Assembly: GCA_964188305.1 (NCBI GenBank)
Contig: OZ076892.1
Strand: one strand, 5' to 3'
Length of the DNA stretch: 64,000 bases
Source of the DNA: Podarcis bocagei
Taxonomy: Eukaryota
Made by a program: the position numbers and the translations under genes
Notes under the pieces: generated by a model
The model's input: the letters and a program-made list of their open reading frames with translations, nothing else
What the model was told of the DNA's origin: nothing
Databases searched by the model: none
Shown: in pieces, positions 1-64,000 of the stretch
Position numbering within the stretch: the stretch's first letter is position 1
How the letters are laid out: every line of letters starts with the position of its first letter

Positions 1-956
1 TTATATGGCTAACCTGGGTCTATTTATTTCATCGGGTCAACTCTGAGTAAAACTTACTTCCAACAATCCTGCGGCACAAATTATCACGTGTCTCTCTTTC
101 CATCTGTGAAATGTTGGAGGCTGTTCTGAAGCAACAACAGCAATGACAATTTGTGTGCATATGTATTAAGTGCCTGCTCTCTATCTGTGTATGTGTGTTG
201 CACATCAGAAGGTGGGAGTGAGGCACAGTTGCTGTTGTCTCTTAGCCTCCCCTTCCCACACACCCCTGTGCGCAGGAACTTTAGGGCCGCCTGCTCCGCG
301 CGAGGGGTTAACAGGAATAAAGCCCCTGCAAAATTTTGACTTCAGAGCTGCAGGCCAAAAGTACATTTGTAACCTCAAGTGGCCGCCTTGAAGACGCTCC
401 AGATCCGTCTAGGAGCCGTCTGCAGCTAAAAACCCTTTGATCCACTCATTCTCCTCTGGGGAGCAGGCTGCAGTAATGGTGCTAATGCCCCATGGCGACA
501 GGGGTTTAGCTGCTAGACGGATGTAGGCAAGAACCTTCCCCTCCCTCACTCCAGGAAAGAGGAAAAAAGAAAAAGAAGGCACAGTGAACAGGAGGGGGCC
601 TTTGTGACAAAGAAATGATGCCTCGGGCCTTAACTCTTGAAGTGCTGGATGCTTGGCTTAGAATAAATCTCTGGAGTGCTACTGGATCTGGAGAAATGGA
701 AAGTGATGAATTATTTCCGGACTCTTAAAAACTAAAGGGGTGGGTGGGTGGGAAAGAGTGTCATTCCTTCTACAGGAGGAAAACTGCTTCCTAGTTTGTA
801 TTCTACTGGGTCACTGCAAAATGGAAATATTCTGGGTTGGCGGAGTTAAGAGAGTCCTCGACACAATCATGATTGGAAGGGGTGCAGGAATCACAATGTG
901 AATTAATGTTGGGGGCCTCAATGGCTGGGAAGGGCAAAGATTCATCTGTGTGGGCA

Positions 957-987
<31 letters not shown>

Positions 988-998
988 CACACGCATGC
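957..998. repeat. (TG)n-(CG)-(CA)n alternating purine-pyrimidine tract
   Basis: Seen directly. Confidence 0.9.
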
Positions 999-1946
999 AT
1001 ATCCATGCAATGTACCCCAGTTCTGGAACTGTGATATGGGGGTATTCTAGGGTTAGGGTGGCACCTGACCAGTTATACCTTCTCTATGCTTTCCTCCCTT
1101 TCTGCATTTGTTTCTGAATACAGCTGTCCACAAAGCTCCATTTCAATTGATGGGTAATGCAATAACTTCTGGATTTGCATAGTGCGGCCAGGGCTTCTCA
1201 AATGCAGCCGCAGAGGACTTTGTGATGCAGTCATGGAGGCAGAAATGGTAGGACTCTGGCAGCAGAGAGGTGGAGCAAAGAGGGGAGAGATATCCCACCC
1301 CTGCAATATTTGAAACCGCAGATGTGTGCTTTGGTTGCAACGTGTGTGTGAGAGAGTCTTCTCTATGACCAGACCAAGGCTCTGGAATACCCTCACTTTG
1401 GGTACCACTTGGTCCCCTCTGCTAATACTCTTCCATCGCTGCTTGTGGGCAGTGGGCATGGAATCTTGCTTCCTATTTGGGGCATTCAGAGATACACAAG
1501 GTGAACTTGTTAGGGAGATGTTTCCTAGAAAGTAACAGATGCTTCCCCCAGGCAGCAAGCTGTTGCCGCATGCATCCCTGAGCTCCAGCAGCTCCTCTTG
1601 CCTCATGCTGACGGCCAAGGCAACTGGGTTTTGGGGGGGAGAGGGGGTTGAGGGAGAGGCAGAAGCCACGGGCTGCAGCTAATGTTCGGAAAAGGGGGTG
1701 GTGGGGTTCAAAGTCTTCCTGCATCCTCTCAACGATGTCTGCATGTTTCCAGAGAGTGGATGTGCAGCTATGACTTTTCAAGTAGCAGCGAGGGAAATGC
1801 ACTCTGCTTATAGGCTCGGAGGCATTTTCGTTTAGTGCCAAGATCTGAAAGGGCGCCAGCTCAAATGAAAGCTTTAGAAACAGAGAGGAGTCCAAGTAGG
1901 GCTGGGAAAAGACCTCTCGTCTAAAACCCTGGAGAGCTACTACCAA

Positions 1947-2690
1947 TAGGGGATGGAGGACAAATTCTATTCAGTTTGCATTTAAAGGGCTAATTCACAC
2001 TTTCTGCAACAGCCCTCGAACCTCCGAAATTCACACTTCTCTGAATTTTCCAGAGCAGTTCAGTTTAGCCAAATAACATGAACAGAGATGCAGATGCCAG
2101 GGTGAAGTGTGCATTGAACGGGTATACTAATGGAAATATCATAGATAAATAAATGCATTACATTAGGGAAAGGGTTTTGTGTGTGTTTTTGCAAAATTGT
2201 GTACATTGGGTAAAATGGCATACAAAAAGGTGCATATTAGGAGATTATCTGCTCTTGGATCCCAAAGCTAATTCTCCCCTGGTCTCCTCGCTGGGCCAAA
2301 TAGGACTAATTTAGCCAGCTAGCCCTGGTGATCATCTAATGTTTATTGGATGGATTTCCCCCCTAAATTGATTTTTGAATTATGAATTTATTGATATTCA
2401 CGTTTTATACTGTATTTTATGCTGTTTTTTGTTGCATCAATTAAGTGTTTTAAATTTGTTGTTAGCCACCCTGAGCCCAGTTTTATGAACTGGGAAGGGC
2501 AGGGTACAAATAAAAATTTATTATTATTATTATTATTAATTAGGACAAAAACACTGATGAATTTTCACGAGGGCTTTTTTTAAAATAAATAAATAAATAA
2601 ATAAATCACAAATTCATATGGAAATGTGGAGCTTTAAACTTAAGACTGGAAAAATGAGAAGTGCAGCAAGCAAAATTTGCAAGACGGACT
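1947..2690. mobile_element. Old AT-rich DNA element (TAGGGGATG.../CATCCCT family), interrupted by L2
   Basis: Shares motifs (tattaggagaaaattgcactaaaatgctg, aaatgtggag) with 29040-29398 and 41615-42243. Confidence 0.5.
2243..2538 (+). mobile_element. L2 LINE 3' UTR fragment
   Basis: Closely matches the reverse complement of 24720-25005. (ATT)n tail and 7-bp TSD ATTAGGA (2236-2242, 2539-2545). Confidence 0.82.
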
Positions 2691-3580
2691 AGCTTTGCCC
2701 GGTAATCTAGCAGGTGGTGGGAACGACTCTCTGCCTGAGACCCTGGAGAGCCCTTAGTGTCAACTAGGGCAGAGAGCACACTGTGCTTGATGGACAGGCA
2801 GCCTGACCTGACACCAGGCAGCTTCCTGAGCTCTGAGTGACAGCTTTGGCTGCTCTCCCTGTACGCAAGGAGGAGAGAGAGGCCAGTCCTGCTGGGTGCA
2901 GCAGCAGCAGCACACTGGGAGTGGAGTTTAGCACATTGTGTCCTGGCCTGGATTGGGAGCTGCTTCTGTTTGGAACATTCCGCCGCAGAGCCTGGAGAAA
3001 GCTGGCTCCTTGGTAGACCGGCTCTGACCCCGGCTGGGAGAGGCTCCTCGGCCCCCGGGGGGAGGGGCGTGGGCTCCGCTCGCTTGCCATGCCTAATCGT
3101 CTGCATAATGAGCTCCATTCAAGCTGGTCAGGCCCCCCCTGAGGCTGGAGGAGGCCAAGGGTTTTGTCAGTTCTAGGTCAGCATAGAGGAGGAGGCGGCG
3201 GTGGCGGCAGGCGTTAGGTCAGATTGCAGGCAGCGAGCCCGGTGTTGTTGCCCGGGCATCAGTGGATGTCCAACTGTAGGCGACTCTTGTCTGGGCCAGA
3301 GTGGCTTTTAATTAAAATGAGAAAGAATAATAGTCAGGTGTCACTAAGGTGTCCACGACATACCTAGCTTGGTGCAGAAAATGGAATTGCATTTTTCTTT
3401 TTCTTTTTGCAAGGTGGGGAACCTGCCCTTTTTATTTATTTATCTTTTTATTTTCCTTGCTTTGTTAACAAAAAAAAAATCAAATCATTTTTTAAAAATA
3501 AAAAGATAACGAAAAGCAAGCAAGCAAGCAACAAATCAAAAATTTAAACAATCAAGCATTACAATCTCGAAGAACAAAGA

Positions 3581-3730
3581 GGACTGCTGTATAGCTCAGT
3601 TGGTTAGAGCATGGTGCTGATAACGCCAAGGTTGCAGGTTTGATCCCTGTGTGGGACTGCTGCATTACTGGGGGTTGGACTAGATGATCCTCAGGGTCTC
3701 TCCCAACTCTATAATTTTATCATTTTATGA
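3581..3730 (+). mobile_element. tRNA-Ile-headed SINE with CR1-derived tail
   Basis: tagctcagttggttagagcatggtgctGATaacgccaaggttgcaggtttgatccc resembles vertebrate tRNA-Ile. It is followed by gggggttggactagatgatc...ccaactctat and degenerate ATTCTATG repeats. Confidence 0.8.
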
Positions 3731-3841
3731 TACAACACAGCTCCAAAGGGGATAATATAGTATTAACTCATACAAAGATTCCCTTTACAAATAATAAACA
3801 TTTGCAAAAATACAAGTGTCCCCCCACCTTGAATTCCATTA

Positions 3842-4083
3842 CACTGGTACCGCGGGTTAAGAACTTAATTCATTCTGGAGGTCCGTTCTTAACCTGAAAC
3901 TGTTCTTAACCTGAGGTACCACTTTAGCTAATGGGGCCTCCCACTGCTGCCGCGCCGCTAGAGCACGATTTCTGTTCTCATCCTGAAGCAAAGTTCTTAA
4001 CCCGAGGTACTATTTCTGGGTTCGCAGAGTCTGTAACTTGAAGCGTCTGTAACCTGAAGTGTCTGTAACCCGAGGTACCACTG
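3842..4083. mobile_element. Tc1/mariner-type MITE, family A
   Basis: TIR CAGTGGTACCTCGGGTTA (left end slightly mutated), TA flanks, internal TAACCTGAAG repeats. Confidence 0.9.
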
Positions 4084-5635
4084 TATTATGAAGAATAAAG
4101 ATTCCATATAGTCTTAAATGAGCCAGACATTTGCAGATACGTCTTCAGCAGAATTAACTCTGAAGTTCCTTCCAGATTTGGTTGGTAGTTTGTATGCAAG
4201 AACTGGAAGTTTCTTCTTGGAAATGGGGTGTTATCTATTTCACTTATTTCACACACAGACAAAAAACTTCTGGCTACTGAACAACAATTTAAGGAGGTTG
4301 CTGATGATACTAAATAGTTCAGGCTCATTAAACAAAAGGACATATCCAAACTGAGTGAATGGATGGTAAAAGGTCAAATGCAATGCAATGTAAGCTAATG
4401 GAAAGTGATACCTGTTGGAGTTCCTGCTTGCAGGTTTCCCAACATCTGGTTGGCCACTGTGATAATGTGCTGGGCGAGATGGGCCATTGGTCTGATCCAG
4501 AAGGCTGTTCCTATGAGAAATAGAGAGCTTTTGACTTCCTCCTTCAGACCTTGTATATAGCAGGGAGACATTCAACAAAACACGCAGGAATGCCTGCTTA
4601 CATGCAATGCATTGCAGGCAACTTGGACTTGGGATTCCTCCAGACTCTACCATTCTATGATTCTATTCCTGGTCCAACCAGAATGAAAACCTTAATGCTC
4701 AAGCCTTTTCTTTTCTATGCAATTCGCCATTGCTCGCCTATTTTCTACCTGTCTTCACCTTTTCTACCTCCAATGCATGTGAGTGCTGCAAAATAGGAAT
4801 TCTCACAACTGGATCACCTGCGAGTCCATGTGTTGCTAATCCTATGGATGGGCTCTTCCACATCTGCAGCCTGTGGATGAGTAGACGGGCTGTTGCCACA
4901 GCCGAGCACCCCAGTTTTTCAGCGCCGCATAACCAGCCAGCGACTCAGAAAGCACTCCAGATGATGTAACTTTTGCCATTACCACTAAGCTTCTGAGCCT
5001 TTGCTGCTCGGCTCCTCTGGGGCCCTGTTAGATTGTGCCTCCGATAAGACAATCTCAGTGGGGCTGCCTCTGGAGGAAGCAACTGCAGCAGCAGCAGCAG
5101 TTACAGGTCCGCCTCCTTTACCTTGCAGGACCTTCCTACAGGCGCTCTCTTGCTAACCCAGCCCAAAGGGACCATTTTAGCAGCTGCTTTTGGAATGCCA
5201 GAGGCTGCTCCAATGTCACGTGGGCTTGAATCTGAGTTGTCGTTCCCCGGGGATCCGTTTCTGTGATGTTACTCAGCTGGTTCCGGAGCTGCCCACAGCA
5301 ACGCCAGCTCCATGTGACCCAATTGTCAGGCTGCCATCTCACCACTCCTGGCTTTAGCCGTGCTTTTCTCTGTACCCAGTTTGGAAACCTCCCTGTCGAG
5401 GTTGCTTAGCTGCGGCATCTGCAGGCGGAAGCCAGTCCCACCATTTAACACCCACAGACACAGCTGGTTGGCCACACTGGCAGTTGTGGACAGTGTGTGT
5501 GTGTGTGATGCTCAAGCCCATGTTGTCGTATTTCTGGGCACAAGCTCCACATCCCCTCCCAGCTGGTGCTGCTGAAGGAAACGAAAAAGGAATCTGCCCT
5601 TCTTCCATGGAGCTGCAAGCTCTGTCTCACAGAAG

Positions 5636-5830
5636 CGTAGGAAGCTGCCCTTTCCTGAGTCAGACCCTTGGCCCATTCAGCTCAGTACTGTCCACACTGA
5701 CTGGCAGTGTCTCTCCAGAGTTCCAGACAGGGAACCTTCTGAGCCCTCCCTGAGATGCCTGTGATTTGTGCTGGGGCCTTTTTCACACAAAGTAGATGCT
5801 CTACCCCTGAGCTAAAACCCTACTTCCCTT
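5636..5830 (-). mobile_element. tRNA-derived SINE (ctgccagtcagtgtagac family)
   Basis: Head tagctcaggggtagagcatct and tail ggtctgactcag...gcagcttcct. Relatives lie at ~2705-2828, 21955-22132, 34931-35208 and 50101-50242. Confidence 0.7.
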
Positions 5831-5888
5831 TGGGACCCAAGGAGACATGGATCTTGGAATTGGAAGGTGCCAGCCAAAAAGTGCCATA

Positions 5889-6135
5889 CAGTGGTGGTTT
5901 GGTGTAGTGGTTAGAGTGTCAGGCTAGGACCTGGGAGACCCGGGTTCAAATATCCACTAGGCCATGAAGCTCACTGGGCAACCTTGGGCCAGTTACAACC
6001 TCTCAGCCTAACCTACCTCGCAGGGTGGTTCTGAGGATATAAAAGGGGGAGGAAGACAACTATGTATGTCACCTTGAGCTCCTTGGAGGAAAGACAGGAG
6101 AAAAATGCAATAAATGTGTGAATAAATAAGTAAGT
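5889..6135 (+). mobile_element. tRNA/CORE-like SINE with L2-type tail
   Basis: A box ggtgtagtgg, B box ggttcaaat, core ctgggcaaccttgggccagt, tail caccttgagctccttggagg...aataaat. Minus-strand relatives lie at ~7790-8015, 18976-19170 and 20630-20833. Confidence 0.75.
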
Positions 6136-7288
6136 AGAGAAGGGGCTTTCTGCTTTCACAGTCATAGTTGCCAAGTATCTTGGGTGAGGGTCAGGTCTGA
6201 GATGGTTGCAAAGGAGCGTACAGCTTAGAAGTTGAGCCGTGCTTTTCCTTCAGCAATGGCTGGATGTTCTTTTTTGCCTTCAAAGCCAATAGTCCCCTGA
6301 TCCCACTGTGTCTGAAAGACCAGCGAGCCCCTGTAGACTGCAGAAGTGCTGCTGTGTGATGTTGAGCTCTCTCCCCCAACCCAGTACTACAAACCCATGC
6401 TATAATGCATATGCCCCTTTAATGTCACCTGAGTCAACTTTGAACCACTGTGCAACCCTAGCATCTCCCAGTGATGGATAAGTTGTCCGGGTCATAAGTT
6501 GTGTGTAGGAAACAGGATGAGGAGGCATCAACCCGCTCTCCCCGCTACGAGGAATCCTTATGAGCTGCAGTCTGGCTGCCATTGCTTTCCCCAGAAGAAG
6601 ATGGCTCATGCAAGGTTAAAAACAAAGAGAGACAATATCACGTTGAACATCAGCTCTTCCCTAACCTGCCAGGACCTTATCTCAGGGTTCTGTGTTTCCC
6701 TGGCAACAGTAGAAGGCATCCCTAACACCTAAAGCAGAGAATTTCCCTGCTTGGTTTTAAGGTGGTTGCAATGTCACCAGCCGTTTCCTGGGTAACGCAG
6801 AATCCGGAAGCCGAGTCCTGGCAGGTAGGGAGGGTGGGGAGGAGCTGGATTTGGCACCCCATTATATGCATATGTATGGTTTGCTTTGTACAAGGAAAAG
6901 GTGCCACTGTATGATTTAATAATTATATGAATTGATTGTGCAGTCACCCTGCTAAGGTCACTGCCTGTCTCTCTCCATCATACCATCCCACAGCACACAG
7001 TCAAGGCTGCAGCAGTTGGAAGTTTCCAGGGCTAGGGGTGTGTGTGTGTGTGTGTGTAGAAAGGTGTGGGCCCCTGTGGCAATGTGAGCTGTAAGCAGGT
7101 GGAGCATAATCAGGGAACTTTTATCATTTCCGTCTTGAAACCAAAGACCTCAGAAGACCTCAGATGACACCATCAGCCTAACAGGCTGGAGAAAACTGGT
7201 TGGCTAGCTCCTCCCTATAGTGTATCTTCCCATAAGTTAGGTCAGTTGCAAACCAGTGTGGTGTTGGGTGGTTGGAGTGTTGTTGCTA

Positions 7289-7306
7289 TATTATTATTAA
7301 TTATTA

Positions 7307-7371
<65 letters not shown>
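7289..7371. repeat. (TAT)n microsatellite, tail of a minus-strand L2-like remnant
   Basis: Seen directly. Confidence 0.95.
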
Positions 7372-7372
<1 letters not shown>

Positions 7373-8259
7373 ATATTCAGTTTCTTATCCAACCTTCACC
7401 AAGAGGCCCCAGGCATATATATTTTTTTGCAGCAATTTAAAAATAAAATATTTTAAAAAGTTTAAAACACACCAAAATATATACATCTCAGGTGTCAAAT
7501 GCCAGGGTAAAGAGGTCTGTCTTCAGCATATGACGGAAACTACATAATGAAGGTTCCAAGTGCAGCTATTTGGGGAGGGAATTCCACCACATAGGACCAA
7601 AACCAAGGATATATTGCATGCATGTATGGAATTTTTTTTAATGCAAATTACATATTATACAATATTGCTTATCAAATGGTTAGAGAAGTATTTTTAAAGT
7701 ATAAATTGCATAGTGAAAACAATACAATTCAATGTAAATCATTAGTGGTTGCCAATATTCACATACATTTATTTTATTTTATTTTATTTTTATTTATTTA
7801 TTTATTTCAATTGATTGATTGATTGCATTTATAGCCCACCATTTCCTCTAAGGAGCTCAAAGTGGTGTACATGGTTCTCCCCCTCCTAATTAAATCCCCA
7901 CAACATCCTTGTGAGGTGGGTTTTGGTGAGACGCTACCCATTGAGCTTCATGGCCGAGTGAGGATTTGAACCCTGGTCTCCAAGGTCCTAGTCAGACACT
8001 CTAACCACCACACTAGCTTTTTTCCTTTTCCATTTAATACAGATAAAATATGAAATATTATTAAGAAATATTAAAGCCAAATGATATTTCAGAGCAGGGG
8101 AAACTGCTTTTATACTCTTTCTCTTCCTCCACTTCTTATTTAAATACATAGACCGCTTCCTGAGACTTCAGTGCATGTGTGCATTTACTATATCTGATTT
8201 TGAACTGTGTTTTTTAAATAGCAGCTGTGGTAGGGGTTGGCCATGGTGGTAGTGAGATT

Positions 8260-8740
8260 GGGAATGTTGCTGCAAAAGTCATAATGCCACTATACAAATC
8301 TATGGTGAAACTAAACTTGAAAAGCTGTGTATGGTTCTGTTGCCTATTGTAGAGTTGGAAAGGGTTCAGAAAAGATCATCCGAACTGATCAAGGGGATGG
8401 AACAATTTCCCACTATGTGGAAAGGTTACTCTAGTTGAAGTTTTTCTTAGTTTAGAGAAGAGGCAAGTAAGAGGTGACATGATAGAGGTGTGAAAAATTT
8501 TGCATGGTGTGCAGAAAGTGGAGGCTTTTCTCCCTTTCTCCTAATGCTAGAATTCGAGCCCATCCAATGAATCTAAACATTCAGGACAGACAAAAAAAAA
8601 AAAAAAAAAAGGCTTCTTCATGCAGCGCGTAGCCAAACTACAGAACTTGCTCCTGCAATATGTACTGATGGACACACCACCTTAAATGGCTTTAAAAAGA
8701 GGGAAGATGGGCTGAAGGGAAGGACCCAAACCATATTCAT
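8260..8740 (+). mobile_element. CR1 ORF2 fragment (degenerate)
   Basis: PLYKSMV...ELERVQKR...IKGME and RGDMIEV motifs. Confidence 0.75.
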
Positions 8741-9545
8741 ATTGGAAGTTGTTTGCTGTTGATTTCCATGCCTGTGTAGTCTTAGTAGCATTGGAAGGTC
8801 AGCAGGAGGGTTTGTAATGTAATGGCTAATTCTGTTAGGGTCAGCCAAGGCGGGTGGGGTGGAAGTAAGTGTTGCTTAGCAAACAGGCAAAGCAACGTGA
8901 CGTTTGCTGAGGCAACACTTGCTCTGCTTGACTGTGTAGTTTTGAGGGAATTTGCCCTCTGTGTGTTTGGTGGAATGTCTTCCTTCTGTAAGTACAAGGC
9001 CTGGAGAAAAGGCCCCCCTCTCTCTCCTCCTCCTCCTCCTCCTCCTCTAAATACTCACTATTTTTCTTCCGTTTTCTCAATGAAATGTGATTAGGATTTC
9101 TCTTCGTTCTGGACTCTCTCTGCGTTACTTAAGTGACTTTGCTAACAATTAGGAACCACGGAAATGATCACAGCAGTGTCCCCCGATTCTGCTTTCTTTT
9201 TAGCCCTGCAATGTGTGCCCAGCTATATAACCCAGCAGCCACTACACTTGCATAACAAGTGAGGCCCTGTTGCTTAATACCTGGGCTGCATATGTCTTGT
9301 CTCCAACAAAAGATCTGGAAATAATTCCTCCTGCTTTGACGGAAGCCCCTTTCCCTCCTTCCTTTGGCTTTGATGCTCCATAGGCAAGAAGAGAAGCGCC
9401 CTGCTGGTTAGCAGCGTTTATGCCTATTTTGTTGCGTAAGTAGATTTGCTGGTCATTTTGAAGAGTTTAGCCTATGCCCTAGCTAGGTCTGAGTCACGAT
9501 TATGACTTCTCCTAATACAGTCTTTCTCTCTCATACGCGCCTGGT

Positions 9546-9585
<40 letters not shown>

Positions 9586-11309
9586 ATGCAGAGCTGAAAT
9601 CCTTCTTATCCAGTCTGATGGGGATGGAAAATTCCTTGCCACGGGGCAAGCAAGCCACTCAAATGCAGGTCAAGGAGCTTGAAATCCAGCCTGTGATCAG
9701 GCTAGGGGAAATTAATTCCTCAGACAGCTGTATTTAGTTGCTCCAGCTTTGCACAGCTGCCTGGCTGCTGGGGACGGAGGCGAGACTGAAGCGCAGCTTT
9801 GGGGGAATGTCTGGTGATGGCTCATCGCCGTCCATGCTTTGCTGTGCTACAAGGGGCTTTCCTGAATTCCACCCCTAAGAAAGGCAGCTAGTCATTCGCC
9901 ATGCTCCAGACTCCTTTCGGCTTAGTCTAGACCAGCCTGGACTTCCCTCTCTCCACAGGCAGCGTCGGATGCAGGCAATACACAGACAGTGGGGATGTAG
10001 GTGGCAGCAAAGGAGACGGCAGTCATCACACCCGTAACTCATTTTTTTGCGGTGTTGATTTACCAACCTGGGCTAGACAGAGGTGGTTAGGCTCCTGAGG
10101 TGGCTGGGAAGACCGTACTGTTCCAGACTCCAGGTGTGGGTGTCATATTTTCCAGTCCTCCCCTGCGTCAAATTTCTCTGCAAGTGAAAACAAACGAAAC
10201 AAAACTAGCTCATCAGGAAGGAAAGTTCTATCTTCTATGCAGGCTAGCTTTCAACTTGCATGGAGGCTGGGTTTCTTTTCTTCCTATTTTTTTTTTTTTA
10301 ATATAGCAGGGGCTTTTAAAAATGGCTTCTCCAACCTGAAGTCTGAAGTGATGCAATTTATTCACGACTCTACCACCACTTTCCCATCCCACCTCATTCT
10401 GCTGTGAGTTCCTGCAGAATCTTATACTGGAAGTGCCCAAATGATGGTGAGTGTGATTCTAAGCTCCCCCCCTATCTTTTAGTCTTCTCTATCTGTGAAC
10501 CACTTCCCTCCTGTTCATCCTAGTTCTACAGTACTGTAGTCCCCGCCCCCCATCTCTCTGCCCTTTCCTGGGCAGGCCCTACCATGAGGCAGAGTGAGGC
10601 AGCTGCCTTAGGCTGCAGATGCTGAGGACAGGGAGTAGACAGAGCTGTGTGCCACGTGGCCTGTTGTGCATTCCTTAACCCAGCCTGTGCCTTCAGGGGC
10701 AGCAGAGGACCCTGTCCTACCCTCAAAGTAAGATTCAGAGACAAAATGGCCCACCTTCCCATTCCAGTCTGTTCGGCTTTTGCACGAGTGTCATTTTGTT
10801 TTTTGCCCCAGACAGTAAAATATATTGGCCTGGCCCTGTCATTCATATCCAAACATTCTGCATATTAAGTCTTGACAAGAGTGTTTGCAAAGTGATTGGC
10901 ATTCTTAGAAGATCCCTTGTGTCTTCACAGTTCTAGGAGGAGTATCCTTATGATTCGTACCATAGGCTCCTGATAAGAAGCAGCCTGGTAATTTTATCAT
11001 TACTGCAGTGTAAGTCTTGGCCTTTTTTGGGGGGGGTGGTGATGAGAATCCACTCACTACACAATTGCCTTATATTGAGTCAGGCTATTGTAGGGCCAGC
11101 TCTACCTTGAGGCAGGTGGATGCTTCAGGCGGCAAACCTTGAGGAGCAGGCCATGGGCAGTTTGCTGATCTCAGGTGCAATGGAGGGGGGCTGTCTTGTC
11201 GCCAGTATCAAAATAAGATTCTGCTGCCAGCCTGGTTGGCTTCTGTGCATGGGATGGAGTAGGCACCATTTTGTACTTTACCACAGGCAGCGACATGTCT
11301 TCTTGCCTC

Positions 11310-11690
11310 ATAAGAAGAGCTTGCTGGATCAGGCCAGTGGCCTATCCAGTCCAGCACCCTGTTTTTTCAGTGACCAATGGGAAACCCACCAGCAGGACCT
11401 GAGCAGAAGAGTGCTCTCCCCTCCTGCCATCTCCAGCAACTGGGATTCAGAAGCACTCCTGCCTTCAACTGTGGAGGCATCGCGGTTCGAAGCCACGCAT
11501 AGCCTTACCCTCCATGAATTTGTCTAATCCTCTTTCACAGCCATCCATGTTAGTGGCCATCACTGTTCCCTGTGGGGGTTCATTCCATAGTTTAACTGTG
11601 CACTGTGTGAAATAGTATTGTCCTCTGCCCGTCTCAAATATCCCAACGCTCAGCTTGGCTGGATGTCTCTTGAGTTCTAGTCTAAGAAGA
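11310..11690 (-). mobile_element. Old CR1 3' portion
   Basis: The minus strand reads YYFTQCTVKLWNEPPQGTVMATNMDGCERGLDKFME (CR1 ORF2 end), followed by a 3' UTR. Confidence 0.8.
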
Positions 11691-11710
11691 AGTGGCCTGC
11701 CCATGGGTCA

Positions 11711-12314
11711 TGTGCTGGGCCTGGGGGTAAACCCGAGCAACACGGTCCAGGTCTGGTCCAAGGGTTCCACAAAGGGTCAGTCCGACAGGGTCAAGGCAGG
11801 AAACCAGGCTAGGTCAGGCACAGGGTCACAGGCAGGTTCTAGCAAGCAGCAATGTTGCTGCCACAACCTGGGGCGGGGTCCGACAGCCTTTTATCTCTGC
11901 CGGGGTAATGGCTGGTCCTGATCCCCCGGTTACTCATCTCCCTGTCTCGCCCGAAGGTGAGCACTCCTCCTGCGAGTACTCAGGTCTCTCCTTCTCTCAG
12001 ACCTGAGTCTCTGCAGCTCGGGAGATATCGGTGGGTTACTAGACCCAGAGGCTGCCTCAGCCTCTCCTGACCCAACTGGTAGTGGAGTAGCTGTGAGTGA
12101 TTGCCCAGCTGAAGGTAATCCCCGCATCTGGAGCCAGGGCAGGCTCAGCCCCTGACTCGGCCCAGCTGATGCTTCTTGCAGGGGAACCTGTGCAGACTGG
12201 GGCTCTTCAGAATCAGACCCCAGACTTGGTTCCGATGCTACCAGAAGCAGAGGATCCGGTGCGGACTGAGACTCCTCTGGTTCTGAGTCCGAGCCCGAGT
12301 CCCAGGCCATCACA
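11711..12314 (-). mobile_element. Solo LTR, 604 bp, probably Gypsy-like
   Basis: TG...CA termini with TGTG/CACA inverted ends and a perfect 5-bp TSD GGTCA (11706-11710, 12315-12319). On the minus strand a TATA-like GATAAAAG lies near 11887-11896, followed by a GC box and GACC-rich repeats. Confidence 0.85.
11930..12310 (-). CDS. Putative LTR(U3)-encoded 126-aa protein (acidic/Ser-Pro-rich, Arg-rich C-terminus)
   Basis: ATG at nt 5 of the LTR in a good Kozak context (gtgATGG). The frame is open to TAA about 35 nt before the TATA-like box: MAWDSGSDSEPEES...LQRLRSERRRDLSTRRRSAHLRARQGDE. No expression or homology evidence. Confidence 0.4.
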   Translation of the reverse strand: MAWDSGSDSEPEESQSAPDPLLLVASEPSLGSDSEEPQSAQVPLQEASAGPSQGLSLPWLQMRGLPSAGQSLTATPLPVGSGEAEAASGSSNPPISPELQRLRSERRRDLSTRRRSAHLRARQGDE

Positions 12315-13108
12315 GGTCACTTTGTTCTCCTTTCCACCTATTTGTTCAATCCCCAAGCACACTTTGGGCAGAGGCTCTCATGGATACCTCTCCTTTATAC
12401 TCTCCACTGCCCCACTGAAGAGCTGCCTTCAGAGGGCGTGAGCTTGCGAGATGTCTCTTCAGGCTAGCAGGAAATAGTGGGGGGGGGGGGAGAGAGCCTC
12501 TCCCCGCTCCCCCCCTCTCTCTTGGAATGTACCAGGATATTTGCCAGGCTGTGGGCTGAGCCTGTGACTCAGAGTGTGCTGCCCTCCCTTGTTTGTGCCT
12601 CGATTTCCCAGGAAAGCCAGGACGGGTGTGTGTATGACAGAACAGATCTCACAGCCAAGGATGTGGCAGGCCTCCCTCGCTTAGCTCATGTGGCAGCTAC
12701 TTACACTTAGAGCACTCTGAGGGCACATACGTAGAAATTACTGCCCCTTCCCGACAAAGAAGGAAAGAAAGGGGGCGGCAGCGGCAGGAGGGAACAGTGG
12801 CGTAACACTGCTTGTGAGTGTATACAACTGTTCCTATTGATTTGCAAAAAAGCAATGTTTGAAGGGCCCAGCTGCAGAGCCCACAGTCTCAGGCCTGATG
12901 TTGGCATTCAGCCTGTGGCATACTCTGGTAGTTGGCAGGACCCGAGTGCCCTGGATACTGGCTACGGGTGTCCTGCAGTTCTGGCTGAGCTGGGAGCTGC
13001 CACCAGGGAAAGGCTGCAACTTAAATGCAAACTGAACTGAACTTCTCCTCCATCCCTACATGTGTTTATAAGCAGAGAACTGGAGCAATTTCAGAAAACT
13101 AAGGGGGG

Positions 13109-13109
<1 letters not shown>

Positions 13110-13164
<55 letters not shown>
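13110..13164. repeat. (GA)n microsatellite
   Basis: Seen directly. Confidence 0.95.
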
Positions 13165-13167
<3 letters not shown>

Positions 13168-13709
13168 TATGTGGATAAGTGCTAACAATGACATTGTGTG
13201 GCTCATGCGTCTTTGGCCTGTGGGGCTACATGCCTTCGGAATGCAGTGTTCTCAAGAGGGCACAATGCCACCACACGTCTGTGCTCATCACAGCTCTATG
13301 CTTGGCTCCTTCTTCCTTTGTCTTGGCAGCCTGGAGAAGAGCCTGTCAGTGGGTCAGCCCCGAACAGCCCAGGAAGTGATGACAAGGCAGCCTTAAAGGG
13401 ACGGCAGCCTAAGTGCCAGACAGGGAGAGCAGTTACTATCAACCATGGTGACAAGTCCCTGCATGCACACTCTCCCAACTGGGGATGGGCAAACTCAGCC
13501 ATGGCTTCACTTGGCACAGGAACAAGGCTGTAACCACGGGGGATCTATGGAGTTATTCCAGACTCCCGCCTTCATGGATTTTCAGGCTTTTTATTTTAAA
13601 AAAAGTTATCATTCTACTTATATTCTACTTACTGTATAAGGAAAAATGTGTAGAGTGTTCTGCTCAGCTACTCACCAAGAAGACTTTCAGTTCATTTTGG
13701 CTACCTGTA

Positions 13710-13924
13710 CATTGGTACTTTGGGTTAAGAACTTAATTCGTTCTGGAGGTCCATTCTTAACCTGAAACTGTTCTTAACCTGGGATACCGCTTTAGCTAAT
13801 GGGGCCTCCTGCTGCCGCTGCACGATTTCTGTTCTCATCCTGAAGCAAAGTTCTTAACCCAAGGTACTATTTCTGGGTTAGCGGAGTCTGTAACCTGAAG
13901 TGTCTGTAACCCAAGGTACCACTG
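13710..13924. mobile_element. Tc1/mariner-type MITE, family A
   Basis: Same TIRs and body, TA flanks, same orientation as the 3842 copy. Confidence 0.9.
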
Positions 13925-14439
13925 TATATGTACAGGCTGCCACCTTCACCCCATCCCCACAACTTTCCTCGCTATGGGCTTCCCATACACAGCCTGGGAT
14001 GTCTCAGATACCCACCGTGAGTTGCTTGCTGGACACCTGAGGTACCACTGTAGTGAGGTAGATGCAACAGCTGAAACAGTCCCAGGTGAGGTTTCCAATG
14101 CCCTATCAAGTCTTGTTTGGTGGGATCAGTTTCAGTATTAATGTATTAACAGCCAGTTGACACTGACAAGAGTGCTTGTGAGCATGTCTTCAGCAGCTTT
14201 CCCTCTGGATTCTTGCCCTTAATGATTGATTAAAGCTAGCTGGGGGTGGGTGGGCGTGACTGGATGCATTCAGGGCATGGTCAATGTGTCTTTGTGTGAT
14301 GGGGTGGTGCTGGCCACCTTGAAGGAGTAATAGTGCAGGCCCTCCTGACCCCTCCCCCCACCTTAGACACACTGGTACATTACAACTACCACCCTGTTGC
14401 AAATGCCTTCTTTGGGGGCAGGGTACTTGAGTGGGTCAT

Positions 14440-14835
14440 GCAGCTGTAGGCATTCTTGGAGCAAAGTGGTTTTCTAGATCTAGTCCAATCTAGGTTCAGA
14501 CCTGGGCTGGGGACTGAATCCACCTTGGCTGCCCTGATGGATTACCTCTATCAGGAAAGCGACACGGGGAATGCAGCCCTGTTGCTCTTACTAGATCTCT
14601 CATCAGCTTTTGTTACAATTGACCGTGGTCTCCTTCTGGACTGGGAGGAAGGGTATGGAGGGTACTGTTCTGCCGTGGTCCCAGTCCTATCTCCAAGGAC
14701 AGTTCCAGGAAGTAGCATTGAATAAGTGCTTCTTGGCTTCCTGGAGCTTGAGATTCAGGGTGCTGCCTCTGATGCTATTTAACATCCCCATGAAATTCTT
14801 AGGAGCAGTCATTAAGAGTTCTGGAGCAAGCGTTG
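14440..14835 (+). mobile_element. L2 reverse-transcriptase fragment (degenerate)
   Basis: LDLVQSRFRPGLGTESTL...LLLLLDLSSAFVTID corresponds to the QSGFR...TETAL...LLDLSAAFDTVD motifs. Frameshifted. Confidence 0.85.
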
Positions 14836-17800
14836 TCCACCCACTATTATGCAACTACAAATGGAAGTCTGTGAATGAGTGCTGTCACATTGAAAGGGGG
14901 ACTTGCAAGCATTCAGGGTGTGTGTGTGTGTGTGTTTTTTTTTAACAAAAAGGAAGGAAAGAAAAAATATGCCAGAGGGCAAAGTCTCTGATTGCAATAG
15001 CCCAGAGAAGATAATATTTCTGGTTTTCCAGGGAAGCTCCAACTTGGGGCAGCTCCTACCATTCAGAAGAAGTGTAGAAATGAAATGGGAAAATTGCATA
15101 GCTGCTGCTTCCAGCCTTGTGTGCTGGATTCTGTAATGAACCCAATACCCTTTTAAGTAACTGAATTGTTGCTGGAAAAGTCACATCTATGGCACATTCT
15201 GTTGTAAGGTTTCCAAACATGTAACAGCACCACCTGTTGGTGCATTTTCTGTGCTCTCTCTCTCTCTTTCCAGATTTAAGGGCCAGATTTAAGAAGAGGT
15301 ATGACCCAGGCAACCATATAGGGTGCCGGACTTTGTGGGGGGAGGAGAGGCTCAACTGCCGAGTCAGATATTCACTCAGCAGTGGAAAGAAATAGCACAA
15401 ATTGTTCATCTTCCCTTAGAAAGCTCACAATAGTAGCCTCTGTGGCCAGATTTGCATAAAGGTTCAGAGAACGAGGTTCCTATTTTCATGTTTGGTGGGA
15501 GTCTACCATAGTCCATGCCTTTTGGCGAAAAGTTTTTAATCTGACCTCCAAAACAATCTATCCCTCCTAATTCAGCACTTGCCTTATTATCGTTAGATTT
15601 GACTCCACCCTTAAATCTAAAGAATTAATTTCCTTCCTGTTAACTGCAGTTAGACTAGTTGTAGTCGAACGATGGAAGGAAACATCTATATACCAATAGA
15701 GGCTTGAGTTAATAACATCTGGGGCTAACAGAATGCCTCACATACAATTGGCGTCTAATCAAAGGCATCCCGAAAAGGATACCTTTGCCATGATCTGGTC
15801 TCCCTTTTTCTCTTTTATTGAAGAAGAACAGGATATTTTTGCCTCTGGCCACAACTGGCATGCAGCCCTTGGGCTGAAAAAGAATCCCCCCCCCCAACCT
15901 GGTGTGTTTACTTAATCAATTTTTAAAAAGTTGAAAAGGACTGTCAAATATACCTTTGTGTAGGGCTGGCTAGAACACCAAGCTAGGGTTCTCATCCTTC
16001 GCAGGAGGTGTAGATGCACACCACAATATTTTGTCAAAGCTACCACCTTTTTAAAAAATGCATTGGTTTCCCACTCTGCGCTGACCCAAAGGAACGCAAT
16101 AGGCAGTCAAGATAGATGTGCTTTGCTGCTCTGTGTGCTTGAGCTTTGCATGCCATCGTAGTATCGGAGGGCTTGGCGCACGTGCAGAGCGGAGGACCCA
16201 TGCCATGTGTGCAGGCAGCGGCATCTCTGCAGGCCCTCAGGAGACGTTCATGACCTTCTGTGTGGCCTAGTGCCTGGTTTCCGGGGGTGGAGTGGGGTGG
16301 GGGGCTGGAAACGCTCCAGCTGCGCTGAAGATCACAGAATGGAAAATAAAAGCTGGCCCACCCTCAAAAGGATTTGGTCCGCGTTAGCGTCCAATGACTG
16401 GCTGCTCCCCAAAGTTCCTTTGGACCGGAATTCTGCTGGAACAGACTCCCGGGGGAATGGCTGTGAACCTTCTCTTTGTGAGCAAATAGCTTTCTCTGCA
16501 GGACTGTGGTATTTCTGTCTCTGCCTCCAGCACGCTTAGAGGAAGAAGGAGTGGAGAAGAGAATGTATTTAGAGATGCAAGGGTTTTTGTTTTTTTTTTA
16601 AAAAAATAAAATAAAATAAAAAAGCATTATTTTTTTAAAGCCAACCCTTCAGATCTCTGTTTACCATTATGGAGGCCAATGTAACAGTACAAGTTGAGGC
16701 CGTTTGTTCCCAAGTGGGCAGACGGAGTCAGTTTGAACAGCTTCACAGGATGTCTAACGGTCAAAAGCTCCTAGAAAAATATACCTCCGTATTAAATATC
16801 TATTATCATGACTTAACTAAGGGCAGGGTCCTCCCCTCCCCTCCTTTCCTTTTTTATCCTTGTCCAATCTGCAAATATTCTGGACTGCTGTTGTCTTAAT
16901 GCAGCGTTCCCCAACTTGGCACACCCTCCGGAAATTTTGGCCAGCAACTCCATTCGCCCCCTGCCAGCCCAGCCATGTTGGCTTTAGATGTGGTTAAACT
17001 ACAGCTCCCATAATCCCTGGGCATTGGCCATGCTGCGTCAGGGCTGATGGAAGTTGTAGTCCAAAACACCTGGAGGACACCAGATTGGGGAAAGCTGTCT
17101 TAATGGGCATTCTGATTTTGAGTCCTAGAAACCAGGGAACAGGAAACCTTTCAGAGTCTGATCTAACCCATCTGCATGGGCAAGACTTGTTCCCACTGAA
17201 TATTTGTCCTGTAGGTTAATGCATTCCAGAGCATTTTTTTTGGACCAGTTTCTTGCAACCTGCCATTATGTTAAATTTCACAGCTTTTGAGAAGCTGCTA
17301 CATGCTATAGATTCTCAGCTTTAGAAAGAAAAAAAAGCTCTGTTGTCCTCTTGTGGTCAAGCCACAATGAGAGAAAAAGCAATGGTGAAAAACTGAGGGC
17401 AGACTGAACCCTCCTTGAATCCTGTGTTCCTCCTTTTGCATTGGAGGGAGATACCCACACATAATCTCTTTGAGCCCTGATTTGTACCATAATCTGAATT
17501 TCAAAAAGAGAGGGCTCAAGGGACTTTCCAAAATGTTACATTTCCATGCAAGTGAGGTTTTTTTTTAAGTACAATGTATGGATTTTTTTGAAAAGCAGTT
17601 CATTTTTCTGCGCAGTTGTTGCACTTTTGCAATTTTGAAATACTACCATTGAATATAATGCACATTGTGTGTTTCTGTTTGTGTGTAATCATTCCTCTGT
17701 TTTTCTGAGAATGCTCCCCTCCCCTCAAATGTTTGGAGTTTCCGAAGGTGAAATTCCTCTAACATTTAGGAACTTTAAAATCTTGGAGATATTATATGGT

Positions 17801-20130
17801 GGAACTTATGCTCTGCGTGGCCACATGTGGCTTGAGAAGAAATCTGTTAAAAACCAATTATCTCCACAAAATTGGAGGCCTGCACACTCTGAGTTTCTGG
17901 AACATTATAAATAATTCCATGGATCTGTTTGCCCTGCTCATCCTGGCATTTTGAATTTCACCGAATATTAACTGCAGAAGATCTTTTAAGTGTGCCAGAT
18001 TTCGTCTTCCTGTATGATGATGAGATATAATGTGGCCTATATAGGGACAAGGAACTGGCCGGCAAATTCTGTGGAGCAAGTTTCTTGAACCAGAAAGTCA
18101 GGTGAGCAGGAGGAGCCAATCAAGCTCTATTTCCTGCTAGATAGCCACCAGATTGTGCTGCAGTCTCTTGCATCAGGTGGAGTTATTAAGATTCCACACA
18201 AAGACATATCTGACAGTCCATTTTTAAAAATTAATAATTAAAAATTGATTGATTAATTCATTGATTAAGCCTTTCAGCCCTATTTAAAATGCCTCATCCT
18301 AGCCACCAAGGATCAATGTCTGAACACCACCCGTTTACACACAGTTGAAGGCTTTCTTCTCTGTAGGTTTGCCAGTCTTCCAAGAGTGCCAACAATGAGG
18401 ATGATAGGTTGTTGCATATAGCTTGCAAGCTTCAGCCCAGCAGGAGCTGGCTGCAAATTATAGCACAAACACTCGGGGGCAGGAGTGTTGCCCACCTCCT
18501 CTCCCCTCTTCCAACTGACCTCCATCTCCAGGGCCTGCTCCTGTGACATTACCGGGGGCCACCTCTAGGTGTCAGGTTTGAGCCCTGAAATATAGTTTGG
18601 GATGCTCCTGACATTGTAACGCTACTTCTCTGCTTCAGTTCTACTTTAAATGGATGCTTCCTTCTTCCCAAAAGGGACTTAATCTGCAAATGGGTCATTC
18701 ACAAATGTGTCAATGGCAACAGGTTTTTTAAATTTTCACTTACTGAACCTCCTCTCTAAAGGGTAAATACGGATTAAATGGGGAAGAATTACAGGCTGGT
18801 ATTTTGATGCCAGGGACATTGTGTGGATGCTGCAAAAACAAAAACTAACTTTTTATTTACTAGCAAATTTATATGCAGCTTCTTTCACGTATGATGCAAT
18901 TCCATTTTTTTTTTTTGCAATCCTCAAGAGGCCACTTTAGACACAACAGTGACTGAGTGATTTGACAGGGATAGCTATTTATTTATTTATTCATTTGCTT
19001 ATTATTTTCTTAACATTTATACCTCACCTTTCATCCAAGGAGCTCAAGGTGGCGTACATAGTTCCCCCTCCCTATTTTATCCTCACAACAACCCTGTGAG
19101 TTTAGTTTAGACTGACAGGTAGCTGCTGGCCCAAGGCCGCCCAGTGAGCTGAGTGGAGGTTCGAACCCTTGTGCCACACAGTCCCTATTCTCTACAACAG
19201 GAGCCTAAGGCTGCTTTAGACATTCCACATTTTGTGTGGAAGGCATTTGGTAGCTTACCTACAGTGCTGTTCACGCCAGCCTCTCCTTAGCAAGAGAACT
19301 ACTTTCTACCCACTGTTTTGTGTCAAGGGACCTACAACTCCCCTTCCAGGCTGTGTGGCTTTGTCGCTCCTGCACCTATATGTTCAACTTCCTAGCCACC
19401 AAGGATTGCGGAAAAGGGGGCGTGCCAGAGAGGGAGGGCCCGAGCCCCTCATGGGAAAGGGTGCATGGCTGAGTTAATGAAGGGATGCTGTAAGGACTCT
19501 AGGTGGAGGAAATTGAGCCCTGGGGAGAGAATACTGTAATTTCATGCAAAAATTACACGTTAGCTCGGTGAGATGTTCTGCACCGCTTCTGGTGACCAGC
19601 ACAGGGGGGTAATTAGAACTCTGCCTATTAGAGAGCCGAGGGCTTCTCCGACTCCTCTGGGGGAAATTCAGCCCCCAAAGGAAACGGTTTCGACTCAAGA
19701 GTGATCATGTGGCACTGGTGGTAATTGCTATTCTGGAATGAGGACTTCAGCATGATCCAAAACAGGGCAGCTCGCTGCAGGATCTTGTAGGCCTGCTACA
19801 GCTGTGTTTCATTGCACTGATATTTGAATTCTTCCCTTTTGCTCCAGTAAGCTCCAGGAGGCAGTGTAGCATCCATGGAGTTTTGAGGAGTTTCTCATCC
19901 AGGCGCCAGCTAGATCTAGAATGGCTTTGCTTCAGTAAGGGTGCTTCATCAGGTGCCTTCAAAATGTAGCCTGAGCTAAGCAAAAAGCAAAACAACAACA
20001 AACAAACATACTGCCAATGGGAGGCCTTCAGAACATATATACAACATGTAAAACACTTGAGAGACCTGCTGTTATTTTTGGTCTTATTTTGATGCTGGTT
20101 TTATTATTGTCCTGTCTATGTCTGCTTTAA

Positions 20131-20479
20131 GGGACGTGGGTGGCGCTGTGGGTTAAACCAAAGAGCCTAGGACTTGCCGATCAGAAGGTTGGTGGTTCAA
20201 ATCCCCACGACAGGGTGAGCTCCCGTTGCTTGGTCCCTGCTCCTGCCAACCTAGTAGTTTGAAACCACGTCAAAGTGCAAGTAGATAAATAGGTACCGCT
20301 CCGGGGGGAAGGTAAACGGCATTTCCGTGCACTGCTCTGGTTTGCCAGAAGTGGCTTAGTCATGCTGGCCACATGACCCGGAAGCTGTACGCCGGCTCCC
20401 TCGGCCAATAAAGCGAAATGAGCGCTGCAACCCCAGAGTTGTCCACAACTGGACCTAATGGTCAGGGGTCCCTTTACCT
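20131..20479 (+). mobile_element. Full-length Sauria-type SINE
   Basis: tRNA-like head with A box (tggcgctgtggg) and B box (ggttcaaatcc), typical body, CCTTTACCTT tail, and a perfect 14-bp TSD TATGTCTGCTTTAA (20117-20130, 20480-20493). Confidence 0.9.
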
Positions 20480-22248
20480 TATGTCTGCTTTAAATGGCCA
20501 GTCAGATGCACTGCATCTCTGTTTCAATAACTGAAATTTTATTTCTAAATTTACAGCTATCCAGAAAAACCTGCAGTTACCCATGCACATGCATATTTTA
20601 TGCATACATCTGACCTTTTCATGTCTATCACATTTATATCCCACTTTTCCTCCAAGGAGCTCAAGGCAGCATCTAGGCTTCCTCTTCTTTGCCATATTAT
20701 CCTCCCAGCAGCCCTGTGAGGCAGGCTAGGCCAAGAGACCATGACTGGCCCAAGATCACATCCTCAGATTTATGGCTGATCAGGAATTTGAACCCTGGTC
20801 TCCTAGGTCCTACCACTGCACCACAATGGCTCTCTTTGGCAATGCACAGGCGACCAAAGTTGCAGGGTCAAAGTCCATCCTATAGTGGCATGGGTTGAAG
20901 GACCCACTGGGAGGTTTAGGATGCAGTTTAAGAGCGGGGCAGTTGTGAACAAGAGAGCCGTCTCTCAAAACTGACACCAACTCTGTGACTGCTTTGGTTT
21001 CTCTCTTTGCAATAATTAAAAAACAAACACTTTGTTTTATGATGTATCATTTGGAAGATAGGAAACTGTTTTATCTGACTATGTAGCCATCTCATCCAGT
21101 TCTGCTTGCTTTGATGCATCGTGGTCTCTCCAAGATCTTGGGTTGAGGCAGGTCCATCCTATCACCTGCTACCCGTTCTTTTTCCAGCGGGAGATAGAAG
21201 CCGGGACCTTTTGCCTGCGCATCATGTACTCAGCCACTGAGCTAAGCGCTCCTTGTGCTAACTCGTGAGTCTTGCTTATTTCGCCCTCTCTGCAAAAACA
21301 TATTTAATTCCTATGCTCCTTCTGATTGTGGGACTCTTCTGTGCACTTATTTTGCAGCCGTCTTTTTTTAACCATGCTAAATTTGTGCACAGCTAGACAT
21401 CTGCCTTTCTCAGACACTACTAACTTTGCTGGGGTGTGCAAAACTGAAAAGAAGAAGGAGAAGAAGAAGGGGGGGGACTTGAAAAGATAGCTCTGTGGGA
21501 TCGCAAAATAGGCGGGTGCTAGCAGAACAGAAGATAACAAAGTCAAGAAGACTGGAGAGAGGGTGGGCGTACGCAAATCAGATTTAAACGATTAAAAAAG
21601 CACTTGCAAATGTGGGGGAGGAAGGGTGGGACAGTGTCCAGAATGACGGGAGTTGTGAAATGTTTTGCAACAGCTAAGGGACTCTGCAGGAAAAAGAGAG
21701 AGAAAAGTAACTATATTAGGAGGCACTTGGTTTAGCTCTGAAAAAAGCCCTCAAGAAAAACACAAAGAAACCAGGACAAGTTACAGTTATCGGGAGGGGA
21801 GTCATACAAGTTACTAGAAATACTTAGAGCTTGATTTATTCCTGAACAAAATTTGGGGAAAATACTGTGCAGAGCTTTTCTAGATCCAGGAAAGCTTGAG
21901 CTGCCTCCCCCAAAATACATTCATGGAATCCACAAAGAAGAGCTATCTCACTTTCATAGAAAGCGGCCTTACACACAGGCCTATCTAGCTTAGTGTTGCC
22001 CACACTGACTGGCAGTGGCTCTCCAGAGTCCCAGGTAGAGGTGTTTCCAAGCCCTGCCTGGAAATGATGGGGATTTAACGCAGTAGATTCTTCATGCAGA
22101 GCATGTGCTCTGCCACTGAGCTATAGCACTTTTCTAACTGGCCATATATAAGAACCAATCTTTTAGTGTTGTCTTGGAAGAAGGACATGAGGCATCTCAG
22201 GCTTAAATGTCTTCCACAGGGACAGGCACAACGTAGATTGGGCTCTAC

Positions 22249-22363
22249 CAGCCCTGTTCAGGGAAGTTTTTAATATGTAACGCTGTACTGTTTTTAACAC
22301 TGATTGGGAGCCGCCCAGAGTGGCTAGGGAAACTCAGCCAGATGGGCGGGGTATAAATAATAA

Positions 22364-22417
<54 letters not shown>
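22249..22417 (+). mobile_element. L2-type 3' end with a long (ATT)n tail
   Basis: agccgcccagagtggc...agatgggcggggtataaataataaa followed by (TTA)n. Confidence 0.7.
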
Positions 22418-22419
<2 letters not shown>

Positions 22420-22468
22420 AGTAGATCAGCAAAGGTTTCTAACTACCAACTGTTTACCTATACCAGTA

Positions 22469-22710
22469 CAGTGGTACCTTAGGTTAAGTACTTAATTCGT
22501 TCTGGAGGTCCGTACTTAACCTGAAATTGTTCTTAACCTGAAGCACCACTTTAGCTAATGGGCCCTCCTCCTGCTGCTGTGCCGCCAGAGCACAATTTCT
22601 GTTCTCATCCTGAAGCAAAGTTCTTAACCTGAAGCACTATTTCTGGGTTAGCGGAGTCTGTAACCTGAAGTGTATGTAACCTGAAGCATATGTAACCCGA
22701 GGTACCACTG
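22469..22710. mobile_element. Tc1/mariner-type MITE, family A
   Basis: cagtggtacc...ggtaccactg with TA flanks, same orientation as the 3842 copy. Confidence 0.92.
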
Positions 22711-23160
22711 TACCAGCAAAAGAGCTTCTCCTTCACCCTAAATCGGGCTATTAGATTCCTTCATCTGTAGCAACTTGAATGTAGATGTGTGTTTATATGT
22801 GTAGCTCATCTCTATACATGGTTCACGGGGCACAGTAGGACGTTTGCTCCACCCCCTGAACCCCACTTTGCACTGGGCTCCCCTTTCCATAAGAAACTAT
22901 TTTGCACTTGGCTCTGGTCAGTAGACCTCATCCTGCTACCGAAACAACAACAGCAAAGTAAATCCTGCTAGACCGAAATCTGCCCACACTTGGTCAAAGC
23001 CATTGTTCTAAAGCTGGTAACTCGAATATTGTGTCCTGTGGACACAACCACCCTTTTCTTCTTAGAGTTTCCTTAGAAGAGAAAGGATAAGGACAGAGGT
23101 GACATATCTCTAAACAGAAGTTGCTGGGAATCACAAGTGGGAGATAGCTGTGGCACTCAG

Positions 23161-23405
23161 AAGAAGAAGAGTTTAGATTTGATATCCCGCTTTATCACTA
23201 CCCTAAGGAGTCTCAAAGCGGCTAACATTCTCCTTTCCCTTCCTCCCCCACAACAAACACTCTGTGAGGTGAGTGAGGCTGAGAGACTTCAGAGAAGTGT
23301 GACTGGCGCATGGTCACCCAGCAACTGCATGTGGAGGAGCGGAGACGCGAACCCAGTTCCCCAGATTACGAGACTACCGCTCTTAACCACTACACCACAC
23401 TGGCT
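23161..23405 (-). mobile_element. Young tRNA/CORE-like SINE with (TTC)n tail
   Basis: The minus strand starts agccagtgtggtgtagtggttaagagcgg, with B box ggttcgcgtc. CTCAG is repeated at both flanks. Confidence 0.8.
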
Positions 23406-24381
23406 CTCAGGTCCTGCTTGCACTGTGAGGACCCATTGCTGGGCTGCATGGGCCTTTGGGCTAATGTAGCAGGGCTGTAATGTTCTTAATGCAGGACGTT
23501 GGGGAGTATGGAAAGAGGTGAGGTGAAAATAGGTCACCAAAGAGAGGCAGAAGCAGCAAAGTGCCTATAGCAAAATGTGGCAGCTGGGGGAGAGGGGCGA
23601 GTCCTTGCCTGAAAGTTACTGCTTCATGAAACTGGAAAAGCTGCTGGATTATTTTTTAGTCCCCTCCCTCCAAAATGTAGGGTGCCCTGAAAACTTTGGG
23701 CAGATCATGGGGCCTCCTTCCTCAGGTTTTGCTGTCTGTTACATTACTGCCAACCATTCATCTGCTGGTGAGGGCTTGGAGCGCGGAGGTCCGTTGCCAT
23801 GGTGCTAATGCACTGTCCACAGGGAAACACCTGGCCTTCCTCCCTGCCCCCCCTCCCCACGGGTGTTGCTGTTAACTCCTTCGCCGCAGCGCTCTGGGAG
23901 ACTTCATCCTTGTCATGGTGACTGCCGGGAGGATTTCTCTGCCTCTCACTGCTCCCGTTGCCCAAAGAGCCCAGGGGGAAAAACAGAGGCAGAGCATGTT
24001 TCCCAATTAAAATACTGCAGCCTCACAGAAGTCGGCCGCCGAGGCCCCTTGAATGTCGGAGCTCCTGCGAGACGAGAGAGGAAAGTGGAGCACTTTCCAG
24101 AGGAGTGGATGAAGCCATCAGTTCTGATGCTTTCCAGCAGCTCAAGGGAGGCAGGCCAGGATGTCCTCGGTGCTGTTTCCTGGACCTCAACACCTCCAGG
24201 GATGAGTCTGCTGCATCAGGCCAGTGGTCCATCTAGTCCACCATCCTGCTCTTGCAGTGGCCAACCAGATGCCTTTGGGAAACCTGCAAGCAGGACCTGA
24301 GCTCAAGAGCCCTCTTTCCTCCTGTGGCTTCCAGCAACTGGTATTCAGAAGTATCACTGCCTCAGAGTCATTGTGGCTAGT

Positions 24382-24678
24382 TGTTGTTCTTTAGTCGTTT
24401 AGTCGTGTCCGACTCTTCATGACCCCATGGACCAGAGCACGCCAGGCACTCCTGTCTTCCACTGCCTCCCGCAGTTTCCTCAAACTCATGCTGGTAGCTT
24501 CGAGAACACTGTCCAACCATCTCATCCTCTGTCGTCCCCTTCTCCTTGTGCCCTCCATCTTTCCCAACATCAGGGTCTATTCCAGGGAGTCTTCTCTTCT
24601 CACGAGGTGGCCAAAGTATTGGAGCCTCAGCTTCACGACCTGTCCTTCCAGTGAGCACTCAGGGCTGATTTCCTTAAG
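24382..24678 (-). mobile_element. Bov-B (RTE) LINE 3' fragment
   Basis: Encodes the Bov-B ORF C-terminus with a (CAA)n tail. 12-bp TSD ATTGTGGCTAGT (24370-24381, 24679-24690). Confidence 0.9.
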
Positions 24679-24701
24679 ATTGTGGCTAGTAGCCATTGGT
24701 A

Positions 24702-25195
24702 AATAAATAATAAGTAAGTAAATTTTTATTTATACCCCGCCCTTCCCAGTTCAGAAAACCGGGCTCAGGGCAGTTAGCAACAAATTTAAAACACTTAATT
24801 GATGCAACAAAAAACAGCATAAAATGCAGTATAAAATGTGAATAACAGAATAACAATAAATTCCGAATTCAACAATCAATTTAGGGGGGAAATCCATCCA
24901 ATAAACATTAGATGATCACCAGGGCTGGCTGGCTAAATTAGTCCTCTTTGGACCAACGAGGAGACCAGGGGAGAATTAGCTGTGGGATCCCAGAGCGGGT
25001 AATCTTCATAAAAGGGGAGGGGGAGGGAAGGAAGGAAGGGGAATAAAAGATCAGGCTAAGTTCAAATTGAAAGCCAGGTGGAATAGCTCTGTCTTACAGG
25101 CCCTGCGGAAGGAAGTTAAATCCTGCAGGGCCCTGGTCTCATGGGACAGAGCATCCCACCAGGTCGGAGCCATCACTGAGAAGGCCCTGGCCCTG
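24702..25195 (-). mobile_element. L2 LINE 3' end
   Basis: The minus strand encodes RARAFSVMAPTWWDALSHETRALQDLTSFRRACKTELFHLAF (L2 ORF2 terminus), then a 3' UTR and TTTA tail. TGGTA is repeated at the flanks. Confidence 0.85.
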
Positions 25196-25682
25196 ATGGT
25201 AGGCTTACCCTGCATGAATTTCTGCAGTCCTCTTTGAGACCATCTAAGCTTCTGCCTCTTGTGAGAGCAGGTTCCATCGTTTAACTAGGTCCTGAATGAA
25301 GCACTTCCTTTCGTCTGGCCTGAGTCTCCCAACATTCAACTTCGTAGGATGTCCACGAGTTCTAGCGTTCCGAGAGACGGAGAAAAGCTTTTCTCTAGCC
25401 GCTTTCTTCACGCGGTGCATAATTGTTCACGCACTTCTGTAGTGTCACCTCTTTACCTTTTCTCTCGGCTACAAATTCCCAAATATGACAGCCTTTCCTC
25501 ACAGCACTTACTTGCTGCTGTGCAGTGAAAACCTGGATGCAGATGTGACTGTAAGGAGGATGGGTAATCATAATGGGCTCTACCGAAAGACAGCCTTCAA
25601 CCAAAGGGACCCTCTTGGTTTGTGGGCGGCATGAACATGGGATATTCAGCTGGGTTGTGCATTATACTCTGTGTCAAACAGA

Positions 25683-25685
25683 ATA

Positions 25686-25738
<53 letters not shown>
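25683..25738. repeat. (TAA)n microsatellite
   Basis: Seen directly. Confidence 0.95.
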
Positions 25739-25740
<2 letters not shown>

Positions 25741-25810
25741 CATATACTGTGCAATTAAAAAAACAGCAATCCAGATAAACTAAGCAGGTTGATGCCTTTT
25801 GCACACATTA

Positions 25811-26036
25811 CAGTGGTACCTCGGGTTACATACGCTTCAGGTTACAGACTCCGCTAACCCAGAAATAGTGCTTCAGGTTAAGAACTTTGCTTCAGGTTAA
25901 GAACAGACATCGGGCTCCGGTGACACGGCAGCAGTGGGAGGCCCCATTAGCTAAAGTGGTGCTTCAGGTTAAGAACAGTTTCAGGTTAAGTACGGACCTC
26001 TGGAACGAATTAAGTACTTAACCCGAGGTACCACTG
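25811..26036. mobile_element. Tc1/mariner-type MITE, family A (opposite orientation)
   Basis: Perfect TIRs and TA flanks. Confidence 0.92.
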
Positions 26037-26845
26037 TATTTATTTTTTCACATTTTCCCCTTTTGCAGTTGGGGCAAAGAATGAGGCAGAACTTTGAACT
26101 TCCATCCAAGGCTGTTGTGAGCACTGGGTGTGCTTGGCCCATTGCCTGCACCGCAAAGGGATACACTACAACTGCTGAGTGTGTGTTGTGTGGGTTGCAC
26201 ACACATGACTCCAAGATGAGCTGCGCCAGTGGCCCTTGAAGTCTGAGCAGCTAAGGCTGAGCTGAAACCTCTCAAGCTATTCCCCCCCCCCCAGCTGCCG
26301 CGACTGAAAATGCCCACTTCTTCTCTGTTATGCAGCATGACCCGCAAACGTTTCTGCTGCTTTTTGCCCATGCTGTGTAGGTCCCTGCACTGGGAAGCCC
26401 CAGCCTTCTTCTGGGGCACATTAACTACTGACACTGTTGGCCAATTTGCATTTCACTTGGTCTGCAGCCAAAAGAATTGGCTGTTCATTTCAGATCCGTA
26501 TGGCTCGCTGGTTCGTGGACCTCATTGGCCCCTTGGAAATTGCCGTGTCGCCATTCTGCGATGACAGCAGCAGCCGTGGGTGGCAAAACTCTTTTCAGGG
26601 TCTAAGCTAGGGCTGGGGAACCTTTTCCAGCTCTGTAGTCCTTATAGCCATCTGGCTTTTCTGATGGAAGGGACCTTTGTAGCAAGAAGGTCTCAGGTTC
26701 GAAACCTGGCATCTCCAGGTAAAAGGATCAGGTAAGGTGGTGATTGTTAAGACTCTTTCCCACATAAGACCCTGGTGAACCACTTGCCAGGCAGAGCAGA
26801 CCAAGGATCCTGAACCGTTTTTATCTTTGGAGAGGTGGGGGGGGG

Positions 26846-27215
26846 TGTTATGTACTGAGTTAAATAGGATCCAAACTGAAGCAGTCTGATTGGTCCTAGA
26901 ACAATAGGATCCAAATTGCAGCAGTCTGATTGGTCCTAGAACAATAGGATTCAGAATGCAGTAGTCTGATTGGTCCAAGAACAATGCAGCAGTATGATTG
27001 GTTGGCAGGAACCACCCAATCATGCTCCAGATATAAGTGAATCCACAACCTGAATGGCTTACAGTAGAATTCCAGAATTAACCAATCATGTGCAGCCCAT
27101 TGTGTAAATAATGTATATAAAGCAGATACTTTGAGGGAACTTTCATTCATTCCTCCTCACCACTATGAGCTGAATAAAGAGCATGAAATCACTTTGCGAC
27201 TCTGAGTATATTTCA
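26846..27215 (+). mobile_element. Solo LTR, 370 bp, sense to FOXO6
   Basis: TG...CA termini inside a G-run (G-run TSD). Three 40-bp tandem units plus a partial fourth, each with CTGATTGG (CCAAT box). TATATAAA at 27114-27121 and AATAAA at 27173-27178. Confidence 0.85.
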
Positions 27216-28208
27216 GGGGGGCATTCGGAAGTCCGTGAAACAGCAGCAGATAGCACAAAATACCCATTTCACAGGAGGAAAAACTAGCGGTGCTCAAACC
27301 CCAAACTTCACAACCTTACAAACAAACAGCACCAAAAAAAGAGGGGTCTTATTTTTAGAAGGGGAGGAGCCCACAGGGCCTTGATGGGTTCTAAAGGGGT
27401 TGGGTGTCTAAGAACGCCATGATGCCCCCGAATGCCGTATTGGGCTAGATGGATTATGGGTCTGACTCAGGGCAAGGCAGCTTCCTGTCTTCCTATGACT
27501 CAACTGCAGTGGTGTTCACCACAGAAGGAAGGCTGAGAGAACTCCCACTTAGGGCTGAAATAGCCAAGGCACTGTCATGTAATTAGGAACTGGGCAAATG
27601 GCTTTCAAAAACTAAATTGCAGGCATCGCTTCCTGGGTCTCAACTGAGGGTCTTGAATGCAAGGAGGGGGGGACGTTTTCAGGGAGCTTTAACCCTTTGC
27701 CTCCCGCTGCAGTCCTAAACCTGATCCGGCCTCCTGTTCCATCCTCCCCCCCAGCTGCATGAAAATAGTAGGATGGGCATGGAGAATCCACATCAGGACT
27801 GCAGTGGGGTGGCAAAGAGATAAAACCTCTATGCTGCACCAGGGTCTTAATCCTCATGCCCCCCCCCATGCCTGCTACTTACATTTTGAAAAGCCATTCA
27901 TGCAGTTATGGATTGGGTGGGTTCTGTTGCATATGCTTTGGTCCTTACTAAGTTTGAGAGGGTTAGCCATGCGAGCCTGTTAGAGGCTCTGGAGTAAGGA
28001 CTGGATCCACAATCGGTCATATTTAGAGTCAAACTATTGAAATCAGAGGAACTTAATGACTATGGCAGCTTCCTACATTCCTAAAATACACAATTAAAAT
28101 GTTTTATTTGAAAGAACAACGGACCACCTCTGAGATTAATCCACTTCGGGCAACCAGGCAGCCTCCAGATGTTCTGGACTGCACAATTCCCATCAGCCTC
28201 AGCCAGTA

Positions 28209-28437
28209 CAGTCATATCTCAGGTTACAGATGCTCCAGGTTGCGGTTTTTGGGGTTACAGACCGCCGAAACCCGGAAGTACTGGAATGGGTTACTTCTGG
28301 GTTTCGGCGGTCGTGCATGCGCAGATGCGCCGAATTGTAACCCGCGCATGTGCAGACACACTGCTGCGGGTTGCAAACACTGCGGCTTGCGAACATGCAT
28401 CCCGCATGGATCATGTTCGCAACCCGAGTTTCCACTG
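28209..28437. mobile_element. Tc1/mariner (Tigger-like) MITE, family B, with internal hairpin
   Basis: TA|CAGT...ACTG|TA ends with imperfect TIRs, CpG-rich, splitting an older palindromic MITE. Confidence 0.75.
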
Positions 28438-30098
28438 TATAGTCCAAAACATCTGGAGGGTGACAGGTTGCCGAAGGCTGAGATGAATATCCTTAGAAGG
28501 CCAGCTCTGCTCTCTTCTAGTGAGTCCACCCGCAAGTCTCAGCATCAGTGGGACCACCAGAGCCTCTTATTGGGTGGGATTCCCCCCTGCTTTGCCCACC
28601 GCCTGCCCCCTCTGCCCCATCTTCCCACTGGGGCTTTTAAGCCCTCGCGCCCTGGAAGCCCCCCTTTCCAGAGTTGCATTCTGCATCTCGGCTGGGAGAG
28701 CCCTGCCGGCAGCCAAGTTAAAAATAGCTACAAGGAGGCTGCACTCAAGCATCTAATCAGCCGCCAGTCAATTGCCTGCCCGTCTGAAGAGCAGCTCATC
28801 AGAGGCAGCACCGGCGGCAGCGGCAGCAGTTGCTAATCAACAGTTAACCCAGGGTTGCTCACAAGATCCCAGCACAACTGGATGGCCGAGGGGGCCCTGG
28901 CTGGGAGGATCAAGCTGCAAAGCACACCCAAGGAGATGGGACCAGGCCTGATTCAATCTATGTCCAGCTGGGGTGGGGTAGGGGTGCAGCTTTTGGTTTG
29001 CATTGCAGTGAGAAGCCACCTGGTTTGCACTCTTGCAAACCGAAGCACAGCTAACCTTCAAAATTCACCCTTCTCCGAATTTTCCGATGCAGTTCTCCAA
29101 CCAACAAATGTGCAAAAGAAAAGAAAAAAGCATATGTTCGTGTGGATAAAAATGGATGTGTTAGTGAAAAGAAGACCCTGAAACACTTTCTGTTGCTTCC
29201 ATAAACGTGTGTGAGAATCAGCACTGCGTACAGGTTATTAGGAGAAAATTGCACTAAAATGCTGGCGAATGTTCAATAGGATTATTATTATTTTTAAATG
29301 GCAAATTGCTCAAGAAATGTGGAGAGCTGAATTTAACATTGGATAAAAAACGATGTGAAATTGAGAGGAACTGAAATTGACAGATTTGTCCATCCCTGGC
29401 GTAGGAGGATTCCAGTTTGGCCTGTGGGAATGGACTGTAGCTTAGTGAAAACACATCTACCATACAGGAACAAGGTCTTAAATTTGAACTCAACCCACTC
29501 ACCAAGGAAAGGGACTACTGTTAACAGCAACATAAGCTCAAGCCCAGAGCAATAGAGAGAGGTTTCTGTGCCAAGGGAGCCTGCTGGTGGCATTACTCTG
29601 AATTGGCACTTCCTCATCACAGGGACTGGGGCCAAACCAGCTTTCCCCAGGCTCAGTCACTGGTAGAATGCAACAAATCCTTGCCCACATACTCCCCTCC
29701 CCACCAAAGGCATCATCCTTGTAACACATGCATATTGTCACAGAGCCAACCTTTCTCTCTTCCCCTATTGCATTCATGCACACATATGCACACACAAAAT
29801 GCTCAAAACAGCCCTTTCTGGCAACCCTCTTTGCTTGCAGTGCTGTATTTCAAAGCTATTGTCATCCTATAAGTACCCCCAGGTTCCACACATACATCCA
29901 CCTTCCCCGCAGGTTGTCTTCTCTTAGGGTGGCTGTATTTGGGTTCTCATATGAATATCAGTCAATCCAACAAATGCTCGTGTTGCTGTTTCCCCCTTCA
30001 CTTATGTTGGAAGCCGCAATCAGGAACCAAGCAAGCCTTGCTTCTGTGCATCTAAAAGGGGAGAAATACAAGTAATGGATATACAGGCATATTGCATA

Positions 30099-30552
30099 CC
30101 GTATTTTTCGCTCTATAGGGCGCACCCGACCACAGGACGCACCTTGTTTTAGGGGGGAGAACAAGAAAAAAAACCCCCCCTCTCTGCTCAGCGCCCCTTC
30201 AGCCAAGCGGCAGGAGAAATGGAGCTGCACTGCTCTCCCTCTCTGCTGAAGCCAGGAGAGTCTTGCTCTCCCGGCTTCAGCAAAAGGAACCTGAAGCCTG
30301 TGGAGCGCAGCGGGATCTCGCACTGCGCTCCGAAGGCTTCAGGCGGCTATCCCGACCCCTCTCGCTCTCCAGGCTTCAGCGAAAGCAACATGAAGCCTCC
30401 GAAGTGCAGAGGGTGTACTCCCTCCGCGCTCCGGAGGCTTCGCATTGCTATTGCTGAAGCCAAAGAGCCTGCATTCGCTCCATAGGACGCACACACATTT
30501 CCCCTTAATTTTTGGAGGGGAAAAAGTGCGTTCTATAGAGCGAAAAATACGG
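30099..30552. mobile_element. Tc1/mariner-superfamily (CCGTA-terminus, Tc2/pogo-like) non-autonomous element
   Basis: Perfect 20-bp TIR CCGTATTTTTCGCTCTATAG, TA flanks (30097-30098, 30553-30554), CpG-rich interior. Confidence 0.88.
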
Positions 30553-31276
30553 TAATTGACACAGTGTGTGTGTGTGATTGTGTGTGTGTGTGTGTTCCTT
30601 CCACTCAAGTGTCGTAGTTGGTACGGGGAGATGGGAAAGCTGTGCCCCTGCAGACACTGTCAAACTACAACTCCCATCATCACTGATCATTGGGCCCTGC
30701 TAACTGGGACTGATGGAAGTTGGAATCCAGCAGCTTCCCGACACCCAGATTTGAGTGTCAACTGTGGAGACCTGGGTTCAAATCTCTACTGAACCATAAA
30801 GCTCACTGGGTGACCATACTGTCTGGGGCTGAGCTGAGTTTTCCAAAACATCTAGAAGGGACCACGTTGCCAAAGGCTGATTTAACACATTTATGTCTCT
30901 TTAAAACAAACAAACAGATTTTAATGGAGTGTTTTAGGAACATAGGAAGCTACCGTAGACATGACTAAATGAAGTTCCAATGATTTCAGTAGTTCTGCTC
31001 TAGGAATGACTGATCCAGCCTGTTGTTTTGATTTGGTCTAATGTGACTAAGTCTCTGGAGTTAAGTGAAAGTAAGGGGCAAAATATATGCAGTGGCATTC
31101 CTGTGTCTGAGTGGCTTTTTAAAAGTAAGTAGCAGGCATAGGGGGCCATGAATATTAAGACCCTGGTGCATATATATGTATGTGTAAGGTAGGGGCCTCA
31201 ACTCTTTGCCACTTTCCCTCAGCTGAAACTACCTCACAGGGTTCTCATGAAAGGAAGAAAAAAGAGGAACCATGTA

Positions 31277-31518
31277 CAGTGGTATCTCGGGTTACATACG
31301 CTTCAGGTTACATACGCTTCAGGTTACAGACTCCGCTAACCCAGAAATAGTGCTTCAGGTTAGGAATTTTGCTTCAGGATGAGAACAGAAATCATGCTCT
31401 GGCGGCGCAGTGGCAGCGGGAGGCCCCCTTAGCTAAAGTGGTGCTTCAGGTTAAGAACAGTTTCAGGTTAAGAACAGACCTCCGGAACGAATTAAGTACT
31501 TAACCCGAGGTACCACTG
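31277..31518. mobile_element. Tc1/mariner-type MITE, family A (opposite orientation)
   Basis: TIRs and TA flanks. It interrupts a CORE-type SINE remnant. Confidence 0.92.
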
Positions 31519-32163
31519 TATGCTCCTTAGAGGAGGGTTGGATGCAAATGTAATAAGTAATAAAATAAATGCAGCTTGAGATGTTGGAATTGCAAGGGCG
31601 AAGCCTCCCCAACCAAAGCCTCTTCTGGGGTTCAGGTTTCATTTTATGATATTACAAATACACTTGTGTGTCTTTTTATGGCAGGCTCTGATGACCTCGG
31701 GGGAAAGAGTTTGGCCTCTTCTGAAAATCCCCAAAGAGGAATACTGCTATCCCCCCCCCCCCCCGTCCAAGCTATCTGTGCTGGCAAGGTGAGGCAATGG
31801 GGGCTGAAACAACAGAGAAATCATCAGATCAAATCAGGAAATCTCCCAGAGTGAATTGGCACTGGGCCCGCTTTGAACAAAGGAATGTGGGTTCCTGATT
31901 GAATAGTAATATTCTGGACGCTTCATTCAGGCTTTTGGCAATCAGGTTCAAACCACACAGACACCCCGCCCCTAGTAATGTGTATTTCAGTTGCTATGAA
32001 GGTAGCCCAGATTTGTCAAGTAGCTGGCTGCTGTTAAGAACCCCTGAAAGGGGAGTACCTCTTCTCTTCCATCTTGGCTGCAGGATTTGTTTTAGCCAAC
32101 CAGGAATTCACTTGGCATCATGTGGCAGTTCACCAAAGCTGAATATGCAGAGGCTGCTAGGAT

Positions 32164-32604
32164 TTGTTGTTGTTGTTGTTGTTGTTTGGTCGTTTAGTCG
32201 TGTCCGACTCTTCGTGACTCCATGGACCAGAGCACGCCAGGCACTCCTGTCTTCCACTGCCTCCCGCAGTTTGGTCAAACTCATGCTGGTAGCTTCGAGA
32301 ACACCGTCCAACCATCTCGTTCTCTGTCATCCCCTTCTCCTTGTGCCCTCCATCTTTCCCAACATCAGGGTCTTTTCCAGGGAGTCTTCTCTTCTCACGA
32401 GGTGGCCAAAGTATTGGAGCCTCAGCTTCACGATCTGTCCTTTCAGTGAGCACTCAGGGCTGATTTCCTTAAGAATGGATAGGTTTGTTCTTCTTGCAGT
32501 CCATGGGACTCTCAAGAGTCTCCTCCAGCACCATAATTCAAAAGCATCTATTCTTCGGTGATCAACCTTCTTTATGGTCCAGCTCTCACTTCCATACATC
32601 ACTA
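32164..32604 (-). mobile_element. Bov-B (RTE) LINE 3' fragment
   Basis: The minus strand reads VMYGSESWTIKK...IDAFELWCWRRLLRVPWTARRTN...LEKTLMLGKMEG...AWRALVHGVTKSRTRLND, followed by a (CAA)n tail. Confidence 0.93.
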
Positions 32605-32804
32605 CAGTGGTACCTTGGGTTACATACACTTCAGGTTACATACACTTCAGGTTACAGACTCCGCTAACCCAGAAATAGTGCTTCAGGTTAAGAGCTTTGC
32701 TTCAGGATAAGAACAGAAATCGTGCTCCAGCAGCGCGGCAGCAGCGGGAGGCCCCATTAGCTAAAGTGGTGCTTCAGGTTAGGAACAGTTTCAGGTTAAG
32801 AACG
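32605..32804. mobile_element. Tc1/mariner-type MITE, family A, truncated and joined to Bov-B
   Basis: Left TIR follows TA at 32603-32604. The last ~40 bp of the family sequence are missing. Confidence 0.88.
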
Positions 32805-32918
32805 AACACTGTCCAACACTGTCCACTGCTAGGATAAGGTGGAAAATTCACACCCATATTGCTTGTCATAAGAAGAGTCCTGCCAAATCAGACCAACGTG
32901 CCATGTAGTCCTGCCTCC

Positions 32919-33057
32919 CATAGAATCATCAGATGGTAGAGTTGGAAGGGATCCCAAGGGTCATCTAGTCCAACCCCCGGCAAGGCAGGAATCTCAGCTA
33001 AAGCATCCATGACAGATGGCCATCCAACCTCTCCTTAAAAATCTCAGAGGAAGGAGA
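32919..33057 (-). mobile_element. CR1 LINE 3' end, same tail as the three tRNA SINEs
   Basis: The reverse complement encodes SPSSEIFKERLDGHLSWML* (CR1 ORF2 terminus), then gattcctgc...gggggttggactagatgaccc...gattctatg. Confidence 0.8.
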
Positions 33058-33240
33058 TATCTCTGAGAAGCCTAACAGCAGGGCATAAAGAAAACAGCCT
33101 CTCCACTCACCGGTACTGGAATCCAGCGGCATGTTCTTTCTGAATATCGAGGTTCTAATCAAACATCATGGCTGATAGCCACTGAAATACCTACCCTCCA
33201 TGGGCTTGCCATTCCCCGTTTAAACCCGTGGCTGCCGGCA

Positions 33241-33440
33241 CATAGAATCATAGAATCATAGAATCATAGAGTTGGAAGAGACCACAAGGGCCATCGAGTC
33301 CAACCCCCTGCCAAGCAGGAAACACCATCAGAGCACTCCTGACATATGGTTGTCAAGCCTCTGCTTAAAGACCTCCAAAGTAGGAGACTCCACCACACTC
33401 CTTGGCAGCAAATTCCACTGTCGAACAGCTCTTACTGTCA
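33241..33440 (-). mobile_element. Young CR1 LINE 3' fragment
   Basis: (CATAGAAT)x3-4 octamer tail plus CR1 ORF2 C-terminal coding sequence, inserted in an older CR1. Confidence 0.85.
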
Positions 33441-34170
33441 TCTTGTGGCAGTGAGTTCCATAGATGCATTTTTGTTCTTGCCCTGGAACTACTGACAATA
33501 AGTTCCATTGGGCCGACCATGAGTCCCTACGCCATGGGAAAGCACCACCACATTTTCTCGAGATAGTGGTATAACAGTCAGAAGGTTTTTAAAAGGGGAC
33601 TACATTGACTTCAAGAACTCGAGGGCTGTCTCCCCCCCTTCCCTCCTCCTGCCCTATTCTTTCATCAGGACACATTGCCTACCCAAAGCGATTTGCCACT
33701 CAAGTTGTTTTAAATTACCATCCCCTTGTTGCAAGCTGGATTTCCAAAGCTGTGCCCTGACAGTGGGGAAGGGAATGTGCTGGACAGGGGTAGGCAGCTT
33801 GTGCGGTCAACTTTGCGTCAGCTGCTTATCCCGTCAGCTTGAAAATAGCTTTCATGGCTTGTGGTCAGGAGGAGGAGGAGGAGGAAGAAGCAGCAGGTTT
33901 GGATGGGAAACAACCCACTACAGTGCTAAGTCTGAAGGAGAGGGAGCAAGGAAGGGGGGTGCTCCTTTCACAGATAAATGTCTCACGCTTGCCCCAAAGA
34001 CTAGAATCAGGGGTTCAGCTGATACAGGCCACCAGAGCATGCAGTCGTGTGGAGGGGACAGAAAATGGCCTGGCAGAAAGCAGGAGGAGCTTGACTCTAT
34101 TTGTTTATTAAAAGTATGCATGTTCCGCTTTTCTGCCTCAATAAGAGGTAGCTCGCAACACAAAAACAGT

Positions 34171-34207
<37 letters not shown>

Positions 34208-34709
34208 TCACAAACAAAAAAGGCTCAGAGAAAGCAAAAGGCTGCGTAGATAATAGAAGCACAACAATACCAAGGGTGTAAATAATAATGAGTGCGCAGG
34301 CAGCAAGCAAAACAAAAATTAAAAATAGAACTCAAACATCTGATGGGCCGAAGGACCGTTGGAACAAAAAGAAAAGGGGGAGGGGGAGTATTCAGCCTAG
34401 ATCAAAATGTTGCCAGGGAGCCTGCCAGACAAGATTGTCTGTGGCAGCATGTTCCAATCCTTGGGCATGGCACCCCTACCAAATGCGTTTCGGAGCTTAC
34501 TTGCCCCCTCCCACTCACCCTGGTTCGCTGTGACCATGAGCGAGCAATGCTTTGATCTTAAGTTCTTGCGCCTAAAAAACGGATGTACGCCATCTTTGTG
34601 GTTTGCATGTCTGTCCCATTCACAAGTTAAGAGGTGTGTTGGTACGTAGGGGTGGTTCTTGATCTTTTAACCAGATGGAAGGGACAGCTCATCAAACTGA
34701 AGAGGGCTG

Positions 34710-34868
34710 ATAGAATTGCAGAATTGTAGTGCTGGAAGGTCCCCCAAAGGCCATCTAGTCCAACCCCCTGAAACGCAGGAATCCTGCCCGCAGCTGTCCC
34801 TGGGTGAGCTTGAACCACCAACCTTCTAGTTAACAGCCAGATGCACTGACCCATCGTGCCACAGGAGT
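34710..34868 (-). mobile_element. tRNA-Asn(GTT)-headed SINE with CR1-derived tail
   Basis: The reverse complement ctgtggcacgatgggtcagtgcatctggctGTTaactagaaggttggtggttcaagctcacccagggac resembles tRNA-Asn. It is followed by gattcctgc...gggggttggactagatg...ccttcca...attctat. Confidence 0.8.
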
Positions 34869-35025
34869 TTCAGATAGAGGATTTATGAAGTAGGAGACAT
34901 GGCCCTCCTAAACTGAGCTAGATAAATGTAGGAAGGGCTGTGGCTCAAATCCCTGGCATTTCCGGGTAAGGATAGGAATGTCCCCTGCCTGAAATCCTGG
35001 AGAGCTGCTGCCAGTCAGTGTAGAC

Positions 35026-35149
35026 CAGCCTTTCTCAAGATATTGTTGAACTACAACTCCCATCACCCCTAGCTAGCAAGGCCAGAGCTCAGGGATGATG
35101 GGAGTTGTAGTCCAACAACATCTGGGGACCCACAGGTTGAGAACCACTG
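35026..35149. mobile_element. Palindromic hAT MITE (ACTACAACTCCCATCA core)
   Basis: CAG...CTG termini with a perfect 8-bp TSD GTGTAGAC (35018-35025, 35150-35157), inserted in a tRNA SINE. Confidence 0.88.
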
Positions 35150-37415
35150 GTGTAGACAGTCCTGAGCTAGATGGACCCAATGGTTTGACTCCATATAAGG
35201 CAGGTTCCCAAACGACAATCTGAGTTTGATATAGGGTGGCTTCTTATGTTCCTATAAGTCCATCTTCCCTGCAAGCCGCATCCTGGGCTGGGGAGAAGGT
35301 GAGAGAGAGAGAAGCAAATTGGTGGCATCCTTGATCCACCCTCTCCTACCTTCATCCAAGCTGGATGCTTTTTAGCCCCTTCTAGGCAAAGGTTGCCTGT
35401 CATGCGCTGGCAGTCTCCTGCTCATTAAGCGCGCTAATGAGATGCGGGCCAAGTTCCCGACTGGCAGGGGCGGGGGGGGAGGGGTTGAAGCACACAGCGG
35501 GCCCAGAAATGCATGACAAGCTGAAAGGAGCTCTGGCCAAGCTGCCACTGACACACACACTGGACTGCTTGCAGGGGAGACGCCAGGCTGTGTGCATGTC
35601 AGCCACCTGCAATAGAGAACTCGGTGACTGATGCGCTCTGTCATGCCCCTAATGGGCATTTGGTTCAATTATCAACCCGTCAGGTTGCTTCTGAATCAGG
35701 CGAGGCACTGACCCGGATGCGCCAGCTTCCACCAAACAGCTACAAAGAGAGAAGGAGAAGGGGGGGGGGAATCCTCCTGGTGTGCAGGTGCTAATGCATG
35801 ACTTGGGAAGGTGTGTTTAAAGTATTCGAGCATCTGGTGGGGAGCGCCGCTTCAGAAAATGGCTGGGTCAGAGGAAGTTGCTGCCACTTAGCACCGCTTG
35901 GGACTGTCTAGCACAAGACGTGCTCCATTATGTGTTTCCTCTTAGGGGCCGAGTTGAAACACGAATGTGCGAAACGTTTGTTCAGAATATTTGCCAAGTA
36001 ATGGAACACGGGCTCCTCGTTTCAGCAAAAACGTGTGGAGTCAATGGTGTGAAAATGGACGCCCATTCAGAGTGAAGGTTAGAAGTGTTGGCTCTGATTT
36101 GGCTTTGGGGTGTGTAGGGCTGGGATCAAACAGAGCGTGTGTTTTGTGAAAATATCCACACACCGCCACAGCTGTATTTGGGGGGCTGCTGCTACTGTAT
36201 GGGATAGAATAAAGCTGTTCTCCCATTCATTGAAGGGAAGAAGCATTCCCTCGCTCTCAGCTGGCTTTGTGATGCTACCATGCAGCCAAATCGAACTGGC
36301 TACGTGGGGGTTGTGATATCATCGTGCTGGCTGCGGGAACGATCATGTTGCAAACAGAAAGAGCCTGGAAGTATCTATTTCCCACCCTGTGCCAAAACAG
36401 CTGCCAAGTCAGGCAGTGAAGAGGAGTAAAACAGTACAAAAAAGGGGGGGGGGTGTTGGATAAGGGTGAAATGGCTGCGTTACTATTTAAAAGAAGATTT
36501 TGGGGGACTACTGAGTCACCCTTGATTTTCTTCTTTTTTTGCATGGAAAATGCTTGCTCTCTCTCCCCCTCCCCCCGAAAAAATCAGTTTAGCCCTCCTT
36601 GCTGTCAGACTCGGCAGGAGATGCAGGGAGAGCAGCAATGGAACAGCAGGTGTGCAATGGGCAGGAGGTGCAGCGCAGGGGTATGGAAAGGAGGCGTCCA
36701 AGTCTCTGGCCCCTTCTCCCTCCCTGATGCTTCTGCTGTAATGGATTACGCAGGAACGCTTGGCCCAGGCTGTGCCGCTGTGAGCAAAGATTATCACAGC
36801 AAGAGCAGCATTTCTGGGGAGTTAGAGAATTAATTAAGGATGAAAGGACAGATTTATCAGCCCAGGACTGAATAGCTTAAATGCTGCAGCTCTCCTCTGG
36901 CTCCATTCCGCCCCCCCCCCCACTCTCTGGCTGCTCTTTGGCACAGAGATAGATATATACCTTTCGGGCAGTGCAAGGATGCAGGCCTAAAGCTAACAGT
37001 TCAGATCCCCACTTTTCCCAGGGTAGCAGTTAAGGTGGCCTCTTATGCATTGCTGCCCCACAAAAGGGAATGCAAACCCGCCGGGGGGGGGGGGGGAGGA
37101 AGACACCGATTTGCATTGAATTTGCATATGTTAATGTATACATATAGATGCAAATTCAGAAATAATTACTATAATTTGAATAGAAATGCAATGCATCTCG
37201 TCATAGTGAGGAAGTCTGTCACTGTGGAATTGATTGGCAGTCTAGCCAGCACAGATAAAAGGGAATAATTCCACTCAGCACACCATGAATGTGTAGAATT
37301 TGCCTCCTCAAAAAGGCAGCGGTGGTGACTGGTTTCAAGAGACGATTGTTACGGAAGAAAGGTTTATCAGTGGTTATTAGACATGATAGCTAAACAGAAC
37401 CTTCATGTTCAGAAA

Positions 37416-37565
37416 ATCCCAATAGCTCAGTCGGTAGAGCATGAGGCTCTTAATCTCAGGGACGTGGGTTCAAGCCCCACGTTGGGCGAAAGATTCCTGC
37501 ATTGCTGGGCGTTGGACTAGATGACCCTCATGGTCCCTTCCAACTCTATAGTTCTATGATTCTAT
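37416..37565 (+). mobile_element. tRNA-Lys(CTT)-headed SINE with CR1-derived tail
   Basis: tagctcagtcggtagagcatgaggctCTTaatctcagggacgtgggttcaagccccacgttgggcg is near-identical to tRNA-Lys-CTT. It is followed by gattcctgcattgc...ttggactagatgaccc...ttctatgattctat. Confidence 0.85.
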
Positions 37566-38792
37566 ATAAGAGACAGTATACTTCTAGTTGCATGATACTG
37601 AGGACAGTGTACAGAGTCGCTTTCATCCTTCCCTGTTTTGAGTGTCTAATCAGTATAAAATTCCCATTGATACAACTAGATGGACTGCAGATGAATGTTC
37701 ATTTGATTTGTCTTAAATGATTTTTATGTCTAGCGGCATGTAGCTATGGACTGAATTAGGATTGGCTGCATTTGGAAGTCACAGTAAACTGTGGTTTATC
37801 ATGGTGTAATGAGTCTTAGTAAGCGTTGGGCTCACATTCTTCGTCCCACCTCTGACCTTCTCAGGCTCTTCCACCAGGATTCCAAAAGCTCCTGCTTCTG
37901 ATTTCAGTTAACCACAGTTTAGTGTTACGTCCAGACCTTACACTGCGGCTAATCTGAACTATGGTTGCTGGAACAAGCCAGCTTCATAATCTATGTTTTG
38001 AAGCCAACTTGTTTCAAGCAAGCCATTGCTAAGGTTGATCACAGTTTGTCAGGCTGGGTTTAATCAAAAATGAAAACAGAAGCTTTGAAGTTTATTGGAA
38101 GCAGTTTTGCCAGACCAAGAGGGAAGGAGGGACATTGAAATAGTTAAACAAGCAAGAAGATTTTGCAGTATGCAGTTTTGCTGACATAACTTTTAAAAAA
38201 GAGAAAGTTAATGCAACTTCACTTTTGATTTGCGTGGGTTAAGATTCCGAGGGAAGTTCTAAGTTAATGTAAAATTCATGCTCATCTTCACTATCTAATA
38301 CGTACTTAACTCTTAGCAATAGCTAGCCGAGTCATTCGAAGCTCTGAATTAACTGATTTGTGCATTCAAGTCAATGAAGTGTTTGCACTGACTTTCAAAA
38401 TTGGCAAGTCACAAGACGCTAATTGCAAAGTCATGAATTGCAAATTATGACATCACTTATTCACAGGTTCATACATTATTCTTCAAGATTGCAAAATAAA
38501 TATAAAACAAACGCCAAATTTGAAATTGGTCGAAGAGTTCTCAAAGAGTGCAAATAGAAATCTGCTGGTCAAGGAGTAGGAGGGGTGTGGCAGAGGCTGA
38601 TCCTGGGGGCTAAGTCCAGCCCCCCACCAAAGAACTGTAATGGGGGCAATGGCAAACAGGCCCCGAATCAGCATTTCAGCTAGAATGAGGCTCACTGCAC
38701 CACCTTTTCTTTATTCTCAAAAAATAATATGGTTGGGAAGAAGGTTGTCCAGGCATAGACATGATTAGAGATGCTCATTTTGTTGTCTTGCC

Positions 38793-38836
<44 letters not shown>
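38793..38836. repeat. (TCTA)n microsatellite
   Basis: Seen directly. Confidence 0.95.
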
Positions 38837-38837
<1 letters not shown>

Positions 38838-39620
38838 TTTTTTTTACAACAAAACGGTGCTTATTCTCAAGTAAATGTGTTTAGCATAAAGGCAACAGAG
38901 TGAAACCCCATTTAATTCCTGTGGACAGGATGGTCCTGTATCATTTAAGGGAATTAATGCAGAAGTGCACATGTACAGTGTGTGTGTAAATGTGTGTGTG
39001 CGTGCAGTAGGTGTACATGAACCAGGGTGGCTATGTGGCCGACTTCTCAGAGGACACAGTTCTCTATTTGAAGGAACCCCTGGTCTGATCCAAGTCCCAG
39101 TTGTTACAGATCTATAAGAAGGGCCCTTGGTGTTGCCATCCAACAGTTCCTGGGCAGCAGACTGAGCAGGCACCCAGGCAACCTGTTCACAATCTATTTC
39201 CTCCACTATTGTGAGAATGTGTTGCATGTCTGTTGAAATCATAGCAATTATTTCTAAATTTGCATCAATGCAGACAAATCAACACATTTCACGCAGTTTG
39301 TCCTCTTTCGTGCGAATCATTTCCTTTTGCTGTTGTTATTGATCCACAAGTGGTCTGAACCTGTCTTCTGGCGTTGTTGATGCTCCATCTTGTTGCAGGG
39401 TACCATTTCTCCCATGCTTTTCTAGTTTCTGTCTGTCTAGAATGTCAGAGTGAGGCCCTAGCCCTCCCAGGCACATATGAATTCACCAGTCTTTACACTT
39501 TCTCTGCTTCAGGGATGGGGAACATCAGGCCTGGAATCCATATGCTGCCCTTTCTGTCTCTTTGTCTGTCCCCCAGGACTCTCTCAAGGCTACATCCCCT
39601 TGCAAAGTATTGCCCTAACC

Positions 39621-39899
39621 CAGTGGCGTAGCGTGGGTTGTCAGCACCCGGGGCAAGGCAAGTAATTTGCGCCCCCTAACCCGTGGATTTGCGCCCCCTA
39701 ACCCGCACCGCACGCCTGGCACCCCCCCTCCACAGTGGGCGGCAACCCGGCGGCTTGGATCGGATTCGCACAGCCAGCACTGCAGTGAGAGAGAGTGAGT
39801 GAACCAGGTAGGGGCAGAGAGCTGCGAGTGCGAGTGCGCCCCCCCCGATGTTGCGCCCGGTGCGGCTGGCCCCCCCTGCACCCCCACGCTACGCCACTG
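39621..39899. mobile_element. Young hAT non-autonomous element
   Basis: 17-bp TIR CAGTGGCGTAGCGTGGG, perfect 8-bp TSD CCCTAACC (39613-39620, 39900-39907), CpGs retained. Confidence 0.92.
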
Positions 39900-40000
39900 C
39901 CCTAACCACCCCTGCTTTGAACCTTCCTTGAGTGCTTTTGCCTGGCTAGAATGTGTCATTGGATTCTGATAATGCTTCTTTCTTGGCTGGCTGGCTGGCT

Positions 40001-40343
40001 GATCCTCCAAGTGTCCCTATTTTCCAGGGACGTCCCTGATTTTGAGAAGCTGTCCCAGTTTCTGATTTGATCCTGAAATGTCCCACTTTTCCTTATGATG
40101 TCCCCATTTTCAACAGAGAAATGTTGGAGGGTATGGAGTTATCCATCCCATGAGCTGTCTGAAGGCAGTCCTGTATAGGGTAGTTTTTAAAAAATGTTTA
40201 ATGTTTTATTATGTTTTTATATATGTTGCAAGCTGCCCAGAGTGGCTGGGGCAACCCAATAAGATGTGTGGGGTATAAATAGTAAAATTATCTCTATGGA
40301 ATGGGACATCCCTCTTTTCATTGGATAAATGTTGGAGGGTATG
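40001..40343. mobile_element. DNA-transposon-like element with a duplicated terminus and an internal L2 3' end
   Basis: aaatgttggagggtatg occurs at 40119-40135 and 40327-40343, with gtccc/gggac subterminal repeats. An inverted homologue lies at 48096-48585. Confidence 0.65.
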
Positions 40344-41420
40344 GGAGGGCAGATGGGGATGTGTGAATATGTATCAAAACTGACCTACTGTACAAAGGAA
40401 GAATTCACATTATTGCTCTGTCCAGTTTTGCCGCTGGATAAGGGGTGGTCCCCAAGTGGTCCCCAGAAAGTTGCCCAGAAGGCAATGTGGCCCTCAGGGT
40501 GAACAGATTTCGCACCCCTGCTCTGCTGCCTTGGAAGTGAGCTTTAAGCCTAATGCACACCTTGAGCTGGTCTAGATGTGCATCCCTGGCTATTGTCTCC
40601 AGCATCTTCCATCCTGTGTGTGTGTGTGTGTGTGTGCCTGTGGTAAGATAAACAAACAGCAATTAACCCTGCAGCAGCACACATTATTAGCCAACCATCG
40701 AGGGCTTGACTTGGTTTTGCAACGTGGAGTCTCATTAGCAGCCTGTCACCATTTGCTCTTGTTAGCCAGCACAACGATAGTAGGATTGTCGTCAGCCACA
40801 GGCTTTGTTAAGTGAGTGGCCAGCATTCTGGACAGCGTTCTGAATTCACCCGTTGCGAGTCTGGCTGTGAGACCCAGCCCTTTGGCAACTGCTTTTGGAA
40901 TCATGGGTCCCTTTGATGCCTCTCTGGGAACTGAAAGGTCTTTCTTGGTCGGAGTGAGCTGAGATCTTCATCTACCAGCCTCACAGGGTTGTGTCCAAAT
41001 CAGTGCCAGCAGAGATCATCTGGTGCAGCCGTGCTTCTGTTTCCTCTCCATCCTTGCAGGCCCCCAAAATCTTCTCCAGAGGGCTTGCCAATCTTCCAGA
41101 GCTGGTTTCAAGGGAGGGGGCCTGCAGGAGAGACGAGAGAAGTGTTCCATTCTGCTAGAGCAATGTCCCTTGGGCTAGCCAAACTAGAGCATTGGCTACT
41201 ACCCACAGTACTGCTGCTAGTCTCCAACAATGCTGCTCACTCAGAAGCTGGCTGGAGGTGAAGGGTTAGGTCAGAGGATGACTATTAGCCAAACCCTGTC
41301 AACTTGCAAGGGATTTCAGGTGTGCTACCAAGTTCTCCAAGCAGGCTTTGGCCAATTAGGAGAAGCAAACCAGATCTCAGGGCCAGTGTCAGCATCTGAC
41401 ATCCTTAGGTAGCTGGTGAT

Positions 41421-41606
41421 GTTGTTGTTGTTTAGTCGTTTAGTCGTGTCCGACTCTTCGTGACCCCATGGACCAGAGCACGCCAGGCACTCCTGTCTTC
41501 CACTGCCTCCTGCAGTTTGGTGAAGCTCATGTTGGTAGCTTCGTGAACACTGTCCAACCATCTCATCTTCTGTCGTCCCCTTCTTCTTGTGCCCTCAATC
41601 TTTCCC
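41421..41606 (-). mobile_element. Bov-B (RTE) LINE 3' fragment
   Basis: GKIEGTRRRGRQKMRWLD...KSRTRLND with a (CAA)n tail. 10-bp TSD AGCTGGTGAT (41411-41420, 41607-41616). Confidence 0.92.
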
Positions 41607-41991
41607 AGCTGGTGATACTTGAACCGAATCACAGCTATTCTTCAAAATTGGGAGGTTTCCAAATTTTGCTGGGGTGTTCTCCAGCCACGTTGTGTACAGA
41701 AATGCACATACCGCAATTAAAAATGTGCATGGAAATGCAATAGGCCAGTAAAAGCAAAAGACAAAAATGTATTATAGTAGGGGAAATTGCTTTGCCAAAT
41801 GTTTGTATTACACAGAATGGCAGACAAACATGTGTATTAGGATAAATTCACACTAAAATGATGCTAAATTATCATGAGGGCTTTTTTTTTAAAAAAAACA
41901 CCCTGATGTAAAACTGATGTGGGAAGGTGGAGTAGTGAAATTAAAATTGGTGGGGAGAGGGGAGGAAGAGAAGTTAAGGGGAACCAAAATA

Positions 41992-42222
41992 CAGTGGTAC
42001 CTCAGGTTACAGACGCTTCAGGTTACAGATGTTTCAGGTTACAGACTCCACTAACCCAGAAATAGTACCTTGGGTTAAGAACTTTGCTTCAGGATGAGAA
42101 CAGAAATTGCGTGGCGGCAGCAGGAGGCCCCATTAGCTAAAGTGCTACCTCAGGTTAAGAACAATTTCAGGTTAAGAACGGACCTCCAGAACGAATTAAG
42201 TTCTTAACCCGAGGTACCATTG
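41992..42222. mobile_element. Tc1/mariner-type MITE, family A (opposite orientation)
   Basis: TIRs and TA flanks, nested in an older AT-rich DNA element. Confidence 0.9.
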
Positions 42223-42719
42223 TAGGCAGCTTCACCCACTTCTAGTCTGGGTCAGGCTAGAGCTGCCCTTGCTGGGTCTCTAGCAACAGCATGGTATGCC
42301 AGGACTAGCCCTTTGCACAGATGTTATTGTCGGACAGTTGAGAATTACAAAGCAGTTCAGCTGGCCTTTCTTAGGTCCTCCTATCCTTGCACTCTCCCTT
42401 TCGCCAAGTGAGAGAAAGTTCAGGGCAGCCCTTACATGGGCTTTGTTTTCTTTGGAGAAAAGAACACTCACTTAGCAAGGTCTTTGCAGCAATCTCTTTA
42501 TGTATTAGTGTACTGATTGACTGGATAAGAGTGCACAGAATCTCCCTGTTTTTGTTTTTTTCATTCCCTTGCCAAACAGGTTTTGGATTAATTCCACCAA
42601 AATGTCTTGTGGACATCTTCTGAATGGATAGTTTGCCCGTCACTTCCCACCCCAGCATAAGGGTGTGTGGCTCCCCTTAGTTTACCAAACTGCTATGACT
42701 CCTGGTGCAAGCATACAGT

Positions 42720-42945
42720 AGCTTATTATTGTTCCCCACTGAAAGTGCCACATTTGCTACTGCGCATTGTGCTGGGTTATTGCATATTATTGTTCACTGC
42801 TGAAAGTGCCGCCACATTTATTTCTACGTAGTGCTTATCTCTGCTTGCCCTTGAAAGTTCTGCAACATTTGTTATTGCACATGTGCTGAGCGATTGCTCA
42901 TTATTGTCGCCCCTGAAAGTGACACATTTGATATTGTACATAGTG
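42720..42945. repeat. Degenerate ~51-62 bp tandem repeat, 4 units
   Basis: TGAAAGT at 42740, 42801, 42852 and 42914, each followed by ACATTT, and three of the four preceded by ATTATTGT. Confidence 0.7.
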
Positions 42946-43531
42946 AAACACTAGTAGCTATTGCTTATGTTCTTCTCCTCTGACAAACATGTTATTTCGC
43001 ATGATGCCATTTAACAGCCCATGTGATCTTCTCTTCCCACTTCTGGAGCCTGACTCTAAGCTTTTTTAAAAAAAAAATTAAAAAAAAATTGAGTTACTCT
43101 GTTTGGTTCCAAATGTGTTCACAATAACTGGCAAGCCTGTTTTCCTACCTTGCTTGCAGTTTGTGAGATTTGGGAGAGCTTTTATAGTTGTTTATAGTTG
43201 CACTTTTTTCCCCTGTGCAATTTTTCCTGTGACTTTAGAAACTTTGTGCCAAGAGAGATCCAATATAAGGAGAGTAGAGAAGGCAGATGCTGCAAAAGGG
43301 ATAAGGGAAGCAAAATGCAATGATTAAACAATAAGATAGAATAACATTTTTTATTTTATTTTTTGCACATGAAACGACTATTCCAGCATGAGATGAAATA
43401 AACTCACAACAGGAATGCCTTAAAATCAAACCTTGCTACATTTGAATGCACTTTCCATAAAGTGCAGCTTTGTTGAGATACCAACTTGGACATTAGGATG
43501 GCATATACTGTATTGAGCTATATGTGTAAAC

Positions 43532-43667
43532 CAGGGTTCTTCAACCTCAGCCCTCCAAATGTTTCTGGCCTACAACTCCCATGATCCCTAGCTAGCAGGA
43601 CCAGTGGTCAGGGATGATGGGAATTGTAGTCTCAAAACATCTGGAAGGCTGAGGTTGAGTAAGCCTG
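43532..43667. mobile_element. Palindromic hAT MITE, same core
   Basis: caggg..caacctcagcc / ggctgaggttg..cctg inverted ends, GTAAAC repeated on both flanks. Older relatives lie near 16900-17100, 30625-30890, 56860-57150 and 59270-59375. Confidence 0.8.
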
Positions 43668-44101
43668 GTAAACTAAGATGGATACATTGATGATTGTTGC
43701 ATTGTTAAAGTGAGGTAGTGGGCTTTTCTTTTTTCTTCCTTTTTTCCTTTATCTACCCCCCCCTAAAAATAAATTTGCAATGGAAATATATATATATATA
43801 GAGAGAGAGAGGCCTCGAGCCTTGCAGATTCACATTGGGCACATTTATGCCTCTGTGACATGCACAGGCAAACTCGCCCGGGCATCCCTGACAACTCCCC
43901 AGCGCTCTCTCCCCTCCCAGCAGGAAAAGAAAACCTAGAGAGTTAAACTTCCACTATCGTGGCTGGCGGAGAGAAAGGCGTGCTGTTCCAGCCTGGGGGC
44001 CCCTCAGTCTAGACCAACAGCTGCTTCCCACCAGTTCATCTCGGGACAAGCACGTGATGCTGAAGAGCCGCAAGCCTCTTGTGTGCGGCCGCCAGACTCA
44101 C

Positions 44102-44104
<3 letters not shown>

Positions 44105-44143
<39 letters not shown>
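44105..44143. repeat. (GT)n microsatellite
   Basis: Seen directly. Similar tracts lie at ~9547, 34174, 51069 and 62859. Confidence 0.95.
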
Positions 44144-44146
<3 letters not shown>

Positions 44147-46779
44147 CATGGGATAGAGGAGCTGTCTGCTTGGGGTGGCTTCTTCTCCTGCTTGGAAGAT
44201 GCAGGAAACGGGGAGAGGAAGAGTCTCCTGCACTGGAGAGACCAGCTTGCTCTCTCGCCTCCTTTTCCTCCCTTGTTTGCTCTGCACCTCTCCAGCTGCA
44301 GTGATTGACAGGGGTGGGTGTCAACATCTTCTGCAGCCAGCTAGACCTAGGTGCAAGTTGGGGGCAGATTTGTTGTGGTTCTTCCGCAGCGGACTCCATT
44401 TATCGGAGCCTTACCGGTAGACAGGATCTGAGCATAATAGAAGCCCACATGGCTGCTGTTGCCCTATGGGGCGGAGTCAGCTCAGAGGTGTCAAAGTTGT
44501 GCGGCACAGAATCATTCTAGCAGTGAATGTGCTGAATGTTGCACCTTTTTCAGGCCAAGGGCCACATTCGCTTGAGGACAGCATTCCAGGGGCCACATGC
44601 TAGTGGTAGCAATAAGTCTTCGTGCAATAGGCTACATTCCACCAGTGCAAAATTCAGAGACACCCCCCTCTCCCCCTGCAGGCGAACATCGTCCCATCAA
44701 AGTGCACATTCCAGCCAGGCAAAAGCATGGAGCAGGGCCCAGGGAGGGGTGCGGCCTGGGGATGGGGGTGTGGCCAAGCGAGAGTCCCAGGGGGCAGGTT
44801 GCGAGACCTTGGGGGCCGCATGGGTCTCCTAGGCCTGAAGTTCATCACCTCCGCCTTAGGGCTATTACCTTTGAGAGTTGCACAGAAGGGAGCCTCACGC
44901 CAGCAATTGGCTGTGCTCACCACCAAGCTGCAGTGACAGAAAAAGAGGCACACCGGTTTGGGGGAGGTGGTGCCTTTTAAAAAGCGTATGGAGTATTCTC
45001 AGGTTCTGGACGCAGCAGATCCGATTTGTGCAGCCTACACGGCTGGGTCCTTGCTTGGAATGTTGCATGTTGAGTGGTGTGTGTGTGTGTGTTGAGGACA
45101 CCTCCCACGCTCCTGGCTGGGTGCTTATACTATACCACATTGCCAGAAGCATGAAGCTGCCGCAGAGATGCACGAGCATCTCCTCCTCTCCGCCCCCCCC
45201 CCCACTGCCTCCTTCTCCCATCTTGTGCCAATCCTGCCTGCAGAGCCTGCTGACCTGATTGCTTTGCCTACCAGTGGTCAAAAGGACACCGGGAAAAGCG
45301 GCATCAAGGGCAGGCTGTTCCAGATGCAAATTGATAGTCAAGTCACTCATCAGAACAATGCCTCCTCCCCTCCTCCGCTTAATCCTTTTACAATGGGACT
45401 AATTGCTAATCAGACTGATTTCACACTGGCTGTTTTCCCTCGACAGTGAGCCTCCTTGGAGGAAAGCTCTTGGAGAGGGAGGGGAAGGGGGAGGGTGGGC
45501 TGCAGTCACCCTGGCACGCAGCTCCCCTGGCGACAACGGGCACAGCAGCATCCTGCACGTCTGGAGAGATTACTCTCTCTTCAGCCTGTGCCTGTATGTG
45601 GCTGGCAGGGGAGCTGCAATTGCCCTGGACCCAGGGATCAGCAGCCTCCTTGCCTTGCTGCAAGGGGAGCGGCTGTCATCATAGGGCATGTGACACATGG
45701 CGTATCCTGCCGACATTGAAAACGGGCATGCCCAGGCAAATCCAGGCCCCACCACCTCCACTGCTGCCCATTTTTACAAAGGCAGCCTTCTGGCTCCATG
45801 CAAATATTATTATTATTTTGCACATGCAAATTTGCTCAGCGAAGAATTGTTATGTCTCATGGAGAGCCTTGGCAGTGTCATGTCAGTTGTTACAAGGGAG
45901 TACATCAGCTTGGCAGAGCTGCTGTCAAAGGGGTGAGCCAAGTGGGCGGCAGGTGCCATCTCTCTCCCTGGTGACTCCCTCCTCCTTGGGAGGTGAGGGT
46001 GGCAGAGAGAGCTTATCGCCTGCAAGGGCACAACTGTTCCTCCACTGCTCACCTTCCTCTCCATTGCAGAGCCCTGTGTGTTACATGGGGGCACACTCAT
46101 TGGCATACAGATGTAGAGGACTCTGTACTTGAGAGCACACACACTTCTGTGTGCAGGGCTTTTTGTGGCACATTGGGACACACATACACCTATTAATGCA
46201 TGTGCACAAGGCTATGTCACACACACACACACATCAATGTGCTTCTTTATGTCGTACCTCAAATCTCTCTCTTTCACACTCACTCACTCATGCAGAGCTT
46301 TCACTCTGGTCCTTTTTTTATCCTTTATTATCTACCTTACTGAAAGGGTGATATTCATGCTCTCCTTTTGTCCGTCAGGCATTGAAACGGTCAAGCCACA
46401 TACTACTATACTGCTGCTATTATAAAGATATTCGTTCCTCATATATTATAACTGTTTTGACTAAATTCCTAGGCAGATCTGATATTTTTTACACTTCCTT
46501 TAGTCAGATCCCACTAACAAAATCACCACTGAAGTGGCAAAAACCAGTGCATCGGTATGCAGTACTAGGAACCAGAGCATCCTAAGTGTGATTGTGCGAC
46601 GCCACACACACACATACACACACCCAGCTCTTTGCCATGCTGCTCATCTATGCTGCTAATCCCAAATCGTCCTTTGCTGGCCTGTACGCTGCAAAGTTGT
46701 ATCTGTTGAATTGTAATTTCGTGGCTGATCTGTGGCTGCAACAATAAAGACGGATTGATTGATTGACACACAATCATCA

Positions 46780-47185
46780 GGGTGGCTTCTCGCAGACTTT
46801 GGGACTCTCTTCCCAGAGCGGCTAAACTAGCTCCCTCTTTGTTGTCCTTACACTGGCAGGGGAAGACTGTTTTATTCTGGCAGGCTTTGGGGAACTGACT
46901 GTTTTTAAGGAAGTTTTTAATAGTGTTACACTTTTCCTTTTTCTTACTAGATTTGTTTACCAGATTTTATAGATTTGTTTTATAACGTTTTAATTCTATT
47001 AGAGTTCAGTTAATTTTTTACCATTTTCCAATCATCAAACTGCAGTGTTTGGCCACTAAGAACCTATCTTCTACATGTTTTTAGCTTTTGGTGTTTTATC
47101 CATGTTTGTTTAAATTTTTCATTAGCCACCTTGAGTCCCAGTTTTAGGGGACAGGCTGTATATAAATAATAATAGATAATAATAA
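46780..47185 (+). mobile_element. Old L2 3' end
   Basis: LWDSLP...KTVLFWQA-like ORF2 end, T-rich UTR, agccaccttgag and a (TAA)n tail. Confidence 0.6.
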
Positions 47186-48095
47186 TCAGTGTACATGTGC
47201 CGGGCTCTGTGTTGTGCACTGGAACACACAACCACACCCATCAATGTGTGTGCATGTTTGCACCAGCTGCACTTAAAGTCCAATTTGGAGACAATTTTTT
47301 TTTTCCAAACTGGGGAAATGCATGATACGGAATGGTAGAGGGATATGCCCCGATCAAAAGCACATCATTTTCTTCTCAAGGGTGGTGGCTGCACGGAAGA
47401 AAAAGCTTTGCAAAAGGGGAAGGCATAGTTGCAGCCTTGTCCTTATGCATTGTTGTTTGTCTTAATAGGTTAGCGGATCACTCCCACATTTGAGTGGTCC
47501 TGCGGAAGTGCATTTTGCCTCTGGAGCATTAAAAAGAGTTAGAAACACACCCGTGACAGTGGCGAAATAAAGGTCGCGAGATGGTGTGGAGATGCTGAGA
47601 GGGAGAACTGAGTCACTAGCCACCTGTCATGCCGCAGGTGGTTGCCCATTCATATTCTACATAAGCACTCAAGCTGCAAGTGGCTTTGCAATCTGGTGAG
47701 CTCCCAGGTTCTTAATGGCCAAACACGGCAGTTTGATGATTGTAAAATATACTATCTCTCTCCCAAGGAAGCATTGCCTTGAGGTTGGGATGGGAGAGAA
47801 CATTGATATAGTTCATACTTACAGGTGAACCTGGGTGTCCATCCACACTTCCTTTTGTCCTTCTGGCTGCTTTGCCCTGGGAAAAAACTCTCCTTAGCAC
47901 TCAATTGGAGCAAACAGCAATTTGGGTTTTCTCTGAATTGACGTTTGCTCCAATTTAGCACTAAAGAGTGGTTTTTCCCTGGGAAAGGAGTGGGGCAAGG
48001 GAAAAACCACTCAGAACTGTGCTTTCTAGGCAAGTGGAAGTGTAGATGAGCCCCTACTTAATTCGCACTTCACAAAACAAGCTCAGTTGCATAGA

Positions 48096-48585
48096 CATAC
48101 CCTCCAACATTTCTCCAATGAAAATAGGGACGTCCCTTTCCATAATGATAATTTCACTATTTATACCTCACACATCTAACTGGGTTGACCCAGCCACTCT
48201 GGGCAGCTTCCAACATATATAAAAACATAATAAAACATTAAACATTTAAAAAACTTCCCTATACAGGATTTCCTTCAAATGGCTCAGGGGTCGGATAACT
48301 CCATACCAGGGGTCATCAACCTTTTTCAGCTGTGGGCCAGTCCACCGTCCCTCAGACCATGTGGTGGGCCAGACTATACTTTTTTTGGGGGGGGAATGAA
48401 TAAATTCCTATCCCCCACAAAATAACCCAGAAATGCATTTGAAATAAAAGCACACATTCTACTCATGTAAAAACATGCTGATTCCCAGACCGTCTGTGGG
48501 CTGGATTGAGAAGGTGATTGGGCCGCATCCAGCCCATGGGCCTTAGGTTGCCTACCCCTGCTCCATACCCTCCAAAATTTCTCTA
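48096..48585. mobile_element. Second (inverted) copy of the double-ended element, interrupted by a hAT MITE
   Basis: cataccctccaa at 48096 and 48564. The interior is the reverse complement of 40135-40330. Confidence 0.65.
48307..48560. mobile_element. hAT (Charlie-like) MITE
   Basis: CAGGGGT...ACCCCTG termini with a perfect 8-bp TSD CTCCATAC (48299-48306, 48561-48568). Confidence 0.9.
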
Positions 48586-51500
48586 TCACAAACTAAAAAT
48601 AGTGGGGAAATGAGAAGGCAAGAGTCCGGCCATTCCTCTGACCAAATTGCATGCAACCATCGCTTCTGCATCTCCTGGCTGGCTAGCTAGCTGCTTCTAA
48701 TGGAGAAGGACACTCAAAGCAAGAAAAGACGGGAACCATCAAACCATTTTGTGTTGCCTCACTAGTGGTTGACAGTTCTCCCTATGGTTGTTTAGCCCTC
48801 CCTCCCTCCCATGGTTACCAGACATTGTTGAACTCCAACACCCATCAGCCTCAGGCAGCATGTCAATGGCAGATGGGGTCAGCTGAGGGCAGACTGGGGC
48901 TAGTGGAGACCATGCCCCTCCTGCCCTAATGGACCAGTCTTGCCAGGACCGCATCCTGGTGCCACTGCCAAGAAAAGAGGCCACCACTTCCAGAGCAGGC
49001 CTTTTTACCCTTGCAAGAGCAATTCTTTGAGAGCGAAGTCTTGCTTTGATCCTGACTTCTTCCTGTTTGCTTTTAGCTGCATTTCAGTTTTGGCTCCTTT
49101 TATTCAAAGTGCTTGTTTGGCTCCAGAGATCGTGTGTCCCGGAGAAGTGGTGATAGATACGTTGGGTTTGCGTATTTGCCTTTCTGTTTAGCATTATTGG
49201 CTACAGTATGAGCATGGCTGTGAGGGGATCTTTGGCTTATGGTTGCTCTTTCTTTCCTCAACAGAGCTGGATTTTGACCAGTTATGCTGCAGGGTCCTTT
49301 TCAGGCATGAAGGGCTTCTTTGCAAACATGCAGAACACCAATCCAAGGCTACATGAAGTTCCAAAACAGAGCCGAAATGAATTTTATTTAAAACTCAAGC
49401 AAATTCTGAATGCTAACACTGTAATAACTTGAATTTATATCCTTCCATGTGGTTTTTTTTGCCAATCTCAGTTGTACATGCTGCTATGTTATGATTGTTT
49501 AAAACGACCGCAGCAGCAACAAAAAGTAAAGCGCTTAATTTAACAAGACCCTTAAATTTATGAAAGTGTTTTTTTTTAAAGCATCTCTTCAATTTCAAAT
49601 GTCAAAAGCCCAGCCTGCAAACGCCCAACATTTTAAAAAGTCAAAATTCAATTATTTTGCTGCTTAAAAAAAACACGCACATCATATATAATATCATCTA
49701 CGCTCCAGCACAGAGGTGCTGGACCATGTCCGCTGCAAGCTTGCCATTTAAGTGTGTGTCCTAATTTGACTTTATCCAGTTTCCCTCCTGCTCCATTTTC
49801 TTCTCTGCATGGGAACAGAGGAAGCTGCTTTCTACCGAGACAGGGCTCTTCCACACTTAACTTTTGCCCCATGCTTTCTAGGCACAGGTTTGCACTTTAT
49901 AGCACTGTGTCTGAGTGCTCCCTCCACCCCTTGCCGGCGATTTCCCCATGAAAACCCACTCTTTAAAGCTGAATCAGAACAAATAGCAATTTGGATTTCA
50001 TGCAGATTTCTGCTTGCTCCAATTCAGCTGGAAAGAGTGGGTTTTCACAGAGAAAGCACGGGGTGGTGGGCAGGGCAGGTGGAATTCAGTCTGGATGAGC
50101 CTTCAGACTATTGGTCCATCTAGCATAGTCTGCGCTGACTGGCAGCTGCTGTCCAGCATTTCAAGCAGGGAACATACTCAGCCCTACCCGGAGACTCCAG
50201 GGATTGAACCAATGCTCTACCACTGAGCTACGACCCTTCCCCATGTTCTTTCTCACACAGCTGCCCTCTTCTATGGCTAAGTAGCATCACAGAGCAATGA
50301 ACTATTCAGAGGAGAAGGTCACATTGCCTCCTGGTGCGTGATTGAAAAGCTCTGAGCGGTTTCTCGGGAATTGGAAGTAGTCCGCACCGAACTTGAAAAC
50401 CGCAGGAGATTTCCTTTTCATTGCTCCGTGCACGGCTGCTGCTTCGCATCCCGCAAAGATCATGGGAGTGAGGCTGGTCATTGGTCCCTGTGCCTGTCTG
50501 CGTGGCAGCTAACAGCAAGCGGCAAACTGCTAGAGGGTGCTGTGGGAGCTAAGTGTGGGTGTTTATTCTGAAAGAGAATCTCTCTCTCTATCTTCCCAGA
50601 GTCACTATATGGCTCCCAAGCAGGAGCCCGCCAACAAAACCCACACAAATAAAAAATAATTGTGTCACGGCACTGGGAATGCAAAGTCCCCAGGGGGTAA
50701 GTGCATCTCCAAGTGCTGCCTTTAAGGGCCGGAACATCGGGTCTCTTGGTACCAGGGATGCAGTGCAAAGCGCAAATTAGCTCCTTCCCTTCCACTAATT
50801 AAGCCTGCTGTCCTAGTCACTCCCACCTCTGCATTCGCTCTTCTGGTCCAGCCACCAGTGCCTACGCAGTCCTTCATGGAGCCGGCACTGGCTCCTCAGC
50901 TCTGCTGAGCCGAGCCTTAATTACTGCTGCCGCCTTGTTTTAATGAAGCTCCTTCGCAGAGCAAGACTGCAGCCTCCATCCCATTCGGCGCTGATGAATG
51001 CAGGGCAGGAATCTTCCCTCGCCCACAGAAGCATCATCCGTGGAATTGGGGGCAGGAGGTGTTGGAGATGTGTGTGTGTGTGTGTGTGTGTGCAGTTCTC
51101 CTTTCCTGCATCTCTCCCAGGTGCCTGGGCAGCTGTTCTCCACGCCTGCCGGTGCCAAAGTAAGCAGGGCGAATTTTTGCGTGTGTGCGGAACCTTTTGA
51201 AAGGGTGAAATGTCTAATATACAAGGCTTGTCTAAAAAAGGCAAAAATATGTGGGCTTAGGAGCTTGAGCCAGGCCAGGGGAGGCATTTTGATTGACGGC
51301 TCCCTCCTGACTCTGGCGGTGAGGGGATTTCAGGGCAGGGAAGATTCCAGGTGGCCTCACCGTTACCTTTCCATGTCTGCACTCCTGTCCTTACTTGCCC
51401 CTCTCCCCCGGCACTGGCCTCTTGCCTCACCTGCTCAGACAGGCCCCCAAGGCAGGAGCTAAAAATCGTGTTCACATGACTAAAAGCAATAAAATGAAAC

Positions 51501-51907
51501 AGAACCCAGAGTTTCTGTAACTGGCGAAAGTAGGCAGGGACAGAAAAGTACAGAGCATCACATGAACGTGGTGAAGCACATGCAGAATATTTCTCACACA
51601 AACATGATCCACAAAGCATTGAGGACCCGTTCCACATTATGAGCTGGTTCAGTTTATAATATTTTGGTTTATTAAGCCAAGATATGCACTGGGCATTTGT
51701 TTGAACATTAAGACCCTTCCCATCATTCCTTACGTTGCATAAGTCACAATTAAACTACGAAGCCTCTAATTAACCATAGTTTATTGATTAATCCGAACCA
51801 TGAAATTGTAGTTACCCGTTTTGGATCAAGCCTGGGCACTATACCAACTTCAAACCAATGTTTAAAAATCCTGGCTTGTTTTAAAGATATTAACCATAGT
51901 TTCTCTG

Positions 51908-52027
51908 GATTGGATCCAATGCTAGTCCTAAAGAGAGTTGGGCCATTGGAATTAAAGGACATGCCTAATTTAGGTCCATTAATTTTAGTGGGTCTACTCT
52001 GAGCATAATTTAGTTGGATGCAACACG
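51908..52027. mobile_element. Short palindromic MITE-like repeat
   Basis: ggatccaa...gggtctactctgag...ttggatgcaac. Partial relatives lie at 1-69 and ~30955-31020. Confidence 0.5.
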
Positions 52028-53739
52028 GATTATTCTGCTCTGGTGGACCTTTTGGGAGAAGCAATAAACTGAGCCTCTTCCAGAGAGGGGGGAGCAGGGC
52101 TCCACTTGCTGAACTATGGAAGATGTTGTTTCAGCAAAGAGCGGGAGCCATCTGAGGCTTTACGTAGGCTGGCAAGGCCTATACTATAGCTGGCCCCACC
52201 TACCTGAGGAGTTGGCTGTGCTAACTTAAAAGACCCTTTTCTGGGTGTTTCAGGCACAAACGTCTGCTCTGTGGAGTAAATGAGGATGCTATCTGTGGCC
52301 TGGCCTTCACGTCTGAGGAAGGTGGAAGACCTACATCCATATGCCAGCAGGGCACAGGGGGTGAGGAGCTGAGTCCCCTCCCCCTGTGTGGAACAGCCTG
52401 TTCTTCCTGCTCCCTTACATCGTCTTCAGGGTAGTGCAAGAGCCTGGCTTTGGGGACCTGACACACGGGTGTGGACAGAACAGCAAGTGTTTAATTAGAC
52501 GCTTCCTGGTTTAACTGCTGCTTGGAGCAAAAGGAGGAGAGAACGAGGTTTCATGTATGAACAAAAGGTTTGTGTATATCTCAGCATAATAAGCCAATAT
52601 ATGGTTGTCTGAATGCAGGCTATGCAAGTACCAGTAAAATACACACACAATGTGATCCATTTTCCTGAGTAGTTTCTACAGCCTCTGTGCTGTCCAAATC
52701 TTTATTTCCCAGGGTACAACCTACAGCGCCCCAGGTGACCAATCTTATTTAAAAAGTATAGTCCTAGAGTTTTCTTCCCCCATAGGCAGTCCCAGCGACA
52801 ATCCTCCCCTAGAAAACCTACCCCACCCTCAATTCCTGGCCTAGCCCCCGGGGACTACATGCTGGAAAGCCACTTTCCACGTGCAGATTGTGACAGAATC
52901 ATAAACTGGAACAGGCTTACTTGAAAGTCTGCTCCATCAAAATCAATAGGACTTGCTTTACAGAGACAATATGATTAGGGTGGGTGCTCAGGCACAATCC
53001 TGGGAAGACCTGGGGAGAGACTTAAGGCTCGTCCAGACTTCTGCTTGTCCTGTGCCTATAAGGCATGGGTCTGAGTGGTTTTCTGCTTGACTCATGCTTC
53101 CTAGGATCGGATTTGAGTGGGTTCCCCACTTGCCCTGCTCCTTTCCCATAGACATTTGCACATGATAGGTCAGGAAGTACTGCAAGATCACAGCCTGCTT
53201 GGGTTGAAGGTGGGTCCTGGATCAGGAAAGGGCAAAGGCTACTGCTTTAGCACATGCAGATCTGATGCAAATCTCCTGTCCCTTTTTTGTGATGTGTAAG
53301 TGGCCACCTCAAATGAAACAGCAGCTAACGTTATGTCAGACTGAAGAACTCATTTGTACAGATTTGGCCACCTTGGCTATTGCCGTGTGCTGTTTCAGCC
53401 AGCTGCTGACAACGCTTGAACTTCCTCCAGCTGTGGAACTGTGGGTTGGTACCCTGCGATGCTGAGAAGTATGGCTCATGTTACAGACACAGGGAGACCC
53501 ACCCATTAAGCTATGTTTCCCCCTCTCCCGTAAGTTCTTGTGATGAACACTGTTAACATGAGGGGGATACACGGGCGGCTATTTTTATTTTATTTTATTT
53601 CTGGCTCACATGTATGCGCATGAAATGATTCAGAGTGGCTTATGGCTAGTACGAAACATAATAATGCAAAATATTCAATCAATAAAACAGGCAAGAAAAA
53701 CCACCAAGCTAAAACAATAAAATATTAATTGATAATAAT

Positions 53740-54650
53740 GGAGTGATTAGTAGAAGCCAGCACAGATTTGTGGAGAATAAATCCTGCCAGACTAATCTTA
53801 TCTTTCTTTCTCACTCTCACTCTTCCCCCCACCCCTTTTCTAAATTGGGTTACTAGCTTAGGGGTTGTGAAAATGCTGTGGATGTAATTTATCTTGATTT
53901 CAGCAAAGCATCTGACAAAGTTCTCCATGATATTTTGCTTCATGGACTGGTTTAACATAAGCTAGATGGTGATGTCTTCAGGTGGCTGGGCAACTGGGTC
54001 GAATGGGTTGCTGTGAGTTTCTTTCGTGGGTCCAGTACTTTTATCATGACCTAAATGAAAAAGTAGAAGGAATTCTTAGCAAATCTGCAGCTGACATCCA
54101 GTTGGGAGGGTAGCTAGCACCACAACAGGAATACAGTTCAAAGTGGCCTCAATATAATGGAAAACTGGTTGGGGCAAAATGCATTTCAACAGAGACAAAT
54201 GCAAAGTTGGCAGAAAAATATGCATATGTTCAGGATAAAAAAAAATCTCTAGATGCTAGTCAATCACAAAGTGAACATAAGTCAGCAGCATGCTCCTGCT
54301 GCAAAGGAAACTAAGGCAATTTTAAGCTGCTCTTTAAAAAGGATATAGCGCTTTCAAGGCATGGGTCCAAGCGGTTTTCTGTGTGCCCTGCTGCTTTCTC
54401 TGGGAAAACTCGGTCTTTAGCGCTGAATCGGAGCAAACTTCAACCTGCGGAAAACCTGGATGATGCTTGCTCTGATTCAGCGCTGAAGAGCAGGTTTTCC
54501 TGGGGGAAAGCGGAGGAACGAGCAAAAGTCTGGATGAGCCCATAGTCAAACAAGAATGTGTCCAGAGGCAGGAAACAAAGATGGGTGAGGGCATTTGAAA
54601 GGTTGAAGGAACTGGGCATTTTTAGGCAAAAGAAGAAGAGATCAAGGTAG
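53740..54650 (+). mobile_element. CR1 reverse-transcriptase fragment (degenerate)
   Basis: SQHRFVENKSCQTNLI...NAVDVIYLDFSKASDKV motifs, then further degraded CR1 ORF2. Confidence 0.8.
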
Positions 54651-55782
54651 TTTCCAGTCAACCTGTTCCTTGAGCGTTCATCCCGATTTGTTTGCAGGGA
54701 GAGTAGAGGACGTGGCATCAAAGCAAGTGTTATTCTGTACTGCATTTCCCTGCCACTTTCCTTGTTGCAAAAAGTCTCATCTGATGTGTCTGCTTTCGTC
54801 TGCCTGTGTAAAGGGGACCTGTTGTGATATGTCTTTTTCTGCATCTGAACTGCACCTAATTTTGCTGCCTCACACTCCATTCCAGGGAATGAACAATCCC
54901 ATCTCCCTCCACAACACATAAAACATGCCGGTTGTGATGTTGAAGCCCACTGCCTCCTCCTTTCTTCTTTCCCAAGGCATACCCCACCCAAAGCATCTCA
55001 ACTAGGAACAGAGGAGAAGGCAGAATGTTCTCCCATAAATATATATAGTGTGTGTGTGCATCTCCCTTCATAAAATGTTATCCCAAGGCAGTTTACAGCA
55101 CAATTTTAAAAAACACGCAAACAACAATTACAACAATCAAACCTTTCATTTATTTACATTATTAAAACGCCACCCATAACATGTTTCCTGAACAGCATGT
55201 AATAATAAAAAATACAGTATACCCAGTCCTTTTTTTCTAAAAAATAATAATGTTGAGGGGTACTCTCATTTTCCTATTGATATTGAAATGCTGCCCCTCA
55301 ATGAGGCCAAAGTGAGATTCACAAAATGTTTAGGGGTATGCGTCCCCCTGTATCCCCCCCCCCCAGATAAAAGCACTGAATATATCTTTCTTAAAATAAA
55401 TAAATAAATCAGCAAACGAATAACATGGCCAAGTGGAAAATTTTCCTAGCAAACTGTTGCTTAAAACATGAAGCTTTAAAATGCCACATGGGGATAAGCA
55501 TTTAACTTGGTGCCTAAAGGATCCCAAAAAGAGGGCAGCAGGTGTGAGCTTTTGGGGGGTAGGGAAGGTGTCCTACAAAAAACAACAACGTCTCTTCATT
55601 GCTGCCCCCCAACCTTCTGATCTCTGATAGGAGATTCTCTCCAAGGAGGCCCTCCGTAGGAGATTTCATCATCAGAACTCAATGGAACTCAATGGAGTGG
55701 AGGCAGAACTCTGATTTCATCATCAGAACTTAAGAAGATTTCTGCTGGATCAGGCCAGTGGCCCATCTGGTCCATTCTTATT

Positions 55783-56201
55783 CAGTGCCAGATTTAGGTA
55801 TAAGCTAAACAAGCTATAGCTTAGGGCCCCAGGCCCCCCAAAAAAATTTAAAGGGGAAAAATGGATGTACATTTCCAAAATATAAGATAAAAAACAAATA
55901 AAATAAAACCTACATACAGCAACAGTGTGTTGTGTTGGCTCCTATGATGTAAGTAATGGCCTGTTCCCTAAAATATCACTGGTTAGCTCATTTTTATATA
56001 TAGGGTGCCTACATTGTGCATGGACTGGTTGCATGGCAGCATGGGCAAATGGATTTAGATACCTATTAGGTCCATAAATTACCATATAACATATATTCAA
56101 CACAAAAAACAGTGACTCTTTGTTGTTGACAAAGGACAGCTGGGCATATAAAGGGCCCCATTACCTTCAGTAGCTTAGGGCCTCACCTAAATCCAGCCCT
56201 G
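55783..56201. mobile_element. hAT-like non-autonomous element nested in CR1
   Basis: TIR-like cagtgccagatttagg / cctaaatccagccctg with subterminal agcttagggcc repeats. The CR1 sequence resumes after it. Confidence 0.7.
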
Positions 56202-58070
56202 CTTATAGTGGCCAACTGGATGCATATGGAAAGCCTCAAAGCAGGACCTGGGTGCAAGATCAACTCTGCCCATTCGTGATCCTCAGCAACTGGTATTCAG
56301 AGTAGAGGCAGAGCACAGCCATCACGGTTTGCAGCTGTCAAAAGCCCTCACTTCCATGCAGGCAATGTGATGCAGGAGCAGGCAGCCCTTAATGCACCCA
56401 TGTCCCAAGCATCCCAAGCAAGGGCTTCACCTTTTCTTGCTTGGAATAAGAGTAGACTACAAGTCTCAGGCACCCTGGTGGGAAAAGATGCTCTGCACAC
56501 CAGTTCCTGCTGCCCTTGGGGTCTCTCCTCTGTGGCAAATGGCGTCTTTCCCCAATGGGGTTCCTGAGATTTGCAGTTACAGCCTGAGTCCCCAGTGGGG
56601 GAAAAAAGATTCTCTCCACTGCTTTTCCCTTAGCCCCCCCTAAGGTAAATAGTTTTGCCTTAGGGGAGGTGAAGGGAGAGGAAGCAGGGATAGTGATCAT
56701 GGACACTCACAGATTTTCCAAGGGTTTGACTGGAACTCTAGCAAAGCCCCATTTGGGGGGCAGGTGGGATGATGGTTGCTCCCCAGAAGCAGTCCTAGCT
56801 TGGGTGCTTGTTCTCCCTGAAGGTGTGTTCTCCCTGATGAGGATTTGTGTGGGGGGTCTAGACAGTGTTTCCCAACTTGGTGCCCTCCAGATGTTCCAGA
56901 CTGCATTCCCTCCAGATGTTCCAGACTGTATTCCCTCCTCCCGTGACCAGCAACCATGCTGGCTGAGGCTCATGCAAGTGGTAGTCCGAGAACATCTAGA
57001 AGGCACCAGGCTGATGTAGTGCAGAGATGGGGAGCCTCCTGCTGTTTCTGGACTACAACTTCTCTTATCCCTGGCTATTGGCCATTCTGGCTGGGGCTGA
57101 TGGGAATTGTAGTTCATCAACATCACAAAGATTACAAGTTCCCCATCCCTGGTCCTAGTGGAAGCTAAATTTGATATAGAAGCCTTTTGGTGGTGTCAGC
57201 AGGAAAGTGGGAAGTAGCTGGTCCCCCCCCCCCAAAAAAAAACCCCCTTTTCATCTTGCCTTTCCATTCATCACATCATGTAGGGTGGCTCGGAGCAATT
57301 AAGTTCTGCAATATTGTTATGAAACAATAGTGTCGAGATTGAATGCAAGGGAGATAGGCAGGGCAGATGAAACATGAAAGGAAATGGGGTCAGATTGGTA
57401 CTAAAGTGTGCAAAAAAACCAAATCATCTGTTCACTTTAGGATTAATCAGAAACAGAAAGGTAGGCTGTGTTCTGCAGTATGGCTTGCAGAGTCAGTGAA
57501 GGGAGGGGCACGTAGCTCCCTCCTCTGCTTAATCTGAGCACTTCCTCTGTGTTGAAGGCAAAGGCAAAAACTGCCCAGATTGATGAGGGCACCAAGCACG
57601 ACTTGTCTGGCAAGTCATCCCGCACCTCCTCCTAAACTTTCCCTAGGCACCCCTCGGAAGGGCTGGCTCACTGTCAGATCCAGCCGCAGTTCTGAGTCCC
57701 TGTACAGCTCCCCTGTCTGCTGTCTGGGTGCACTGTCACAGCCATAATGCTTCCGTGTAGGGTTCTCGGCGTCTCACATTCCTTTCCAAAGAGGCAGTGG
57801 AGGTGCAGTGGGAGGGAAGAGGGTGATTTTTTGTGCAACTAACTGCCTCTGGCAGGTCCCCTCATGCATGAATCGCAGAGACATGGCAGCCTCTTCTGGC
57901 TGGGGGAAAGAGTAGCTGTAGCAATGTTTTTAGGTGGGTTTTTTTTTTAAGGGGCATTTTGTGCAGCTATGGGAGTGCCTGTTCCAAGCATTGGTGGAGA
58001 ACAAGCACTCAGTGTGACCTGTCTGGGCTGGCACAGTCACCAGCCTCTTTCTCAATCTATCTCACACTGC

Positions 58071-58396
58071 TAGTGTTGCCAATTCTCCAGGTCTGACTTT
58101 AAGTTTCCAAGTTTGCCTGGTCCCTAACAGGCGGCAGACAGAGGGTCTGAAGCTCCAGGTGGGCAAAAGTGCCTAACAACAGCAGCAGCAGCAGCAACAA
58201 CAACAACAGTGCATGCAGCTTGCAAGCTTCAGCCTGGCAAGAGCTGGCTGCAACTTATAACATTGACACTTGTGGGAGGGGTCTGCTCTCCTCCTCTCCT
58301 CTCTCCCAATTAACCTCCATCTCCATGGACCCCCTAGGTTTCATGTTTGGGCCCTGAAATTTCAGGGTCTGGGATGCTCCTGACCTGGCAACCATA
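58071..58396. mobile_element. Old hAT-like element (TAGTGTTGCCA...TGGCAACCATA)
   Basis: Inverted termini. The interior aligns by eye with 18363-18625 (gcttgcaagcttcagcc...gagctggctgcaa; ccctgaaat...tgggatgctcctgac). Confidence 0.55.
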
Positions 58397-58619
58397 CTAA
58401 CAGCAGGTTCCTTAGTTAAGAAGATGGGACAGGGCAGCATTTTGAGCTTGAAAACATGCTGGAGAGGAGTGGTGAGTGGTCGTTGAAGGAGAAAGCAAGC
58501 ACAAATTCTGAGCAGCCATCTGCTGGCAACGTTTTGCTACCTCTCTGCATTGTGGTCCATTTTTCTCTCCCTGCTGCTGCTTTGGCATTCCCATGTTTCT
58601 TATGCTGTTGCACTTAGGG

Positions 58620-58735
58620 GTTAAAGAAAGTAAGTTGTATGCTTATGCCACGATAAATCACTTGGCTTTTAAGGTGCCACAAGTGTTCGTGTTTGCTGAA
58701 AAAGGCTTAACACTAAGATAGTTACCCCTCTGGAA
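58620..58735 (+). mobile_element. Possible Penelope-like terminal fragment
   Basis: gcttatgcc...ataaat...taaggtgccacaag...taacac...ctctggaa resembles reptile Penelope-like ends. Heavily degraded. Confidence 0.45.
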
Positions 58736-61700
58736 ATTGTAAAAGGAGTATTTCACACAACCTGTTACCTTATTTTATCATCTTCAATTAGTGAGAAAGT
58801 GTTTAAGGTTCCGGGATTGTTGCTGATGTTGTTTTCTTTAAAGGCTTCCCCTTAAAGCTGAATTTTCACAGTGAAAACTGAATTCTGCAATTTTGAGATT
58901 CTAATTTTCAGCTCAGGGGCTGCTTCAGTTTGGAACCCTGGAGCACCTCTGTCTAGTGCATTACCCTCCAATGACATACCTGGGAGTTAGGGCAGTGCGG
59001 CAGTGGGAATGGGGTGGGCCAGATTCTTTGGTGGTGATTTCTTTTCCAGTATCAGGGATCACATCTAACACAGCACAACCTCTAATAAAGCCACCCAGCC
59101 CTTTCTTAGTGATTGCAGTGGGGTTGGAAATGAGCTTCTGCAAACTTCATTGTTCCCACTAGGGAATAACAAAAGCGGTTCTGGTTAAAGTATGGCGTTT
59201 CGGAGCAGCTTTTGAACCCAAGATAGCACATTCTAGAAAGTGAAGCAAACATGGCATGCGAATATAGCTATTGGACTCCCATCCTCCCTGAGTAACCATT
59301 GGCCATGCTGGCAGGGGCTGGTGGGAGTTGGAGTCCAAAGACTTCGGCAGGACCACAGGTTTTCCCCAATCCTGCAATAAGAGAATTGCAACCTAGGGAT
59401 CTAATCCTGGTTGGCTGGAGCCAGAGGCTGTATGCATGCAGCAAGGTGGCAAATGGCATCAGGAAAAGACTATAGGCCAGTGTTAGGCCATGCAGAAGAA
59501 AAAACCACCTCTCCCGGCCTGAGATTCTGCAGTCCCGGCCAGTCATTTTTGCACTAAGATGGACCAATACTCAGACCTGATTAAAAACAACTTCCTCTGT
59601 ATGATGCAGTGCTCTTCCTGGGTGCCCCAAAAGGAACATGATGTACCTTTGTTGCTGGCAAGAGCACCCAGGTGAGGACATTTGAGGATGTGCAGGGGGA
59701 ATCAGTGCCTGAAAGAAACCCTTCGATTCCCTAGCCGGGATTCTGTATTTTTCCTTCCCTCTGTCTCTTTCCAGGTGAGCCTGCTGGTTCTGAGCTGCAG
59801 GATGGAAGGGGTTAACAGCCAGACCCTACCTGCCACTGCATTTTAAAGATGCTGAGATGAAAGCCCATAATTTATTCTCCCCACACACGAAGGAGCAATT
59901 AGTTCTAAACACGGCTTAATCAGTCAGCGCGAGATTGATTTCTGTAGACTTGGATTTGGTGGCTGCTGGCAAGGTGCCAGCCTGCGAGCAATCTCCAAAT
60001 AAATGAAGTGCAGAGAAGTAAGCCATTACATAATATGATATATGGGGCCTGTAACTTGCTTGCCTGCTCATTAGTATGCCTCTGGACAGAGGCATGGCAC
60101 CAACTCTCTGCAGACTCCTCAGCCGTCCTGTCATCAGGCAATATTGGAAATGTGCTCCCATCCCCATGTCTGATGCAGGTGCTTGTGTGACAGATTCAGC
60201 CCTGGCCCCAGCAGATCACCTCCTCAGCTCCAGACTAAAGGAGCAGTCAGCTCACCTCTCCTTACAGAACCAGCCTCTGCTGAGGCTGGAATCCGTCAGC
60301 CTGGGAGTTCCACAGAGAGCTAAATCAGGCACCAGTTACGCTCATTTCTCCAATTCCAGTTGTCAGCCTACTTTGGCCTCTGGATGATTTCCCTCTGCAT
60401 ATTCTCCAGCTGCACTACATGAGCACATGATTTGGCATGCAGAGAAGCCCAGTTTTTGTTTGGAAGCATGCATGTTTCTAGTCCTTAAGGAGGTAAAGAT
60501 GAAAGTGTGCGAGGAGGAACAACTGCTGCAATCGCAGAATCCAGGGCGAGGCTGAACGGGAAGTTATTTCAGGAGTCAGGGACCGAGGCTCCAAAATTGT
60601 TCATAGTTCCTTGCCTGCCGCTGCAATTAGGGGAAAATGAATAAATTATGCAAACTAAGCAGATGCATGTAAATTATTTTGCATAATTCATAAAGGCTCC
60701 AGATTTGGAATGTATGTTTAAAGTACAGGGTATACACAGTGTTTCCTATCTCTTATTTGACGTGAAGCATTCCCATTTTGCAGATTTAGGAAACTGAGAC
60801 AAGAGGTGTGCTTCATACCAAAGACACCTGATAAGTTGGGGGTGTAGCTACTCATATTTGTGCCCCACCTTTTCTAAAAGAAGGGCAGGGCAGGAAATAA
60901 GGACTATTTAATTTTATCTTCATATGGACCCTTTGAGATTGATTAGTCTGAGAGACAGAGATGGATTATTTCACCATAAGGGTCTGCCTGGACAGATTTG
61001 GGGAGCTAGCTGTAGTTTATTGAGGTTGCTACGAGATGTTAGGACTCACGACCCCTATTCCCCTCCCACTCTGAGAACTATAAGCCACTCTGAGAACTAT
61101 AGCTTGTGTGTGTGTAGGATAATAACTCTCAGCACCCTTAACAAACTACACTTCCCAGAATTCTTTGGCAGAAGCTGTGACTGCTTAAAGCGGCTTCATA
61201 GTGCTTTAAATGTATGGCATGAATGTGGCCTAAGTTGGACACAATCCAAAATATACAATAATTCAACAATTGTTTTTATTTTTAGTGGAACCGAGGTGTT
61301 TGTGTATGTTTGCTTCTCTTTGAGGTCAAGGAGCAAGATAAGGAATTAGACAAAATCCATGAGGATAAGCTTGATGGTCAAGATTTTCAGGGGGGAAAAC
61401 CCTCCTGGTCCTTCCCCCCCTCTCATCTTGTTGCCCAGTTGCTTGAAGAAGGCAAGTGAACTGGTGGCAGGGAGCAAGGAGCACCAGCCATGGGGCTAGG
61501 ATGTTCCAGGAATTGGCAGCGGGCCTCCTACTGGTCACCAGCCTCAGCAGGTGCCAATATTTGATGCTGGCACCATCCACTGCCCTATGCACGACGGAGG
61601 TCTCTCCCATCTCCTTGCTGCTTGCACCAGCAGCTGGGCATGAGAGGCTGAATCCAATTGCCACCCATGCCCTTTGGACCACAACGGGCATGCAGTCTGC

Positions 61701-62346
61701 GGCAGCGGCGCTTTGCCTCTCGCTATTGTCTGCCAGGCTAATCAGCTGTGCAGAGCCCCACTGAGAATTCCATGGGAAAATTCCTTTGGATGGAAGCAGA
61801 GGAATAATCCACAGGTCACAGGCGAGAGTTGCCATGGATCAAATTCCCTGCTGTCTCTCTTTGCCCGCCAGGCATTAGAATCAAAGGCATCGCTGGGAGC
61901 TGAAAGAGCAGAGAGAGCCACCTCCCTCCCGCCCACCCCCCCCTCCCGCCGCAACTCCATTTGCCGTGTTTAAGCTTGCTTTTTTGGATGGTGTTGAAAA
62001 AATAAAAGGGGGGGGGATGAATCCAATGGCAAAGAGCCCTTGGCATAGCTGCAGCTCCAGCTGCTGCAAGGGTCTTTGTCTGCCATGGGAATGGGGGACC
62101 TGGAGAGGCCTTTCCGTCACAGAGCCGCTGAATGGGGCACTCAAGGATCTCTCGGGGTGCCAACTTGCCCAAGTGTCTGGGCAGGCACGGATGTCATGTT
62201 TGAGTGAAGCAGAAAAGTGGTCGTTTCTCCAGGAGAAGCAGAACTGGGAAAGGGTAGCCGGGCTGTTTCCAGCAATCTCCAGTCTTCAGGGACTGTTAAA
62301 TAATGATGCCCGACTCCTACCTGGAGCGGGAAGTTCCTTGCACTTA

Positions 62347-62857
62347 GGGCACATCTAGAGTTGCCACCTTTGTTATGGCAAAATTCAGGACAGGGTGGGG
62401 CAGGGCAGTTGGGGGACGATCCCCCCCCCATCTGAATTTCTACATCTGTCTGTGCTTGGCTACGCAAAGCTTAAATACATGACCTTTCACACACCCTTTC
62501 AAACACATTCATTTGTAGAGGATCCCTAACTTGGCAGAGAGAAGACCTGAAATACAGGCCAAAACTGTATCAATACAGGATGTAGCATTTTACATTGAAA
62601 TACGGGACAATCCTGTATTTTACAGAACAGGTGGCAAGCCTATCATCCATACCATACATTTAAAGCACTATGGTACCACTTCGAACAGTCGTGGCTTCCC
62701 CGCCCCTCAAGAATTTTAGGAACTGTAGTTTGTTAAAGGTGTTGAGAGTTGCTGGGAGACCCCTGGTTTCTTCACAGAACTACAGTTCCCATAATTCCCT
62801 GGGAAGAGGGATTGGTTGTTAAACCAACCTTGAATTTTGTAGCCCTGGGCAGGGAAC

Positions 62858-62901
<44 letters not shown>

Positions 62902-63006
62902 TTGGTACCCTTAACAAACTACAGCTCCCAGGATTCTTTGGGAAGGGAAGCTCTGTCTTTTTAAAGTGCTATCATAGGGCTTTAAATGCATGGCATGAAT
63001 CTTGCC
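62347..63006. mobile_element. PIF/Harbinger-like palindromic MITE containing a nested TAG(A/G)GTTGCCA-type element (62356-62642)
   Basis: TTA flanks (62344-62346, 63007-63009) and long inverted arms (ccatacatttaaagc / gctttaaatgcatgg). A half-copy lies at ~61128-61230. Confidence 0.6.
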
Positions 63007-63111
63007 TTAGGCTTGTTCACACATGGCACTGAACAAGCGGTGCTTAGTCATGTGCAAGTGAAAGGGTGCACACTTGCTAGTTTGCACAGCCGGCCTGAAA
63101 CGCTCGTCCTG

Positions 63112-63199
63112 AAAGCGAGATGAGCGCCACAACCCCATAGTTGCCTTTGATTGGACTTAACTGTCCAGGGGTCCTATACCTTTTTTCTTTTACCTTTAC
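63112..63199 (+). mobile_element. Sauria-type SINE 3' fragment
   Basis: aaagcgagatgagcgccacaacccc...caggggtcc...tacctttac matches the 3' end of the copy at 20131. Confidence 0.75.
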
Positions 63200-63389
63200 T
63201 ACACACATTCACGTGCACACCCAGACGTGGTTCACAAACATTTTCCAGCCAGGCAAAAATGTTGTTGTGCAAACCAGGGCCAGTGGAGAGTATGGCCTGG
63301 AGAGAGGGGGGAATTACTGGGGAGAGTTCCATGGGTCAGACAGAGAGGTCCAGAGAGTCCCTTGGCTTAAGGTCTTAAGACTACAAAGA

Positions 63390-63492
63390 TGCTGCTTATG
63401 AGCATCCTGTAGGCATCTGACTGGCCACTGTGAAAACCAGATGCTGGACTAAATGGGCCACTGGCCTGATTCAGCAGGCTTTTCTGATGTTC
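63390..63492 (+). mobile_element. CR1-type 3' UTR remnant just upstream of the FOXO6 acceptor
   Basis: tggccactgtg...atgctggactaaatgggccactggcctgattcagcaggct. A similar remnant lies at 4410-4515. Confidence 0.65.
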
Positions 63493-63589
63493 TTCTGATA
63501 ACTTTGAAAGTTTGGAGGCATTGGCTGCTGGCACTGGTGGCCTTGTGTGAGGGTACAGTGGGCTTGGGCTGCTTCTCTGGCTGGTATTG

Positions 63590-63628
63590 ATGGGGGTCTT
63601 CTTCTTTTGTCTCCCACTCTGTCTGCAG
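63590..63628 (+). promoter_or_regulatory. 3' splice acceptor of FOXO6 exon 2
   Basis: tcttcttcttttgtctcccactctgtctgcAG directly before AAC TCG ATC CGG. Confidence 0.93.
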
Positions 63629-64000
63629 AACTCGATCCGGCACAACCTGTCTCTGCACACCCGCTTCATCCGCGTGCAGAACGAGGGCACGGGCAAGAGC
63701 TCCTGGTGGATGCTGAACCCCGAAGGGGGCAAAACCGGCAAGACGCCCCGTAGGCGAGCCGTCTCCATGGACAACAACAGCAAGTTCCTGCGGATCAAGG
63801 GCAAAGCCAGCAAGAAAAAGCAGCTGCAGGCAGCCCAGGAGCGTGGAGAGGAGAGCCCGGCCAGCCAGCAGGCCAAGTGGTCAGAGAGCCCTAACTCCCA
63901 TGCGAGCGAGGAGTACGACGCTTGGGCCGACTTCCGGACGCGGGCCAACTCCTCGGCCAGCACCTTGAGCGGGCGCCTCTCCCCCATCATGGCCAACCAC
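63629..64000 (+). CDS. FOXO6: Forkhead box protein O6, coding exon 2 (partial; continues past the window end)
   Basis: Polypyrimidine tract ending gtctgcAG (63627-63628), then a phase-0 open frame: NSIRHNLSLHTRFIRVQNEGTGKSSWWMLNPEGGKTGKTPRRRAVSMDNNSKFLRIKGKASKKKQLQAAQERGEESPASQQAKWSESPNSHASEEYDAWADFRTRANSSASTLSGRLSPIMANH. This is the C-terminal half of the FoxO forkhead domain, split at the conserved WK|NSIRH intron. HTRFIRV, KTGKTPRRRAVSMD and KFLRIKGKASKKKQLQ are FOXO6-type residues. The ORF track misses it because it has no start codon. Confidence 0.95.

Follow-up and report, generated by a model that had tools for sequence, protein, structure and literature searches.

A U3-encoded C-terminal tail of integrase in a lizard chromodomain Ty3/Gypsy retrotransposon family, with a candidate HMGN-type acidic-patch motif

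The reading frame within U3 of a solo long terminal repeat (LTR) of the lizard Podarcis bocagei is the C-terminal tail of Pol, and thereby of integrase, in a large family of chromodomain-bearing Ty3/Gypsy retrotransposons. This assignment follows from the continuity of the frame with integrase and chromodomain across the purine tract: in full-length copies a single frame encodes gag, protease, RT, RNase H, integrase, SH3 and chromodomain, continues through the polypurine tract and extends 108–142 codons into the 3′ LTR. The tail opens with an acidic block and closes with a basic one, the two being joined by a Pro/Ser/Ala linker that varies, and is under purifying selection between subfamilies. 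The best explanation of the whole, to which we give a probability of about one half, is a U3-encoded Pol tail that would serve as an HMGN-type tether to the nucleosome acidic patch. The window, i.e. the whole stretch analysed, covers 64,000 nt of contig OZ076892.1 and contains one decayed copy of the LTR.

This copy is a solo LTR left by recombination and decaying neutrally (Table 1). As predicted, it is cleanly bounded, with TG..CA ends and GGTCA on both sides, it has a minus-strand ATG at LTR position 5 opening the 126-codon frame of the quoted protein, and this protein is polarized in charge (net −10 in the first third, +4 in the last). The frame is not the intact gene that had been announced, being interrupted by two compensating gaps and a premature stop at codon 127. 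Compared with four close relatives, a 1-nt gap near 12149 and an 8-nt gap near 12116 push the linker out of frame and then back in, and U5 carries a 7-nt gap. The predicted spacing of ~35 nt between the stop and the TATA-like box exists in this copy (34 nt) but is an accident of decay, since the frame of most relatives has 142 codons and ends inside the TATA-like box. At the position where the motif of the window copy has His, the 30 closest copies have Arg (13), His (11), Cys (5) or a gap (1); this split fits CpG decay and agrees with the proposed CpG-type origin of the His codon. ATG frames of at least 126 amino acids appear in 134 of 2000 base shuffles of the window LTR (6.7%), so that the single copy is weak evidence and the family data carry the case. 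Pfam gives no significant match for the window protein, and no tandem repeats were found. In RNA runs from a related organism, all reads on the window copy (8/8 per bulk run) have a base absent from it and therefore come from other copies; its unique flanks are essentially devoid of reads and no expression of the copy is seen in these runs. Most likely it makes no protein, and on its own it is ordinary. It lies antisense within a ~114-kb intron of a forkhead gene, which from its motifs we take to be of the FoxO type. The two halves of the forkhead domain, ~114 kb apart at about −50,300 and +63,620 in window coordinates (63620–64000 on the plus strand, and G000:C7 about 22207650–22207800), make almost the whole window intronic.

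Table 1. Features of the solo LTR in the window
Feature	Position	Strand	Remarks
Solo LTR	11711..12314	-	604 bp; relatives about 620 bp; chromodomain-bearing Ty3/Gypsy, older subfamily
Target-site duplication, left, 5 bp GGTCA	11706..11710	.	identical to 12315-12319
Target-site duplication, right, 5 bp GGTCA	12315..12319	.	identical to 11706-11710
U3	11865..12314	-	boundary inferred from self-priming-complement site of sister elements
Pol/integrase C-terminal tail remnant, 126 codons	11930..12310	-	premature stop 11932-11930; 142 codons in most relatives
Acidic Ser/Asp/Glu block, tail start	12269..12310	-	conserved between subfamilies, net pN/pS 0.14-0.28
Out-of-family-frame stretch	12116..12149	-	flanked by 1-nt and 8-nt gaps
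Basic block LQRLRSERRR...RRSAHL	11954..12016	-	HMGN-like motif position 11971-11954
TATA-like box	11887..11895	-	34 nt beyond the premature stop
R/U5 (inferred)	11711..11864	-	begins at self-priming complement

The pattern of a purine tract followed by the LTR start recurs as a junction in the genome, and eight linked sister elements of about 5.7–5.9 kb were retrieved whole. All eight have paired LTRs, 91.9–99.7% alike including gaps; an uninterrupted frame of 1564 codons exists in three and is broken in five. The internal element is identified in linked copies as a Ty3/Gypsy gag-pol with chromodomain joined to the LTR. In a sister copy, Pfam domains follow one another in the order gag, protease, RT, RNase H, integrase, SH3 and chromodomain, the last (PF00385, E 8.4e-15) at the integrase C-terminus, where the Y-W-Y cage residues of group I can be read directly. 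In two of three copies a 10-nt complement of the sequence that follows the 5′ LTR lies ~31 nt past the TATA-like box. The element thus appears to be primed from its own 5′ end, as described for the Tf1/Sushi group (PMC6317226), and the position of the complement places the whole frame within U3. With U3 upstream of the inferred transcription start, a solo LTR would not transcribe the frame from its own promoter. The nearest database matches are amphibian and fish polyproteins labelled Gypsy/Tf2. Like the Tf1/Sushi-group chromoviruses (vertebrate V-clade, MAGGY and Tf1), as reported, the element combines a single gag-pol frame in the order PR-RT-RH-IN with a three-aromatic chromodomain at the integrase end, a 5-bp target duplication and a self-complementary primer site (PMC6317226, PMC3350952). 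Unlike them, it adds after the chromodomain a selected tail of 108–142 residues, all in U3; most of its database relatives end soon after the chromodomain.

At the junction itself, the gag-pol frame enters the U3 frame, the chromodomain frame passing the purine tract (..GRGDGV) into MAWDS.. without a stop. The two frames are in phase in 16 of the 25 polypurine-tract-linked 3′ LTRs, which contradicts the original prediction of a stand-alone accessory gene of the MMTV sag or nef type, and 14 of these 16 have no stop from the chromodomain onward. A first set of 19 comprises 12 junctions in frame and open, one in frame with a stop and six shifted; a second set of six comprises three in frame (one with a stop) and three shifted. 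The nine shifted junctions (L050, L056, L057, L066, L221, L222, L243, L252 and L254) differ, where measured, by −2, −1 or +1 nt within the G-rich sequence that precedes the LTR, and this in several subfamilies; the in-frame length is the commonest there (11/17, plus one at +3). Such length shifts could be due to replication slippage, to assembly error or to a built-in mechanism for dropping the tail. The only linked copy found in the window subfamily, L240, has an LTR 81.8% identical to the window LTR over its own length and an in-frame junction. It is internally deleted, with one stop in a decayed chromodomain and a near-perfect target duplication; its integrase is 73–75% identical to those of the sisters and the order from RNase H to integrase is kept. 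In UniRef, a Podarcis muralis polyprotein (P0003) that is 97% identical to a sister copy has the complete tail at its C-terminus. A protein search with the 142-amino acid frame gave one match among 247 candidates and none among 4201 longer ones, a blank that reflects a lack of sensitivity, since a polyprotein with a sister tail was found by another search.

The family is abundant. A DNA search of the genome returns 1646 candidates; the 40 that were scored are, the window copy aside, all full length and 87–90% identical. A 17-mer of the LTR has 653 exact matches, and a non-coding 16-mer common to all subfamilies has 1969. Most of the best 30 copies are about 620 bp long with a 142-codon frame that ends in the TATA-like box; their mean pairwise distance is 0.102. 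In a U3 tree, re-rooted so that the support label of the group is no longer interpretable, the window copy, 21 sampled copies and L240 group together with nothing else. Nearly all members of the window subfamily are solo LTRs, L240 with its internal deletion being the only linked copy found; the younger subfamilies, by contrast, contribute well above a hundred 3′ LTRs linked to a purine tract, and the mean tip branch is 0.051 in the window subfamily against 0.002–0.034 in the younger ones.

Selection was assessed on natural copies sampled through a non-coding motif. Among the first 100 matches listed, 87 were retrieved, the other 13 being already sampled or part of linked elements; removal of seven without a recognizable start and of three others (two 5′ duplicates and one aberrant) leaves 77. 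The frame is open through the basic block in 59 of the 77, and 44 of these 59 have exactly RRSARL, which confirms the predicted family motif. Six subfamily groups account for 53 of the 59, two copies with deletions in the motif and four intermediates being left aside, and were compared by net divergence (pN/pS). Between the window subfamily and four others, net pN/pS is 0.16–0.33 in the basic block (bootstrap P at most 0.001) and 0.56–0.78 in the linker; in the acidic block it is 0.14–0.28 between the window subfamily and other subfamilies. Other pairs give 0.20 (P 0.03) and 0.21 (P 0.02) in the basic block and two are not significant (0.58, P 0.25; 0.59, P 0.18), it being understood that subfamily pairs share branches. 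The last 240 integrase codons give 0.21–0.28, and at 0.24–0.26 they come close to the basic block in the comparisons of the window subfamily. The two other sense frames give 1.3–4.0 and contain stops in 28/53 and 53/53 copies, the stop-free tail frame of the compared copies being a property of the set by construction, and one antisense frame gives 0.51–0.77. Diagnostic differences at codon positions 1/2/3 number 9/3/19 in the basic block and 3/3/15 in the acidic block. From the LTR start to the motif end, all six shared length classes are in frame, as are 66 of the 77 copies; from the motif to R the distance is 95–99 nt, in all three phases, so that constraint stops shortly past the motif. Across subfamilies, indels keep the frame and pN/pS is below 1, which bears out the prediction of a coding frame read from the 3′ LTR. 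Within the window subfamily, pN (0.101) and pS (0.087) in the basic block are as expected for neutral decay after insertion.

What the tail does can be approached from its motif. RRSAR is what has been resolved of HMGN2 on the acidic patch; functional short variants of it are reported from Dsup and Dot5 (PMC12487698, PMC13347269). The tail resembles all three, as presented in these sources, in that Leu follows the RRSAR core and the region around it is polar and of low complexity. It departs from HMGN, as Dsup and Dot5 do, beyond the core, with RRSARLKA or RRSARLQA rather than RRSARLSA (the following residues are KA, QA and others), and it sits on a retrotransposon enzyme. It is tempting to propose that RRSARL is an arginine anchor of the HMGN type whose main job would be to tether integrase to the H2A–H2B acidic patch, an assignment from sequence likeness that stands at, or just short of, even odds. 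The genomic RNA, running from R to R, would hold the 3′ U3 only, so that the tail would be translated once per polyprotein and would remain on integrase. Its RRSAR core would dock on the H2A–H2B acidic patch of host nucleosomes, and the linker, being flexible, would give the motif access to the face of the nucleosome at the same time as the chromodomain reads an H3 tail. Reading of methylated H3 is reported for MAGGY (PMC3350952); if the group I chromodomain of the lizard element does likewise, chromodomain and tail motif would together achieve a two-point capture of chromatin. Complex prediction of the tail with H2A–H2B of the same genome scores 0.02, in a run whose controls were not folded; such tools are reported to miss HMGN2 as well (PMC12487698).

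The main rival is a nuclear-import signal: the tail would sit on integrase and its basic block would mainly bring the pre-integration complex into the nucleus, as with the C-terminus of Ty1 integrase. The two invariant Arg clusters, QRLR.ERRR and RRSAR, lie about eight residues apart, the literature discusses NLSs at the integrase C-terminus of chromoviruses and Ty1 (PMC3605345), and in P0158 and P0237, both distant relatives, the end is basic but RRSAR is absent. A six-residue Arg-rich motif fits import, or nucleic-acid binding, as well as a tether. Classical NLSs, however, allow Lys for Arg and need no invariant Ser-Ala, and in alignment A1, made of 20 copies selected because their block is open and contains the motif, Ser-Ala is invariant besides the Arg clusters; frog tails, moreover, retain RRSxRL in otherwise unalignable sequence. 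Import as the main role is less likely than a tether. Less likely again is a general DNA- or RNA-binding or chaperone extension, or a small product cut off by the protease, in which the acidic block would act as an intramolecular damper. Charge polarity speaks for it, being kept in all subfamilies (−10 to −12 at the start, +6 to +11 at the end) and, with different motifs, in P0158, P0234 and P0237; against it, specific residues are invariant, and not charge alone.

The tether reading draws on relatives outside lizards. Two polyproteins of Leptobrachium leishanense (P0006 and P0007, of 120 listed) have a GGVM junction and, ~60 residues later, RRSPRL, in tails that otherwise do not align with those of the lizard. 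Among 150 representatives, P0158, P0234, P0237, P0169 and P0203 show a similar junction followed by an acidic block, their position relative to an LTR being deduced from protein homology; P0158, P0234 and P0237 also end in a basic block. RRSxR occurs in seven of 87 post-chromodomain tails of at least 14 amino acids, against a shuffle mean of 1.08 (0/2000), for a motif chosen beforehand from the lizard family and matches that are not independent. The other 80 tails, many of which end soon after the chromodomain, are without RRSxR, and the clade therefore does not need it. Somewhat more tentatively than the tether itself, one may propose a vertebrate chromovirus integrase with a second, U3-encoded chromatin reader of the HMGN type beside its chromodomain, with related RRSxRL tails in frogs and with solo-LTR exons as possible competitors.

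MMTV sag and lentiviral nef are coding sequences that overlap U3 and are read from the 3′ LTR, and they are made as separate proteins from spliced RNAs. The lizard frame resembles them in coding within U3 and being read from the 3′ LTR, and differs in being fused to Pol. It is improbable that the U3 ATG starts an independent accessory protein, whether from an RNA that is spliced or has its own internal promoter or by host read-through of solo LTRs. The ATG is kept in 75 of the 77 sampled LTRs, but the ATG and the supposed Kozak bases belong to the LTR terminus TGTGATGG. The most plausible view is that the ATG belongs to the terminal TGATG; the lizard LTR has this terminus in common with plant CRM LTRs, where it is reported as typical (PMC3059260), and Met is absent at the matching junction of the two distant relatives P0234 and P0237 (Val-Val, not Val-Met). 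Three database gene models (P0002, P0129 and P0151), all of them predictions, take the ATG at the LTR tip as their start codon and continue into host exons or gag. LTR reads outnumber internal reads in the RNA runs of the related organism, which would suit a separate transcript. Stranded reads there cover the internal region thinly (depth about 0–5) and mostly in sense, and at this depth no GT-AG joint into the 3′ LTR is seen, both joints listed being non-GT-AG. A contig from a run whose RNA nature is a guess extends from integrase through the purine tract to 60 nt into the LTR. The near-equal pN and pS within the window subfamily and the continuity with Pol also argue against a protein of its own. 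Least probable is a functionless frame that arose as a by-product of the high GC content of the LTR and of a lost stop codon at the end of pol: the shuffle frequency of 6.7%, linker pN/pS of 0.43–0.97 and shifted junctions in 9/25 would suit it, but third-position bias, low pN/pS in two blocks and indels in frame only up to the motif largely refute it.

For a selected tail encoded in U3, plants offer an architectural precedent. In CRM group A, Pol enters the 3′ LTR to encode a targeting domain (the CR motif), the chromodomain being replaced (PMC3059260), and an extension of the frame into the LTR is described for Bingo elements of beet. Pol extends into the 3′ LTR in CRM group A and in the lizard element alike, but the latter belongs to another clade in another host kingdom, keeps its chromodomain upstream of the purine tract and adds the U3 tail. 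Short chromatin-tethering motifs are likewise reported in other retroelements: foamy virus Gag tethers to the acidic patch and affects integration site choice (PMC9040877), and the C-terminal tail of MLV integrase binds BET proteins (PMC5053271). They differ from the lizard tail in that the foamy motif lies in Gag and the MLV tail binds a host reader, and these sources describe neither as U3-encoded. No account of an HMGN-like integrase tail encoded in U3 came up in the literature search, which covered openly accessible papers by title or opening of the abstract but neither Repbase nor Dfam; a selected tail of this kind is apparently undescribed so far.

How vertebrate Ty3/Gypsy elements choose and hold their target chromatin is poorly known, and a motif on integrase is testable at the peptide level. 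If the tether reading is true, a retrotransposon enzyme would share its nucleosome docking site with HMGN, Dsup and foamy virus Gag. As the tail begins with an ATG that is part of the LTR terminus, each of thousands of solo LTRs would then also offer an exon, ready for use, for a small competitor at the acidic patch. The tail explains the codon-structured evolution of an LTR, a sequence usually held to be non-coding. It also carries a warning, as LTR-derived ‘small genes’ and gene models of lizard annotations, P0002, P0129 and P0151 among them, are in fact parts of Pol.

Several minor observations concern the wider LTR population. Two exact patterns for linked copies of the window subfamily gave three solo LTRs and no match, respectively, and a pattern allowing mismatches gave L240. 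Four pairs of nearby copies considered as full-length elements contain no pol and are separate LTRs. The LTR copies L009 and G000:C3:109948898, 16 kb apart, have the same upstream flank and only one of them has a matching target duplication, which suggests local duplication or rearrangement. A different LTR family (L201 and L226–L229) starts with TGTGACG and has a long non-coding stretch before the purine tract; no read-through tail is seen in it. With a loose purine-tract pattern for other chromovirus families, 24 of 25 loci lack an integrase directly upstream and one has a short match. Neither AATAAA nor ATTAAA occurs in the three sister LTRs L070, L071 and L075, the U5 of which is made of short C/T-rich repeats in variable number.
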